From positions 1 to 49,313 of the forward strand of contig JAHHIM010000034.1 of the NCBI GenBank assembly GCA_019358915.1: 49,313 nucleotides of DNA, read 5' to 3'. This document shows, in pieces, positions 1-49,313 of the stretch. The notes under the pieces are model-generated. The model searched no databases and was not told the origin of the DNA. It worked only from the letters and a program-made list of their open reading frames with translations. The stretch is from Trichormus sp. ATA11-4-KO1 (GTDB lineage: Bacteria > Cyanobacteriota > Cyanobacteriia > Cyanobacteriales > Nostocaceae). Made by a program: the position numbers and the translations under genes. How positions within the stretch are numbered: the first letter of the stretch is position 1; every line of letters starts with the position of its first letter.

Positions 1-123
1 AATGTTCCAGATTGCATTGTGCTGTGGACGGTTTGCTGATTTTTCTGATTGTCCGATACCTATTCATTGGATGATACTTTTTATCAATCCACTCTTTTGC
101 CACTTTGTCAATGCGTAAGTCCT
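1..123 (-). mobile_element. End of an IS701-family-like element running off the window's left edge; partial transposase N-terminus at 1..67
   Basis: TGCGTAAGTCCT at 112-123 resembles cyanobacterial IS701-type terminal repeats. The minus strand reads MNRYRTIRKISKPSTAQCNLEH, resembling cyanobacterial IS701 transposase N-termini. Confidence 0.65.
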
Positions 124-150
124 ATAAATATCTTCCTAAGTATAAATTTG

Positions 151-382
151 ATGACAATCTACTTCTACAGCGATCGCGAACAATGTGGATGATATTATGC
201 GAAAAGCAGTACTGCGTAAGTTTGAAACCCATAAGGATATTAGAGATATCCTACTTTCCACAGATAATGAAGAAATCGTGGAAAATTCACCTATAGATTT
301 TTACTGGGGTTGTGGATCTGATGGTAGTGGAAAAAATATGTTAGGAATAATATTAATGGAAGTGCGAGAGATACTGCGCTAA
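151..382 (+). pseudogene. NADAR/YbiA-family gene with internal deletion and frameshift
   Basis: ATG at 151 gives MTIYFYSDREQ (NADAR-like start), joined out of frame to the C-terminal half DDIMRKAVLRKF...ENSPIDFYWGCGSDGSGKNMLG. The central FSNF/SEHYFQAQKF part is absent. Confidence 0.8.
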
Positions 383-646
383 ACTCATAGACCAAGGATT
401 GGTAAGAGTGCGGTAAGATAATATTGTTGCTGTTAATGCTTACTCTTGCAAACGTCTAAAATAAGTATTTAGGGGCAATTTATAGACGTGAAACTAATAT
501 GATAGCCACCCACTTCTGTAGTGCCTTACCTTGCAAGAGCATGTTGCTGCATTTAACCTTTCAAGGCAAACTAGCGTAGACATACGAAAAGCATATTCTT
601 GTAAAGTAACTTGAAAGTAGCAATCCCTTATAGGAGTAAAGAAATT

Positions 647-949
647 ATGTCTCTATCTACCAAGATAAAGAAATATTGCAAATGGTTCTGGGATGAATCC
701 CTTGGCGGTGAGTACGATACTTGGGGTACTAGTACCTATTTTATGGAAGTTGGCCATGATTTATGTGCTGTTAGACAAATAGAGGTTTACGAAAATGGCA
801 ACGTCTTATTCTATGATGACAGCCACTTTGCAGATAATCATGGTATGTTATGCGATAAACCTTTAGGTGAAGAAGATATCCAAGAATTTGGCATTACCAA
901 AGCCGAATTTGAAGAGGTTTGGAGTACAAAAACACCAATGAATCGATGA
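647..949 (+). CDS. Small acidic hypothetical protein (possibly immunity-like)
   Basis: AGGAG at 632-636 before ATG 647; 100-aa acidic, aromatic-rich ORF. Confidence 0.6.
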   Translation: MSLSTKIKKYCKWFWDESLGGEYDTWGTSTYFMEVGHDLCAVRQIEVYENGNVLFYDDSHFADNHGMLCDKPLGEEDIQEFGITKAEFEEVWSTKTPMNR

Positions 950-985
950 AGTTGGCTAATATAAAATTCCATAGCAGAATAGCAA

Positions 986-1020
986 GGTGCGTTAAGCGGA
1001 AAGCTCAGTAAAAACGCACC
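986..1020. repeat. REP-like inverted repeat between convergent genes
   Basis: GGTGCGTT...AACGCACC arms. Confidence 0.5.
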
Positions 1021-1033
1021 CAATTATTTCTCT

Positions 1034-1699
1034 TCATTGACTAGTCCAACCTCGTTTAGCCGTCCAATGGCGATAGCTTGATTGATAAACCTGCACCCCA
1101 GCCATACCCACAGTAGAAATTAACTGATTCACTTCATCTATTGTGAGTGCGGCGTGGAGAGAATCACGAAATAATTTTTTCTGGTGTGCATCGTATTCAT
1201 TACCGATACTGTCCACCAAAGCATTCATAGTCATCTCATCAACTGGTCGCAATAAATCGCGGATGAAAATACCGACATGGGGTTTGGTAACACGCTTGAG
1301 TTCTTGAAAAAACGGTAACGGATCAGGTAAATGGTGGACAAGGCTATTTGAAATCACCAGATCAAACACCTGATCCTCATAAGGTAAGTTTTTAGCATCA
1401 ACTAATTCTAAGCAGATTTGCTGTTGCAGACCAGCTTGCTGCACATGTTGTGAGGCAATTTGCAGCATATTTTCAGCCAAATCAATCGCAGTAATTTGCC
1501 ATTGGGGACGCATTTGACAGATTAATACGGGAATTCTACCAGGGCCAGTTCCAGCATCTAATACTAAACCCTGTTCTTTTGGCCCCAAGGCGATGGCTTC
1601 TTCAGCAAAAGCCGTATTTACCTCAGTAAAGTCCATTGCATCATATGCAACGGCTTCTTCCCAGGTATCCATCACTTCTGCTTCTAACAGTCTTTGCAT
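1034..1699 (-). CDS. Class I SAM-dependent methyltransferase
   Basis: VLDAGTGPG motif I; FDLVISNSLVHH. Confidence 0.9.
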   Translation of the reverse strand: MQRLLEAEVMDTWEEAVAYDAMDFTEVNTAFAEEAIALGPKEQGLVLDAGTGPGRIPVLICQMRPQWQITAIDLAENMLQIASQHVQQAGLQQQICLELVDAKNLPYEDQVFDLVISNSLVHHLPDPLPFFQELKRVTKPHVGIFIRDLLRPVDEMTMNALVDSIGNEYDAHQKKLFRDSLHAALTIDEVNQLISTVGMAGVQVYQSSYRHWTAKRGWTSQ

Positions 1700-1789
1700 T
1701 GCTAATTTCCCTTGTTATTTCACCCATGAAAGTAGAACTACGGTTTTGGGAACACTAAGTTTATCACCAAACTTAACAGGAATTGGTCG

Positions 1790-2887
1790 ATGTCGAACGG
1801 TGAATCTAACCACAGTATAAAAAATACATTACCCACGGAAGTACCTGCAAAATACTTGAAACAAATCAAGCGCAATACCATTACTCATGAACTTGACCAA
1901 AGTTCGTCAGAGGAAATGGTACTTCCACAGGAAAGTGATGATCAGTTATCGGAAGCATCCCAGTTACTACGTCAAGGAGTTAAACAACAGCAAGCTGGTG
2001 AATTACTAGTTGCGTTAAAGTCGTTACAGCAGTCTCTAGAGATGTTTCAGGCTGTTGGTGATACAGAAAAACAAGAACAGGCGCTTTCTTTTTTAGCACT
2101 CGTAACTTACGCTTCTGGGGATTACCAAAGCACAATTTCTTATTCCCAGCAGTGTTTAGGCTTAAAAAAGGCCAACCAAGATTTAGTCACACAGATGCAA
2201 GCACTTTCTCATTTGGGTAATGCTTATCGTCACTTGAATAACCATAATCAGGCAATTAAATATTTGCAAGGATGTTTAAAAATCACCCGCCAACTACCAA
2301 ATAAGCGGAGTCAGGTTGCAGCATTAAATAACCTAGGATTAGTATATAAAACTGCGGGAAATTTTATCCAAGCAATTGAGTATCAAAAACAAAGTTTAGA
2401 AATTGTCCAAGAACTCCAAGACCACTGGGGTATGGAACAGGTGCTTAAAAATATAGGTAATGCTTATTATGCTTTGGATGATTATCCTCAAGCGATCGCC
2501 TACTATGAAAAGTGTGTAAAAATAGCACGCACACTTAACCATCTTCGCAGTGCTTCTCAGGTACTGAAGAATTTAGGGAATGCTTGCTATGCTATCGGCA
2601 ATTATCACAAAGCTATTTTTTCTTATGAGGAGCGTTTACAATTAGCCAGAGAACTAAAAGATATACGTAATGAAGAACAGTCTCTCACTAGTTTAGGAGT
2701 TGCTTGTGAAGCCTTGGGTGATTATAAAAAAGCAATTAAATATTATGAAGAACGTTTGCTGTTAGCTAGAAATATTAAAGACCGCCGTATTGAAGAACAA
2801 GCACTTAGTAGTTTAAGAGTTACTTGCTACGCCTTGGGTGATTATGCCAAAGCCATGCAATATCAGCAAAAATCTCCAAATAGTTAA
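1790..2887 (+). CDS. Tetratricopeptide repeat protein
   Basis: Repeated approximately 40-aa units of type ALNNLGLVY...AIEY. Confidence 0.9.
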   Translation: MSNGESNHSIKNTLPTEVPAKYLKQIKRNTITHELDQSSSEEMVLPQESDDQLSEASQLLRQGVKQQQAGELLVALKSLQQSLEMFQAVGDTEKQEQALSFLALVTYASGDYQSTISYSQQCLGLKKANQDLVTQMQALSHLGNAYRHLNNHNQAIKYLQGCLKITRQLPNKRSQVAALNNLGLVYKTAGNFIQAIEYQKQSLEIVQELQDHWGMEQVLKNIGNAYYALDDYPQAIAYYEKCVKIARTLNHLRSASQVLKNLGNACYAIGNYHKAIFSYEERLQLARELKDIRNEEQSLTSLGVACEALGDYKKAIKYYEERLLLARNIKDRRIEEQALSSLRVTCYALGDYAKAMQYQQKSPNS

Positions 2888-2917
2888 CGTGGATAATCAG
2901 GCTAGACGAGTAGGTGT

Positions 2918-3478
2918 TTACATATCTACCCCAGGTTTTGACCAAACATAAGGTTGAAAAGCTTTATCTAAAGGAGTTTTAGCAATATGGTTAGTATAGT
3001 TGTGAATAATTTTTACAGCAATTCCTAGAATGACTTCCAAAACCTGCTGCTTTGTGTAACCTGCTGCTAAAAACTCTGTGATTTCTTGATCATTTACCCA
3101 ACCTCGCGTCTCAATCATCCGCTTAGTAAACAGCCGCAACGCTTGTAACTTCTGATCTGCCAGGGGTTGACCTTGACGTAGAGCCTCAAGGTCTTCATGA
3201 ATCATCCCAATCATTTCTGCTAAACCTGAATGAGCCGCCATGCAGTAGCGACAGTCATGTTCGTAATTAGCAGTAAGATAGATCACCTGTTGTTCTATAG
3301 GCGTAAAACTGGTCGTTTCAAATAAATCCCACAATGCCATACCTCCCTTCAAGGCGGCGGGAGCTTCGGCAAGAATACCCTCTAAATTTGGAATCAATCC
3401 AAATGTCGCCTTTGCATGGATAAGAGCTTCCTTGGAGGCTTCTGGCGCAGTTTCAATCGTGTGAATTGTAAATTCCAT
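2918..3478 (-). CDS. Carboxymuconolactone decarboxylase/AhpD-like protein
   Basis: EHDCRYCMAAH CxxC motif; probable start MEFTIH at 3478. Confidence 0.85.
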   Translation of the reverse strand: MEFTIHTIETAPEASKEALIHAKATFGLIPNLEGILAEAPAALKGGMALWDLFETTSFTPIEQQVIYLTANYEHDCRYCMAAHSGLAEMIGMIHEDLEALRQGQPLADQKLQALRLFTKRMIETRGWVNDQEITEFLAAGYTKQQVLEVILGIAVKIIHNYTNHIAKTPLDKAFQPYVWSKPGVDM

Positions 3479-3504
3479 TGCTTTACTTCTCCAATGAATT
3501 CCCA

Positions 3505-3569
3505 AGTAGACAAACTTGTCTACTATTAATAGGTGCTAGTATAGCCCTATGGAGACAAAGTTGTCTACC
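3505..3569. promoter_or_regulatory. Two palindromic operators, probably for the adjacent TetR protein
   Basis: AGTAGACAA-AC-TTGTCTACT at 3505-3524 and GGAGACAA-AG-TTGTCTACC at 3551-3569, in the divergent intergenic region. Confidence 0.75.
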
Positions 3570-3576
3570 TAAATTT

Positions 3577-4149
3577 ATGACTACTGAATCAAGTGCTGCA
3601 CGTCAACAAATTTTAGAAACTGCTTCTGAACTGTTTTATCAGAAGGGAATTCAATATGTGGGAATCAATGAAGTTATTGCCGCGTCTGGTGTGGCAAAGC
3701 GAACACTGTATCGATGGTTTTCTTCAAAAGACCAACTGATTGAAGAAGTGATGAAATATCGTGCTACTCAATGGTTACGTTGGTTTGAAGATACGGTTGC
3801 AGACAAAGATAACACTCCTAGAGAGCGGTTACTAGCAACCTTTGATGTTCTCCAGGGATGGTACGCTGAACCTGACTTCCGGGGTTGTCCATTTATTAAT
3901 GCGGTCTTAGAAATTGCTGATGCTTCTCATCCAGCTCATCAAGTCTCAGTTAAGTTGAGAGAAGCTATCCGCACTTACATCATGCAGCTAGCATTTGAAG
4001 CAGGTGTGCGCGACCCTGCTTCATTTTCACAGCAGTATTTGCTTTTAATTGGAGGAGCTAGTTTAATGGCAACGATTGAGGGAAATCCAATTGGAGCGCA
4101 ATACGCTAGAAATGCTTTGTCTATATTAATTGATGCTAATAAGACTTAG
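3577..4149 (+). CDS. TetR/AcrR family transcriptional regulator
   Basis: HTH ...GVAKRTLYRWFSSKDQL; GCPFIN motif; probable ATG 3577. Confidence 0.92.
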   Translation: MTTESSAARQQILETASELFYQKGIQYVGINEVIAASGVAKRTLYRWFSSKDQLIEEVMKYRATQWLRWFEDTVADKDNTPRERLLATFDVLQGWYAEPDFRGCPFINAVLEIADASHPAHQVSVKLREAIRTYIMQLAFEAGVRDPASFSQQYLLLIGGASLMATIEGNPIGAQYARNALSILIDANKT

Positions 4150-4182
4150 ACAAAAACATCGTTACAACCCATTTTTCTACAG

Positions 4183-4400
4183 TTAAGAAATACAATATTG
4201 CCTCCTTCTCTTTGGGGGTTGGGTAGTAATTGTTTTCATTCCACTAGAAGTAATAATTTCTAATTCTTCTATACGTAAGTGCCAAGCCATAGAATTTACT
4301 CCCCCCCTCTTAAACCACAAGCATCACAAAGGTCTCTACCTACAATTAAACTAGCTTTACCACCTCTAATACCAGCATCGGCAGCTTACTGATGCGTATC
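4183..4400 (-). pseudogene. Decayed C-terminal fragment of a CxxC deaminase-like (polymorphic toxin-type) domain
   Basis: Reads DTHQ*AADAGIRGGKASLIVGRDLCDACGLRG, then after a frameshift in a G7 run VNSMAWHLRIEELEIITSSGMKTITT. Confidence 0.55.
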
Positions 4401-4405
4401 AAAAA

Positions 4406-5038
4406 TTACCCCATCTTATTTCTTAACCAAGCACGAAATGATTTCAACAAAGCAATTTCACCCATGCTTTTACTCTGCTGAATAAACCTACTAATATCAC
4501 TCACCGCAACTAAAGGAAAGGCAATACTAAACTTACATTCAATATATTGTCCTTCTAGCAATTGATAAAAGTTTAAATCTTGCCCGTTATATCGCCAAAG
4601 TTCAGACACACCCAACGCTGCATAAATTCCAAATTTATTCACAGAACTGCTAGTAATGTCAATTTCAATTGCTAAATCAGGAGGTGGATCTATTTCTAAA
4701 TTTAATATTTGCTGACCTCTAATAGCGGGTTCATTTTGAATATAGTAGCAATTATCTGGTTCTATACCCCGATTTGCCAAACGCCGCTTGAGTGTTGTAG
4801 AACCAGCACTTCTAATTTCAATATCTAGTTCTTCAGCTAAAGCAATAATAAAATTGCCCAAATTACTTTTGGGGTTTTCATGTGCAAAAAGCGGGGTCAT
4901 GATTTCTAAAGTACCGCAGTCATATGCAAACCGAGAGCCTCTATCCTCACCTGTATCTCGCAGCAAGGCTTCAAAGGTTTCCCAACTAACGTTATGTAAA
5001 ACTGTTCTTTGTTCAGCAGGCGTTGACTGGACAAGCAT
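4406..5038 (-). CDS. Uma2 family (PD-(D/E)XK) endonuclease
   Basis: EPDNCYY, PPDLAIEID, YAALGVSELW motifs. Confidence 0.92.
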   Translation of the reverse strand: MLVQSTPAEQRTVLHNVSWETFEALLRDTGEDRGSRFAYDCGTLEIMTPLFAHENPKSNLGNFIIALAEELDIEIRSAGSTTLKRRLANRGIEPDNCYYIQNEPAIRGQQILNLEIDPPPDLAIEIDITSSSVNKFGIYAALGVSELWRYNGQDLNFYQLLEGQYIECKFSIAFPLVAVSDISRFIQQSKSMGEIALLKSFRAWLRNKMG

Positions 5039-5048
5039 ATTAAAATAC

Positions 5049-5648
5049 CTATTCCATGACGATATGAGATAAAATTCCTAAAATTTTACCGATGTCACTA
5101 ATATAATATTCACTCAAATCAATCTCAACTACTTGTCCCAGCAGCTTTAAGAATTTCCAGTTAGTTCCAGTGGTAACAGTACCATAAATTGTCTGAATAT
5201 TATTTCCTTCGCGTTCGTTAAATAATTTAGCTGCGAACATTTCTGCTACACATTGACCTAATCCAGCATTAATGTTTTCTTTTTTAGCTTCTACAATTGT
5301 GATAATTGGTGCATTCACAATTAGTAATTCTGGTGAACGGCTAATAAGAAAATCACAATTGCCATTTAATCCTTGTGCTGGTTCTACAGTAAAATCAATA
5401 CCAGAAAATAAACTAATTTGATTATTTAAATATTTTCTTAGTGCAACTAAAATAGGGGCAATAATCATCTCTGAACGAGATTTGTCTGTATTACTCGCTA
5501 GAGCTAAAGGTACATTATCTCGTAAATTTTCGGCAAGTAAGGGCGGAGTTTCGATTTCTGGTATATCTGCAAATATGTCGATTTTATCAGAAATAGTTAA
5601 GTTAAATGTTTTTCTAACTTTATCTAATGTAAAATCACTATATGACAT
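5049..5648 (-). CDS. Conserved cyanobacterial hypothetical protein with PD-(D/E)XK-like motifs
   Basis: MSYSDFTL start at 5648; G.CDF...VEAKK...GLGQCVAEM...GTVTTGTNWKFL. Confidence 0.75.
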   Translation of the reverse strand: MSYSDFTLDKVRKTFNLTISDKIDIFADIPEIETPPLLAENLRDNVPLALASNTDKSRSEMIIAPILVALRKYLNNQISLFSGIDFTVEPAQGLNGNCDFLISRSPELLIVNAPIITIVEAKKENINAGLGQCVAEMFAAKLFNEREGNNIQTIYGTVTTGTNWKFLKLLGQVVEIDLSEYYISDIGKILGILSHIVME

Positions 5649-5776
5649 TTTGGTTGCTCCCTGAGTTGCCCTGATAACTAAATTATGCCAACAACTAGGA
5701 GCAAAATACATTGCTGATAAAGCGAATTGCTTTTTTGTGGTTTTTATTCCAAAAGGTGGGATCACCCACCCCGTCT

Positions 5777-7039
5777 TTAATCAAGGAACCCAGCAAAAAA
5801 GTCCAGAGTTTCTTTCAGCGCTTTGATAAAAATATCAATTTCCTCGCGGGTGTTGTAAAAAGATAAACTAGCCCTTGCGGTTCCTGGTAAACCTAAGTAA
5901 CGGTGTAATGGTTGAGTGCAATGATGACCAGAACGAATGGCGACACCTTCTTGATCTAATAATGTAGATAAGTCGTTGGGGTGGACATCACCAGCTGTGA
6001 ATGCAGCTAAAGCAGCTCTACCTTCTCCTTGAGCGTTAGGTTTGGGCCCGTAAATTTGAATTTGGGGAATTTGCTCTAATTGTTGGAACAAATAAGCGGT
6101 TAACTCTGCTTCATAGGCGTGGATTCTCTCCATGCCAATATTACTAAGGTAATCTACCGCCGCACCTAAAGCGATCGCTTCTGCAATGGCTGGGGTACCG
6201 GCTTCAAATTTATGGGGTAATTCTGCATAGGTAGAATGGTCTAAGTATACATCGGCAATCATTTCACCACCACCAAAAAATGGCGGCATTGATGCCAATA
6301 GTTCTAATTTGCCATACAAAAAGCCTATCCCAGTTGGGGCACACATTTTGTGACCGGATGCTACCAACCAATCACAATCTATTTGCTGTACATCGACAGG
6401 CATGTGAGGTAAACTTTGACAAGCATCAATTAAGAATTTCGCATCGTATCTGTGAGCGATCGCGGCAATTTCTGCTACTGGATTAATACAACCCAAAGTA
6501 TTAGAAACATGACAAGTTGACACCAGTTTTGTTTTGTCAGAAATCAGTTGCTGAAACTGTGATAAATCAAAACTACCTTCTGGTGTCAATTCGACAAACT
6601 TTAATACCGCACCCGTTTTTTGCGCCACAAATTGCCAAGGAACAATATTACTGTGGTGTTCCATCACCGACAGAATAATTTCATCTCCCGGCTGTAAATT
6701 GTTCATTCCCCAGCTGTAAGCTACTAAGTTAATGGCTTCACTAGCATTGCGGGTGTAGACGATTTCCTGACGTGATGCAGCATTGATAAATTTAGCAACT
6801 TTGTCTCGCGCTGCTTCATAAGCATCAGTAGCTTTAGCACTTAGGGTATGAGCGCCCCGATGCACATTTGCATTATATTGTTCGTAATAATCCCGCAGGA
6901 TGTTTAATACGAACAAAGGTTTTTGGGAAGTAGCTGCATTATCCAGATAAACCAAAGGTTTAGAGTTAACTTCCTGATGCAATATCGGGAAGTCAGCACG
7001 TACCTGATCAGCTAGGGTTTTGGTAGTGGTGAAAGTCAT
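5777..7039 (-). CDS. sufS: Cysteine desulfurase SufS
   Basis: [12 protein letters not shown] (PLP lysine), RSGHHC catalytic Cys; operon context. Confidence 0.97.
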
Positions 7040-7049
7040 CGGTAATTAG

Positions 7050-8417
7050 TTATGAGTCACTAGATAAAAACTTGAGACTGTTGACTGTGTTTAATAGAGT
7101 GTCTTGCAGAGACTTGACTGGAATTTGGTTGATAATTTCCGCAGCAAAAGCATTAATTAATAACTTCCGCGCGTCGGTTTCGTTAATTCCCCGACTTTGG
7201 AGATAGAATATTTCATCATCTTCTAATTGGCTAACAGTCGCGCCATGAGAGCATTTCACGTTATCGGCGGTAATTTCCAATTGGGGTTTAGTATCAACCC
7301 GCGCCTTCGATGACAGCAGCAAATTGCGATTTAACTGACCTGCATCAGTTAACTGTGCTGGTTTCGGCACAAAAACCTTACCATTGAACACCGCATGAGC
7401 GCGATCGCCTACGATACATTTATGCAATTGTCTGCTGGTACTATAGGGATGATTGAGTGCGATCGTACTGTGAGTATCAGCCAACTGCTTACCAGAAATC
7501 ATCGTCAACCCATTAAGAGTAGTTTGGGTTTGCTCACCAGCCTGGAAAATCTCTAAATTATGGCGTGATAACTTCCCACCATAAGTAAAAGCATGACAAG
7601 TATAACGACTATCACGACCTTGAGTCACAGCCGTCTTCCCCACATGAAAAGCCTCTAAACCATCACGCTCAACCCTAGTGTGAGTTACTTCGGCATTTTC
7701 ACCCACCCAAACCTCAGTCACCGTATTAGTAAAATAAACCTTCTCCGCGCTCTCTGCGCCTACAGCCCTTACGGGTATCGCTGCGCGCGGGCGGTTCGTA
7801 AATTCTTCAATTAAACTCACACTGCTACCAGTTTCCGCCACCACCAAACACCGGGGCTGGGAAATCACAGCATCCTCACCCACCACCGCCACAAACAGCA
7901 AATGAATTGGTGACTCAACAACGACATTTTTCGCCACCAACACCACCGCCACATCAGTCATCCCAGCAGTATTCAGTGCAGTAAAAACTTCCTGAGAATT
8001 CTCAGACTGAGCCAAATACTTCCTAACATCTTCAGACTCAGACAACCCAGCCAAATTACTAACCGTCACCCCAGCAGGTAAATCTGCAACAGCCGATAAC
8101 TCCGGTGCATAAACACCATTAACAAATACCAAACGACTATTAACAGCTTCCGGTAAAATCAACCCTGCAATATCAACAGCAGTTAATTCCCTATCTACCC
8201 GAAACTGCACCTGACGCAACGCCGACAAATCAGTAAATCGCCATTCCTCATCACGAGTATTGGGAATCACCGTATGACGCACCCAATGAGCCGCATTTTG
8301 GCGTAAATCCTGCAACCAATCCTCGCCTTCAACTGGAGTTACTTCCTGTAACAACCCAGTCAAAAAAGCATCTCTATCCACCAAACTAGAAACTGTAGGA
8401 GAAACTTGCATCGTCAT
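7050..8417 (-). CDS. sufD: Fe-S cluster assembly protein SufD
   Basis: EEWRFT, KPQLEITADNVKCSHGAT, FYLQSRG. Confidence 0.96.
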   Translation of the reverse strand: MTMQVSPTVSSLVDRDAFLTGLLQEVTPVEGEDWLQDLRQNAAHWVRHTVIPNTRDEEWRFTDLSALRQVQFRVDRELTAVDIAGLILPEAVNSRLVFVNGVYAPELSAVADLPAGVTVSNLAGLSESEDVRKYLAQSENSQEVFTALNTAGMTDVAVVLVAKNVVVESPIHLLFVAVVGEDAVISQPRCLVVAETGSSVSLIEEFTNRPRAAIPVRAVGAESAEKVYFTNTVTEVWVGENAEVTHTRVERDGLEAFHVGKTAVTQGRDSRYTCHAFTYGGKLSRHNLEIFQAGEQTQTTLNGLTMISGKQLADTHSTIALNHPYSTSRQLHKCIVGDRAHAVFNGKVFVPKPAQLTDAGQLNRNLLLSSKARVDTKPQLEITADNVKCSHGATVSQLEDDEIFYLQSRGINETDARKLLINAFAAEIINQIPVKSLQDTLLNTVNSLKFLSSDS

Positions 8418-9199
8418 TACACACCCACCTCAGCAGCTTCCAGCACCCAATCATAACCGCGAGATTCCAACTCCAGCGCCAACTCCTTACCGCCACTGGT
8501 GAGAATGCGACCATTAGCCATCACATGCACAAAATCCGGCACAATATAATTAAGTAACCGTTGGTAGTGAGTAATCATAATTGTGGCATTTTCCGGACTA
8601 GTTAATTGATTGACACCATGAGCCACAATCTTCAGCGCATCAATATCTAATCCTGAATCAGTTTCATCCAGAATTGCCAACTTAGGCTCTAACAAAGCCA
8701 TTTGCAGAATTTCATTCCGCTTCTTCTCACCACCAGAAAAACCTTCATTCAAACTTCTATTCAGAAAAGCCGGATTCATTTTTACCACATCCAACTTTTC
8801 TTCAATTAAATCATCAAAATCAAACGCGTCTAATTCTTCTAAACCCTGGGCTTTGCGGCGAGAATTGTAAGCCACCCGCAAGAAATCCAAATTACTCACA
8901 CCCGGAATTTCTAGCGGATATTGAAAAGCCAAAAACACGCCTAACCTCGCGCGTTCCTCTGGCTCCATTTCCAGCAGATTCTGTCCTTGGAAAATTACTT
9001 CACCACCAGTCACTTCATAGGCGGGATGTCCTGTTAACACCTTAGAAAAAGTACTCTTACCAGAACCATTTGGCCCCATAATGGCATGAACTTCACCAGC
9101 GCGTACCTCCAAATTCAAACCCTTCAGAATCGGAGTCCCATTAACAGTAGCCGTCAAATCCTTTACTGACAGCACAACTTCACTATTTTCAATAATCAT
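8417..9199 (-). CDS. sufC: Fe-S cluster assembly ATPase SufC
   Basis: [29 protein letters not shown]. Confidence 0.97.
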
Positions 9200-9224
9200 G
9201 TTCTCTCTTCTCTTCTCTATTTGG

Positions 9225-9277
9225 TTTGTAGTAGGCGCTGAAGCGCCTTTTTTAAAGCACTGAAGTGCTTACTACAA
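9225..9277. repeat. REP-like double-hairpin repeat between sufB and sufC
   Basis: TTGTAGTA GGCGCTGAAGCGCC...AAGCACTGAAGTGCTT ACTACAA; a related unit occurs at about 18170-18222. Confidence 0.65.
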
Positions 9278-9280
9278 GCA

Positions 9281-10720
9281 TTACCCAACGCTACCTTCTA
9301 ACTTCAGACTCAATAATTTATCAGCTTCTACCGCAAATTCCATCGGTAGCTGATTAAACACATCCTTGCAGAAACCGCTAATCATCATGGAAATAGCGTC
9401 CTCCGACGAAATCCCCCGTTGAGCAAAGAAGAAGAGCTGATCTTCTCCAATCTTAGAAGTAGAAGCCTCATGCTCTACTTTGGCAGTATTATTTTGCACC
9501 TGAATATAAGGGAAAGTATTAGCATGGGCATTATCCCCAATCAACATCGAGTCACATTGAGAATAATTTCTCGCGCCTTTCGCCTTGGGATGCACCTTCA
9601 CCAAACCGCGATAGCTATTACTAGAATTACCCGCCGAGATTCCCTTAGAAATAATTGTACTACGAGTATTATTACCTACGTGAATCATCTTCGTACCCGT
9701 ATCAGCTTGCTGCATATTGTTTGTCAGCGCCACCGAGTAAAATTCACCCACAGAGTTATCACCCACCAATACACAGCTAGGATACTTCCAGGTAATCGCT
9801 GAACCGGTTTCTACTTGAGTCCAGGAAATCTTGGAATTCACACCCTGACACAAACCACGCTTGGTGACAAAGTTATAAATTCCGCCTTTGCCTTTTTCAT
9901 CGCCGGCGTACCAGTTTTGCACAGTGGAATATTTAATTTCGGCATTATCCAGCGCTACAAGTTCCACCACGGCCGCGTGGAGTTGGTTGCTGTCATACAT
10001 CGGCGCGGTGCAACCTTCTAGATAAGAAACATAGCTACCTTCTTCAGCAACAATCAAAGTCCGTTCAAATTGTCCTGTGTCACCTGAGTTAATGCGGAAG
10101 TAGGTAGAAAGTTCCATTGGGCATTTTACACCTTTAGGAATATATACGAAAGAACCATCACTGAATACAGCACCATTCAAAGCCGCAAAGTAATTATCTG
10201 CTGCGGGAACGACGCTACCCAGGTACTTTTGTACCAGTTCGGGATGTTCTTGCAATGCTTCGGAAATCGAGCAGAAGATTACTCCATCTTCGGCTAACTT
10301 TTCTTTAAATGTCGTAGCCACGGAAACGCTATCGAAAATCGCATCAACAGCAACGTTAGCTAGTCGCTTTTGTTCGGACAGCGAAATGCCTAGCTTCTCG
10401 AAAGTTTCCAGGAGAGTGGGATCTACTTCATCCAAACTATTGAGTTTGGCTTTCTTTTTCTTGGGCGCGGAATAGTAGATAATATTCTGATAATCTATGG
10501 GCGGATACTTGACACTAGGCCAAGTTGGTTCCGTCATTTTTTGCCACTGGCGATAACATCTGAGGCGGAAATCCAACATGAACTGCGGCTCGTTCTTCTT
10601 CGCGGAGATCAAGCGGATGACATCCTCATTTAGTCCACGCGGAATAGTGTCGGCCTCAATATCGGTGACAAAGCCGTACTTGTAGGGTTGGTTGACTAAG
10701 GTTTTGACAGTGGCACTCAT
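9281..10720 (-). CDS. sufB: Fe-S cluster assembly protein SufB
   Basis: [30 protein letters not shown]. Confidence 0.98.
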
Positions 10721-10859
10721 CGGTATTAGTCTCTCGTGTTCGGAACTGGAATCTTGTTATCTGAACTCTCTTTAAGGATCGGAGACGGTCTGGTATCTAG
10801 CTGATTCTCATCTTGCGTGACCGAGTGGTTAAACGGCTGTTAAGATGGGAGGAGGAGAG

Positions 10860-10927
10860 TTAAACAACAACTATGTTGTTTAATGTATCTTCATTTTACG
10901 CTAAATTAACAACAATGTTGTTGTTAA
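10860..10927. promoter_or_regulatory. Two SufR binding boxes (CAAC-N6-GTTG)
   Basis: TTAAACAAC-aactat-GTTGTTTAA at 10860-10883 and TTAACAAC-aatgtt-GTTGTTAA at 10906-10927, between divergent sufB and sufR. Confidence 0.9.
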
Positions 10928-10962
10928 AGTCAAATTTTCTGAAAAAAATTTTTGGGACTAAG

Positions 10963-11655
10963 ATGGCGACTATCCACCAGTCCTCCACCAAGCAAGATAT
11001 TCTGGAGTATCTGCTCAAACGCTCACAAGCAACTGCTTTTGAGCTAGCCGAAGTTTTAGATGTGAGTAAACAAGCGATTCGTCGTCATCTCAAAGATTTG
11101 GAGGCGGAAGAGCTGATTATATATTCGTCAGTGCAGGCGGGAATGGGGCGACCGCAGCACGTTTATCAATTAAGCCGTCGGGGACGCGATCGCCTGCAAA
11201 GAAAAATTAACAATATTCAAAGCGATCGCTACGGCGAATTTGCAGTATCGCTGCTGGACACGCTAGCGGAAACCGTAGGACGCGAACAAGTCAGCACAAT
11301 TTTACAAAAACAATGGGAACGTAAAGCTCAAGAATACCGCGAGATCCTAGGTAACGGTTCACTGCAAGAGCGTGTCGCTAACTTAGTGGAACTGAGGAAA
11401 TCGGAAGGTTTCATGGCAGAGTATCATTCTGTAGAATCAGATGACTCTTCCCCACAGGATAGTTTTATCTTTATGGAGCATAACTGCGCAATTTCCAATG
11501 TTGCCGAATCTTTCCCCAGCATTTGCGGTCATGAATTAGAAATGTTTGCTGCTGTTCTACCAGATTGTCAGGTAGAGCGTACCCATTGGATTATTAATGG
11601 TGAACATCGTTGCGGTTATTTGGTGCAAGCTCGAAAAGACCAATCTCATGAATAA
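10963..11655 (+). CDS. sufR: Fe-S cluster biosynthesis regulator SufR
   Basis: N-terminal HTH, GRP motif, HNCAI...ICGHE...HRCGY Cys ligands; divergent from sufB. Confidence 0.96.
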   Translation: MATIHQSSTKQDILEYLLKRSQATAFELAEVLDVSKQAIRRHLKDLEAEELIIYSSVQAGMGRPQHVYQLSRRGRDRLQRKINNIQSDRYGEFAVSLLDTLAETVGREQVSTILQKQWERKAQEYREILGNGSLQERVANLVELRKSEGFMAEYHSVESDDSSPQDSFIFMEHNCAISNVAESFPSICGHELEMFAAVLPDCQVERTHWIINGEHRCGYLVQARKDQSHE

Positions 11656-11774
11656 ATTTTGTTTTCACATTCAGTTTAGATCATGGGTAGTAGCTCAGTG
11701 GTAAAAGGGTTTACCAATTGAAAATTACTCATTGTCCATGACTTGGCATTTAACTAAGTTTGAGAACTAAATTT

Positions 11775-12035
11775 ATGGATACACAACCACAGCAACCTGC
11801 AACACAATTTCTCACCTTGGAAGAATCAGCAAAAGTAGATGCTGCTTTGTTATCGTCCTCAGAAAAGTTTTTAACAAGATTAACTATTTCGTCCCTCAAG
11901 CTCTTGAAATATATTGCTCAAGAGTATGGTGTGGCTATGGAAGATTTAACAACACAGCAACTGATTGCCTGGTTTGAAAAAGATGCCAAAGTTAAACGAG
12001 AGCAGGGAATTGAAGCTTCATTTCTGAAGTGGTGA
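11775..12035 (+). CDS. Conserved small cyanobacterial hypothetical protein
   Basis: 86-aa ORF: FLTLEESAKVDAALLS...EKFLTRLTISS...FLKW. Confidence 0.75.
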   Translation: MDTQPQQPATQFLTLEESAKVDAALLSSSEKFLTRLTISSLKLLKYIAQEYGVAMEDLTTQQLIAWFEKDAKVKREQGIEASFLKW

Positions 12036-12199
12036 TACTAATTCAATTCGTAATCTGAGACAGCTAATCATCTGCTTTCTGGTCAAACATTGAAGTTTTC
12101 AAATTCACAACAAAAAGGACATCTGAAAACCACATCAATTCAAACAATTATTCCTAGAAATTAAACATTTTTCACCATCTCTGAGCAATTTTCCCAGAA

Positions 12200-12438
12200 A
12201 TAACCTGCAATGCTACGGTCAAACAAAGGAACACGCGATCGCCTTAGAACAACTAGCCGATGAGTATCACCGGATGGCAGAAGAACGACAAAATATACAT
12301 TGGGACGCAGTGGAGCAATCAGACATTGGAGCGCCAATAGCCAAGAATTACCATGTAATTTTGCACTACAAACGCATTGCGAAGAAGAATCGAAGTTTGA
12401 GGAATACACAATACGATTATGGGATTGATTGCAGCTAA
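12200..12438 (+). pseudogene. Probable gene remnant next to the tRNA-Gly 3' end
   Basis: Stop-free stretch lacking a clear start: CYGQTKEHAIALEQLADEYHRMAEERQNIHWDAVEQ...YHVILHY. Confidence 0.35.
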
Positions 12439-12468
12439 GTCTAACAGCTAAATTGGGCAAAAAACTTA

Positions 12469-12539
12469 AGCGGGCGGCGGGAATCGAACCCGCATTAATA
12501 GCTTGGAAGGCTATAGTTTTACCACTAAACTACGCCCGC
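12469..12539 (-). tRNA. tRNA-Gly (anticodon TCC)
   Basis: GCGGGCG TAGTTTAGTGGTAAAAC TATAGC C-TTCCAA-GCTAT...GGTTCGATTCCC GCCGCCCGC T; CCA not encoded. Confidence 0.97.
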
Positions 12540-12589
12540 AACTTTCCAACTTTACAAATATAACACTCTTTTTGCGAAATTTCAAGCAT

Positions 12590-13819
12590 CTAATTGAGTC
12601 TAGCAGGCTGAATTGTGATGCGTACAAACACATTACTCAAATCTGGTTTCGTGCCATCGTTATTGTGGGCTGGCAAGAAATTGTCATTTCTAAAAATATC
12701 GTTGACAACTTCCTCATACAAGTTTTTTGCACTTTGTAGTCTCACGGGTTCTATTTCTAAAACTTTAGCTTGTTGAAAGTTGCCATTTTTATCAATTACT
12801 AGGCTGGCTAGAAACTGTGCAGGCTGAAGTGCAGAATCACTGGCAAGATAACTTAAATCCAATTGTTTTATGTTGCTTCCCTCATATACAGCTAGAACAT
12901 CGGGTAGACCATCTGGACTTAATCGACCCTCTTGTATCAATTGTCGCACTTCGTTGTCAGCTAAAGGAGCAACTTTTGCGATCGCTCCTCCATCGGTAGG
13001 AGTGCTTGCAGTTTCCCCGGTAGGTGTAGGTGCTGTTTCTTCACTCGGTATATTTGCAGTTTCCCCAGTAGGTGTAGGTGCTGTTTCTTCACTCAGTATA
13101 TTTGCAGTTTCTCCAGTAGGTGTAGGTGCTGTTTCTTCACTCGGTATATTTGCAGTTTCCCCTGGTTTAGCTTGTGCAACTTCCGGTTGTTCTGATGGAA
13201 TAGATGGAATATCTGTCGGTAGTGGTTGTCCCTTTCCTAGTAAGACTTCCTGGCGACGGTTCCAAGGAAGCTCACCAACTGGAATTGTTGGTGTTGGTGT
13301 CGGTGTCGGTGTCGGTGTAAATCCCGGTTCTGAAGCTATTTTCTCACGAAAGATTTGGGTATTAGGTTGAGAAGCTTCGGTTTTACTTTCATTAGGGAGA
13401 CTGGCATCAGAATTTGTCGCATCAGTATTCTGATTGTTAGGTCTAGTTGGCGCAGTTTCTGATGATAACTCTGGTGCAGACTGTTGAGGTGAGATTTGTG
13501 GTTGTGGGGAGACTGCTTGAGTTTGTAAATTAGATTTCTCAGGGATTGGTGGTTGTGGGGAGACTGCTTGAGTTGGTAAGTTAGATTTCTTAGTTGATTC
13601 TGCCTCAGGAGAAATTTCTATAAACTCAATGGGAACAATGGCTTGACTTTGCTGCGGAAACCACGGTGTAAAAACATTAGACGATCGCATTAACCAGAAA
13701 ACTAGCAAATGCAAGGAAAGTGAACTTACAGCTACAGCAATCCATAAACTTGGTGGATCAGTGTGCCGTCTCCAGACCTTGGTTGGAATTGGAGTTTTGT
13801 CCGTAACCGATGTTGTCAT
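12590..13819 (-). CDS. Membrane-anchored Pro/Thr-rich protein with TonB-like architecture
   Basis: N-terminal TM helix containing SLSLH, long P/T/E-rich linker, C-terminal alpha/beta domain. Confidence 0.65.
   Translation of the reverse strand: MTTSVTDKTPIPTKVWRRHTDPPSLWIAVAVSSLSLHLLVFWLMRSSNVFTPWFPQQSQAIVPIEFIEISPEAESTKKSNLPTQAVSPQPPIPEKSNLQTQAVSPQPQISPQQSAPELSSETAPTRPNNQNTDATNSDASLPNESKTEASQPNTQIFREKIASEPGFTPTPTPTPTPTIPVGELPWNRRQEVLLGKGQPLPTDIPSIPSEQPEVAQAKPGETANIPSEETAPTPTGETANILSEETAPTPTGETANIPSEETAPTPTGETASTPTDGGAIAKVAPLADNEVRQLIQEGRLSPDGLPDVLAVYEGSNIKQLDLSYLASDSALQPAQFLASLVIDKNGNFQQAKVLEIEPVRLQSAKNLYEEVVNDIFRNDNFLPAHNNDGTKPDLSNVFVRITIQPARLN
13006..13166 (-). repeat. 48-bp coding tandem repeat (GETANIPSEETAPTPT), about 3.3 copies
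   Basis: Unit TTGCAGTTTCCCCGGTAGGTGTAGGTGCTGTTTCTTCACTCGGTATAT repeated without spacers. Confidence 0.9.
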
Positions 13820-13860
13820 ATTTGAACCCAGATATGATTAGGCAAAATCCAGTTTTCATT

Positions 13861-16800
13861 TTAGCGATTAGCCATTAGCTCTGGTGTAACTGCAAAGGTC
13901 AGAACTGTTTCATCGACCCCTTTAAGTTTTAGTGGACTACCTTTAGTAATTTCTTCATCCTGCAAATAATCTGCCACAGCAGCAGAAACAAGAATCGTAC
14001 CGGGAACAGCAGCAGATTGTAACCTGGCCGCAATATTCACGCTCGGCCCGATAGCTGTATAGTCGGCACGTTTAGCGCTACCAAACATACCTACAACCGC
14101 CGTACCTTGGTGAATACCACAGCGAAACTGTACGCCTGAATGTCCGTGACTTTCAAATATACCTTGGTCTTGCCAGCGCTGGTTCAACTGAGCTAGTGAT
14201 CGTTGCATTGCTCTTGCTGTACTGATAGCACGACGCACTTGTTCATTGGGCGTGAGTTCTTCTGGCGCTCCGTATAAAGCTAAAATAGCATCTCCCATAA
14301 ATTTATCCACGGTGCCGCCATTATCAAATACAACTTTAGTCATGGCTTCTAAATATTCATTCAGCAATTCTGCCACTCGTCGGGATCTTAGGGTGTTTGC
14401 TAACTGGGTAAATCCTACGATGTCACTAAATAAAACTGTGATCAAACGCGGTTCTGGTCGCAAATCTAGAGTTAATGTTCCAGCTGCCGCTTTTTGCACC
14501 AATACAGTTGGTAAGAAGCGTTTAAGCACTGATTCTGTCAGATAAGTATTTAGCTCCACAACCCGCCGTTCATTTGCCTTCAATGCTAGGAGATTCCTGA
14601 CTTCTGCCAGAAGTTCCCTGTCATTAAATGGTTTCGCTAAATAAGCATCCGCGCCATGTTCTGTACTTTCGATGCGGGTTTCCTCATCAACTTTCGCTGT
14701 GAGCAGAACGATTGGTGTTCCTTGCAATTTCTCCTCATTGCGGATCATCTGAATCATTTCTAGTCCTGTGACCAATGGCATCATCAAGTCTGTAACTATC
14801 AAGCTGGGTGCAATGTCCTGAGCTTTACCAAACCCTTCATAACCGTTACGAGCTGTGTGGACTTGATAGCCGTTGCGGCGGAGGATATCAGACACATAAG
14901 TTCGCAAATCCGGGTTGTCGTCTACGACTAAGATAGAGTGCTGAGTGCTGAGTGCTGTTAGCGGTAGCGGGGCGTTTAGCCCGTGCTGAGTGTTGCCTGA
15001 GTGCTGAGTGCCAGAATTTTTTATAATGTCTTCAATATTGTCTGTATTTGGTTCTACTAGTTCTAAGTCAGCTAATTCTACCGTAGCGCGACTCGTATTC
15101 AGTTCAATAGAAGTTTCCAGGACTTGCTCTATAGGTAAGTGAGAATTTCCCGTAACTAGCCATAAGGTAAAGGTGGTACCTTGTCCGTAAATTGAGTCTA
15201 CAGTGACTTTGCCACCGTGCAGTTCTACTAATTCTTTGACTAAAGCTAAACCTAAACCACTGCCTTCATAGGAGCGGTTCTCTGAGCCTTCAGCTTGGCG
15301 AAAGCGTTCAAATAATTGGGGAATCTGTTCTTGAACAATGCCAATTCCCGTGTCTTGGACTTGCAATCGGCAATGGTTTTCTTCAGATTGCAGTTTAACG
15401 CTGATTGTGCCCCCTTCAGGAGTAAACTTCATCGCATTTGACAGGAGGTTATAAACCACCTTGTCAAATTTTTCCATATCTAGGTAAACTGTGGGACATT
15501 CACCCATTTCGGTAACCAACTGTAGTCCTTTTTTTTCGCAATAGGGGCGAAATGACTCAACAATTTGGTTGACAAATTCCACTAAATCACAGGGACGGAA
15601 ACTAGGTTGCATTCGTCCTGCATCCAAGCGTTGTAGATCCAGTAATTGGTTTACCAGTCTTAGGAGGCGGCGGGAATTACGCAGAGCGATCGCACTTTGT
15701 TCATGGGATAATCCTTCACCAGCACTTACAGCAGATTCTAAAGGCCCTTGAATTAAGGTGATGGGAGTGCGAAATTCATGGGAGATATTTTGAAAAAATT
15801 CGGTTTTTTGTTTATCTAGTTGCAATAGGCGCTCGGCTTGCTCACGAGTTTTTTGATATAACCTTGACTGCTGCACAGCGATCGCGGCTTGCACGGCTAC
15901 TGCTTTAGCCAGTTCGATATCATATGATAACCACTGTCGTGATTTGTTACCTTCATGTAAAGTAATACTACCAATACATTTGCCATCAGCCAGTAGAGGC
16001 ACAACCATGAGCGATCGCACTGGCATTTTTAAAGGCAAATCAAAACCCTTGATTTCTAAATCACAGAAGCTACTATCAGTAATTACTACAGGCTCTTGTG
16101 TTCGTAAAATTTCTTGTAGGATGGGATTTTCCTGAATAGCTACTTGGGAGTTTGGTAATTCCTGTGTGAATATTTTGTCTGGATTTAACAGTGGAGAATT
16201 TTCAGGATGTTGAGAACTGTCATACAAGCCCACACAATGGACAAACTCATCTTCCTCTGTCCATAGAGACAACATACAACCATCCACTTGTAAAGCTTGT
16301 CCCAGTTGTTGGGTAATTGCCGCAAAGATATCTTCAGGATCTAAGCTGGAACGAATCGCAGTTGTGATTGTATTAATTAAAACTTCTCGTTTAGCAAGGG
16401 CACGTACCTGCTCGTAGGCGTAAGCTTGAGACAAAGCTAAAGCAGCCTGGTCTGCTACCATCGATACCAACTGTACCTCTTCATTACCCCAAAAGCGCGG
16501 CTGAGAACACTGGTGTAATGCTAGCACTGCCATTAGTTCTTGTTGGCAAATCAGGGGCACAATTAAGCTAGAGCAAATGTTAGCGGTAGCAAAAACTGCT
16601 GCCCGTTGATCCAGTTTGGGACTTTCCCCCTGGATGCGCTCATCGCCTGATACATCGTAAATTACCTCAACTTCGCGGGTTTCCCAAACTGTTTGTGCAA
16701 AAAGAGGCAGGGAGGTATTTGCATCAACATGATCTCTTTTTTGCTCATCAGGAAGCTTCTGGTAAATAAATCCTTCATCCACCAACTGCCCATCTTGAAA

Positions 16801-17355
16801 GGGACGTAATAGGCAAACATCCACCTCCAACATATGACCCACTGTATCGACAATTGCCTGCAAAATTTGCCGATAATCTAGGGCGCTGCGAATTGTATTG
16901 GTAACGGTATTTAGCAGTGATTCTTGTCGGAGAGTGCGCGTCAGTTCCCGGGTACGGGCTTTGAGGACATTGTGGGTATCGAGGGCTTGGCGTACTACCG
17001 CTTTAAGTTCCTCTCCTTCCCAGGGTTTAGTAACATATTTAAAGACCTTACCAGCATTGATTGCTTCCACTAGGTCTTCGACATCAGTGTAACCAGTTAA
17101 AATAATGCGGATAATATCTGGATATTGAGTTGCTGTCAGGCTCAAAAATTCCGTACCGCTCATGATCGGCATTCGCTGATCGGAGATGATCACCGAGACT
17201 TCTCCTTCTTGCGCCAGCAGATCTAGTGCCGCAGGGCCAGAGGTTGCCCTCAGCACCTTATATTCACGATAGAAGGTGCGGTAAAGCAAGTCAAGGTTGT
17301 CTGGTTCATCATCAACAACCAAAATTGTGGGCTTACTGTTTACTTGGGATTTCAT
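13861..17355 (-). CDS. cyaC: Hybrid histidine kinase/adenylate cyclase CyaC (REC-GAF-GAF-HisKA-HATPase-REC-cyclase)
   Basis: VVDDEPDN, SHEFRTP, GSGLGL, second REC, FSDIVGFT/DKFMGDA/GPSVNIAARL. Confidence 0.93.
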   Translation of the reverse strand: MKSQVNSKPTILVVDDEPDNLDLLYRTFYREYKVLRATSGPAALDLLAQEGEVSVIISDQRMPIMSGTEFLSLTATQYPDIIRIILTGYTDVEDLVEAINAGKVFKYVTKPWEGEELKAVVRQALDTHNVLKARTRELTRTLRQESLLNTVTNTIRSALDYRQILQAIVDTVGHMLEVDVCLLRPFQDGQLVDEGFIYQKLPDEQKRDHVDANTSLPLFAQTVWETREVEVIYDVSGDERIQGESPKLDQRAAVFATANICSSLIVPLICQQELMAVLALHQCSQPRFWGNEEVQLVSMVADQAALALSQAYAYEQVRALAKREVLINTITTAIRSSLDPEDIFAAITQQLGQALQVDGCMLSLWTEEDEFVHCVGLYDSSQHPENSPLLNPDKIFTQELPNSQVAIQENPILQEILRTQEPVVITDSSFCDLEIKGFDLPLKMPVRSLMVVPLLADGKCIGSITLHEGNKSRQWLSYDIELAKAVAVQAAIAVQQSRLYQKTREQAERLLQLDKQKTEFFQNISHEFRTPITLIQGPLESAVSAGEGLSHEQSAIALRNSRRLLRLVNQLLDLQRLDAGRMQPSFRPCDLVEFVNQIVESFRPYCEKKGLQLVTEMGECPTVYLDMEKFDKVVYNLLSNAMKFTPEGGTISVKLQSEENHCRLQVQDTGIGIVQEQIPQLFERFRQAEGSENRSYEGSGLGLALVKELVELHGGKVTVDSIYGQGTTFTLWLVTGNSHLPIEQVLETSIELNTSRATVELADLELVEPNTDNIEDIIKNSGTQHSGNTQHGLNAPLPLTALSTQHSILVVDDNPDLRTYVSDILRRNGYQVHTARNGYEGFGKAQDIAPSLIVTDLMMPLVTGLEMIQMIRNEEKLQGTPIVLLTAKVDEETRIESTEHGADAYLAKPFNDRELLAEVRNLLALKANERRVVELNTYLTESVLKRFLPTVLVQKAAAGTLTLDLRPEPRLITVLFSDIVGFTQLANTLRSRRVAELLNEYLEAMTKVVFDNGGTVDKFMGDAILALYGAPEELTPNEQVRRAISTARAMQRSLAQLNQRWQDQGIFESHGHSGVQFRCGIHQGTAVVGMFGSAKRADYTAIGPSVNIAARLQSAAVPGTILVSAAVADYLQDEEITKGSPLKLKGVDETVLTFAVTPELMANR
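14936..15010. repeat. STRR heptamers (TGCTGAG) with a nested short dispersed repeat, in frame within cyaC
   Basis: (TGCTGAG)n interrupted by TTAGCGGTAGCGGGGCGTTTAGCCC at 14958-14982. Confidence 0.8.
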
Positions 17356-17887
17356 GCACCGCTTTCCTGCTGCAACGGCAGTCGGATAAAGAATAGTCTG
17401 ATCAGGTGGGAATGTTTCTGAGTCAGGTAAGAGCAGAGCATTTCGACCAATAAGGCTATTTGGCTACATGACTGCTGAGTGTAAGAATATTTACTCACAG
17501 TAATTTGCCTCAATGGCTTGTGCCGATTGCCAATTGCTCTAGTGCAGCGCAATTTGCTTGAGTAATTATGGTGTTACAGAGTTGATTCTGGCTTGCCAAA
17601 TCTTCCTGAACCTCCGGCGAGAAATATCCAATATTATGTACAGCACTGAAGCTGGCTGCAAACACCAGCTGTAGCTGCATATTAAGTTTTCCCGTTGCAG
17701 CAGTTGCACTAACATTTGTAGGTAAATTTTTATTTATGCCAATTATGGTTGAGTCAGCAATATTACAACAGATAAGCTAGAAAAGCAAAGTATTTTATTA
17801 TACAAATATCCTTGGTAATTGAGTCATGAGAACTATTAGTAAAATTAACTAGTAATGTCTAGATTTACACTGCTGCTACAAGTATAT

Positions 17888-18073
17888 CTAGTGAGGTTGA
17901 CACTTGCCAGCCCTAATCAATCCAACACGATGGGCGATCGCTTCTTCTGGGGAAGTGAAAGGCCTCCACTGCTCTATAATCTCAGAATTACCCTCTCCCA
18001 CGAGTTCACTAGGGACAATTTCGCAGTTGCCAGTAATATGCTTGACAACAAAATATTTTTGTGTATCGCTCAT
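17888..18073 (-). CDS. Small conserved cyanobacterial hypothetical protein (61 aa)
   Basis: YFVVKHITGNCEIV...W.PF.S.EEAIAHRVGLIRAGKCQP pattern. Confidence 0.7.
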   Translation of the reverse strand: MSDTQKYFVVKHITGNCEIVPSELVGEGNSEIIEQWRPFTSPEEAIAHRVGLIRAGKCQPH

Positions 18074-18109
18074 GCTAAAAATATAAATCTTGTTTTTTAC
18101 CCTTCCCAG

Positions 18110-18249
18110 TAAGTAAGTCGGCGAGAAAAATCAAACTACGTTAAGCAATGTAAAATAATTGAAATTCAGTTTGTAGTGAAGACTTTAGTCCTCAAATAAG
18201 GGCTGAAGCCCTTACTACAAACTTTTAATTATTTACGCCGTCCTACTTA
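18110..18249. mobile_element. MITE-like element (140 bp)
   Basis: Imperfect terminal inverted repeats TAAGTAAGTCGGCG / CGCCGTCCTACTTA (12 of 14 match); internal REP-like double hairpin. Confidence 0.65.
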
Positions 18250-18293
18250 GCAAGAACCAACAGATGATTGAGGTGTGGGAAATTATGTATATG

Positions 18294-19736
18294 TTAAATT
18301 TTTCCTGGTAAGTCCAACTTTCGTAGCTGCTTACAGTTATAGAAACCAAATATCAGCCAGAACGCCAGGATCGTTGCTGTTAATAGCAAAATCGGCATGG
18401 GGCCAAACTGGACAACCAAAGGCGGTGCAGCAGCAGTAAATAAGCCTCCACCCACAATAGGTTCAAACAGCAATTGTTTATAAGCAAAACTTTCAAAAGC
18501 ACCGGAACGATTATCTGGATCTACCATTCGCAATAACAATAATCCAGTAGAAGTGACACCCATTGATTGTCCCATGTCGCCAACACCCCGTTCAAACCAA
18601 TAAAAAGGTAGTAAACGAGGGCCTAAAAAGACGAAAGCGCAGATATTCCACGCAATACCAGCAACTGACAAAATCATGAAGGGAGCTAAATTATCTCCTA
18701 GTACCGCCAGGGAAATACTCGCTAAAGCTGTGACAATAGTAATATCTAATGCCAGTCCACCAATCCGCTCCATGAGGACACGGCTAATCAAATAAGTGCG
18801 TCTGGTACGTACAAGTATATATTGCACGATGATGCCACCAATGAGGGCGATGGGAAATAGGGGTACATAGGGCATTAAGAGTAGTCCAGTTTGTCCCCAT
18901 GTAACTGATTCTAGCCAGCGCGCTGCTGCTAAAATTAGCCAGCCAAATGCTACTGCGAGTCCCACAAAACCAAAATTGAGTGACAAAGGATCAATTAGTA
19001 AGTCACGAAATAAATTTTCTCTGGCCGTGATCACACTGGGATGTTCATCTTTGATTTGACTTTCTCTCTCTACATTTTCCAAATTAACCATTGGTTCACG
19101 GCTGACTTGGACGCGTCCGGTGCGTCGTCCCCAATTGATTAAAATTGTGCCGGCAACCACTCCCGAAACAAGTCCTACTGTTGCTAAAGCTAAAGATAAA
19201 TCAGCGCCAGCAGCAAATCCCAAGTCTGTAAAAGTTTGCGCCATCCCTGCTGATGTGCCGTGTCCTCCTTCAAAGGCGACCTCAATTAAACAGCCGACTA
19301 TGGGAGGTAAACCAAAAATTGGTGTTAATACTGTAATAGCTAGTAGCAAACCTACCACATATTGTCCCCAAGCGATCGCCTGACCTAAAGCCACTTGGGG
19401 CGCAGCTTTTCGCCAAAATTCTTGTAATCCGGGTACGTATTGTCCGAGAAACAAAGTGGCAAAAACAATGTTAATAAAAATACTGGGAGACTGTGACCAT
19501 ACTGCCTGAATATTTTCAGAAAATATCCCTGTAACTAAGGGTGATTCGGGATCTATGGCTTGGATAATTGCACCCAAAGCACTCTTACTTAGCAGTAAAG
19601 CAATGATCCCAGCCACAATAGAACTAGGAATGTAGAGCGATCGCAATACCCAAAGGCGTTGTCTAATTAATCGCCCCAGCAAAATTAAAATAGCGATAAC
19701 AATATAAGCCCAGAACACGTCTATAAGATTGAACAT
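18294..19736 (-). CDS. gltS: Sodium/glutamate symporter
   Basis: Polytopic membrane protein; FEGGHGT and GQSMGVTSTGLLLLRMVDP motifs. Confidence 0.88.
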   Translation of the reverse strand: MFNLIDVFWAYIVIAILILLGRLIRQRLWVLRSLYIPSSIVAGIIALLLSKSALGAIIQAIDPESPLVTGIFSENIQAVWSQSPSIFINIVFATLFLGQYVPGLQEFWRKAAPQVALGQAIAWGQYVVGLLLAITVLTPIFGLPPIVGCLIEVAFEGGHGTSAGMAQTFTDLGFAAGADLSLALATVGLVSGVVAGTILINWGRRTGRVQVSREPMVNLENVERESQIKDEHPSVITARENLFRDLLIDPLSLNFGFVGLAVAFGWLILAAARWLESVTWGQTGLLLMPYVPLFPIALIGGIIVQYILVRTRRTYLISRVLMERIGGLALDITIVTALASISLAVLGDNLAPFMILSVAGIAWNICAFVFLGPRLLPFYWFERGVGDMGQSMGVTSTGLLLLRMVDPDNRSGAFESFAYKQLLFEPIVGGGLFTAAAPPLVVQFGPMPILLLTATILAFWLIFGFYNCKQLRKLDLPGKI

Positions 19737-19886
19737 TCTTACTTCACAGTTGCTTTGAGCAATGGGAAAACAAATATTCATTGATTCTCTATGAGTCTGG
19801 GCATCTTGGCAACAGTCTTTGTGTCTTTGTAGTTTAAAAGTTATTTTTTACCACTAAGACACTAAGAAGAATGCATTATACCTTAA

Positions 19887-21932
19887 CTACTTACCGTTGC
19901 CGTTACTACCATTACCATTGCTAGCAAGGACACGTTCAGCCAGTTTCTCTGGTACTTCCTGGAGATGGTCATATTCCCAATGGAAAGAACCAACGCCAAG
20001 AGTGAGCGATCGCAGCTCGACAATAAAGTTTTGCATCTCTGCTTGGGGCAAGTATGCCGCTACATTATCCCAACCTTGCCAATCATTTCTGCCCTCATAG
20101 CCTAAAATCTGCCCGCGTCTACCACTTAGTAGTTGCAGCACCTTGGAGGTAAATTCGCTAGGTGTCGTCACTTCCACCCGCAAAATCGGTTCTAAGAGGA
20201 TAGGCTGACCTTTGGGTATACCTGTTTGCATTGCCAATCTGGCAGCTTGCTTAAATGCTTGTTCAGAACTATCAACACTGTGGTAAGAACCATTGGTCAA
20301 AGTTACTGCGACATCCACTATGGGGAAACCCAAAGGCCCATGTGTCAGAAACTCCCGCACGCCCATTTCTACACCAGGGATATACTGTCTAGGAACTACG
20401 CCACCGACAATGGTTTCTTTGAAGTTAAAGCCTTCTCCCCGTGGTAAGGGCTGAATATCCAGAAAAACATCCCCAAACTGACCGTGACCACCGCTTTGAT
20501 GCTTATAGCGCCCATGAACTGATGCAACTGATTTACGGATGGTTTCTTTATATGGCACTTGCGGTAGGTGGGTTGTCATGGGCAAGTTATACTTGCGGCG
20601 CAGTCTGTCTAGGGCGACTTGCAAATGAATCTCACCTTGACCCCAAAGGATCACTTCGTGGGTGTCGCCATGTTGTTCCCAAGCTAAGGAAGGATCTTCT
20701 TCTAACAACTTGGTGATAGCACTGCTGAGTTTTACTTCATCGTTGCGTTTTTCTGGTGTAATAGCCAAAGCATAAACTGGTTCCAACTGTTCAGCTTTGG
20801 GTAATTCCTGCACCTGTGGCTCACTGGAAATTGTCTCGCCTGTCTTGACACCCTCCAAACGGCTCAAAGCGACAATTTCGCCAGCACCAACTTCATTTGC
20901 TAACTGCTGTTGTTGTCCCATGAGGCGGTAAATTCCACCAGTCCGAACGCCGTTAAGGACAATGCCATCAGTTAATTTGCCTCGCCAAACACGCACTAAG
21001 GAAAGTTTGCCACCTTGGGGAGTATAGTAAGTTTTTAGTACTTGTGCTAGAGGAGTATCGCCTTTGATGTTTTTTAAACGGCGTGCTGCTGTGGTTTCTG
21101 GTTCAGGTGCTTCTCGTTCCAGGGCTTCTAATAAAGGTCTGACACCATAATCTTGTTCTGCTACACCAAAGAAGACGGGGACTACCAAATCTGCCCCTAA
21201 TTCTAGTTTCAAATCCTTGAGGATTTCTTCTTGGGGTGGTTCAATGTCTTCTAATAGTTCTTCGAGTAAGTGATCATCAAAATTTGCTAAAGCTTCGAGC
21301 ATTTCTGCCCGGGCAATGTGTTCTTCTGCTTTTAAACTTTCGGGGAAGGGGATGGAGTCAGCTGGTGCGCCGGCATGATATTGATATGCTTGTTCGCTCA
21401 CCATGTCAATAAAGCCCGTTAGCTGTTCCCCTTGCATAATAGGGTATTGGTGCGCCACCAGTGGCCTGCTAGAAACTGCTTTGAGGGCGTGTAATGTTTC
21501 TAAAACGTGAATATTTGCTCGATCCATTTTATTGACAAAGACGAGATGGGGAATTTCCCAATCGTCGAGGAATTTAAATAGAGGAGCCAAGGTGAGGACG
21601 CGCTCGCGTATGGGTTCACAAACTACAATTGCGGCATCGACTCCTATTAAAGCATTGTATGTTTCTTGGGCAAATTCTACGCTTCCTGGACAGTCAATAA
21701 AGGTGAAACGTGTGTCGTTAAACTCAGTGCTAGCCGTGCTGACCTCTACACTCATGTGGCGATCGCGCGATTCTGCTGCACTATCTCCTACTGTGTTACC
21801 ATCCTTAACATTGCCTTTTCGGGAAATTGCCCCACTGACAAATAACAAGCTTTCTAGTAATGTGGTTTTTCCACTCAAATAAGGACCGACAATTGCAACG
21901 TTCCGCGAACCCGATTTTACTTTTTCGTTCAT
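19887..21932 (-). CDS. Elongation factor G paralogue (EF-G2-like)
   Basis: GPYLSGKTT, NKMD, GQGEIHL, KHQSGGHGQFG, GSYHSVDSSE. Confidence 0.92.
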   Translation of the reverse strand: MNEKVKSGSRNVAIVGPYLSGKTTLLESLLFVSGAISRKGNVKDGNTVGDSAAESRDRHMSVEVSTASTEFNDTRFTFIDCPGSVEFAQETYNALIGVDAAIVVCEPIRERVLTLAPLFKFLDDWEIPHLVFVNKMDRANIHVLETLHALKAVSSRPLVAHQYPIMQGEQLTGFIDMVSEQAYQYHAGAPADSIPFPESLKAEEHIARAEMLEALANFDDHLLEELLEDIEPPQEEILKDLKLELGADLVVPVFFGVAEQDYGVRPLLEALEREAPEPETTAARRLKNIKGDTPLAQVLKTYYTPQGGKLSLVRVWRGKLTDGIVLNGVRTGGIYRLMGQQQQLANEVGAGEIVALSRLEGVKTGETISSEPQVQELPKAEQLEPVYALAITPEKRNDEVKLSSAITKLLEEDPSLAWEQHGDTHEVILWGQGEIHLQVALDRLRRKYNLPMTTHLPQVPYKETIRKSVASVHGRYKHQSGGHGQFGDVFLDIQPLPRGEGFNFKETIVGGVVPRQYIPGVEMGVREFLTHGPLGFPIVDVAVTLTNGSYHSVDSSEQAFKQAARLAMQTGIPKGQPILLEPILRVEVTTPSEFTSKVLQLLSGRRGQILGYEGRNDWQGWDNVAAYLPQAEMQNFIVELRSLTLGVGSFHWEYDHLQEVPEKLAERVLASNGNGSNGNGK

Positions 21933-22212
21933 AAAACCTCCCTTGCGGTAAGTCACTCTTACCCGCGTGATTCTGTACTTTTCAGGGATAAAAAATAGTT
22001 CTCCGAAGGAAGAATCATTCCTTCCTTAACTTGTCATTATCCTTCCTTTAATCACCCGTGAAAAAAATTGTATCCTGTCGTAAGATTTAGCTTAAGAAAC
22101 ATTAAGTAAAACAAACTTTAATGCCAAATCTAAAATTTTTGTAAAAACCTTCTGAATCACAAAACGTTGGATGAAGTAAACGTAGCTAACACTGTTGCGA
22201 GTCAGAGGATCA

Positions 22213-23115
22213 ATGGGATTATCATTCTATAAATATCGCCTAGCCAGAATCGTGAGTTTGATATTAGTAGGTGGGAGTATTCTCTCCTTCTCTCCCCCCT
22301 TACTGGCGCAATATAGTGTTCCCACGGCGACAACTTTGTTAAATCAAGGGTTACAAGCAATTCAGTTGGGAAGGGTACAAGATGCGATCGCGGCTTTTCA
22401 ACAAGCAACTCAGCTAGATCCAAATTTAGCTCCAGCACACTACAATTTGGGGCTAGCACTACGACAAACAGGACAATTAAAGTCGGCTGCTGATGCATTT
22501 TATCGAGCAACCCAAGCTGATCCCAAATTTGCTCTAGCCTTTGCCAATTTAGGCGGAGCGTTGTTAGAAGGTAATAATTTCCAGCAGGCGAATGATTACT
22601 TACAACGAGCTTTAGAACTAGATCCTAAATTGGGTTTCGCTCACTATAACTTGGGTTTAGTACGACAGCAGCAACGAGATTGGGAGAGAGCGATCGCATC
22701 CTTTAAAAAAGCGATGGAATATAGCAAGAATGCACCTGAGCCTGCTTACCATCTAGGAATCTGTTATCTCCAGCAAGGTAAAATGAATCAAGCCAGGAAT
22801 GCTTTTCGCCAAGCAATCAAAATTAATCCTCAATACCCAGAAGCTCACTATAATCTCGGCACAATTTGGTTTAATCAAGGCAATTTAAAAGAAGCATTAG
22901 AGTCCTTTAGAAAATCAGCCGAAGCTAACTCCAACTATCCCCACGCCTATTATGGTGCAGGGTTAGTTTTTATGCAGCAAAAGCAGTATGCAGAAGCAAC
23001 GCAAGTTTTGCAATATGCCAGAGATTTATACAGTGCTCAAGGTAATCCCCAATGGGTAGCAAATACCGAAAAATTGTTACAACAAGTACAAAATTTAAAT
23101 TACCAACCTCGCTGA
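22213..23115 (+). CDS. Exported TPR protein
   Basis: Signal-peptide-like N-terminus; repeated AHYNLG units. Confidence 0.88.
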   Translation: MGLSFYKYRLARIVSLILVGGSILSFSPPLLAQYSVPTATTLLNQGLQAIQLGRVQDAIAAFQQATQLDPNLAPAHYNLGLALRQTGQLKSAADAFYRATQADPKFALAFANLGGALLEGNNFQQANDYLQRALELDPKLGFAHYNLGLVRQQQRDWERAIASFKKAMEYSKNAPEPAYHLGICYLQQGKMNQARNAFRQAIKINPQYPEAHYNLGTIWFNQGNLKEALESFRKSAEANSNYPHAYYGAGLVFMQQKQYAEATQVLQYARDLYSAQGNPQWVANTEKLLQQVQNLNYQPR

Positions 23116-23204
23116 GGCGCGATCGCTTAACTTTACATAATATTAAATTAATGGTGGACTAGCTGGTGTGGTCTGAACTTGACCAGATGGGAATGGAAAA
23201 ATAA

Positions 23205-23714
23205 ATGTACAAGCGCTTCAAGAGTCGATTTTTATTTTGCGATCGCTGGCTTGATCGACACACAATTGTTCGCAACATGGAAGCTTTCCAGGACTTGATT
23301 GTGATTATTTTGTGTTTTGGTTTGTTTGCCATCATGCTGATACAGTTGTGGGGCATATTTATCGCCATCACACGCTCACTAGACTATAAACTTGTGACTG
23401 CAAAAGTACTATTTGTGTTGATTATGGTCGAGTTATTTCGACTATTAATGGTCTACTTGCAAGAACATAGTATTTCTGTGGGAGTAGCCGTTGAGGTGAC
23501 AATTGTATCTCTACTGCGAGAAGTAGTAGTTCACGGAGCGCTGGAAATTTCTTGGGTGAAGACAGCAGCCATTTGTGGTTTGCTGTTTGTTTTGGGTGGT
23601 CTACTGCTTGTCTGTGCCAAAACACCACATATGGATTGTATGAGTGCTAACACAAAGTTTTGCCCTATTAACCATCAAGGAGATAGAGAAAGGCAAAATG
23701 AGCATGGATTCTAG
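23205..23714 (+). CDS. Phosphate-starvation-inducible PsiE family membrane protein
   Basis: LFVLIMVELFRLL..YL..H...VAVEVTIVSLLREVV; four TM segments. Confidence 0.82.
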   Translation: MYKRFKSRFLFCDRWLDRHTIVRNMEAFQDLIVIILCFGLFAIMLIQLWGIFIAITRSLDYKLVTAKVLFVLIMVELFRLLMVYLQEHSISVGVAVEVTIVSLLREVVVHGALEISWVKTAAICGLLFVLGGLLLVCAKTPHMDCMSANTKFCPINHQGDRERQNEHGF

Positions 23715-23980
23715 TATTCGCATCAAGCAGAAATAGGGAACTGCGAACAGGAAAACAATGTTTGTAATTAATTCTGTCTAATTACATACCTATAGCCAAA
23801 ATTTACCTCTCAAAGGGCTTTCATACATCTGCTAGATGGTATATCTTCACCAAAAACCATCAGGTTTAAAACACCGTATTAAAGTTCTATTAGGCGTATC
23901 TTTTTCTACGCTTTTGGGGAGATGAATAATTTTTTCAGGATGAGTAGAAATTAATTAGAAATTTCCAGGAGAGTAAATTT

Positions 23981-24220
23981 ATGACCACAGGTAACGGACA
24001 TTCTCAACAACCAATTAGCAACCTAGAGTATGACTTTATCACCGTGTTGCACAACAAGGCTGAAGCAGTAAAGGCGTATGAATCTTACATCAAAGATGCA
24101 CAGGAAGTTAACTCCCAACCATGTGTAGAATTATTTCAAAAATTGCGGCAATCTGAAATCGAGCAAGCACAAGAGATTCGCCACCATCTGCAAGAAGTGA
24201 TGCAGCACGGGAAGATGTAA
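23981..24220 (+). CDS. Small helical (ferritin-like) hypothetical protein
   Basis: AGGAG RBS; NLEYDFITVLHNKAEAVKAYE.YIKDA. Confidence 0.75.
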   Translation: MTTGNGHSQQPISNLEYDFITVLHNKAEAVKAYESYIKDAQEVNSQPCVELFQKLRQSEIEQAQEIRHHLQEVMQHGKM

Positions 24221-24244
24221 AACTTTTATTTGCCTCTGCAATTT

Positions 24245-25186
24245 CTAGGGAACGCAAAAAAAATGGTTAGTACCAAAACCAACTGCTCTATTGTTGCGGG
24301 ATAGTTCTGCTGCTAGTTGGAGTGCGGCTAGTCTACCAATTGCAGTTTCAAATACTGATGAGAATACAGCATCAATTTCATGCTGTTGGCAAAACTGCCG
24401 TAGACGAGAAGGTGAACCCGCTATTGCTGGTTTAATCACAAAAATATCCCGCCAACCTTGTTGGAAACAGTAGTTAAGTTGGTGGAGTGTGGCCACTGAT
24501 TCATCTAAAGCGATCGCAGTTTCATAGCGGGTACTCAGTGCTAACATTTGCGGAAATTGCTCAACAGGTAACGGTTGTTCGAGAAATTCAATATTTGTCT
24601 GGAAATTTTCACAAGTTTGCAGCCATAGATTAGCTTCCTCATAGCTCAGTCCACCATTGGCATCTAATCGTAATTTAGTCGAAGCTGGTAAGGAATGGAT
24701 GAGTAAGTCAAAAATTGCCAATTCCTGAGCGATCGCATCCACACCAATTTTCCATTTAAACGTGCGAAACCCCTGCCGCCACAGTGTTTCCCATTGACTT
24801 AATGCCACTTCCCCAGCCGCTAGTAAACCACTATAAGTGAGAAATTGGGCATTGGTTATTCCCCCATCCCCTTGTCCCCTTGTCCCCTTATCCCCCACTC
24901 CCTCTAACGCTGATTCAAAACCAAATTGACAAGCAGGTAATTCATCTGGGATAGAGTAAATTATCTCTGCTGTAATTTCTTGTGGTAGTTGGCGACAAAA
25001 ATCTAAAGCTTGTTCTAGGGTTTCGGAACCAAACCAGCTAATGGGGGCAATTTCCCCCCAGCCGATACCTGTTTCATTATGCAAACGGAGAATAATACCC
25101 TCGCGGATTTCCCAGATACCGTGACTGGTAGCTAGCGGTTGCAAAAATCTTTGCCGATAAGGACTAAATCCCCACTGATAAACCAT
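24245..25186 (-). CDS. menC: o-succinylbenzoate synthase
   Basis: FKWKIG, LRLDANG, EQP, ALDES, IKP; overlaps the menA stop. Confidence 0.92.
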   Translation of the reverse strand: MVYQWGFSPYRQRFLQPLATSHGIWEIREGIILRLHNETGIGWGEIAPISWFGSETLEQALDFCRQLPQEITAEIIYSIPDELPACQFGFESALEGVGDKGTRGQGDGGITNAQFLTYSGLLAAGEVALSQWETLWRQGFRTFKWKIGVDAIAQELAIFDLLIHSLPASTKLRLDANGGLSYEEANLWLQTCENFQTNIEFLEQPLPVEQFPQMLALSTRYETAIALDESVATLHQLNYCFQQGWRDIFVIKPAIAGSPSRLRQFCQQHEIDAVFSSVFETAIGRLAALQLAAELSRNNRAVGFGTNHFFCVP

Positions 25187-26091
25187 TAACGGCCTGCCAG
25201 CATGAATCCTATACCGAACAGCAAGCAACACCAAAAGTGCATGTTGACGGCGATGAATTTACAGTTACTGACTTTTTCTGGTAGGTGATGATTTTGCTGG
25301 ACGTGGCGGCATAACTTCCAGGCATAGGGTAAACTTAACCAACTCAACAGCGTCCACACTGGGAACATTCCCCACATGACAAATAGCAAAGTCAGGGGAT
25401 AAATACTGCCTGTAAACCAACATAGTAATTGGGCAGCTTTTGCCGTGCCCAGACGCACCACAGGCGATCGCTTGCCTGCGGCTATGTCATCTTTAACTTG
25501 GTGAAAGTGTGAGCAAAACAAAATTAAGCTGGTGACAATTCCCACAATCACCGAGGCTGCTAAACTGGTGATTGACCAAGTTTGTGTTTGGCTATAGTAT
25601 GCTGCTGCGACGGCTAAAGGCCCAAAAGCAAAAAAGCAAAGAATTTCACCTAAACCCTGGTATCCTAAGCGAAAGGGAGGCCCTTGGTAAGTATAGCCCA
25701 AGGCACAGCATAGCAGAATTATGCCGATGATAGTTAGGTCTTTTTGCCAAGTTGCGATCGCTAGTATTCCCAACAAACCTGAAACTAAACACAAGTTTCC
25801 TAGCCAGAATATTAATAGCTTATTGCCAGTTATGTTAACTAAAGAATGGTGTTTATTTTGATCAATTCCTGTTTCTGAATCAAAGACATCATTACTAATA
25901 TTTTCCCAGGCCAAAATTAAAATTGCCGCAGCTACAAAAGTAGAAAATATTACTAAATTTAAAATTTTAGTTTCCGCAAAAGCGATTGCTGTCCCTACCC
26001 AAATAGGCATAATAGCAACGCTGTACATCGGCGGTTTAATTGCCGCCATCCATAATTTAATTTGAGGATTTGAAACCTGCTTTCTAGTCAT
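25186..26091 (-). CDS. menA: DHNA phytyltransferase
   Basis: AAIKPPMY, NDVFD..TGID, DDIAAGKRS; UbiA family. Confidence 0.94.
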   Translation of the reverse strand: MTRKQVSNPQIKLWMAAIKPPMYSVAIMPIWVGTAIAFAETKILNLVIFSTFVAAAILILAWENISNDVFDSETGIDQNKHHSLVNITGNKLLIFWLGNLCLVSGLLGILAIATWQKDLTIIGIILLCCALGYTYQGPPFRLGYQGLGEILCFFAFGPLAVAAAYYSQTQTWSITSLAASVIVGIVTSLILFCSHFHQVKDDIAAGKRSPVVRLGTAKAAQLLCWFTGSIYPLTLLFVMWGMFPVWTLLSWLSLPYAWKLCRHVQQNHHLPEKVSNCKFIAVNMHFWCCLLFGIGFMLAGR

Positions 26092-26401
26092 CAGCCGTGA
26101 TTAATTAGATTACTAGAACCTTACTCATATGTGAAATTTTATGGTTTTTCGAGACACCAGATGCTGCTTATGTGCCAAAATCTATAGCTTTTGCCGTGGT
26201 TGGTTAATCTCCTCTTAGTAACACTCACTTTTTGGCTGCAACCCAAAACTGGGTATGGCTGATCAGCGTTGAGGAACACCATAAATAAAGCAAACCATAC
26301 TCTGGTGAAGTGGCAACTGAATATGTTACCTGTAGAAATACGACCACGTTTAATTACACTTTAGGAAGTTAACTTAAAAAAAGTTTACTATTGCTATATC
26401 C

Positions 26402-27817
26402 ATGACAGTTTCACCATGTCGCAGCAACTTCTTGGTCAAAAACAAAGACCTATATCAATTTCTGTTAACCGTGCAGGAAAATTGTCTCCAAAACAATTGT
26501 AGGCAAATTGTGAGTATTTCGCTGGATCTTGACTGGGTAGATCCCTTAGTTGTATTAGATAAACTTACGCAAGCAAATGAAATAAATTTTTACTTTGAGA
26601 ATAAAGGCAAAGGAGAAGCGATCGCGGCCATTGATACTGTAGCAAAACTACAAATTGATGGCAAAGAGCGTTTTACTCAAGCTGAGTATTTTATCAAATC
26701 TTGTCTAAAAAATATAATTAATTTTGGTAGTAATAACCAACCTTTTGCTGGTGCGCACTTTTTTTGCTACTTTAGTTTTTTTGACCAAAATACTCAAGCA
26801 GATTATCCATTTCCTTCTGCTACCATTTTTCTACCCAGTTGGCAAATAGCTGTAAAAAACCAGCGCTGCACATTAGTAAAGAATATAGTTATCAACGCCA
26901 GCGTCAATGTAGAAAAGATATTGCAGAATTTACAGAGCAAAATCGCACTGATTCAATCTTTAGAATCTTCTTCTCCAAATCTAGATGTTTTTCCCACAAA
27001 AATTAGCAAAAAGTCCGTCACTAATTCCACAGATTTTAAACGCTCAATAGTGTCTGCTTTAGAAAAAATTCGGTCTAGTCATTTAAGTAAAATTGTGCTA
27101 GCAAATGCCTTAGATGTGAAATCAAATAATTATTTTAATTTATTTAAATCATTAAATAATCTCCGACAAATACATCCTAATTGTTATATTTTTTCCACCA
27201 GCAATGGCAAGGGACAACATTTTATAGGAGCAAGTCCAGAACGATTAATTAGTATTAATAATAAACAATTAATTACTGATGCTTTAGCTGGTTCTGCACC
27301 TAGAGGAAAAACACCTGCTGAAGATGCAGCTAATGCCAATCGCCTATTAAATAGTGAAAAAGAAAGACACGAACATTCCCTAGTGATTGATTTCATTACT
27401 CAACGCCTATCTCAGTTAAATTTGTTACCCCAAGTATTAGCACCGCGCCTCAGACAATTATCTAACATCCAGCATCTATGGACACCAATCAGCGCCATAG
27501 TTCCGGCTCACATACACCCTTTAAAGATTGTCTCTCAACTGCATCCTACACCAGCCGTAGCCGGTGCAGCGAGAGATTTTGCCTGTGCAGAAATTCGTCG
27601 TTATGAAAGCTTTGAGAGGGGTTTATATGCTGCCCCTCTAGGTTGGATAAACTCTCAAGGGAATTGTGAGTTTATTGTCGGCATTCGTTCAGCTTTAATA
27701 GATGGCGATCGCGCCAGGTTGTATGCTGGTGCTGGTATCGTTGCTGGTTCTGATCCTGATAAAGAATTTGCAGAGGTACAACTTAAGCTTCAAGCTTTGC
27801 TCAAAGCATTGGTTTAA
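26402..27817 (+). CDS. menF: Isochorismate synthase
   Basis: GASPERL, ALAGS, LHPTPAV, AGAGIV. Confidence 0.93.
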   Translation: MTVSPCRSNFLVKNKDLYQFLLTVQENCLQNNCRQIVSISLDLDWVDPLVVLDKLTQANEINFYFENKGKGEAIAAIDTVAKLQIDGKERFTQAEYFIKSCLKNIINFGSNNQPFAGAHFFCYFSFFDQNTQADYPFPSATIFLPSWQIAVKNQRCTLVKNIVINASVNVEKILQNLQSKIALIQSLESSSPNLDVFPTKISKKSVTNSTDFKRSIVSALEKIRSSHLSKIVLANALDVKSNNYFNLFKSLNNLRQIHPNCYIFSTSNGKGQHFIGASPERLISINNKQLITDALAGSAPRGKTPAEDAANANRLLNSEKERHEHSLVIDFITQRLSQLNLLPQVLAPRLRQLSNIQHLWTPISAIVPAHIHPLKIVSQLHPTPAVAGAARDFACAEIRRYESFERGLYAAPLGWINSQGNCEFIVGIRSALIDGDRARLYAGAGIVAGSDPDKEFAEVQLKLQALLKALV

Positions 27818-27828
27818 ATCTTTCAAAA

Positions 27829-27866
27829 TAAAAAACGCCTCTCATTTTCTGAGGGGCGTTTTTTAT
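27829..27866. terminator. Bidirectional intrinsic terminator between menF and psbA
   Basis: AAAAAACGCCTCTCA-tttt-cTGAGGGGCGTTTTTT. Confidence 0.88.
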
Positions 27867-27883
27867 TGAATTAAGCTTTACGA

Positions 27884-28966
27884 TTAGCCATTGATAGCAG
27901 GAGCGCTGATTGCAACAGGAGCGCTATCACCAGCAGCCAAATCCAAGGGGAAGTTGTGAGCATTACGCTCGTGCATCACTTCCATACCCAGGTTAGCGCG
28001 GTTGATTACGTCTGCCCAAGTAGCGATGACGCGACCTTGAGAATCAATCACAGACTGGTTGAAGTTGAAACCGTTCAAGTTGAACGCCATGGTGCTGACA
28101 CCCAGTGCGGTAAACCAGATACCGATGACAGGCCATGCAGCTAGGAAGAAGTGCAAGGAACGGCTGTTGTTGAAAGAAGCGTATTGGAAGATTAACCGAC
28201 CGAAGTAACCATGTGCAGCAACAATGTTGTAGGTTTCTTCTTCTTGACCGAACTTGTAACCGTAGTTCTGTGATTCGTTTTCTGTGGTTTCACGAACTAA
28301 GGAAGAAGTAACTAGTGAACCGTGCATTGCAGAGAACAAGCTACCACCGAAGACACCAGCCACACCTAACATGTGGAAGGGGTGCATTAAGATGTTGTGT
28401 TCTGCTTGGAAGACGATCATGAAGTTGAAGGTACCGGAGATACCCAAGGGCATACCATCAGAGAATGAACCTTGTCCGATGGGGTATACCAAGAAGACTG
28501 CGGTAGCTGCTGCTACTGGTGCGGAGAATGCTAGGCAAATCCAAGGACGCATACCTAAGCGGTAGGATAGTTCCCATTCACGTCCTAAGTAGCAGAATAC
28601 GCCAGTTAAGAAGTGGAAGATGACTAGTTGGTAAGGACCACCGTTGTACAGCCACTCATCTAAGGATGCTGCTTCCCAGATGGGGTAGAAGTGTAAGCCG
28701 ATAGCGTTGGAGGAAGGTACTACTGCACCGGAGATGATGTTGTTTCCGTAGAGTAAGGAACCTGCTACTGGTTCGCGGATACCGTCGATGTCTACTGGGG
28801 GTGCGGCGATGAAGGCGATGATGAAGCAGGTGGTTGCTGCTAGGAGGGTGGGGATCATTAATACGCCGAACCAGCCGATGTATAGGCGGTTGTTGGTGCT
28901 GGTGATCCACTCGCAGAAGCGATCCCATACGTTGGCGCTGGTGCGCTGTTGTAAGGTTGCGGTCAT
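27884..28966 (-). CDS. psbA: Photosystem II D1 protein (standard 360-aa form, Glu130)
   Basis: Canonical D1 sequence; [21 protein letters not shown] followed by the C-terminal extension. Confidence 0.99.
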
Positions 28967-29027
28967 GTTTTTATGATTGCGGTTGCTTGTGTATAAATCA
29001 GGCGGTTTTGTTTTTGCCTGTGAACTT

Positions 29028-29056
29028 ATGTTACGAAGTTTATTGCGTTTTGTAAA
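29028..29056 (-). promoter_or_regulatory. psbA sigma70-type promoter
   Basis: Minus strand TTTACA-17 nt-TAACAT. Confidence 0.75.
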
Positions 29057-29254
29057 GTAATTTGAGAAAAAATTTTTGAATAACCCTGTAGAAAACCCTG
29101 AAACGCCCTTGCTTTAAGGTAAGTGAAGCCTGAAGAGATAAAATTTATCAAGTGCGATCGCGATCGCGTGGCGTAACAATCATATATATGATACGTGCTA
29201 GGAGAAAGCACCTCTGGGATATTAACAATGTAGTACCCCTATTTAAGGTGTCTT

Positions 29255-30220
29255 ATGCTCATCTCTCATACTCGCACCGTTACATATAGCCCTGCTCATA
29301 CAATCGTTCCCACTTATGAGTGCTTTAATCGCTGCACCTACTGCAACTTTCGCACCGAACCCGGTCAAAGTCCCTGGATGACTGTATCAGCAGCAGAAAG
29401 TATTTTGCTACAACTGCAAAACCAGAAAACCTGTGAAATCCTCATCCTCAGTGGTGAAGTACATCCCCATTCATCAAAGCGTCAGACGTGGTTTGAGCGA
29501 ATTTATGATTTGTGTGCATTAGCACTAGCAATGGGATTTTTACCACATACAAATGCGGGTCTATTGAGTTTTGAGGAAATGCAAAAGCTGAAGAATGTTA
29601 ATGTTTCCATGGGTTTGATGCTGGAACAGCTAACCCCAGCATTGTTGAACACTGTACATCGCCACGCACCGAGTAAATTACCTCAAGTCAGGTTGCAACA
29701 ATTACAATGGGCCGGAGAGTTGCAGATTCCCTTTACAACGGGTTTACTCTTAGGAATTGGGGAAACTGAGCATGATTGGTGGGAAACTTTAGCTGCCATA
29801 TCTGACTTACATCAGCGTTACCATCATATCCAAGAAGTAATTCTGCAACCCCACAGTCCGGGGAATCAGCAAACCTTTAATGCACCACCATTTGATCCTT
29901 ATCAACTACCAGACGTTATTGCTAAAGCACGTCAGATTTTACCGTTAGATATTACGATTCAAATTCCCCCCAATTTAGTTAAAGATGAGCGATGGTTACT
30001 CGCTTGTATAAAAGCTGGTGCAAGAGATTTAGGGGGAATTAGCCCCAAAGATGAAGTAAACCCTGATTATCCTCATCTTCAAGAGCAGACATTGAGAGAA
30101 ATTTTACAACCTGCGGGCTGGGATTTAGTACCACGATTACCCGTATATCCGCATCTTGATCATTGGTTATCTGGGGAGTTACAGACGGTGGTGCAGCACT
30201 GGCGAACTCCTAAGAAATAG
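29255..30220 (+). CDS. cofG: FO (8-HDF) synthase subunit CofG, radical SAM
   Basis: VTYSPA..IVPTYECFNRCTYCNF; PFTTGLLLGIGE; DLGGI.P.DEVNP. Confidence 0.92.
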   Translation: MLISHTRTVTYSPAHTIVPTYECFNRCTYCNFRTEPGQSPWMTVSAAESILLQLQNQKTCEILILSGEVHPHSSKRQTWFERIYDLCALALAMGFLPHTNAGLLSFEEMQKLKNVNVSMGLMLEQLTPALLNTVHRHAPSKLPQVRLQQLQWAGELQIPFTTGLLLGIGETEHDWWETLAAISDLHQRYHHIQEVILQPHSPGNQQTFNAPPFDPYQLPDVIAKARQILPLDITIQIPPNLVKDERWLLACIKAGARDLGGISPKDEVNPDYPHLQEQTLREILQPAGWDLVPRLPVYPHLDHWLSGELQTVVQHWRTPKK

Positions 30221-30387
30221 TGCTGAGTGCTGAGTGCTGAGTTACGAGTAAAAAGTACAAAGGAATAAAAAGTCCGGAGGATTCTGTTTCTTTCGCCCTT
30301 CCCGCAGGTGCTCCTTCCTTGGAGACTCACATGATTCAGCTTACCTACAGCTAAGTGCAAGGTAATAATAAATTTAGTCTGTGAGTA

Positions 30388-30412
30388 AAATTTCCCCCTT
30401 TGGGGACGGAAG
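30388..30412 (+). CRISPR. Single degenerate CRISPR-repeat-like unit (no array)
   Basis: AAATTTCCCCCTTTGGGGACGGAAG resembles the cyanobacterial repeat 3' half ATTTCCCCGCAAGGGGACGGAAAC; lies 40 nt upstream of cas6. Confidence 0.6.
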
Positions 30413-30452
30413 TTGATTACAATATTTAATACCCCTTTCATAGCACCCAAGA

Positions 30453-31589
30453 ATGGCAGCTAGGCTGATTACTCGTAAACCAAAGTCTAAGTTACAGCCT
30501 TCCTCATCTTTGCCCTCATGGGCAGATGAAACGGAATTGGTAGGATTAGTATTTGACTTTGAACCACTTACATCTAGTTCTCTTTACGCACAATATACCA
30601 TTGCGCTCCATGCTTGGTTTCTTGACCAAGTGCGGCAATTTGACCCAGAACTTTCTGCTTATCTCCATGATGGCGAGTCAGAAAAACCCTTCAATATCTC
30701 AGCACTTGAAGGTCAACTGCTTCCCACTGGCAGACAATTACAACTGGAAGCAAACCAAATTTATCGTTGGCACGTCAATGCTTTATCTGCAAAAGTGGCA
30801 CAGTTTCTCCAACAATGGTTAACTCAACTGCCACAAACCCTAGAGTTAAGAGGTGCAACCCTACAGATAAAACAGGTGAAAATTGCTCATTCACCCACTA
30901 CTTACGCGCAATTATTACAGCCACCAGAAAAATACTCTAACGTCAATCTCAGCTTCGTCTCACCTACTAGCTTTCGCCGAAAAGGTCATCATTTTCCCCT
31001 CCCCGTACCAGTGAATCTCTTTCATAGCTACCTGCGTCGCTGGAATGACTTTTCCGCAATTCCCGTACCACAAGAATCTTTTCTCGACTGGATAGACGAA
31101 GGTGTGATTATTCATCAACACCGCTTGGAATCAGTCAAGGTGGCGGCTGGTAAACGGGGTTCTGTAACTGGTTTCACCGGGGCGATTGCTTGTGGTTTGA
31201 GTAAAGCGGCTTTAGCTAATACCGAGTTTACCCAGTTGTTTTATGCCTTGGTAAAACTTGCACCCTATTGTGGCACAGGACACAAAACCACTTTTGGACT
31301 AGGACAAACTCGTTTAGATTGGGTGCAACCAGAAGCCAGCACATCGACGCAGATACTGACAAATATGCTGGGAGAACGGATTGAGGAATTAACGGCAATC
31401 TTCACTGCACAACGCAAACGTACAGGAGGCGATCGCACTGATAAAATTGCCTCAACCTGGGCAACAATCTTGGCACGGCGAGAAATGGGCGAATCATTAC
31501 AAGCAATCGCCCAAGATTTAGAAATGCCTGTTTCAACAGTTAAAACTTACACCAAATTAGCTAGGCGATCGCTGAAAGATCAGTGCTGA
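30453..31589 (+). CDS. cas6: Stand-alone Cas6 endoribonuclease with C-terminal HTH extension
   Basis: LHAWFL, KPF.IS, F.SPTSFRR, G-rich loop GTGHKTTFGLG; tail GESLQAIAQDLEMPVSTVKTYTKLARRSL. Confidence 0.92.
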   Translation: MAARLITRKPKSKLQPSSSLPSWADETELVGLVFDFEPLTSSSLYAQYTIALHAWFLDQVRQFDPELSAYLHDGESEKPFNISALEGQLLPTGRQLQLEANQIYRWHVNALSAKVAQFLQQWLTQLPQTLELRGATLQIKQVKIAHSPTTYAQLLQPPEKYSNVNLSFVSPTSFRRKGHHFPLPVPVNLFHSYLRRWNDFSAIPVPQESFLDWIDEGVIIHQHRLESVKVAAGKRGSVTGFTGAIACGLSKAALANTEFTQLFYALVKLAPYCGTGHKTTFGLGQTRLDWVQPEASTSTQILTNMLGERIEELTAIFTAQRKRTGGDRTDKIASTWATILARREMGESLQAIAQDLEMPVSTVKTYTKLARRSLKDQC

Positions 31590-31611
31590 GTGCTGAGTGC
31601 TGAGTGCTGAG
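31583..31611. repeat. STRR heptamer array (TGCTGAG); also at 30220-30241 and inverted at about 31937-31990
   Basis: Direct tandem heptamers. Confidence 0.9.
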
Positions 31612-31706
31612 TCAAAAGAAGAAGAAGGAAGGACTTTCGCACTCGGTACAAGCCCCGTCCCTTGTGGTCACTGAGCCTTGCCGAAGTGTGGGCGGTTTTT
31701 TAACTC

Positions 31707-31934
31707 AACGTGAGTTCGATGAACTTAAAACTCTGAAATCATTGCCCAGCCTATTGTCTGTGAAATAGCTGTTCTTAAAAAGGCTATTTCTTATTGAGAA
31801 TAAAATCAGTAACTCGGAATTGGTCAATTATTGACGTTATTCTCAACTAATGCTTGAGAGTTTATTTCAGCCTCAGCTTCAACAATCGTTTATTTATAAG
31901 GCTTTTAGCCTCTAAATTCCGTCGAACTCACGTT
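31707..31934. mobile_element. MITE (228 bp) with perfect 13-bp TIRs and 5-bp target duplication
   Basis: AACGTGAGTTCGA...TCGAACTCACGTT flanked on both sides by AACTC. Confidence 0.88.
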
Positions 31935-31972
31935 AACTCAGCACTCAGCACTTTTAACTTAGCACTCTTCAT

Positions 31973-33301
31973 TTAGGACTCAGCACTGAGAAACTGATTT
32001 TTCCAATTTGCTAAATCAGCTAAAGAGCGATCGCGGTAACGTCCATAACGCTCTGGCTTGCTTTTGATTTTTACGCCTAAATCTGGCAAAATGCCGAAAT
32101 TAGGCGGCATCGGTTGGAAATGCTTAGGCGAAGCAGAACTAATAAATTCTAATAGCGCCCCCATCATGGTGGTTGGTGGTGCTGTCAATGGTGCTTTACC
32201 CAAAGCCAGCCGCGCTGCATTTGTTCCTGCTAACCATCCATCGGCGGCGGCTGCTGTGTAACCCTCAGTACCAATCAACTGTCCAGCTGCTAACAAAGTG
32301 GGACGTTGCTTGAATTGCAAAGTAGGGTACATTAATTGGGGTGCATTGATAAAAGTATTGCGGTGCATCACTCCCAAACGCACAAATTCAGCATTTTCTA
32401 AGCCGGGAATCAGCCGGAAGACTCGTTTTTGCTCACCCCAGCGCAGGTTAGTTTGGAATCCTACCATGTTCCATAGTTGACCGGCTTTATCTTCTTGTCT
32501 GAGCTGCACTACAGCATAGGGACGTTCTCCTGTGCGACTATCAGACAATCCCACAGGCTTGAGGGGTCCATAGCGCATTGTGTCTTCTCCCCGGTGTGCT
32601 TGTTCTTCGATGGGCAAACAAGCTTCAAAAAATTTCGCCGTTTCTCGTTCAAAATCCTTAAGTTCTGTTTGTTCAGCTTGACGGAGTTCTTCCCAAAACC
32701 GCAGATATTGCTCTTTATTCATCGGACAGTTAAGGTAAGCGGCTTCACCTTTGTCATAGCGCGATGCCAGAAAAGCAACATCATAGTTAATCGATTCTCC
32801 CACGACAATGGGACTAGCGGCATCAAAAAAGCTGAGGTATTCCATCCCCGTAAAGCGGTGTAAATCTGCGGCTAAGTCTGGACTAGTTAAAGGCCCGGTT
32901 GCCAAAACCACGATTCCTTCAGGTATAGCCGATACTTCGCCTCGCCGGAATTCAATTAAAGGATGATTAGATAAAGTTGCCGTCAAATCTTGGCTAAATT
33001 GCCCTCTATCTACAGCTAAAGCCCCACCGGCGGGAACAGCATGTTCATCAGCTTTAGCGATGACAATCGAACCAAGTTGACGTAATTCTTCATGCAACAA
33101 TCCTGTAGCGCGATCGCTTGCCATTGCTCCAAAGGAATTACTACATACTAATTCCGCCACATGTTCTGTATGATGAGCAGGACTAAAGCGTTGTGGACGC
33201 ATTTCATGCAGAATTACCGGTACTCCAGCCTGGGCTATTTGCCAAGCTGCTTCTGTCCCAGCTAGTCCACCTCCAATTACTTGTATCGGTTTTTGATCCA
33301 T
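31973..33301 (-). CDS. trmFO: tRNA (uracil-5-)-methyltransferase TrmFO (Gid)
   Basis: [33 protein letters not shown]; probable start MDQKPI at 33301. Confidence 0.95.
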
Positions 33302-33479
33302 AGTTCTATGCTCAGTGTCACCCAATTTTAAATTGCTGGGAGTACATACCAATCATAGATGATATGGATAATCACCAAAAAACGCTTCCTTCCTGAATCA
33401 GGAAAAAGCACTATACTTTTGGGGTGTGTAGCCAATTATCAACAAGTCCGCACAATTTGTTCAATTATGAGTTCAGGCG

Positions 33480-34679
33480 ATGCTCCTGCTGATTAAAGAA
33501 GTTTTCATCTGGCTAGGAATATTTTTAAGTGTTGTTGGTCTTTTCTTGACTATCTGGATTGTGATTCCCGCGCCCATTTACTCTTTGTTACCTTTGGGCG
33601 TGGGAGCACCAGAAGTCTGTCATTGGCTACTTTTGTTAAATGCTGTAGCTTTGGCAGTATCGTTTTTGGGAATGCGTGGTAATTGGCTACAATATGTAGC
33701 TTTGGGTATGAGTGCAGTGGGAATTTCTTTAAGTATGCTGCCATTGCTGCAAATATCTTATGTGCAACAACAGATGCAATCGGCAATGCAGAATGAATTA
33801 GGTAAAGACTACCTCGTATCAAGTTTAGAACAAAAATTGGGGCGATCGCATCCTTTTAGTTTATTAGATGCGTTTCAAGGCATTCATACTGATGAAATCC
33901 GCTACACTCCTAACATTGAATTTGCTTCTCCTGATGGTGTACCGTTGCGCCTCAACATCTACCGTCCTCCCCAAGTCGGAAAATACCCAGGAGTTGTTGT
34001 CATCCATGGTGGCGGTTGGCAAAGTGGTAGTCCGGCAAATAACGCCAAATTCAGCCGTTATCTGGCTGCCAGAGGTTATACTGTTTTAGCGATCGCTTAT
34101 CGCTATGCACCTGCTAACAAATTTCCCGCCCAACTTGATGATATTTACAGCGCCCTAAGTTTTATCCAGGAACACGCCGCCGAGTATGAAACAGATATTG
34201 ACCGGATTGTCTTACTCGGTCGTTCTGCTGGTGGGCATTTGGCAATGTTAGCAGCTTATCAGCAAGATATCCTACCCATCCGCGCTGTCATTAGTTACTA
34301 CGGACCATTCAACCTCACCCAAGGATACCGAGAACCACCCACTCCCGATCCTTTGAATGTCCGATCTGTACTCGAAGATTTTTTAGGTGGTACACCAGAT
34401 CAACTTCCAGAGCAATATACCAAAGCTTCACCCATCAGTTATGCTAATCGCCCACTGCCACCAACTTTATTAATTCATGGCAATCGTGATCATATCGTGC
34501 AAATATTCTTTGCTAGGCAGATGTTCCAAGCTTTGCAAACATCTGGTAATCAAGCAATCTTACTAGAAATTCCTTGGGCAGAACATGCTTTTGACTACAT
34601 TTTCAATGGGCCGAGTAATCAGTTAGCACTGTACCACACTGAGCGTTTTTTAGCTTGGGTTTTGAAAGCTAAGGTCTGA
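33480..34679 (+). CDS. Membrane-anchored alpha/beta hydrolase (esterase/lipase)
   Basis: HGGGW, GRSAG nucleophile motif, HG..D, HAFD; N-terminal TM helices. Confidence 0.9.
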   Translation: MLLLIKEVFIWLGIFLSVVGLFLTIWIVIPAPIYSLLPLGVGAPEVCHWLLLLNAVALAVSFLGMRGNWLQYVALGMSAVGISLSMLPLLQISYVQQQMQSAMQNELGKDYLVSSLEQKLGRSHPFSLLDAFQGIHTDEIRYTPNIEFASPDGVPLRLNIYRPPQVGKYPGVVVIHGGGWQSGSPANNAKFSRYLAARGYTVLAIAYRYAPANKFPAQLDDIYSALSFIQEHAAEYETDIDRIVLLGRSAGGHLAMLAAYQQDILPIRAVISYYGPFNLTQGYREPPTPDPLNVRSVLEDFLGGTPDQLPEQYTKASPISYANRPLPPTLLIHGNRDHIVQIFFARQMFQALQTSGNQAILLEIPWAEHAFDYIFNGPSNQLALYHTERFLAWVLKAKV

Positions 34680-34717
34680 AGATATAGTGATTTAGTATGA
34701 GAAAACTTTGCTTACAG

Positions 34718-34754
34718 CCGCTTCACCCGGATAGGATGTGGAAGCGGCGGTTTT
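34718..34754. terminator. Probable terminator hairpin
   Basis: GCCGCTTC...GAAGCGGC followed by GGTTTT, between convergent genes. Confidence 0.5.
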
Positions 34755-34763
34755 CCCTATTCC

Positions 34764-34934
34764 CTATTCCCCATCACTCCATAGGGTTACTACAATCTGT
34801 TGTGGCATCAATTGACTAATGGGGGCTGGTTTCATGTCTCGGTAGTCCAGTAATTGAACTATGATCAGGTAGGCGATCGCTAAAAGGACAGAAATCGCAC
34901 CTGTGATAATAGCAACTATTTTCGAGCGGTTCAT
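34764..34934 (-). CDS. Small membrane protein (56 aa), not in the ORF track
   Basis: MNRSKIVAIITGAISVLLAIAYLIIVQLLDYRDMKPAP...; GGGAG RBS upstream. Confidence 0.8.
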   Translation of the reverse strand: MNRSKIVAIITGAISVLLAIAYLIIVQLLDYRDMKPAPISQLMPQQIVVTLWSDGE

Positions 34935-35068
34935 GAGTACTCCCTGTCAATAATTATCCCGTGTATATCTTCTATCTTGCACTTTTCACGGGCAGATCAA
35001 CCTTGAACACTCAAAAATAACCTGGAAATGTCAATTCGATTGGGGATAATTTTTAACTGGACACTACA

Positions 35069-36064
35069 CTATGATGTCATCCCAGATTTTTCTTTTGAAT
35101 CAACAAAGCCAGAAGTAACAAACTTTTTCATAAATAAGACACAACAGGCAATGCGTTCAGTTTGGCGGAATCCTAAAATATTTTGCACAATCTTATAAAT
35201 GGTTTTTTTACTATTTGCTTGAAAATCGGGAAAGATCATTAAAGCTTCTTCTAAGAAAATCAAATACTGTGAATAGTCAAAAAATAACGCCTCTCTAGCC
35301 AGTTCAAAATATGATTTAGCTAAAGCATGACGATACTTCATTGACAGTTGGTTCATCTGCAAAAGTTTCTTCTCAACTTTACCTAATACTAGATAGTGGT
35401 TTTTTAACCAACGGCTTTTGGAGGAAGTAGAAACTGTCACAAAACCGTAGCGCCTATAGATTGAATAACAGCCAGGTTGATAGACAACTTTAGCTTTATT
35501 CATTACTACCGATATAAAAAAATCTCTATCCTGTGCCGCTGTCAAGGTTTCATCCCAACCTCCGCTATTTTCTACTACGCTTCTTTTATAGAGTAAAGCA
35601 GCCAAAGCAACCCACCAATTTGCTAGTAGAGCAGCCAGAATATCTGTTTGTGCTTCAGAAATTTCAATCTTTTCTAATAAATTAGATCCATCAGGTAAAT
35701 GGCGCTGATGTCTCCAATCACCATAAACAACATCTGCACCTGTTTCCTCTAGGAATCGGACTTGTCTTTCTATTTTTTCAGGTAAAATATAGTCATCAGC
35801 ATCTAAGTACTGGATATACTCTCCTTTTGCTAACTCAAAGCCCATATTTCTAGCATAATTGCCGCCTTGATGAGGCAAACTTTGCCAGATAATTTTATCT
35901 CCATAACGTCTGAGAATGTCTAAAGAATTGTCTGTAGAACCATCATCAATTACAATAATTTCTATAGAGGAATAAGTTTGTTTTAAACAGCTATCAATTG
36001 CTTCTGCCAACCATTTCTCTGCATTAAAGCATGGTATAATTACTGAAACTAGTTTTTTTGTCAT
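35069..36064 (-). CDS. Glycosyltransferase family 2
   Basis: SVIIPCFN, IDDGSTD, YLDADD. Confidence 0.92.
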   Translation of the reverse strand: MTKKLVSVIIPCFNAEKWLAEAIDSCLKQTYSSIEIIVIDDGSTDNSLDILRRYGDKIIWQSLPHQGGNYARNMGFELAKGEYIQYLDADDYILPEKIERQVRFLEETGADVVYGDWRHQRHLPDGSNLLEKIEISEAQTDILAALLANWWVALAALLYKRSVVENSGGWDETLTAAQDRDFFISVVMNKAKVVYQPGCYSIYRRYGFVTVSTSSKSRWLKNHYLVLGKVEKKLLQMNQLSMKYRHALAKSYFELAREALFFDYSQYLIFLEEALMIFPDFQANSKKTIYKIVQNILGFRQTERIACCVLFMKKFVTSGFVDSKEKSGMTS

Positions 36065-36200
36065 CTGAATTTTCCTTCAGTGTATAAAAATGTGCTGACA
36101 CAGTTGTAAAAATAGTACTTGCCTCCAAATTTATATCTATAAATCAGCTACATTTAACAGCCAAAAATACTAGCAGTTTGGTAACGAAAAATCGGACTAA

Positions 36201-37091
36201 TTATTTTTTGAAGTTAGCATATTTAAGTAATTTGTTTTTGTATGGCCTTGTCACACGCCTCAAAGTTTCTTTTGGAGCTAGTTGCATTGCCCACAACAAT
36301 GTGGATAAAGCTGCATTCTTTTGGCCAAGTTCAGATGACCTGACGGCATGTTCATACAAGAATTTAGCAAAAGCCTGTGGGTGCTGTAGCAGCAGTGATT
36401 TATGCTTTTGGATGAGGCGGTCAAAATTCACCTGACGCAGCGAGGGATCTCGGGAAATTCTTGGGCCATCGTGCACATACAGGCGGTAAGTCACAGTTGG
36501 TAAACCCAGAATTGAGCAAACAGGATTCAGGCGCAAAAACATTTCTGTATGTACACGCGAGGTGAAAGATTCATCATAACCACCTATTTCTAGGAATACT
36601 TCCCGCTCTACAACCAATGTCTGTTTAGAAAAAAACGACAACCCAGATGCAATTTCTTCCAGGAAAAAATGCGAGCCACGAGGTAAAGTTGGCGGTATGC
36701 GCTGACTGAGAAATTTACCATCTTGATTCACAACCTCTAGAGCCGATAGCACAGCCACAGGTTCTGGCAAAGTTGTGTTGGCAAGAGCTTTTAGAGAAAC
36801 TTCAGCCATGTGAGGTAACAGTTCGTCATCATCGTCAAGGTAAGTAATCCATCTTCCGCTTGCTGCCTTTGCTCCAACATTACGAGCTGCCGCAGTTCCG
36901 CCGTTTTTTGGCAAGCGAATAATTTTGAGTCGGGGGTGTTCCGACAGATTCACTGGCTGATTGGAAGCATCATCAACAACAATTACCTCCACATCTTCTA
37001 CAGTTTGCGCTAAAGCAGTATTAACAGCCCGTGGTAATAAATGAGGGCGGTTATAAGTAGGAATAATGATACTGAGTAAAGAGTTGCTCAT
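36201..37091 (-). CDS. Glycosyltransferase family 2
   Basis: SIIIPTYNR, VDDAS, YLDDDD. Confidence 0.92.
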   Translation of the reverse strand: MSNSLLSIIIPTYNRPHLLPRAVNTALAQTVEDVEVIVVDDASNQPVNLSEHPRLKIIRLPKNGGTAAARNVGAKAASGRWITYLDDDDELLPHMAEVSLKALANTTLPEPVAVLSALEVVNQDGKFLSQRIPPTLPRGSHFFLEEIASGLSFFSKQTLVVEREVFLEIGGYDESFTSRVHTEMFLRLNPVCSILGLPTVTYRLYVHDGPRISRDPSLRQVNFDRLIQKHKSLLLQHPQAFAKFLYEHAVRSSELGQKNAALSTLLWAMQLAPKETLRRVTRPYKNKLLKYANFKK

Positions 37092-37110
37092 TTTTAAATG
37101 TCAGCAAAAT

Positions 37111-38391
37111 TTAGTTATTGATGACTTTCCAGGTTCGGGGTTGATAAAATAAACACCGACTTGTATTCCTGCTTGATTTCACAGTAAATCGAAAAGATTC
37201 GATTTTATCAAAAGAGCGTACACCTTGTTTAAGGTATATATTGGCGCTATACACACCAGGAACTAAGCCACAGCTAGACATCTGCATTTGAATTTCTACT
37301 TTTCCTGGAAAGACTTCCAGAAATTCATTGTCACTAGCTGAAGTGATAGTCAACATCCGAGATTCACCTTCACTCAGAATGGAAAGTAAAAATCCCAAAT
37401 TAACATTTTCAATGTGCTTATAAGCTTTGCATTCTACAGATAGATAAGCAGGCTCACCAGTTGTCAGCTTTGGCAGCAAGTTTCCCTGTGCATCTTTAAA
37501 ACATACAGAAACAATATCTAAGCCCAAACTTTCGCTTTCTGGTTTTTCTGGTAGAGTCATTAAACCTTCGGCTTTTTCCGTTCCACTCAAGCAAAGGTCT
37601 TCTTCATATTTACGGATTACTGTTTCAGTTTCGCCAGCTAAAATTAATTTTCCTTTTGATAAATAAAGGGAAGACTCACAGACATTTAATATATTATATT
37701 GGTTATGAGAAACTAGCACAAAAGCCGTACCTTTTTCTCGCAGAGATGCTAGGCGATGATGGCACTTCATTTTAAATTTGATATCACCAACAGCCAGCAC
37801 TTCATCAATCAACAAAATATCTGGTTCTATGTGGACTGCACATGCAAACCCCAGTCTAGCCGCCATACCAGAACTATAAGTCTGTACAGGTGAATCTATG
37901 GCATCCCCAATTCCAGCAAAATCTATAACATCTGCGAATTTTTCTTCTATTTCTTTAGTTGATAAACCCAAAATTGACATATTGGCGTAGATATTTTCTC
38001 GCCCTGTTAAGATCGGATTAAAACCTGCTCCCAGTGCAATTAATGGAGCTAGCCTACCCTTCACTTTTACACTGCCAGTATCCGGCTTAATCAAACCACT
38101 AATAATCCGTAACAGCGTACTTTTTCCTGCACCGTTTGACCCTACTAGGCCTAACGCTTCTCCTCGCCGCAATTGAAAGCTGACATCTTGCAACGCCCAA
38201 AACTCTTTGGAACGGAGAGTATCACTTTTTCTATTTCCACCTACTAACTCTGTAGCAATATCTTGAACACCATAAAATAAAGACCGTTTTAAGTCTCTAC
38301 AGAATTTTTTAGAAACGTTTTCTACTGAAATAAGTACTTCAGTATCTTCAGGCTGAACCGAAATTTTTTGATCAATTAAATTAGTCATCAT
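37111..38391 (-). CDS. wzt: Polysaccharide ABC exporter ATPase with C-terminal carbohydrate-binding domain (Wzt-like)
   Basis: GSNGAGKST, YSSGM, IDEVLAVGD; extended C-terminal domain. Confidence 0.9.
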   Translation of the reverse strand: MMTNLIDQKISVQPEDTEVLISVENVSKKFCRDLKRSLFYGVQDIATELVGGNRKSDTLRSKEFWALQDVSFQLRRGEALGLVGSNGAGKSTLLRIISGLIKPDTGSVKVKGRLAPLIALGAGFNPILTGRENIYANMSILGLSTKEIEEKFADVIDFAGIGDAIDSPVQTYSSGMAARLGFACAVHIEPDILLIDEVLAVGDIKFKMKCHHRLASLREKGTAFVLVSHNQYNILNVCESSLYLSKGKLILAGETETVIRKYEEDLCLSGTEKAEGLMTLPEKPESESLGLDIVSVCFKDAQGNLLPKLTTGEPAYLSVECKAYKHIENVNLGFLLSILSEGESRMLTITSASDNEFLEVFPGKVEIQMQMSSCGLVPGVYSANIYLKQGVRSFDKIESFRFTVKSSRNTSRCLFYQPRTWKVINN

Positions 38392-39266
38392 TAGGAACTG
38401 ACTCTCTCAACCACAAAAGGCATAGCAAGACGGAATACAACCCAGGTTAATACTAATCCTACTAAAGTAAGTGTACTAACCACCCAAAAACCGTAAGGTT
38501 CTGATACTACTCCTGTTGTCGCTAACTCTCGTGTTGTTACCAATAAAGGAGTGACGGGATTCATTTGTACTAAGAACCCAAATGTTCCATCTTTGGGAAC
38601 TGGATAAACCACAGGAGTTAGGAACAGCCAAAAGCCTGTAATGAGAGTTAATCCTTTAGATACATCTTGATACAGCACTCCTAAAGGAGCTAATAAAACA
38701 CCGATAAATGTTCCCAGTAAAATTAAATGAATTAATGGTACTGGAGTTAAAACTACAGTCCAACCTACAGGAATGCGAAACCAGATAAACAATGCCACTA
38801 TTAAAATTAGCTTAACGGCAAAGTTAAAAAATACTTCGCCCATCTTAGCCAAAATCAGTGCTTCCCGGGGAAAGTTTACTCTAGCTAACATTGGTTTTGC
38901 ACTTGTCACTGCTTGCACTGGCGCATTTAAAGCTTCGACAAAGGTCTGCCACAATGCAGTGCTAAACATAACATAAGCAGGATAGGGTATATCTGTCACA
39001 CCAACGTTAATGACTTTAGCGTTACTAGCAATGGTAAAACTAGTAGCCATAACAATAGGCGGTAAAAAAGCCCAGGCTATGCCTAAAAATGATTGCCGAT
39101 ATTGAGCGCTAATATCCCTGACCATTAATCGCCAAGCCAGTTCGCGAGAGGCTAGTAAGTCTCGCCACATTTGCTTCAACAAGTCCACCGGATGCCTAAG
39201 CATACTTTCAGGTGTGTAAATCTTGACCCCAGACGGCTGAGATTTTAAACTTTTATTTCGCTTCAA
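38391..39266 (-). CDS. wzm: Polysaccharide ABC exporter permease (Wzm-like); start uncertain
   Basis: RDISAQYRQSFLG..W, FLTPVVYP, NP motifs. Confidence 0.9.
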   Translation of the reverse strand: MKRNKSLKSQPSGVKIYTPESMLRHPVDLLKQMWRDLLASRELAWRLMVRDISAQYRQSFLGIAWAFLPPIVMATSFTIASNAKVINVGVTDIPYPAYVMFSTALWQTFVEALNAPVQAVTSAKPMLARVNFPREALILAKMGEVFFNFAVKLILIVALFIWFRIPVGWTVVLTPVPLIHLILLGTFIGVLLAPLGVLYQDVSKGLTLITGFWLFLTPVVYPVPKDGTFGFLVQMNPVTPLLVTTRELATTGVVSEPYGFWVVSTLTLVGLVLTWVVFRLAMPFVVERVSS

Positions 39267-39433
39267 AAACTTCTCACCCTTTACAGCAAAATTTATGGAT
39301 GTAATACGTAATTAAGATTTGTCAGATTTTATCTGGGTTTTTACCCTTTGTATCTATCGCATTCTTTTGGCAAATTGGTAAAACTTTAGGTAGGGTGTGG
39401 ATTTTCTACCCTACCTATTGAATTTAAAATGAC

Positions 39434-40483
39434 TCAATTTCGAGATGATGCCCTCAGTGCAGGTTTTGCAGGTTGTGTTTGGATGGGATTTTGTTTAACT
39501 TGTAAATATTTGCGGGCATAGCGACTAGTTAGGTAATTATTCAGTACATGATCAATCTTCATTACCATCTTTTCTAGGCGGTGAATTCTCCGTCCAAAAA
39601 TACTTTTCACTAGAGGTGAGACGATTGTATAGTGGCGTCTTCTTCCTAAACTGTTGTATTTTTTTTGAAAGTACTCGTCTTCAGTCAAGTTCCACTTTTC
39701 GCTCAAACGCTTGAGGCTAGCCATCTCCCATCCATCGCTCCAACGCAGCATATAGAAATGTAGATCTGACCATTTAACAGGTGGCCCTGGTACGTAAGTC
39801 ACGATAGATTCGGGTTCGATGTAGATGGAACCACCAGCCTCGGTCACAAGCATACACAAATCAACGTGTTCTTTTGTGTTTAGTAGTGCTTCATCCAATA
39901 GACCTAATTTCTCAAATATCTCTGTGCGGACAATCATACAGTGGAACTCTGCGAGTCCGGTTTTTTGCCGTTGCAGTTGGGGACGGACATCAGCTACCTG
40001 CCGTCCTTGCTGATAAATTTTTTCTATGATGCGGCGTTTGGTAGTCTCGCCTTTGGTTTCGACTTTCACCCCGGATTCGCCACCTGCACAATGTATTTCT
40101 GTATGCAGTGGCTGGTACTGACAAATTAAGGGACTAACTATGGTGGCTCCTGTTTGTTCAGCACAATCGACTAAAGCCTTTAACCAACCAGAGGTGACTT
40201 CCACGTCGTTATCAATAAAGACAACATATTTAGTGTTGACTTGACGCAAACCCAAATTTCTGGCGTGGTTGGGGCAGAGGTAGTGATTAGTACGAATTAG
40301 TTCAAATCCTTTTTCCTGTGCTTGCTCTTGTAGGTAGCGCTGGATATGAGGTGGCGAGTTACCATCTACATAAATTAGCTGAAAAGGATACTCCGTATAT
40401 TGGTAAATGCTTTCTAGGGAGTTACGAGTGTGGCTAAATCGCTCTCTGGGAGCAACAATAATTGTTACTTGTGGATCTGTCAT
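39434..40483 (-). CDS. Glycosyltransferase family 2-like protein
   Basis: PRERFS, YVDGNSP, FIDND, EFHC. Confidence 0.85.
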   Translation of the reverse strand: MTDPQVTIIVAPRERFSHTRNSLESIYQYTEYPFQLIYVDGNSPPHIQRYLQEQAQEKGFELIRTNHYLCPNHARNLGLRQVNTKYVVFIDNDVEVTSGWLKALVDCAEQTGATIVSPLICQYQPLHTEIHCAGGESGVKVETKGETTKRRIIEKIYQQGRQVADVRPQLQRQKTGLAEFHCMIVRTEIFEKLGLLDEALLNTKEHVDLCMLVTEAGGSIYIEPESIVTYVPGPPVKWSDLHFYMLRWSDGWEMASLKRLSEKWNLTEDEYFQKKYNSLGRRRHYTIVSPLVKSIFGRRIHRLEKMVMKIDHVLNNYLTSRYARKYLQVKQNPIQTQPAKPALRASSRN

Positions 40484-40529
40484 ATGCTAATGTCTTTGTG
40501 CCTGCTTATGGTTTTTCAAGGATAAGTAC

Positions 40530-41582
40530 TCAAGCCGAGATTTCAATCTTCTGCTGTTCGGACACTGGAGACTGGACACGCTCAGGATGTTTGTGGGCGA
40601 AGCGATCGCTAATAATAGTATTTAGCCGTTTCTCCATCGCTACGATCATTTTTTCTATTCGCTTCTTACCCCGTGGCACAGGTAGACTGCGAATCATGGG
40701 TTTAATAAATGCTTTATGTCGCCGATGTCCCAATTTCTCATACCGTCTTTCAAAATACTTATCTTCGGTCAGATCCCATTTTTCACGAAAATGCTTCAAG
40801 CTTGCTAGTTCCCAAGCATCGCTCCAGCGCAGCATAAAGTAGGCTAAATCAGGCAATTCAAACGGCGGCCCTTGAACGTAGGTGACAACAGAGCGGCGAT
40901 CGCAGTAAATAGTACCTCCAACCCTTGACACCACCATACAAAAATCCAGGTGTTCTCTAGTAGCTAGTAGCCCTTCATCAACCAGCCCGGTGCGCTCAAA
41001 TATATCCGTGCGAATTAATATACAGTGAAATTCTACATAATCACACTGCACCAGCTGAAGTTGATCGGGGACATCAGCAACTCGCCTGTGACACAACTGG
41101 CTTTTTTGATAAATACGCCGTCTGATCCCATCCTCTGTCTTCTCCTCCGCAATGTGAGTTTGTCCACCAGCATTGTGAATTAGTTCATGCACAGGCTGAT
41201 TAATACAGATGAGCGGGCCAACTACTGCGGCTTCTGTCTCTTCAGCAGTTTCTACCAATCGTTGCAACCAGCCTGGTGTAACTATCACATCGTTATCGTA
41301 GAAAACTAGATACTTGGTGTTGACGTGACGCAAGCCTATATTTCTAGCTTGGTTGGGCGAGAGATAGTAATCTGTACGAATCAGTTCAAATCCTTTTTTT
41401 TGTGCTTGTTCTTCTAGATAACGCTGGATATGAGGTGGAGAATTACCATCTACATAAACTAAGTTGAAGGGATAATTTGTATTCTCGTAGATACTTTCAA
41501 GTGATTCACGAGTGCAGCTAAAACGCTCCCGTGGAACAACAATAATCGTTACTTGCGGTTCTGCGGTTACTGGCGAATTCAT
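40530..41582 (-). CDS. Glycosyltransferase family 2-like protein (tandem paralogue)
   Basis: PRERFS, YVDGNSP, FYDND, EFHC. Confidence 0.85.
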   Translation of the reverse strand: MNSPVTAEPQVTIIVVPRERFSCTRESLESIYENTNYPFNLVYVDGNSPPHIQRYLEEQAQKKGFELIRTDYYLSPNQARNIGLRHVNTKYLVFYDNDVIVTPGWLQRLVETAEETEAAVVGPLICINQPVHELIHNAGGQTHIAEEKTEDGIRRRIYQKSQLCHRRVADVPDQLQLVQCDYVEFHCILIRTDIFERTGLVDEGLLATREHLDFCMVVSRVGGTIYCDRRSVVTYVQGPPFELPDLAYFMLRWSDAWELASLKHFREKWDLTEDKYFERRYEKLGHRRHKAFIKPMIRSLPVPRGKKRIEKMIVAMEKRLNTIISDRFAHKHPERVQSPVSEQQKIEISA

Positions 41583-41681
41583 GAGCTAAATCCTCTGCTA
41601 ATATCAAACGATTTAATGTGATTGCAAAGAACACTAATTGAAGATATCCATTTTGGTTATGGTAGCACCTTATACTTTTTT

Positions 41682-42974
41682 TTAACTGACATATTCAGGA
41701 TTAACTGAAGTATCGGAAAATTTTGGACACGGTTGTGAACTCTTCAACAATACTTGCTGATAAATTGTCACTAATTCATCATTTAATGTGTTCATATCGT
41801 AGTGCTTTTCTACATAAGCACGACCTGATTTGCCCATTTGTGCCCAAATTTCTGGATGCTCAATGAAATAGCTTAATTTTTCGGCTATGGCATCAGCATC
41901 TCGTTCTGCAACTAGAAATCCAGAAATTCCATCTTGTATTAATTCAGGAATACCACCGTGACGAGTACCAATGACTGGCAAACCCATCGCCATTGCTTCT
42001 TTTAATGTATTTACAGGAGCATCTTGGTTGCCATCCGCAGCTGTTACACTTGAGGCAATAAAGATATGGGTCTGGTTGAGGATTTCAATAATTTCTGGCT
42101 GATTTTTCCAACCTAGAAGCTTCACTTTATCAGCAATATCTAAGTCTTCGATTAGCTGTTGTAAGAGTTCTTTTAAAATTCCGTCACCAATAATATTGTA
42201 TTCAATATTTGCATGTATTTTTGCTACTTTAGCAATAGCACGAATACCATATTCTATGCCTTTTTTTTCTACGAGACGGCCTGTTGTAGCAATCCGAATT
42301 TTGCCATCTGAAGATAATTGCCTTGGCTTGAACGGAAACTGACTGCAATCTATACCTGAACCGTGGACAACAATTTTATTTTCATCGCAACCTATTTTAA
42401 TTGCTCGTTGCCTGAAAAATTCGCAGTTAGTGAGAAAAAAATCTCCCTTAACAAATAGTGGATTATAAACATCTTCGCCCTTTTCTTGAAGATATTTACT
42501 GATATCAAATCCCCGAAATGATGTGATTAATTTTCCTTTGATGGCACCAATGTCCCGATAAACCATACCATGTAGTCCGAACAACCCAAATTGACAGTGA
42601 ATAATATCGTAGGGTTGAGACTTTAAAAACGGTATTACTTCGTACAGTAGTCTTAAAGAAACCGCTCTTTTACGATACTTAAAAAAGTTGAGCGATCGCA
42701 ATAATACCAAGGGAGCTTTAGGAAAATTTACTAATAATAGCATCATTCCTAAAAGGAAACGCCAGAGATAATTTTCAGGGATTGTGGGTGTATAGTGAGT
42801 TTGCCTTAATAACTGATATTTTTCTACGTTTGGATGCACTTTCGAGGTATCTTCTGGTTTACTGGCATAAATATGAACCTCATGCCCCCGTGCAATCAAA
42901 CCTGTAATTTGATTCAAAATGAATGTTTCCGATATTACGGGAAATTGTCCGGCGATGATTGCTATTCTCAACAT
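41682..42974 (-). CDS. Glycosyltransferase family 4, WcaL-like
   Basis: FPVISETFILNQI, GRLVEKKG, EAMAMGLPVIGTRHGGIPELI. Confidence 0.9.
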   Translation of the reverse strand: MLRIAIIAGQFPVISETFILNQITGLIARGHEVHIYASKPEDTSKVHPNVEKYQLLRQTHYTPTIPENYLWRFLLGMMLLLVNFPKAPLVLLRSLNFFKYRKRAVSLRLLYEVIPFLKSQPYDIIHCQFGLFGLHGMVYRDIGAIKGKLITSFRGFDISKYLQEKGEDVYNPLFVKGDFFLTNCEFFRQRAIKIGCDENKIVVHGSGIDCSQFPFKPRQLSSDGKIRIATTGRLVEKKGIEYGIRAIAKVAKIHANIEYNIIGDGILKELLQQLIEDLDIADKVKLLGWKNQPEIIEILNQTHIFIASSVTAADGNQDAPVNTLKEAMAMGLPVIGTRHGGIPELIQDGISGFLVAERDADAIAEKLSYFIEHPEIWAQMGKSGRAYVEKHYDMNTLNDELVTIYQQVLLKSSQPCPKFSDTSVNPEYVS

Positions 42975-43625
42975 ATCATTTGACTCTAATTGGCTATTTT
43001 ATTCTGCGCTACTTTGATGAGTTTTTAGTGCTTGAACTGATTGGTGAGCTTTTCAGCATTTTCCTAACAAATGATTTTGAGACAAGCACAAATATAAGAT
43101 TTTTAAGCAGCACTGATAAAGTAACTGTAGCTATATGTATTCAGGCTTGATTTAACCACAAAATCAGACTTGATTTTAAATTATGCATCATCATCGGATT
43201 TAAATTAGGAGGATATCAATTATTTAAAGTAGTTTACATCACTAATCTCCTAAAAATTTCTATCTGTTATTAAGCTTGTTTCATGCTACTGAAATTTTTA
43301 TCAAATTTAAATTGAATTAAACATCATTCTTTGGACATATTTATCTTTTAATTTAATGAATTAAATCGCCATAACACAGTATTATTGTAAGAGTTATATA
43401 TCAGTTTTATCACGACTTTTAATAATAAAAAAATCGCTTTGCGTACTAATTAAAAAATATTTATATTTTAATTAGCCAAATGCAAATTTAACACATAAGT
43501 GTACTTAAGCATATACTACAAGTATGAATTTTTAATGAAGATGCTAAATGTTGGTCTCATAAATCACGACGGCAAATTTAGCAAAGAGTTGATTGAGAAG
43601 GTTAACTTTGCTGGAATTAACTACT

Positions 43626-45176
43626 ATGTCCCAATCTTTAACTGAAGAAATTCTCTCCCAATTACCAGGTGATGTTTTAGAAGGTTTGCGTCAAAGCGAT
43701 CGCATCCTTACATCTATCAGAGAAAACACAGCACCAGTACCAACAGTAGTTCAAGAAAGTCAGCAGATGCTAGGCAATGTAGATTGGGATGTGATTGTCT
43801 GCGGTGGCACATTAGGGATTTTAATTGGTTGCGCCTTGGCGGTGAAAGGGCTGAAAGTAGCGTTAATGGAGAGGGGAATTTTGCGTGGGAGAGAACAAGA
43901 ATGGAATATCTCCCGTAAAGAACTAGAAGTATTTTTGGAATTGAACTTGCTGGCAGATGCAGAATTAGAGCAAGCGATCGCTACTCAATATAACCCAGCT
44001 AGAGTTAGCTTTCAAGGTGGCGGAGAAATTTGGGTAGAGGACGTTCTGAATATTGGTGTAGATCCAGTTTATTTACTGGCTACATTGAAAACTAAATTTT
44101 TGGCTGTCGGTGGGCATTTATGGGAAAATACACCCTTTACTGAAGCGGTAATTCATCCAGATGGGGTGATGGTCAACACCCAGTTGAAGGCTAGGTTATT
44201 AATCGATGCGATGGGACATTTTTCTCCTATCACCCGCCAAGCACGCCAAGGAAAAGCACCAGATGCTTTGTGTTTGGTAGTAGGAAGTTGTGCTCAAGGT
44301 TTTCCGGAAAATAACTCAGGCGACTTGTTATTATCATTCACAACTTTGCAAAATCAATGCCAGTACTTCTGGGAGGCTTTTCCAGCTAGGGATGGTAGAA
44401 CCACTTACTTATTTACCTACATGGATGCACATCCACAACGTTTGAGTTTAGAAGCTTTGTTTGCAGAATATCTGCGTCTACTACCAGAATATCAAGGTGT
44501 AAAATTAAATCAATTGCAATTTCAACGCGCACTGTTTGGCTTCTTTCCTTCCTACCGCCAAAGCCCATTGAAAACTCCTGGGAATCGCATTTTAACCGTG
44601 GGAGATAGCAGTGGTAATCAATCTCCTTTAAGTTTTGGTGGTTTTGGGGCGATGGTGCGTCACCTCAAGCGTTTAACATTTGGTATTGATGAGGCATTGC
44701 AAACAAATCAATTATCAGCAAATGCGCTAGGATTGCTGCAACCTTATCAACCAAATCTGGCGGTTACTTGGTTGTTTCAAAAAGCCATGAGTGTGGGCGT
44801 AAATCAGCAAATTCCCTCAGATCAAATTAACCAATTACTCACGGCGGTATTTCAGGAAATGCAAAAATTGGGTACACCAGTACTTAAACCATTTTTACAA
44901 GATGTAGTACAGTTTGGGGGACTGACACAAACATTATTAAAAACTGGCTTATCCCATCCGGGATTAATTGCCAAAATTATTCCGCAAGTGGGTTTAGGAA
45001 GTTTGCTTGATTGGATGTTGCATTACGGTAATTTAGGTATTTACACTGCCTTATTTAAACTCAGTCCAATGCTAGAAACATGGATGAATAATCAATCAAA
45101 CGAACAACAATATTATTGGCAGCGTTTAATTGATGCTTGGAAGTATGGTTCTGGTGCTGACTATTTTGATCAATAA
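43626..45176 (+). CDS. FAD-dependent oxidoreductase of the CruA/CruP lycopene cyclase family (CruP-like)
   Basis: GGTLG, GREQEWNISR, QYFWEAFP, GD...QSPLSFGGFG. Confidence 0.78.
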   Translation: MSQSLTEEILSQLPGDVLEGLRQSDRILTSIRENTAPVPTVVQESQQMLGNVDWDVIVCGGTLGILIGCALAVKGLKVALMERGILRGREQEWNISRKELEVFLELNLLADAELEQAIATQYNPARVSFQGGGEIWVEDVLNIGVDPVYLLATLKTKFLAVGGHLWENTPFTEAVIHPDGVMVNTQLKARLLIDAMGHFSPITRQARQGKAPDALCLVVGSCAQGFPENNSGDLLLSFTTLQNQCQYFWEAFPARDGRTTYLFTYMDAHPQRLSLEALFAEYLRLLPEYQGVKLNQLQFQRALFGFFPSYRQSPLKTPGNRILTVGDSSGNQSPLSFGGFGAMVRHLKRLTFGIDEALQTNQLSANALGLLQPYQPNLAVTWLFQKAMSVGVNQQIPSDQINQLLTAVFQEMQKLGTPVLKPFLQDVVQFGGLTQTLLKTGLSHPGLIAKIIPQVGLGSLLDWMLHYGNLGIYTALFKLSPMLETWMNNQSNEQQYYWQRLIDAWKYGSGADYFDQ

Positions 45177-45213
45177 CTGCTAAAAACTTAAATATTAGGT
45201 GTGTGAGAATAAC

Positions 45214-45921
45214 ATGATTGAGCGAAAATCTGTAGGCATAAAATACTTTACAGTACTGATTGGCTTTTTGCGCGATCGCCAGGGGTTTCTTGACGAAATT
45301 CGTCAAGGTGCGAGATTACCAAATAAAATTATTTCTTTATTGGTTTGTAGTTCCATCTTTCTAGCTATTTATGGTGGCATTATTGGTGCATACCATAGCT
45401 GGATGCAAGCTTTATCTTCCGCCATCAAATTACCAGCGCTTTATTTGATTACACTGCTAATTTGTCTCCCAACATTGTACTTTTCTAATATTATTTTTGG
45501 TTCCAAACGGACTTTTGGTCAGCACTTCTCACTAGTTTTAACTGCTGTTTCCGTTACTAGTGTCCTTTTATTTAGTTTTGCACCAATTACACTATTTTTC
45601 TTAATTACTACCAATAATTATCAATTTTTGATTTTGTTAAATGTAGTAATTTTTTCTATAACCGGATTGATTGGTATATCTTCTTTATATCAGGCAATGA
45701 ATTTAGTTTTAGAGCAAGATAATGAAGGTAGCAAAACACGTAAGAAAATCTTACAATTTTGGCTACTTCTATATGCTTTCGTAGGCAGTCAGCTAGGATG
45801 GACTCTCAGACCTTTTTTTGGTGCGCCTGATTCTACCTTTCAACTGTTTCGCGAAAGAGAAGGCAATTTTTATCTGAGTGTTATTCAAGCTATTAGCTAC
45901 CTCTTGGGATTCCGTTCATGA
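45214..45921 (+). CDS. Conserved membrane protein of unknown function
   Basis: Multiple TM segments; KLPALYL..L.ICLPTLY; FVGSQLGWTLRPFFG. Confidence 0.8.
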   Translation: MIERKSVGIKYFTVLIGFLRDRQGFLDEIRQGARLPNKIISLLVCSSIFLAIYGGIIGAYHSWMQALSSAIKLPALYLITLLICLPTLYFSNIIFGSKRTFGQHFSLVLTAVSVTSVLLFSFAPITLFFLITTNNYQFLILLNVVIFSITGLIGISSLYQAMNLVLEQDNEGSKTRKKILQFWLLLYAFVGSQLGWTLRPFFGAPDSTFQLFREREGNFYLSVIQAISYLLGFRS

Positions 45922-46020
45922 GTGATTCATTGATGCTGATAGATACAGCATAGAATGGGGAGTAGGACAGTAAAAACTTTTTCTCCTATTCCCCATTCCC
46001 CTTGTGGACGTGGTTTTTGA

Positions 46021-47151
46021 TTAACTAACATGGGTATGCTGCTGTGCTTGTGCTAAGTACAAAAGTTCTTGTGTAGTTAAACTACGTTTTTTTTCTACTG
46101 ACTCTAGTCGCACCGCATCCAAGACAGACTGGATTGCTTCTGAGTCAAGAAAAATCCCGTGCTGTTGCAGCAGGTTAGACAATAAATGCCTCCCAGAATG
46201 CTTACCTACAACCAAACGCCGTTCCCAACCTACCTCTTCCGGGGCAAATGGCTCGTAAGTATTGGGGTTTTGTAGTACACCATGAGCATGGATACCTGAC
46301 TCGTGAGCAAAGGTATTTTCACCAACAATTGCCTTCCAAGGATGCACATTATACCCTGATGCTGATGCTACAAGTCGGGATATTTCCAACAAACGTGAGG
46401 TATCAATACCTAAATCAGTATCATAGATGCGTTTGAGAGCCATCACAACTTCTTCTAAAGGAGCATTTCCAGCTCTTTCACCTAAACCATTGACCGTTGT
46501 ATTGACTGATAAAGACCCCGCCTTGATCCCTGCGAGAGTGTTAGCAGTGGCTAAACCAAAATCATTGTGGGTGTGCATTTCCACAGGAATCGATAAGGCT
46601 GTGACTAATTTTTTAACTTTCGTATAAGTAGTAAAAGGATCAAGAATTCCTACTGTGTCACAAAAGCGAAACCGTGATGCACCACATTCTTGAGCATAAA
46701 GCGCTACATCAAAAAGAAATTGTTCATCGGCTCTAGAGGAATCTTCTCCACCTACGGATATAAAAAGTCCATGATCGAGGGCAAAGTTCATACTATCTTG
46801 AAGTTTCTGTAAAACCACCTGCCACTGTCCCTGAAATTTAGCAGCAATTTGGATTGCAGAGACAGGAATAGATATATGCACCCGTTGCAAACCACAAGCT
46901 ATGCAAGCTTGAATATCTGAAATGACAGCGCGGTTCCAACCCAGCAATTGAGCGCGCAAACCCAAGTGAGAAATTGCGGCTATGGCTTGTTGTTCGGCTG
47001 TACCCATCGCTGGAATCCCCACTTCTAACTCATGAACTCCAATAGTATCTAGAAATTTAGCGATCGCTATTTTCTCCTCTAAGTTAAAAGCCACACCCGC
47101 CGCTTGTTCACCATCCCGCAAGGTTGTGTCATTAATGACGACTTGATTCAT
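46021..47151 (-). CDS. nifV: Homocitrate synthase, stand-alone (nifV2-like)
   Basis: [42 protein letters not shown]. Confidence 0.9.
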
Positions 47152-47308
47152 TTGAGAAATGCCTCTGAGAGAGTAATGCTGAGTTGGATTTAAACATAGT
47201 AGATTAGCGCAGTAGAGGGGTAGAGAATAAGAGTGATAATTTTATACCCTTATACCCAAACTCAACCATGCCATTCATCAATTAGCTAAATAAGTAAAAC
47301 TCCAAATA

Positions 47309-49090
47309 TTAAAAAGGATTATAAAGTAAAGAAAAGTACAATCCATTTTCTTGCCATGTATTCTCTTGAGAGTTAACAGGTACTAAAGGAATACCCCAGT
47401 CAAGACGAGCAGTTAAGCGATCTCCTTGTGACCACTGCAAACCAAGACCAACGGCGGCTAAGGTGTTAGGATCTGGGTTATCTCTCAGTGAATTATTCCA
47501 GGCAATGCCGAAATCAATAAACGGGGTGACTTGTAACAGGCTATCTATTTCGGGTAAGCGGAGAATGGGGATTTGAACTTCCGCAGAAGCTAAAGCGGTA
47601 TTATCAGTTAACAACAAATCTTGCCGGTAGCCTCGAACACTATCCACACCACCCAATCCCACCTGCTCTAAAGGCAAAAGTGCCCTAGATGCTATTTGCG
47701 TATTTGCACGGAGTAGCAGTAAAGTTTCCGGAGCTAACAGCCTTACCCACTGGGCTTGACCCTGCCAAGCAAAAAAGCGACTATCGGGAGCATCTGCATT
47801 AATTGTGGCATTCAATGCACCTATACCCAAATTAAATTGTGACCTGAGAGCAATCACTTCCCGGCTGTTGCGAGTAGTCCATTCTTGGAAAAATCTTAAC
47901 GCAGATATGCGTGTGCGTCCTTGTTCATCAGCTCCCAAAGCCGGAAAAGGTAGGCGTTCTTCTGCAACATAAGTAGCTTCGTTTTCTCGTCGAGAAGCTG
48001 TGATACCAAGGGCGAATTCCTGGGTGGGAGTTTGGATTAATGGCTGGCGCAATGTCACTTCGTAGTAGCGGGAAGAAGATTGAATATCGAGGATGTTGAA
48101 AGGACGTTCAATAACATTGCTTGATGCAGTACCAAAGTTAAAGGTGAGAGTTCCGTTGCGAGGATTAAGAGGTAATGTGTAACTGGCATCTAAGGCATTG
48201 CTACCATCGGTGTTAGTGTAATTTAAACTCAAATTATCTCCCAGTCCGAGTAAGTTAGCTTCATTAAGTCGTAATCGCCGTCGGAAACTGCCAACGCTAG
48301 GCGATCGCCCATTATCCAGAACTACTTGGGCGCTCAATGTTTTTGCTTCTTTGATCTCGACTTGGAGGATACTCTCACCTGGACGCAATCCTGCTGACAG
48401 TTCAGCAGACAGATTTTCAATCAAAGGATTAAGTTGCAAAAGTTGCAGTGCTTCTAACAAACTTTGCCGATTTAGCGGCGACGATGTGGCGATCGCTAGG
48501 CGGCTACGTACATAACTGGAGTTTAGCCTTTGAGTACCCCTTACCTGGATGTCTGCCAATTTACCTTCGACTACCTGAATTTTGATCACACCGGACTTAA
48601 TGGTTTGCGGTGGAATATAAGCACCAGAAGTAATGTAGCCTTTGTTAATATATAGTTCAGTGATTTGAGAACGAGCCTGAAAAACCTCAGCCAGTGAAAT
48701 CGGTCGTTTAGTAAACTCAGCAGTCACTTGGGCTAACTCTTCGGGACTAAATACTGTACTGCCAACAACTTCAAACCTCTCCACAGTAATAGTTTGGGGC
48801 ACATTTTCCGGTAATGGGATTTCTCGTGTGGGAGTGTCAGAAGGCTGGAGTAGTTCTGCTGGTGGTGGTAGTTGCTGTGGTGCTTTCGGCGGTGCTTCTG
48901 GAGCAGGTACAATTGGTTGCAGATCCTGCGGTGGTGGGAGTTGTTGCGACAAAATGAAATTGCTATTTGGTAGTTGTGTATCATCAATAGCATGGGCTAC
49001 CATTGGTTGAGAAATTAAGCTGTTGAGCAATACAAACAAACTCAGAGGTAACCAGGATACACTGAGCTGCTGAGGGGATTTATTCATCAT
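47309..49090 (-). CDS. ShlB/FhaC/HecB two-partner secretion outer-membrane transporter
   Basis: POTRA-like Y..KGYITS...VVEG, VRGY motif, C-terminal Phe. Confidence 0.9.
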   Translation of the reverse strand: MMNKSPQQLSVSWLPLSLFVLLNSLISQPMVAHAIDDTQLPNSNFILSQQLPPPQDLQPIVPAPEAPPKAPQQLPPPAELLQPSDTPTREIPLPENVPQTITVERFEVVGSTVFSPEELAQVTAEFTKRPISLAEVFQARSQITELYINKGYITSGAYIPPQTIKSGVIKIQVVEGKLADIQVRGTQRLNSSYVRSRLAIATSSPLNRQSLLEALQLLQLNPLIENLSAELSAGLRPGESILQVEIKEAKTLSAQVVLDNGRSPSVGSFRRRLRLNEANLLGLGDNLSLNYTNTDGSNALDASYTLPLNPRNGTLTFNFGTASSNVIERPFNILDIQSSSRYYEVTLRQPLIQTPTQEFALGITASRRENEATYVAEERLPFPALGADEQGRTRISALRFFQEWTTRNSREVIALRSQFNLGIGALNATINADAPDSRFFAWQGQAQWVRLLAPETLLLLRANTQIASRALLPLEQVGLGGVDSVRGYRQDLLLTDNTALASAEVQIPILRLPEIDSLLQVTPFIDFGIAWNNSLRDNPDPNTLAAVGLGLQWSQGDRLTARLDWGIPLVPVNSQENTWQENGLYFSLLYNPF

Positions 49091-49313
49091 GGCACTGGGT
49101 TGGTCTTTTTCGGGAACTACGGGATGATACAGAGACTTCTCAGATGTGAATATTACTTCATATGTTGCAACTAAAGTTCATTTTTCAGCCCACATTCCGC
49201 ACTTCAAAAGTAGCATAAAGAACTACAGAGTTATTCTCAGATATACCTGAGTAAAAATACTTAGAAACTTCCAGTCAAAAAAGTGAGACAATCAAAAAAA
49301 TCAAAAATATTTT

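Follow-up and report, generated by a model that had tools for sequence, protein, structure and literature searches.

The cas6 gene described here stands between cofG and trmFO in a stretch of 49,313 nt from Trichormus sp. ATA11-4-KO1 (the window, meaning the whole stretch that was analysed) and is preceded by a hairpin that resembles part of a CRISPR repeat. What does a single repeat-like stem do directly upstream of the gene for a repeat-processing nuclease? An earlier note on this DNA gave an answer at the RNA level, in which Cas6 would act on its own leader. The analysis points to the DNA instead: the palindrome is very probably a DNA-level element under selection. It is a candidate operator for the C-terminal HTH of a Cas6 dimer, probably for autorepression and possibly titrated by array repeats, a reading to which sequence comparisons and structure models give about an even chance. 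The features concerned are the following.

29255..30220, + strand: cofG (FO synthase subunit), upstream of cas6 on the same strand
30393..30406, + strand: palindrome TCCCC-N4-GGGGA, the stem part of a CRISPR repeat (type III-D, group 1); candidate operator, -38..-25
30407..30413, + strand: residual 3' handle of the repeat (consensus Y-G-R-A-A-A), now within the promoter spacer
30418..30423, + strand: -10 box TACAAT (TAnnnT conserved among orthologs), 11 nt past the palindrome
30431..30452, + strand: inferred TSS at A30431 and 22-nt 5' UTR, transferred from an ortholog's mapped TSS
30453..31589, + strand: cas6, 378 aa, Alr1482-type, 76% identical to P0094
30546..31310, + strand: Cas6 nuclease domains with G-rich loop (aa 32-286); predicted dimer interface at aa 177-250
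31374..31583, + strand: C-terminal helical / sigma4-like HTH domain (aa 308-377), the protein's most conserved part
31678..31695, + strand: terminator-like site 3' of cas6, weak (3 found vs 3.0 expected in shuffles)
31973..33352, - strand: trmFO, convergent to cas6

The palindrome reads TCCCC (30393-30397), CTTT and GGGGA (30402-30406) and is followed by CGGAAGT; a gap of 40 nt separates 30412 from the ATG at 30453. The hairpin, the TACAAT, this distance and the two neighbouring genes are all as the earlier note had given them. Its statement that no other cas gene or array lies in the 49 kb held for arrays and for the cas6 and cas1 searches, the Pfam scan covering 6 of 52 ORFs; an array finder detected no CRISPR array on the window's contig. 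A second TAAAAT (30386-30391) directly precedes the palindrome, as it also does in L032, and a start from there would fall within the hairpin. Heptamer tandem repeats (AGTGCTG) lie on both sides of cas6, at 30219-30242, 31582-31612 and 31936-31952. The site was also considered as a minus-strand terminator, and this was rejected, the U-tail not being conserved across orthologs.

The protein is of a known kind. Its matches to PF10040, PF19308 and TIGR01877 are all above cut-off, and its nuclease fold matches solved Cas6 structures. P0094 (377 aa, BAB77848.1) is taken here to be Alr1482, on the basis of its length and accession. Alr1482 processes the group-1 repeats of the III-D system in Anabaena/Nostoc PCC 7120, and it is for this enzyme only that cleavage of group-1 repeats 8 nt from the 3' end was shown (10.1101/2020.04.14.041012). 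Reimann et al. found an extra C-terminal domain of ~70 aa in every member of the clade, likened it to sigma70 domain 4 and called its function 'currently elusive' (10.1101/2020.04.14.041012). The earlier note had made the cas6 call correctly and had missed this domain, which offers a mechanism at the DNA level.

In the window's Cas6 the C-terminal region has helices at residues 299-375, and Sigma70_r4_2 matches the domain with an E-value of 8e-5, below its cut-off. By structure alignment the modelled HTH resembles SigF region 4 (sigma4; Z 7.0, rmsd 2.0, 54 residues) and the DeoR DNA-binding domain (Z 6.8), both being middling values for a small helical domain. SigW region 4 (E 1.2 in a PDB sequence search) and an Atlas value of 0.77 are weak leads only. 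Across the 173 loci described below, conservation of the HTH is 0.88, compared with 0.76 and 0.82 elsewhere in the protein, and T362, K364, T365, Y366 and K368 are conserved at 0.99 or above. A basic motif, R-K-R-x-G-G-x-R (residues 320-328, window about 31410-31436), precedes the HTH; it is near-invariant across the clade and could add nucleic-acid contacts.

The genome contains two cas6 genes, one in a I-D operon and one in the window. On contig C10 a III-D operon holds cas10, csx10 and csx7 without a cas6, flanked by three arrays whose stems read TCCCC-N4-GGGGA, and the window's cas6 is the only Cas6 found that could serve it. Since this operon lacks cas6 and its arrays carry the same stem, a solo cas6 serving distant arrays is ordinary here. 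Nuclease domains, a sigma4-like domain, a cognate III-D operon and group-1-type arrays, which are features of the Alr1482 type, are present. In the I-D operon (L320, G000:C1 125683-137139) cas2 follows directly after cas6, with no cas4 or cas1 in between; cas1 matches occur only at the ends of two small contigs (G000:C52 and C68), one of which adjoins an array with a different repeat.

Stem and handle together, with at most one mismatch, give 14 matches in the 5.97-Mb genome: 13 are array repeats on C10 and one is the cas6 site. Taken alone, the palindrome occurs about as often as expected by chance (5 non-array copies vs 4.6), so the case rests on position and conservation. A palindrome 10-11 nt before a -10-like box and within 125 nt of the start was found for only 1 of 3762 ORFs. 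The site matches its own genome's array repeat at 17 of 36 positions, with 10/10 in the arms, 0/4 in the loop, 4/15 in the 5' part and 3/7 in the handle. The claim that only the loop and the last handle bases differ therefore holds against the common Nostocales repeat end and fails against the organism's own array repeat.

Conservation was followed in 173 distinct full-length orthologs, which remained from 248 loci with a match after removal of 52 duplicates, 14 partial genes, 6 genes with stops and 3 without an anchor. The site is the last repeat of an array in 17 of them; an array ends within 250 nt in 11, lies farther away in 12, and the flank is too short in 10. Of the 123 solo loci, in which up to 3 kb of upstream DNA holds no array, 73 carry perfect arms, 10 have one mismatch, 1 has two and 39 have no site. 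To avoid selecting for the motif, 100 non-terminal loci were anchored on the -10 box and the start codon only. Perfect arms stand 10-11 nt upstream of the box in 73 of these promoters, with one mismatch in 9, two or three in 6, and five or more in 12, which bears out the conservation in orthologous loci that the earlier note's proposal called for.

Changes per column were counted on a FastTree tree for 75 loci (11-nt frame, at most 3 mismatches). They amount to 1-6 in the left arm and 0-3 in the right (means 2.8 and 0.8), compared with 14-28 in the loop and 13-33 in the upstream flank; 38 different loops occur among 83 solo sites. The three handle adenines change 1, 4 and 4 times and have no conserved mirror. 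The site reaches other families and orders at a protein identity of about 54-63%, where the handle can be lost (L217, L218, L220); most of the deepest branches lack it, and its presence or absence switches no fewer than 21 times across the tree. It is found amid many unrelated neighbourhoods (172 neighbour clusters) and is kept in 29 of 38 cas-linked loci, as well as in 16 of 21 named loci whose fetched flanks (up to 8 kb per side) contain neither a bait cas gene nor an array. Other short tandem repeats stand in place of the palindrome in L048-L050, and in L287 and L288 palindrome and -10 box stand intact before apparent cas6 remnants.

The position of the transcription start bears on the choice between leader RNA and promoter DNA. 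It was derived from the published transcription-unit table of Brenes-Alvarez et al. In the rows covered, cas6 of Nostoc 7120 forms a unit of its own, with a start mapped by dRNA-seq and a 5' UTR of 22 nt; the preceding entry is the divergent cas10 operon, and the table shows no unit in the forward direction upstream (PMC10287535). The start was placed on L307, whose protein is identical to P0094 and whose upstream DNA was assumed to equal that of the paper's strain. There it falls on an A located 8 nt past TAAAAT, with the palindrome at -37..-24. The same geometry in the window gives A30431 as the start and about -38..-25 for the palindrome. With the ortholog's start 22 nt before the ATG, the palindrome covers the -35 region and lies outside the primary mRNA, as shown in one ortholog under standard conditions and transferred to the window. 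The searched supplements on Nodularia CCY9414 and CvkR yielded no TSS tables. The hairpin is most probably a promoter DNA element and not a leader RNA site. The TACAAT at 30418, which the earlier note had itself flagged because a start downstream of the hairpin would undo its proposal, is the conserved -10 box, and by way of the ortholog the start does lie downstream.

A functional Cas6 site in the leader of cas6 is not supported by this evidence. What stands of the argument from a kept stem and a drifting loop is that the element is derived from a repeat, conserved and, very probably, selected. The related idea of a crRNA-like RNA with 30413-30452 as its spacer is not supported either: the best genomic match of this 40-mer is 24/40 (shuffles 21-24/40) and that of the other flanking 40-mer 25/40 (shuffles 22-27), both in searches that need a 12-nt exact seed.

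An RNA-level site could still act on read-through or minor upstream transcripts, where Cas6 would bind or cut and thereby uncouple or destabilise the cas6 mRNA; we consider this unlikely. In its orientation and its handle (Y at +1, adenines at +4..+6) the site does match the RNA sense of the repeat. Left-arm C>T changes, which are wobble-compatible, are slightly more frequent (~7 events) than right-arm G>A changes (4 within the 11-nt frame, or 6 when L080 and L162 are included), position 3 being the commonest on both arms, and L030 has one compensatory pair. In addition, cofG lies on the same strand, no + strand terminator-like site was found between it and 30393, read-through from cofG across the palindrome is possible in this organism, and in the 17 orthologs mentioned the site is an array's last repeat. 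However, the mapped start lies downstream of the hairpin, with no forward unit listed upstream in the available table, and the spacing to the -10 box is fixed at 10-11 nt. The upstream ORFs of the 83 solo sites are often divergent (27, against 33 on the same strand and 23 sites with none within 800 nt, by crude ORF calls). The 5' half of the repeat and the loop are gone, and the handle is lost in the sole clade where the site would fall in the UTR. RNA folding of the stretch was no better than that of shuffles (z -0.18 and -0.71).

Self-regulation through an element upstream of cas6 remains the best reading, as the earlier note had it, at the level of DNA rather than RNA, and our confidence in it is evenly poised. 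With regard to its origin, the element began as an array's trailer repeat, as is shown by its terminal position in 17 orthologs and by the decayed repeats upstream of others. An adjacent array is lacking on the window's contig and present in 28 of the 173 orthologs. From the comparison of repeats, the element evolves apart from neighbouring arrays and persists without them. The promoter copies of L026, L067, L072 and L115 have retained TCCCC, against ACCCC in the repeat of the neighbouring array; 44 array consensus repeats comprise 26 with TCCCC, 17 with ACCCC and 1 with GCCCC. Array-type loops occur in 8/95 promoter copies vs 31/43 other upstream repeat-like copies, and perfect arms in 82/95 vs 25/43, the two sets having different mismatch limits and the 43 including 8 reversed-array repeats and ~4 chance matches.

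The same history could have left a functionless relic, that is, the trailer repeat of a lost array, spared by deletions that stop short of the promoter and occasionally refreshed by recombination with arrays. Its terminal position in 17 orthologs, its proximity to an array (at most 250 nt) in 11 more, the at least 13 changes of array adjacency on the tree, the many loci with decayed repeats upstream and the 39 of 123 solo loci without a site would all suit this explanation. Shmakov et al., in the available text, likewise judged type III mini-arrays to be degraded repeats (10.1101/2023.03.03.530964). Nevertheless a relic is highly unlikely. Decay is uneven along the repeat (0-6 changes per column in the arms against 14-28 and 13-33 in loop and flank), so that near-invariant arms surround a scrambled loop and flank; the other upstream relics show the opposite trend in loops and arms, within the differing thresholds given above; and the site is kept across families and orders, where the proteins share only 54-61% identity.

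In the preferred reading, the cas6 promoter would have co-opted the terminal repeat of an array that once lay upstream of the gene, with the stem surviving as a 14-bp DNA palindrome. A Cas6 dimer, paired via the nuclease domains, would bind this palindrome with its two C-terminal HTH domains and most likely repress its own transcription. Group-1 array repeats, which carry nearly the same palindrome, would compete for Cas6, and its level would thereby be tuned to repeat number. Dimeric HTH proteins usually bind sites of this form, a palindrome over the -35 region whose half-sites are spaced by 9 bp, and here a palindrome of fixed gap overlaps the core promoter. Binding by Cas6's own HTH is moderately probable.

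The homodimer model of the window's Cas6 scored 0.74 (best control 0.00), with contacts agreeing at 89% or more and pLDDT of at least 81; of the calibration set, 20 of 30 solved pairs reach the score mark, against 1 of 23 single chains. The modelled interface is the second nuclease domain, and the HTHs lie outside the confident interface. The pass may reflect likeness to solved Cas6 dimers, which, like the middling Z values of 6-7, counts against the operator reading. So do the asymmetry of the arms and the handle adenines without a mirror, which resemble an RNA substrate, and the at least 21 state changes of the site. The recognition helix is near-invariant whether the promoter site is present or absent, and the HTH with this helix is about as conserved (0.83) in 47 loci without the site; autoregulation would therefore not be the sole job of the HTH. 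L080 combines a disrupted recognition helix with a two-mismatch site, as a single case. Cas6 genes without the HTH (253-259 aa) lie within operons in 11 of 11 cases, with the palindrome absent directly upstream, which is a weak control.

The conservation of the HTH without the site would also suit a palindrome bound by a host or other CRISPR-linked factor, or one serving as an intrinsic promoter element, with the Cas6 HTH having another role (contact with array DNA, with RNA or with a protein). No -35 consensus was found in the promoter, whose -35 region the site overlaps, and beside some cas6 loci lie ORFs that look WYL-like and XRE-like by sequence. This explanation is improbable, however. 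The site sequence is exactly the stem of this Cas6's substrate class, and it travels with cas6 through 172 neighbour clusters, including 16 of 21 loci without a bait cas gene or array. A wider regulon was seen neither in the organism's own genome, with 5 non-array copies vs 4.6 expected and the arrangement in 1 of 3762 ORFs, nor in 151 family genomes among the matches listed (28 further matches being unlisted). Those placed there, with 9 hit regions inspected, comprised array repeats and cas6 promoters, along with two remnants of cas6, two sites within III-D clusters and some probable chance matches. In L294 (about 2583, minus) and L295 (about 3142, minus) a repeat half with TAAATT 10 nt later stands before non-cas6 genes in type III clusters, and the same arrangement may serve these other promoters.

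If Cas6's HTH is the binder, as we infer, repression is favoured because the -10 box survives the loss of the palindrome in ~10 loci and because in one six-locus clade the palindrome follows an extended -10 box, TG-n-TAAAAT, at a distance of 10 nt. In this clade, which has no mapped TSS, the handle is lost and the flank is more symmetric. A search of 301 genomes gave no second case of a -10 box followed by the palindrome, its two matches being an array repeat and a chance match in a coding region, so this arrangement rests on one clade. The opposite sign, with the sigma4-like HTH activating in place of a missing -35 contact (positive feedback), could draw on an HTH fold closest to sigma region 4 and on a site centred near -31 with tight 10-11 nt spacing and no -35 consensus. 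It is quite improbable, given that the -10 box persists after loss of the site and that the site can also lie at a spacing of 19 nt (5 solo loci) or downstream of the -10 box (6 loci).

Array repeats with the same palindrome, or one differing by a single base, could titrate Cas6, which would explain why the HTH is kept in the 47 loci without a site; the ACCCC in 17 of 44 array consensus repeats weakens this step. Taken further, Cas6 might act on two substrates, cutting repeat RNA as an RNase and, as a putative transcription factor, reading the same stem as dsDNA, with the lone repeat half in its own promoter as the operator, so that with arrays titrating it the cell would count its chromosomal repeats without an RNA guide. 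We offer this as a tentative extension only.

No description of this promoter element was found in the literature covered, mostly non-subscription papers, to which supplements could add. Alr1482, with the same Cas6 and C-terminal domain of ~70 aa, likewise serves distant group-1 arrays; unlike for the candidate here, no promoter palindrome or autoregulation is described for it (10.1101/2020.04.14.041012). In the accessible portions of the reports on CreR/crlRNA mini-arrays, solitary repeat units and Racrs, a degenerate repeat outside the array is also tied to control of cas expression, possibly by sensing array load (10.1101/2023.03.10.532045, 10.1101/2023.03.03.530964, PMC10651486). As far as these texts go, those are transcribed RNA guides or decoys with full or nearly full repeats, in types I and V (10.1101/2023.03.10.532045, 10.1101/2023.03.03.530964, PMC10651486). 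The site here differs in being a stem only (17/36 identity to the host array repeat), in lying upstream of the ortholog's mapped TSS, read-through from cofG being possible in this organism, in having no target-matching spacer above shuffles, and in belonging to type III-D. For type III loci, the available text of Shmakov et al. reports no conserved repeat-like elements and calls those present degraded (10.1101/2023.03.03.530964).

Cbp1 and Cbp2 of Crenarchaea are likewise proposed, in the accessible parts of the papers, to read CRISPR repeats as dsDNA and to affect transcription, as stand-alone archaeal proteins with three imperfect repeats (PMC3315313, PMC10883916, PMC3597662). Unlike in Cbp1/Cbp2, the candidate reader here is a single HTH joined to the processing nuclease, and the promoter of the nuclease gene itself holds one site of repeat origin. 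By analogy, the proposed element would be CreR-like in effect, tying the cas level to array load, and Cbp1-like in chemistry, and would belong to neither. Regulators of the CvkR type are reportedly dedicated proteins whose operators are unrelated to the repeat, whereas the operator proposed here is the repeat stem. These HTH autorepressors of CRISPR loci have, in the part of the source available, a palindromic operator overlapping the core promoter, as here (PMC9938897).

For a widespread cyanobacterial Cas6 clade, whose HTH its describers left unexplained, the analysis thus offers a specific 14-bp candidate site and its position. If true, the processing nuclease would itself read a repeat as DNA and so bring about cas autoregulation, in type III, where repeat-like elements had been judged non-functional. 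This could then account for the scaling of Cas6 in cells whose orphan arrays are numerous, and it has a bearing on the dampening of I-D crRNAs that was reported for Alr1482.

Decayed mini-arrays of two to three repeats were also observed 100-650 nt upstream of cas6 in L037, L044, L051, L053, L061 and L090. No targets of their spacers were found in the same locus. The spacers are conserved between Nostoc species, and the mini-arrays mostly lie right behind an ORF of 131-145 aa without a Pfam match. A second conserved pair, 67 nt apart, is present in L043, L047, L066 and L074.
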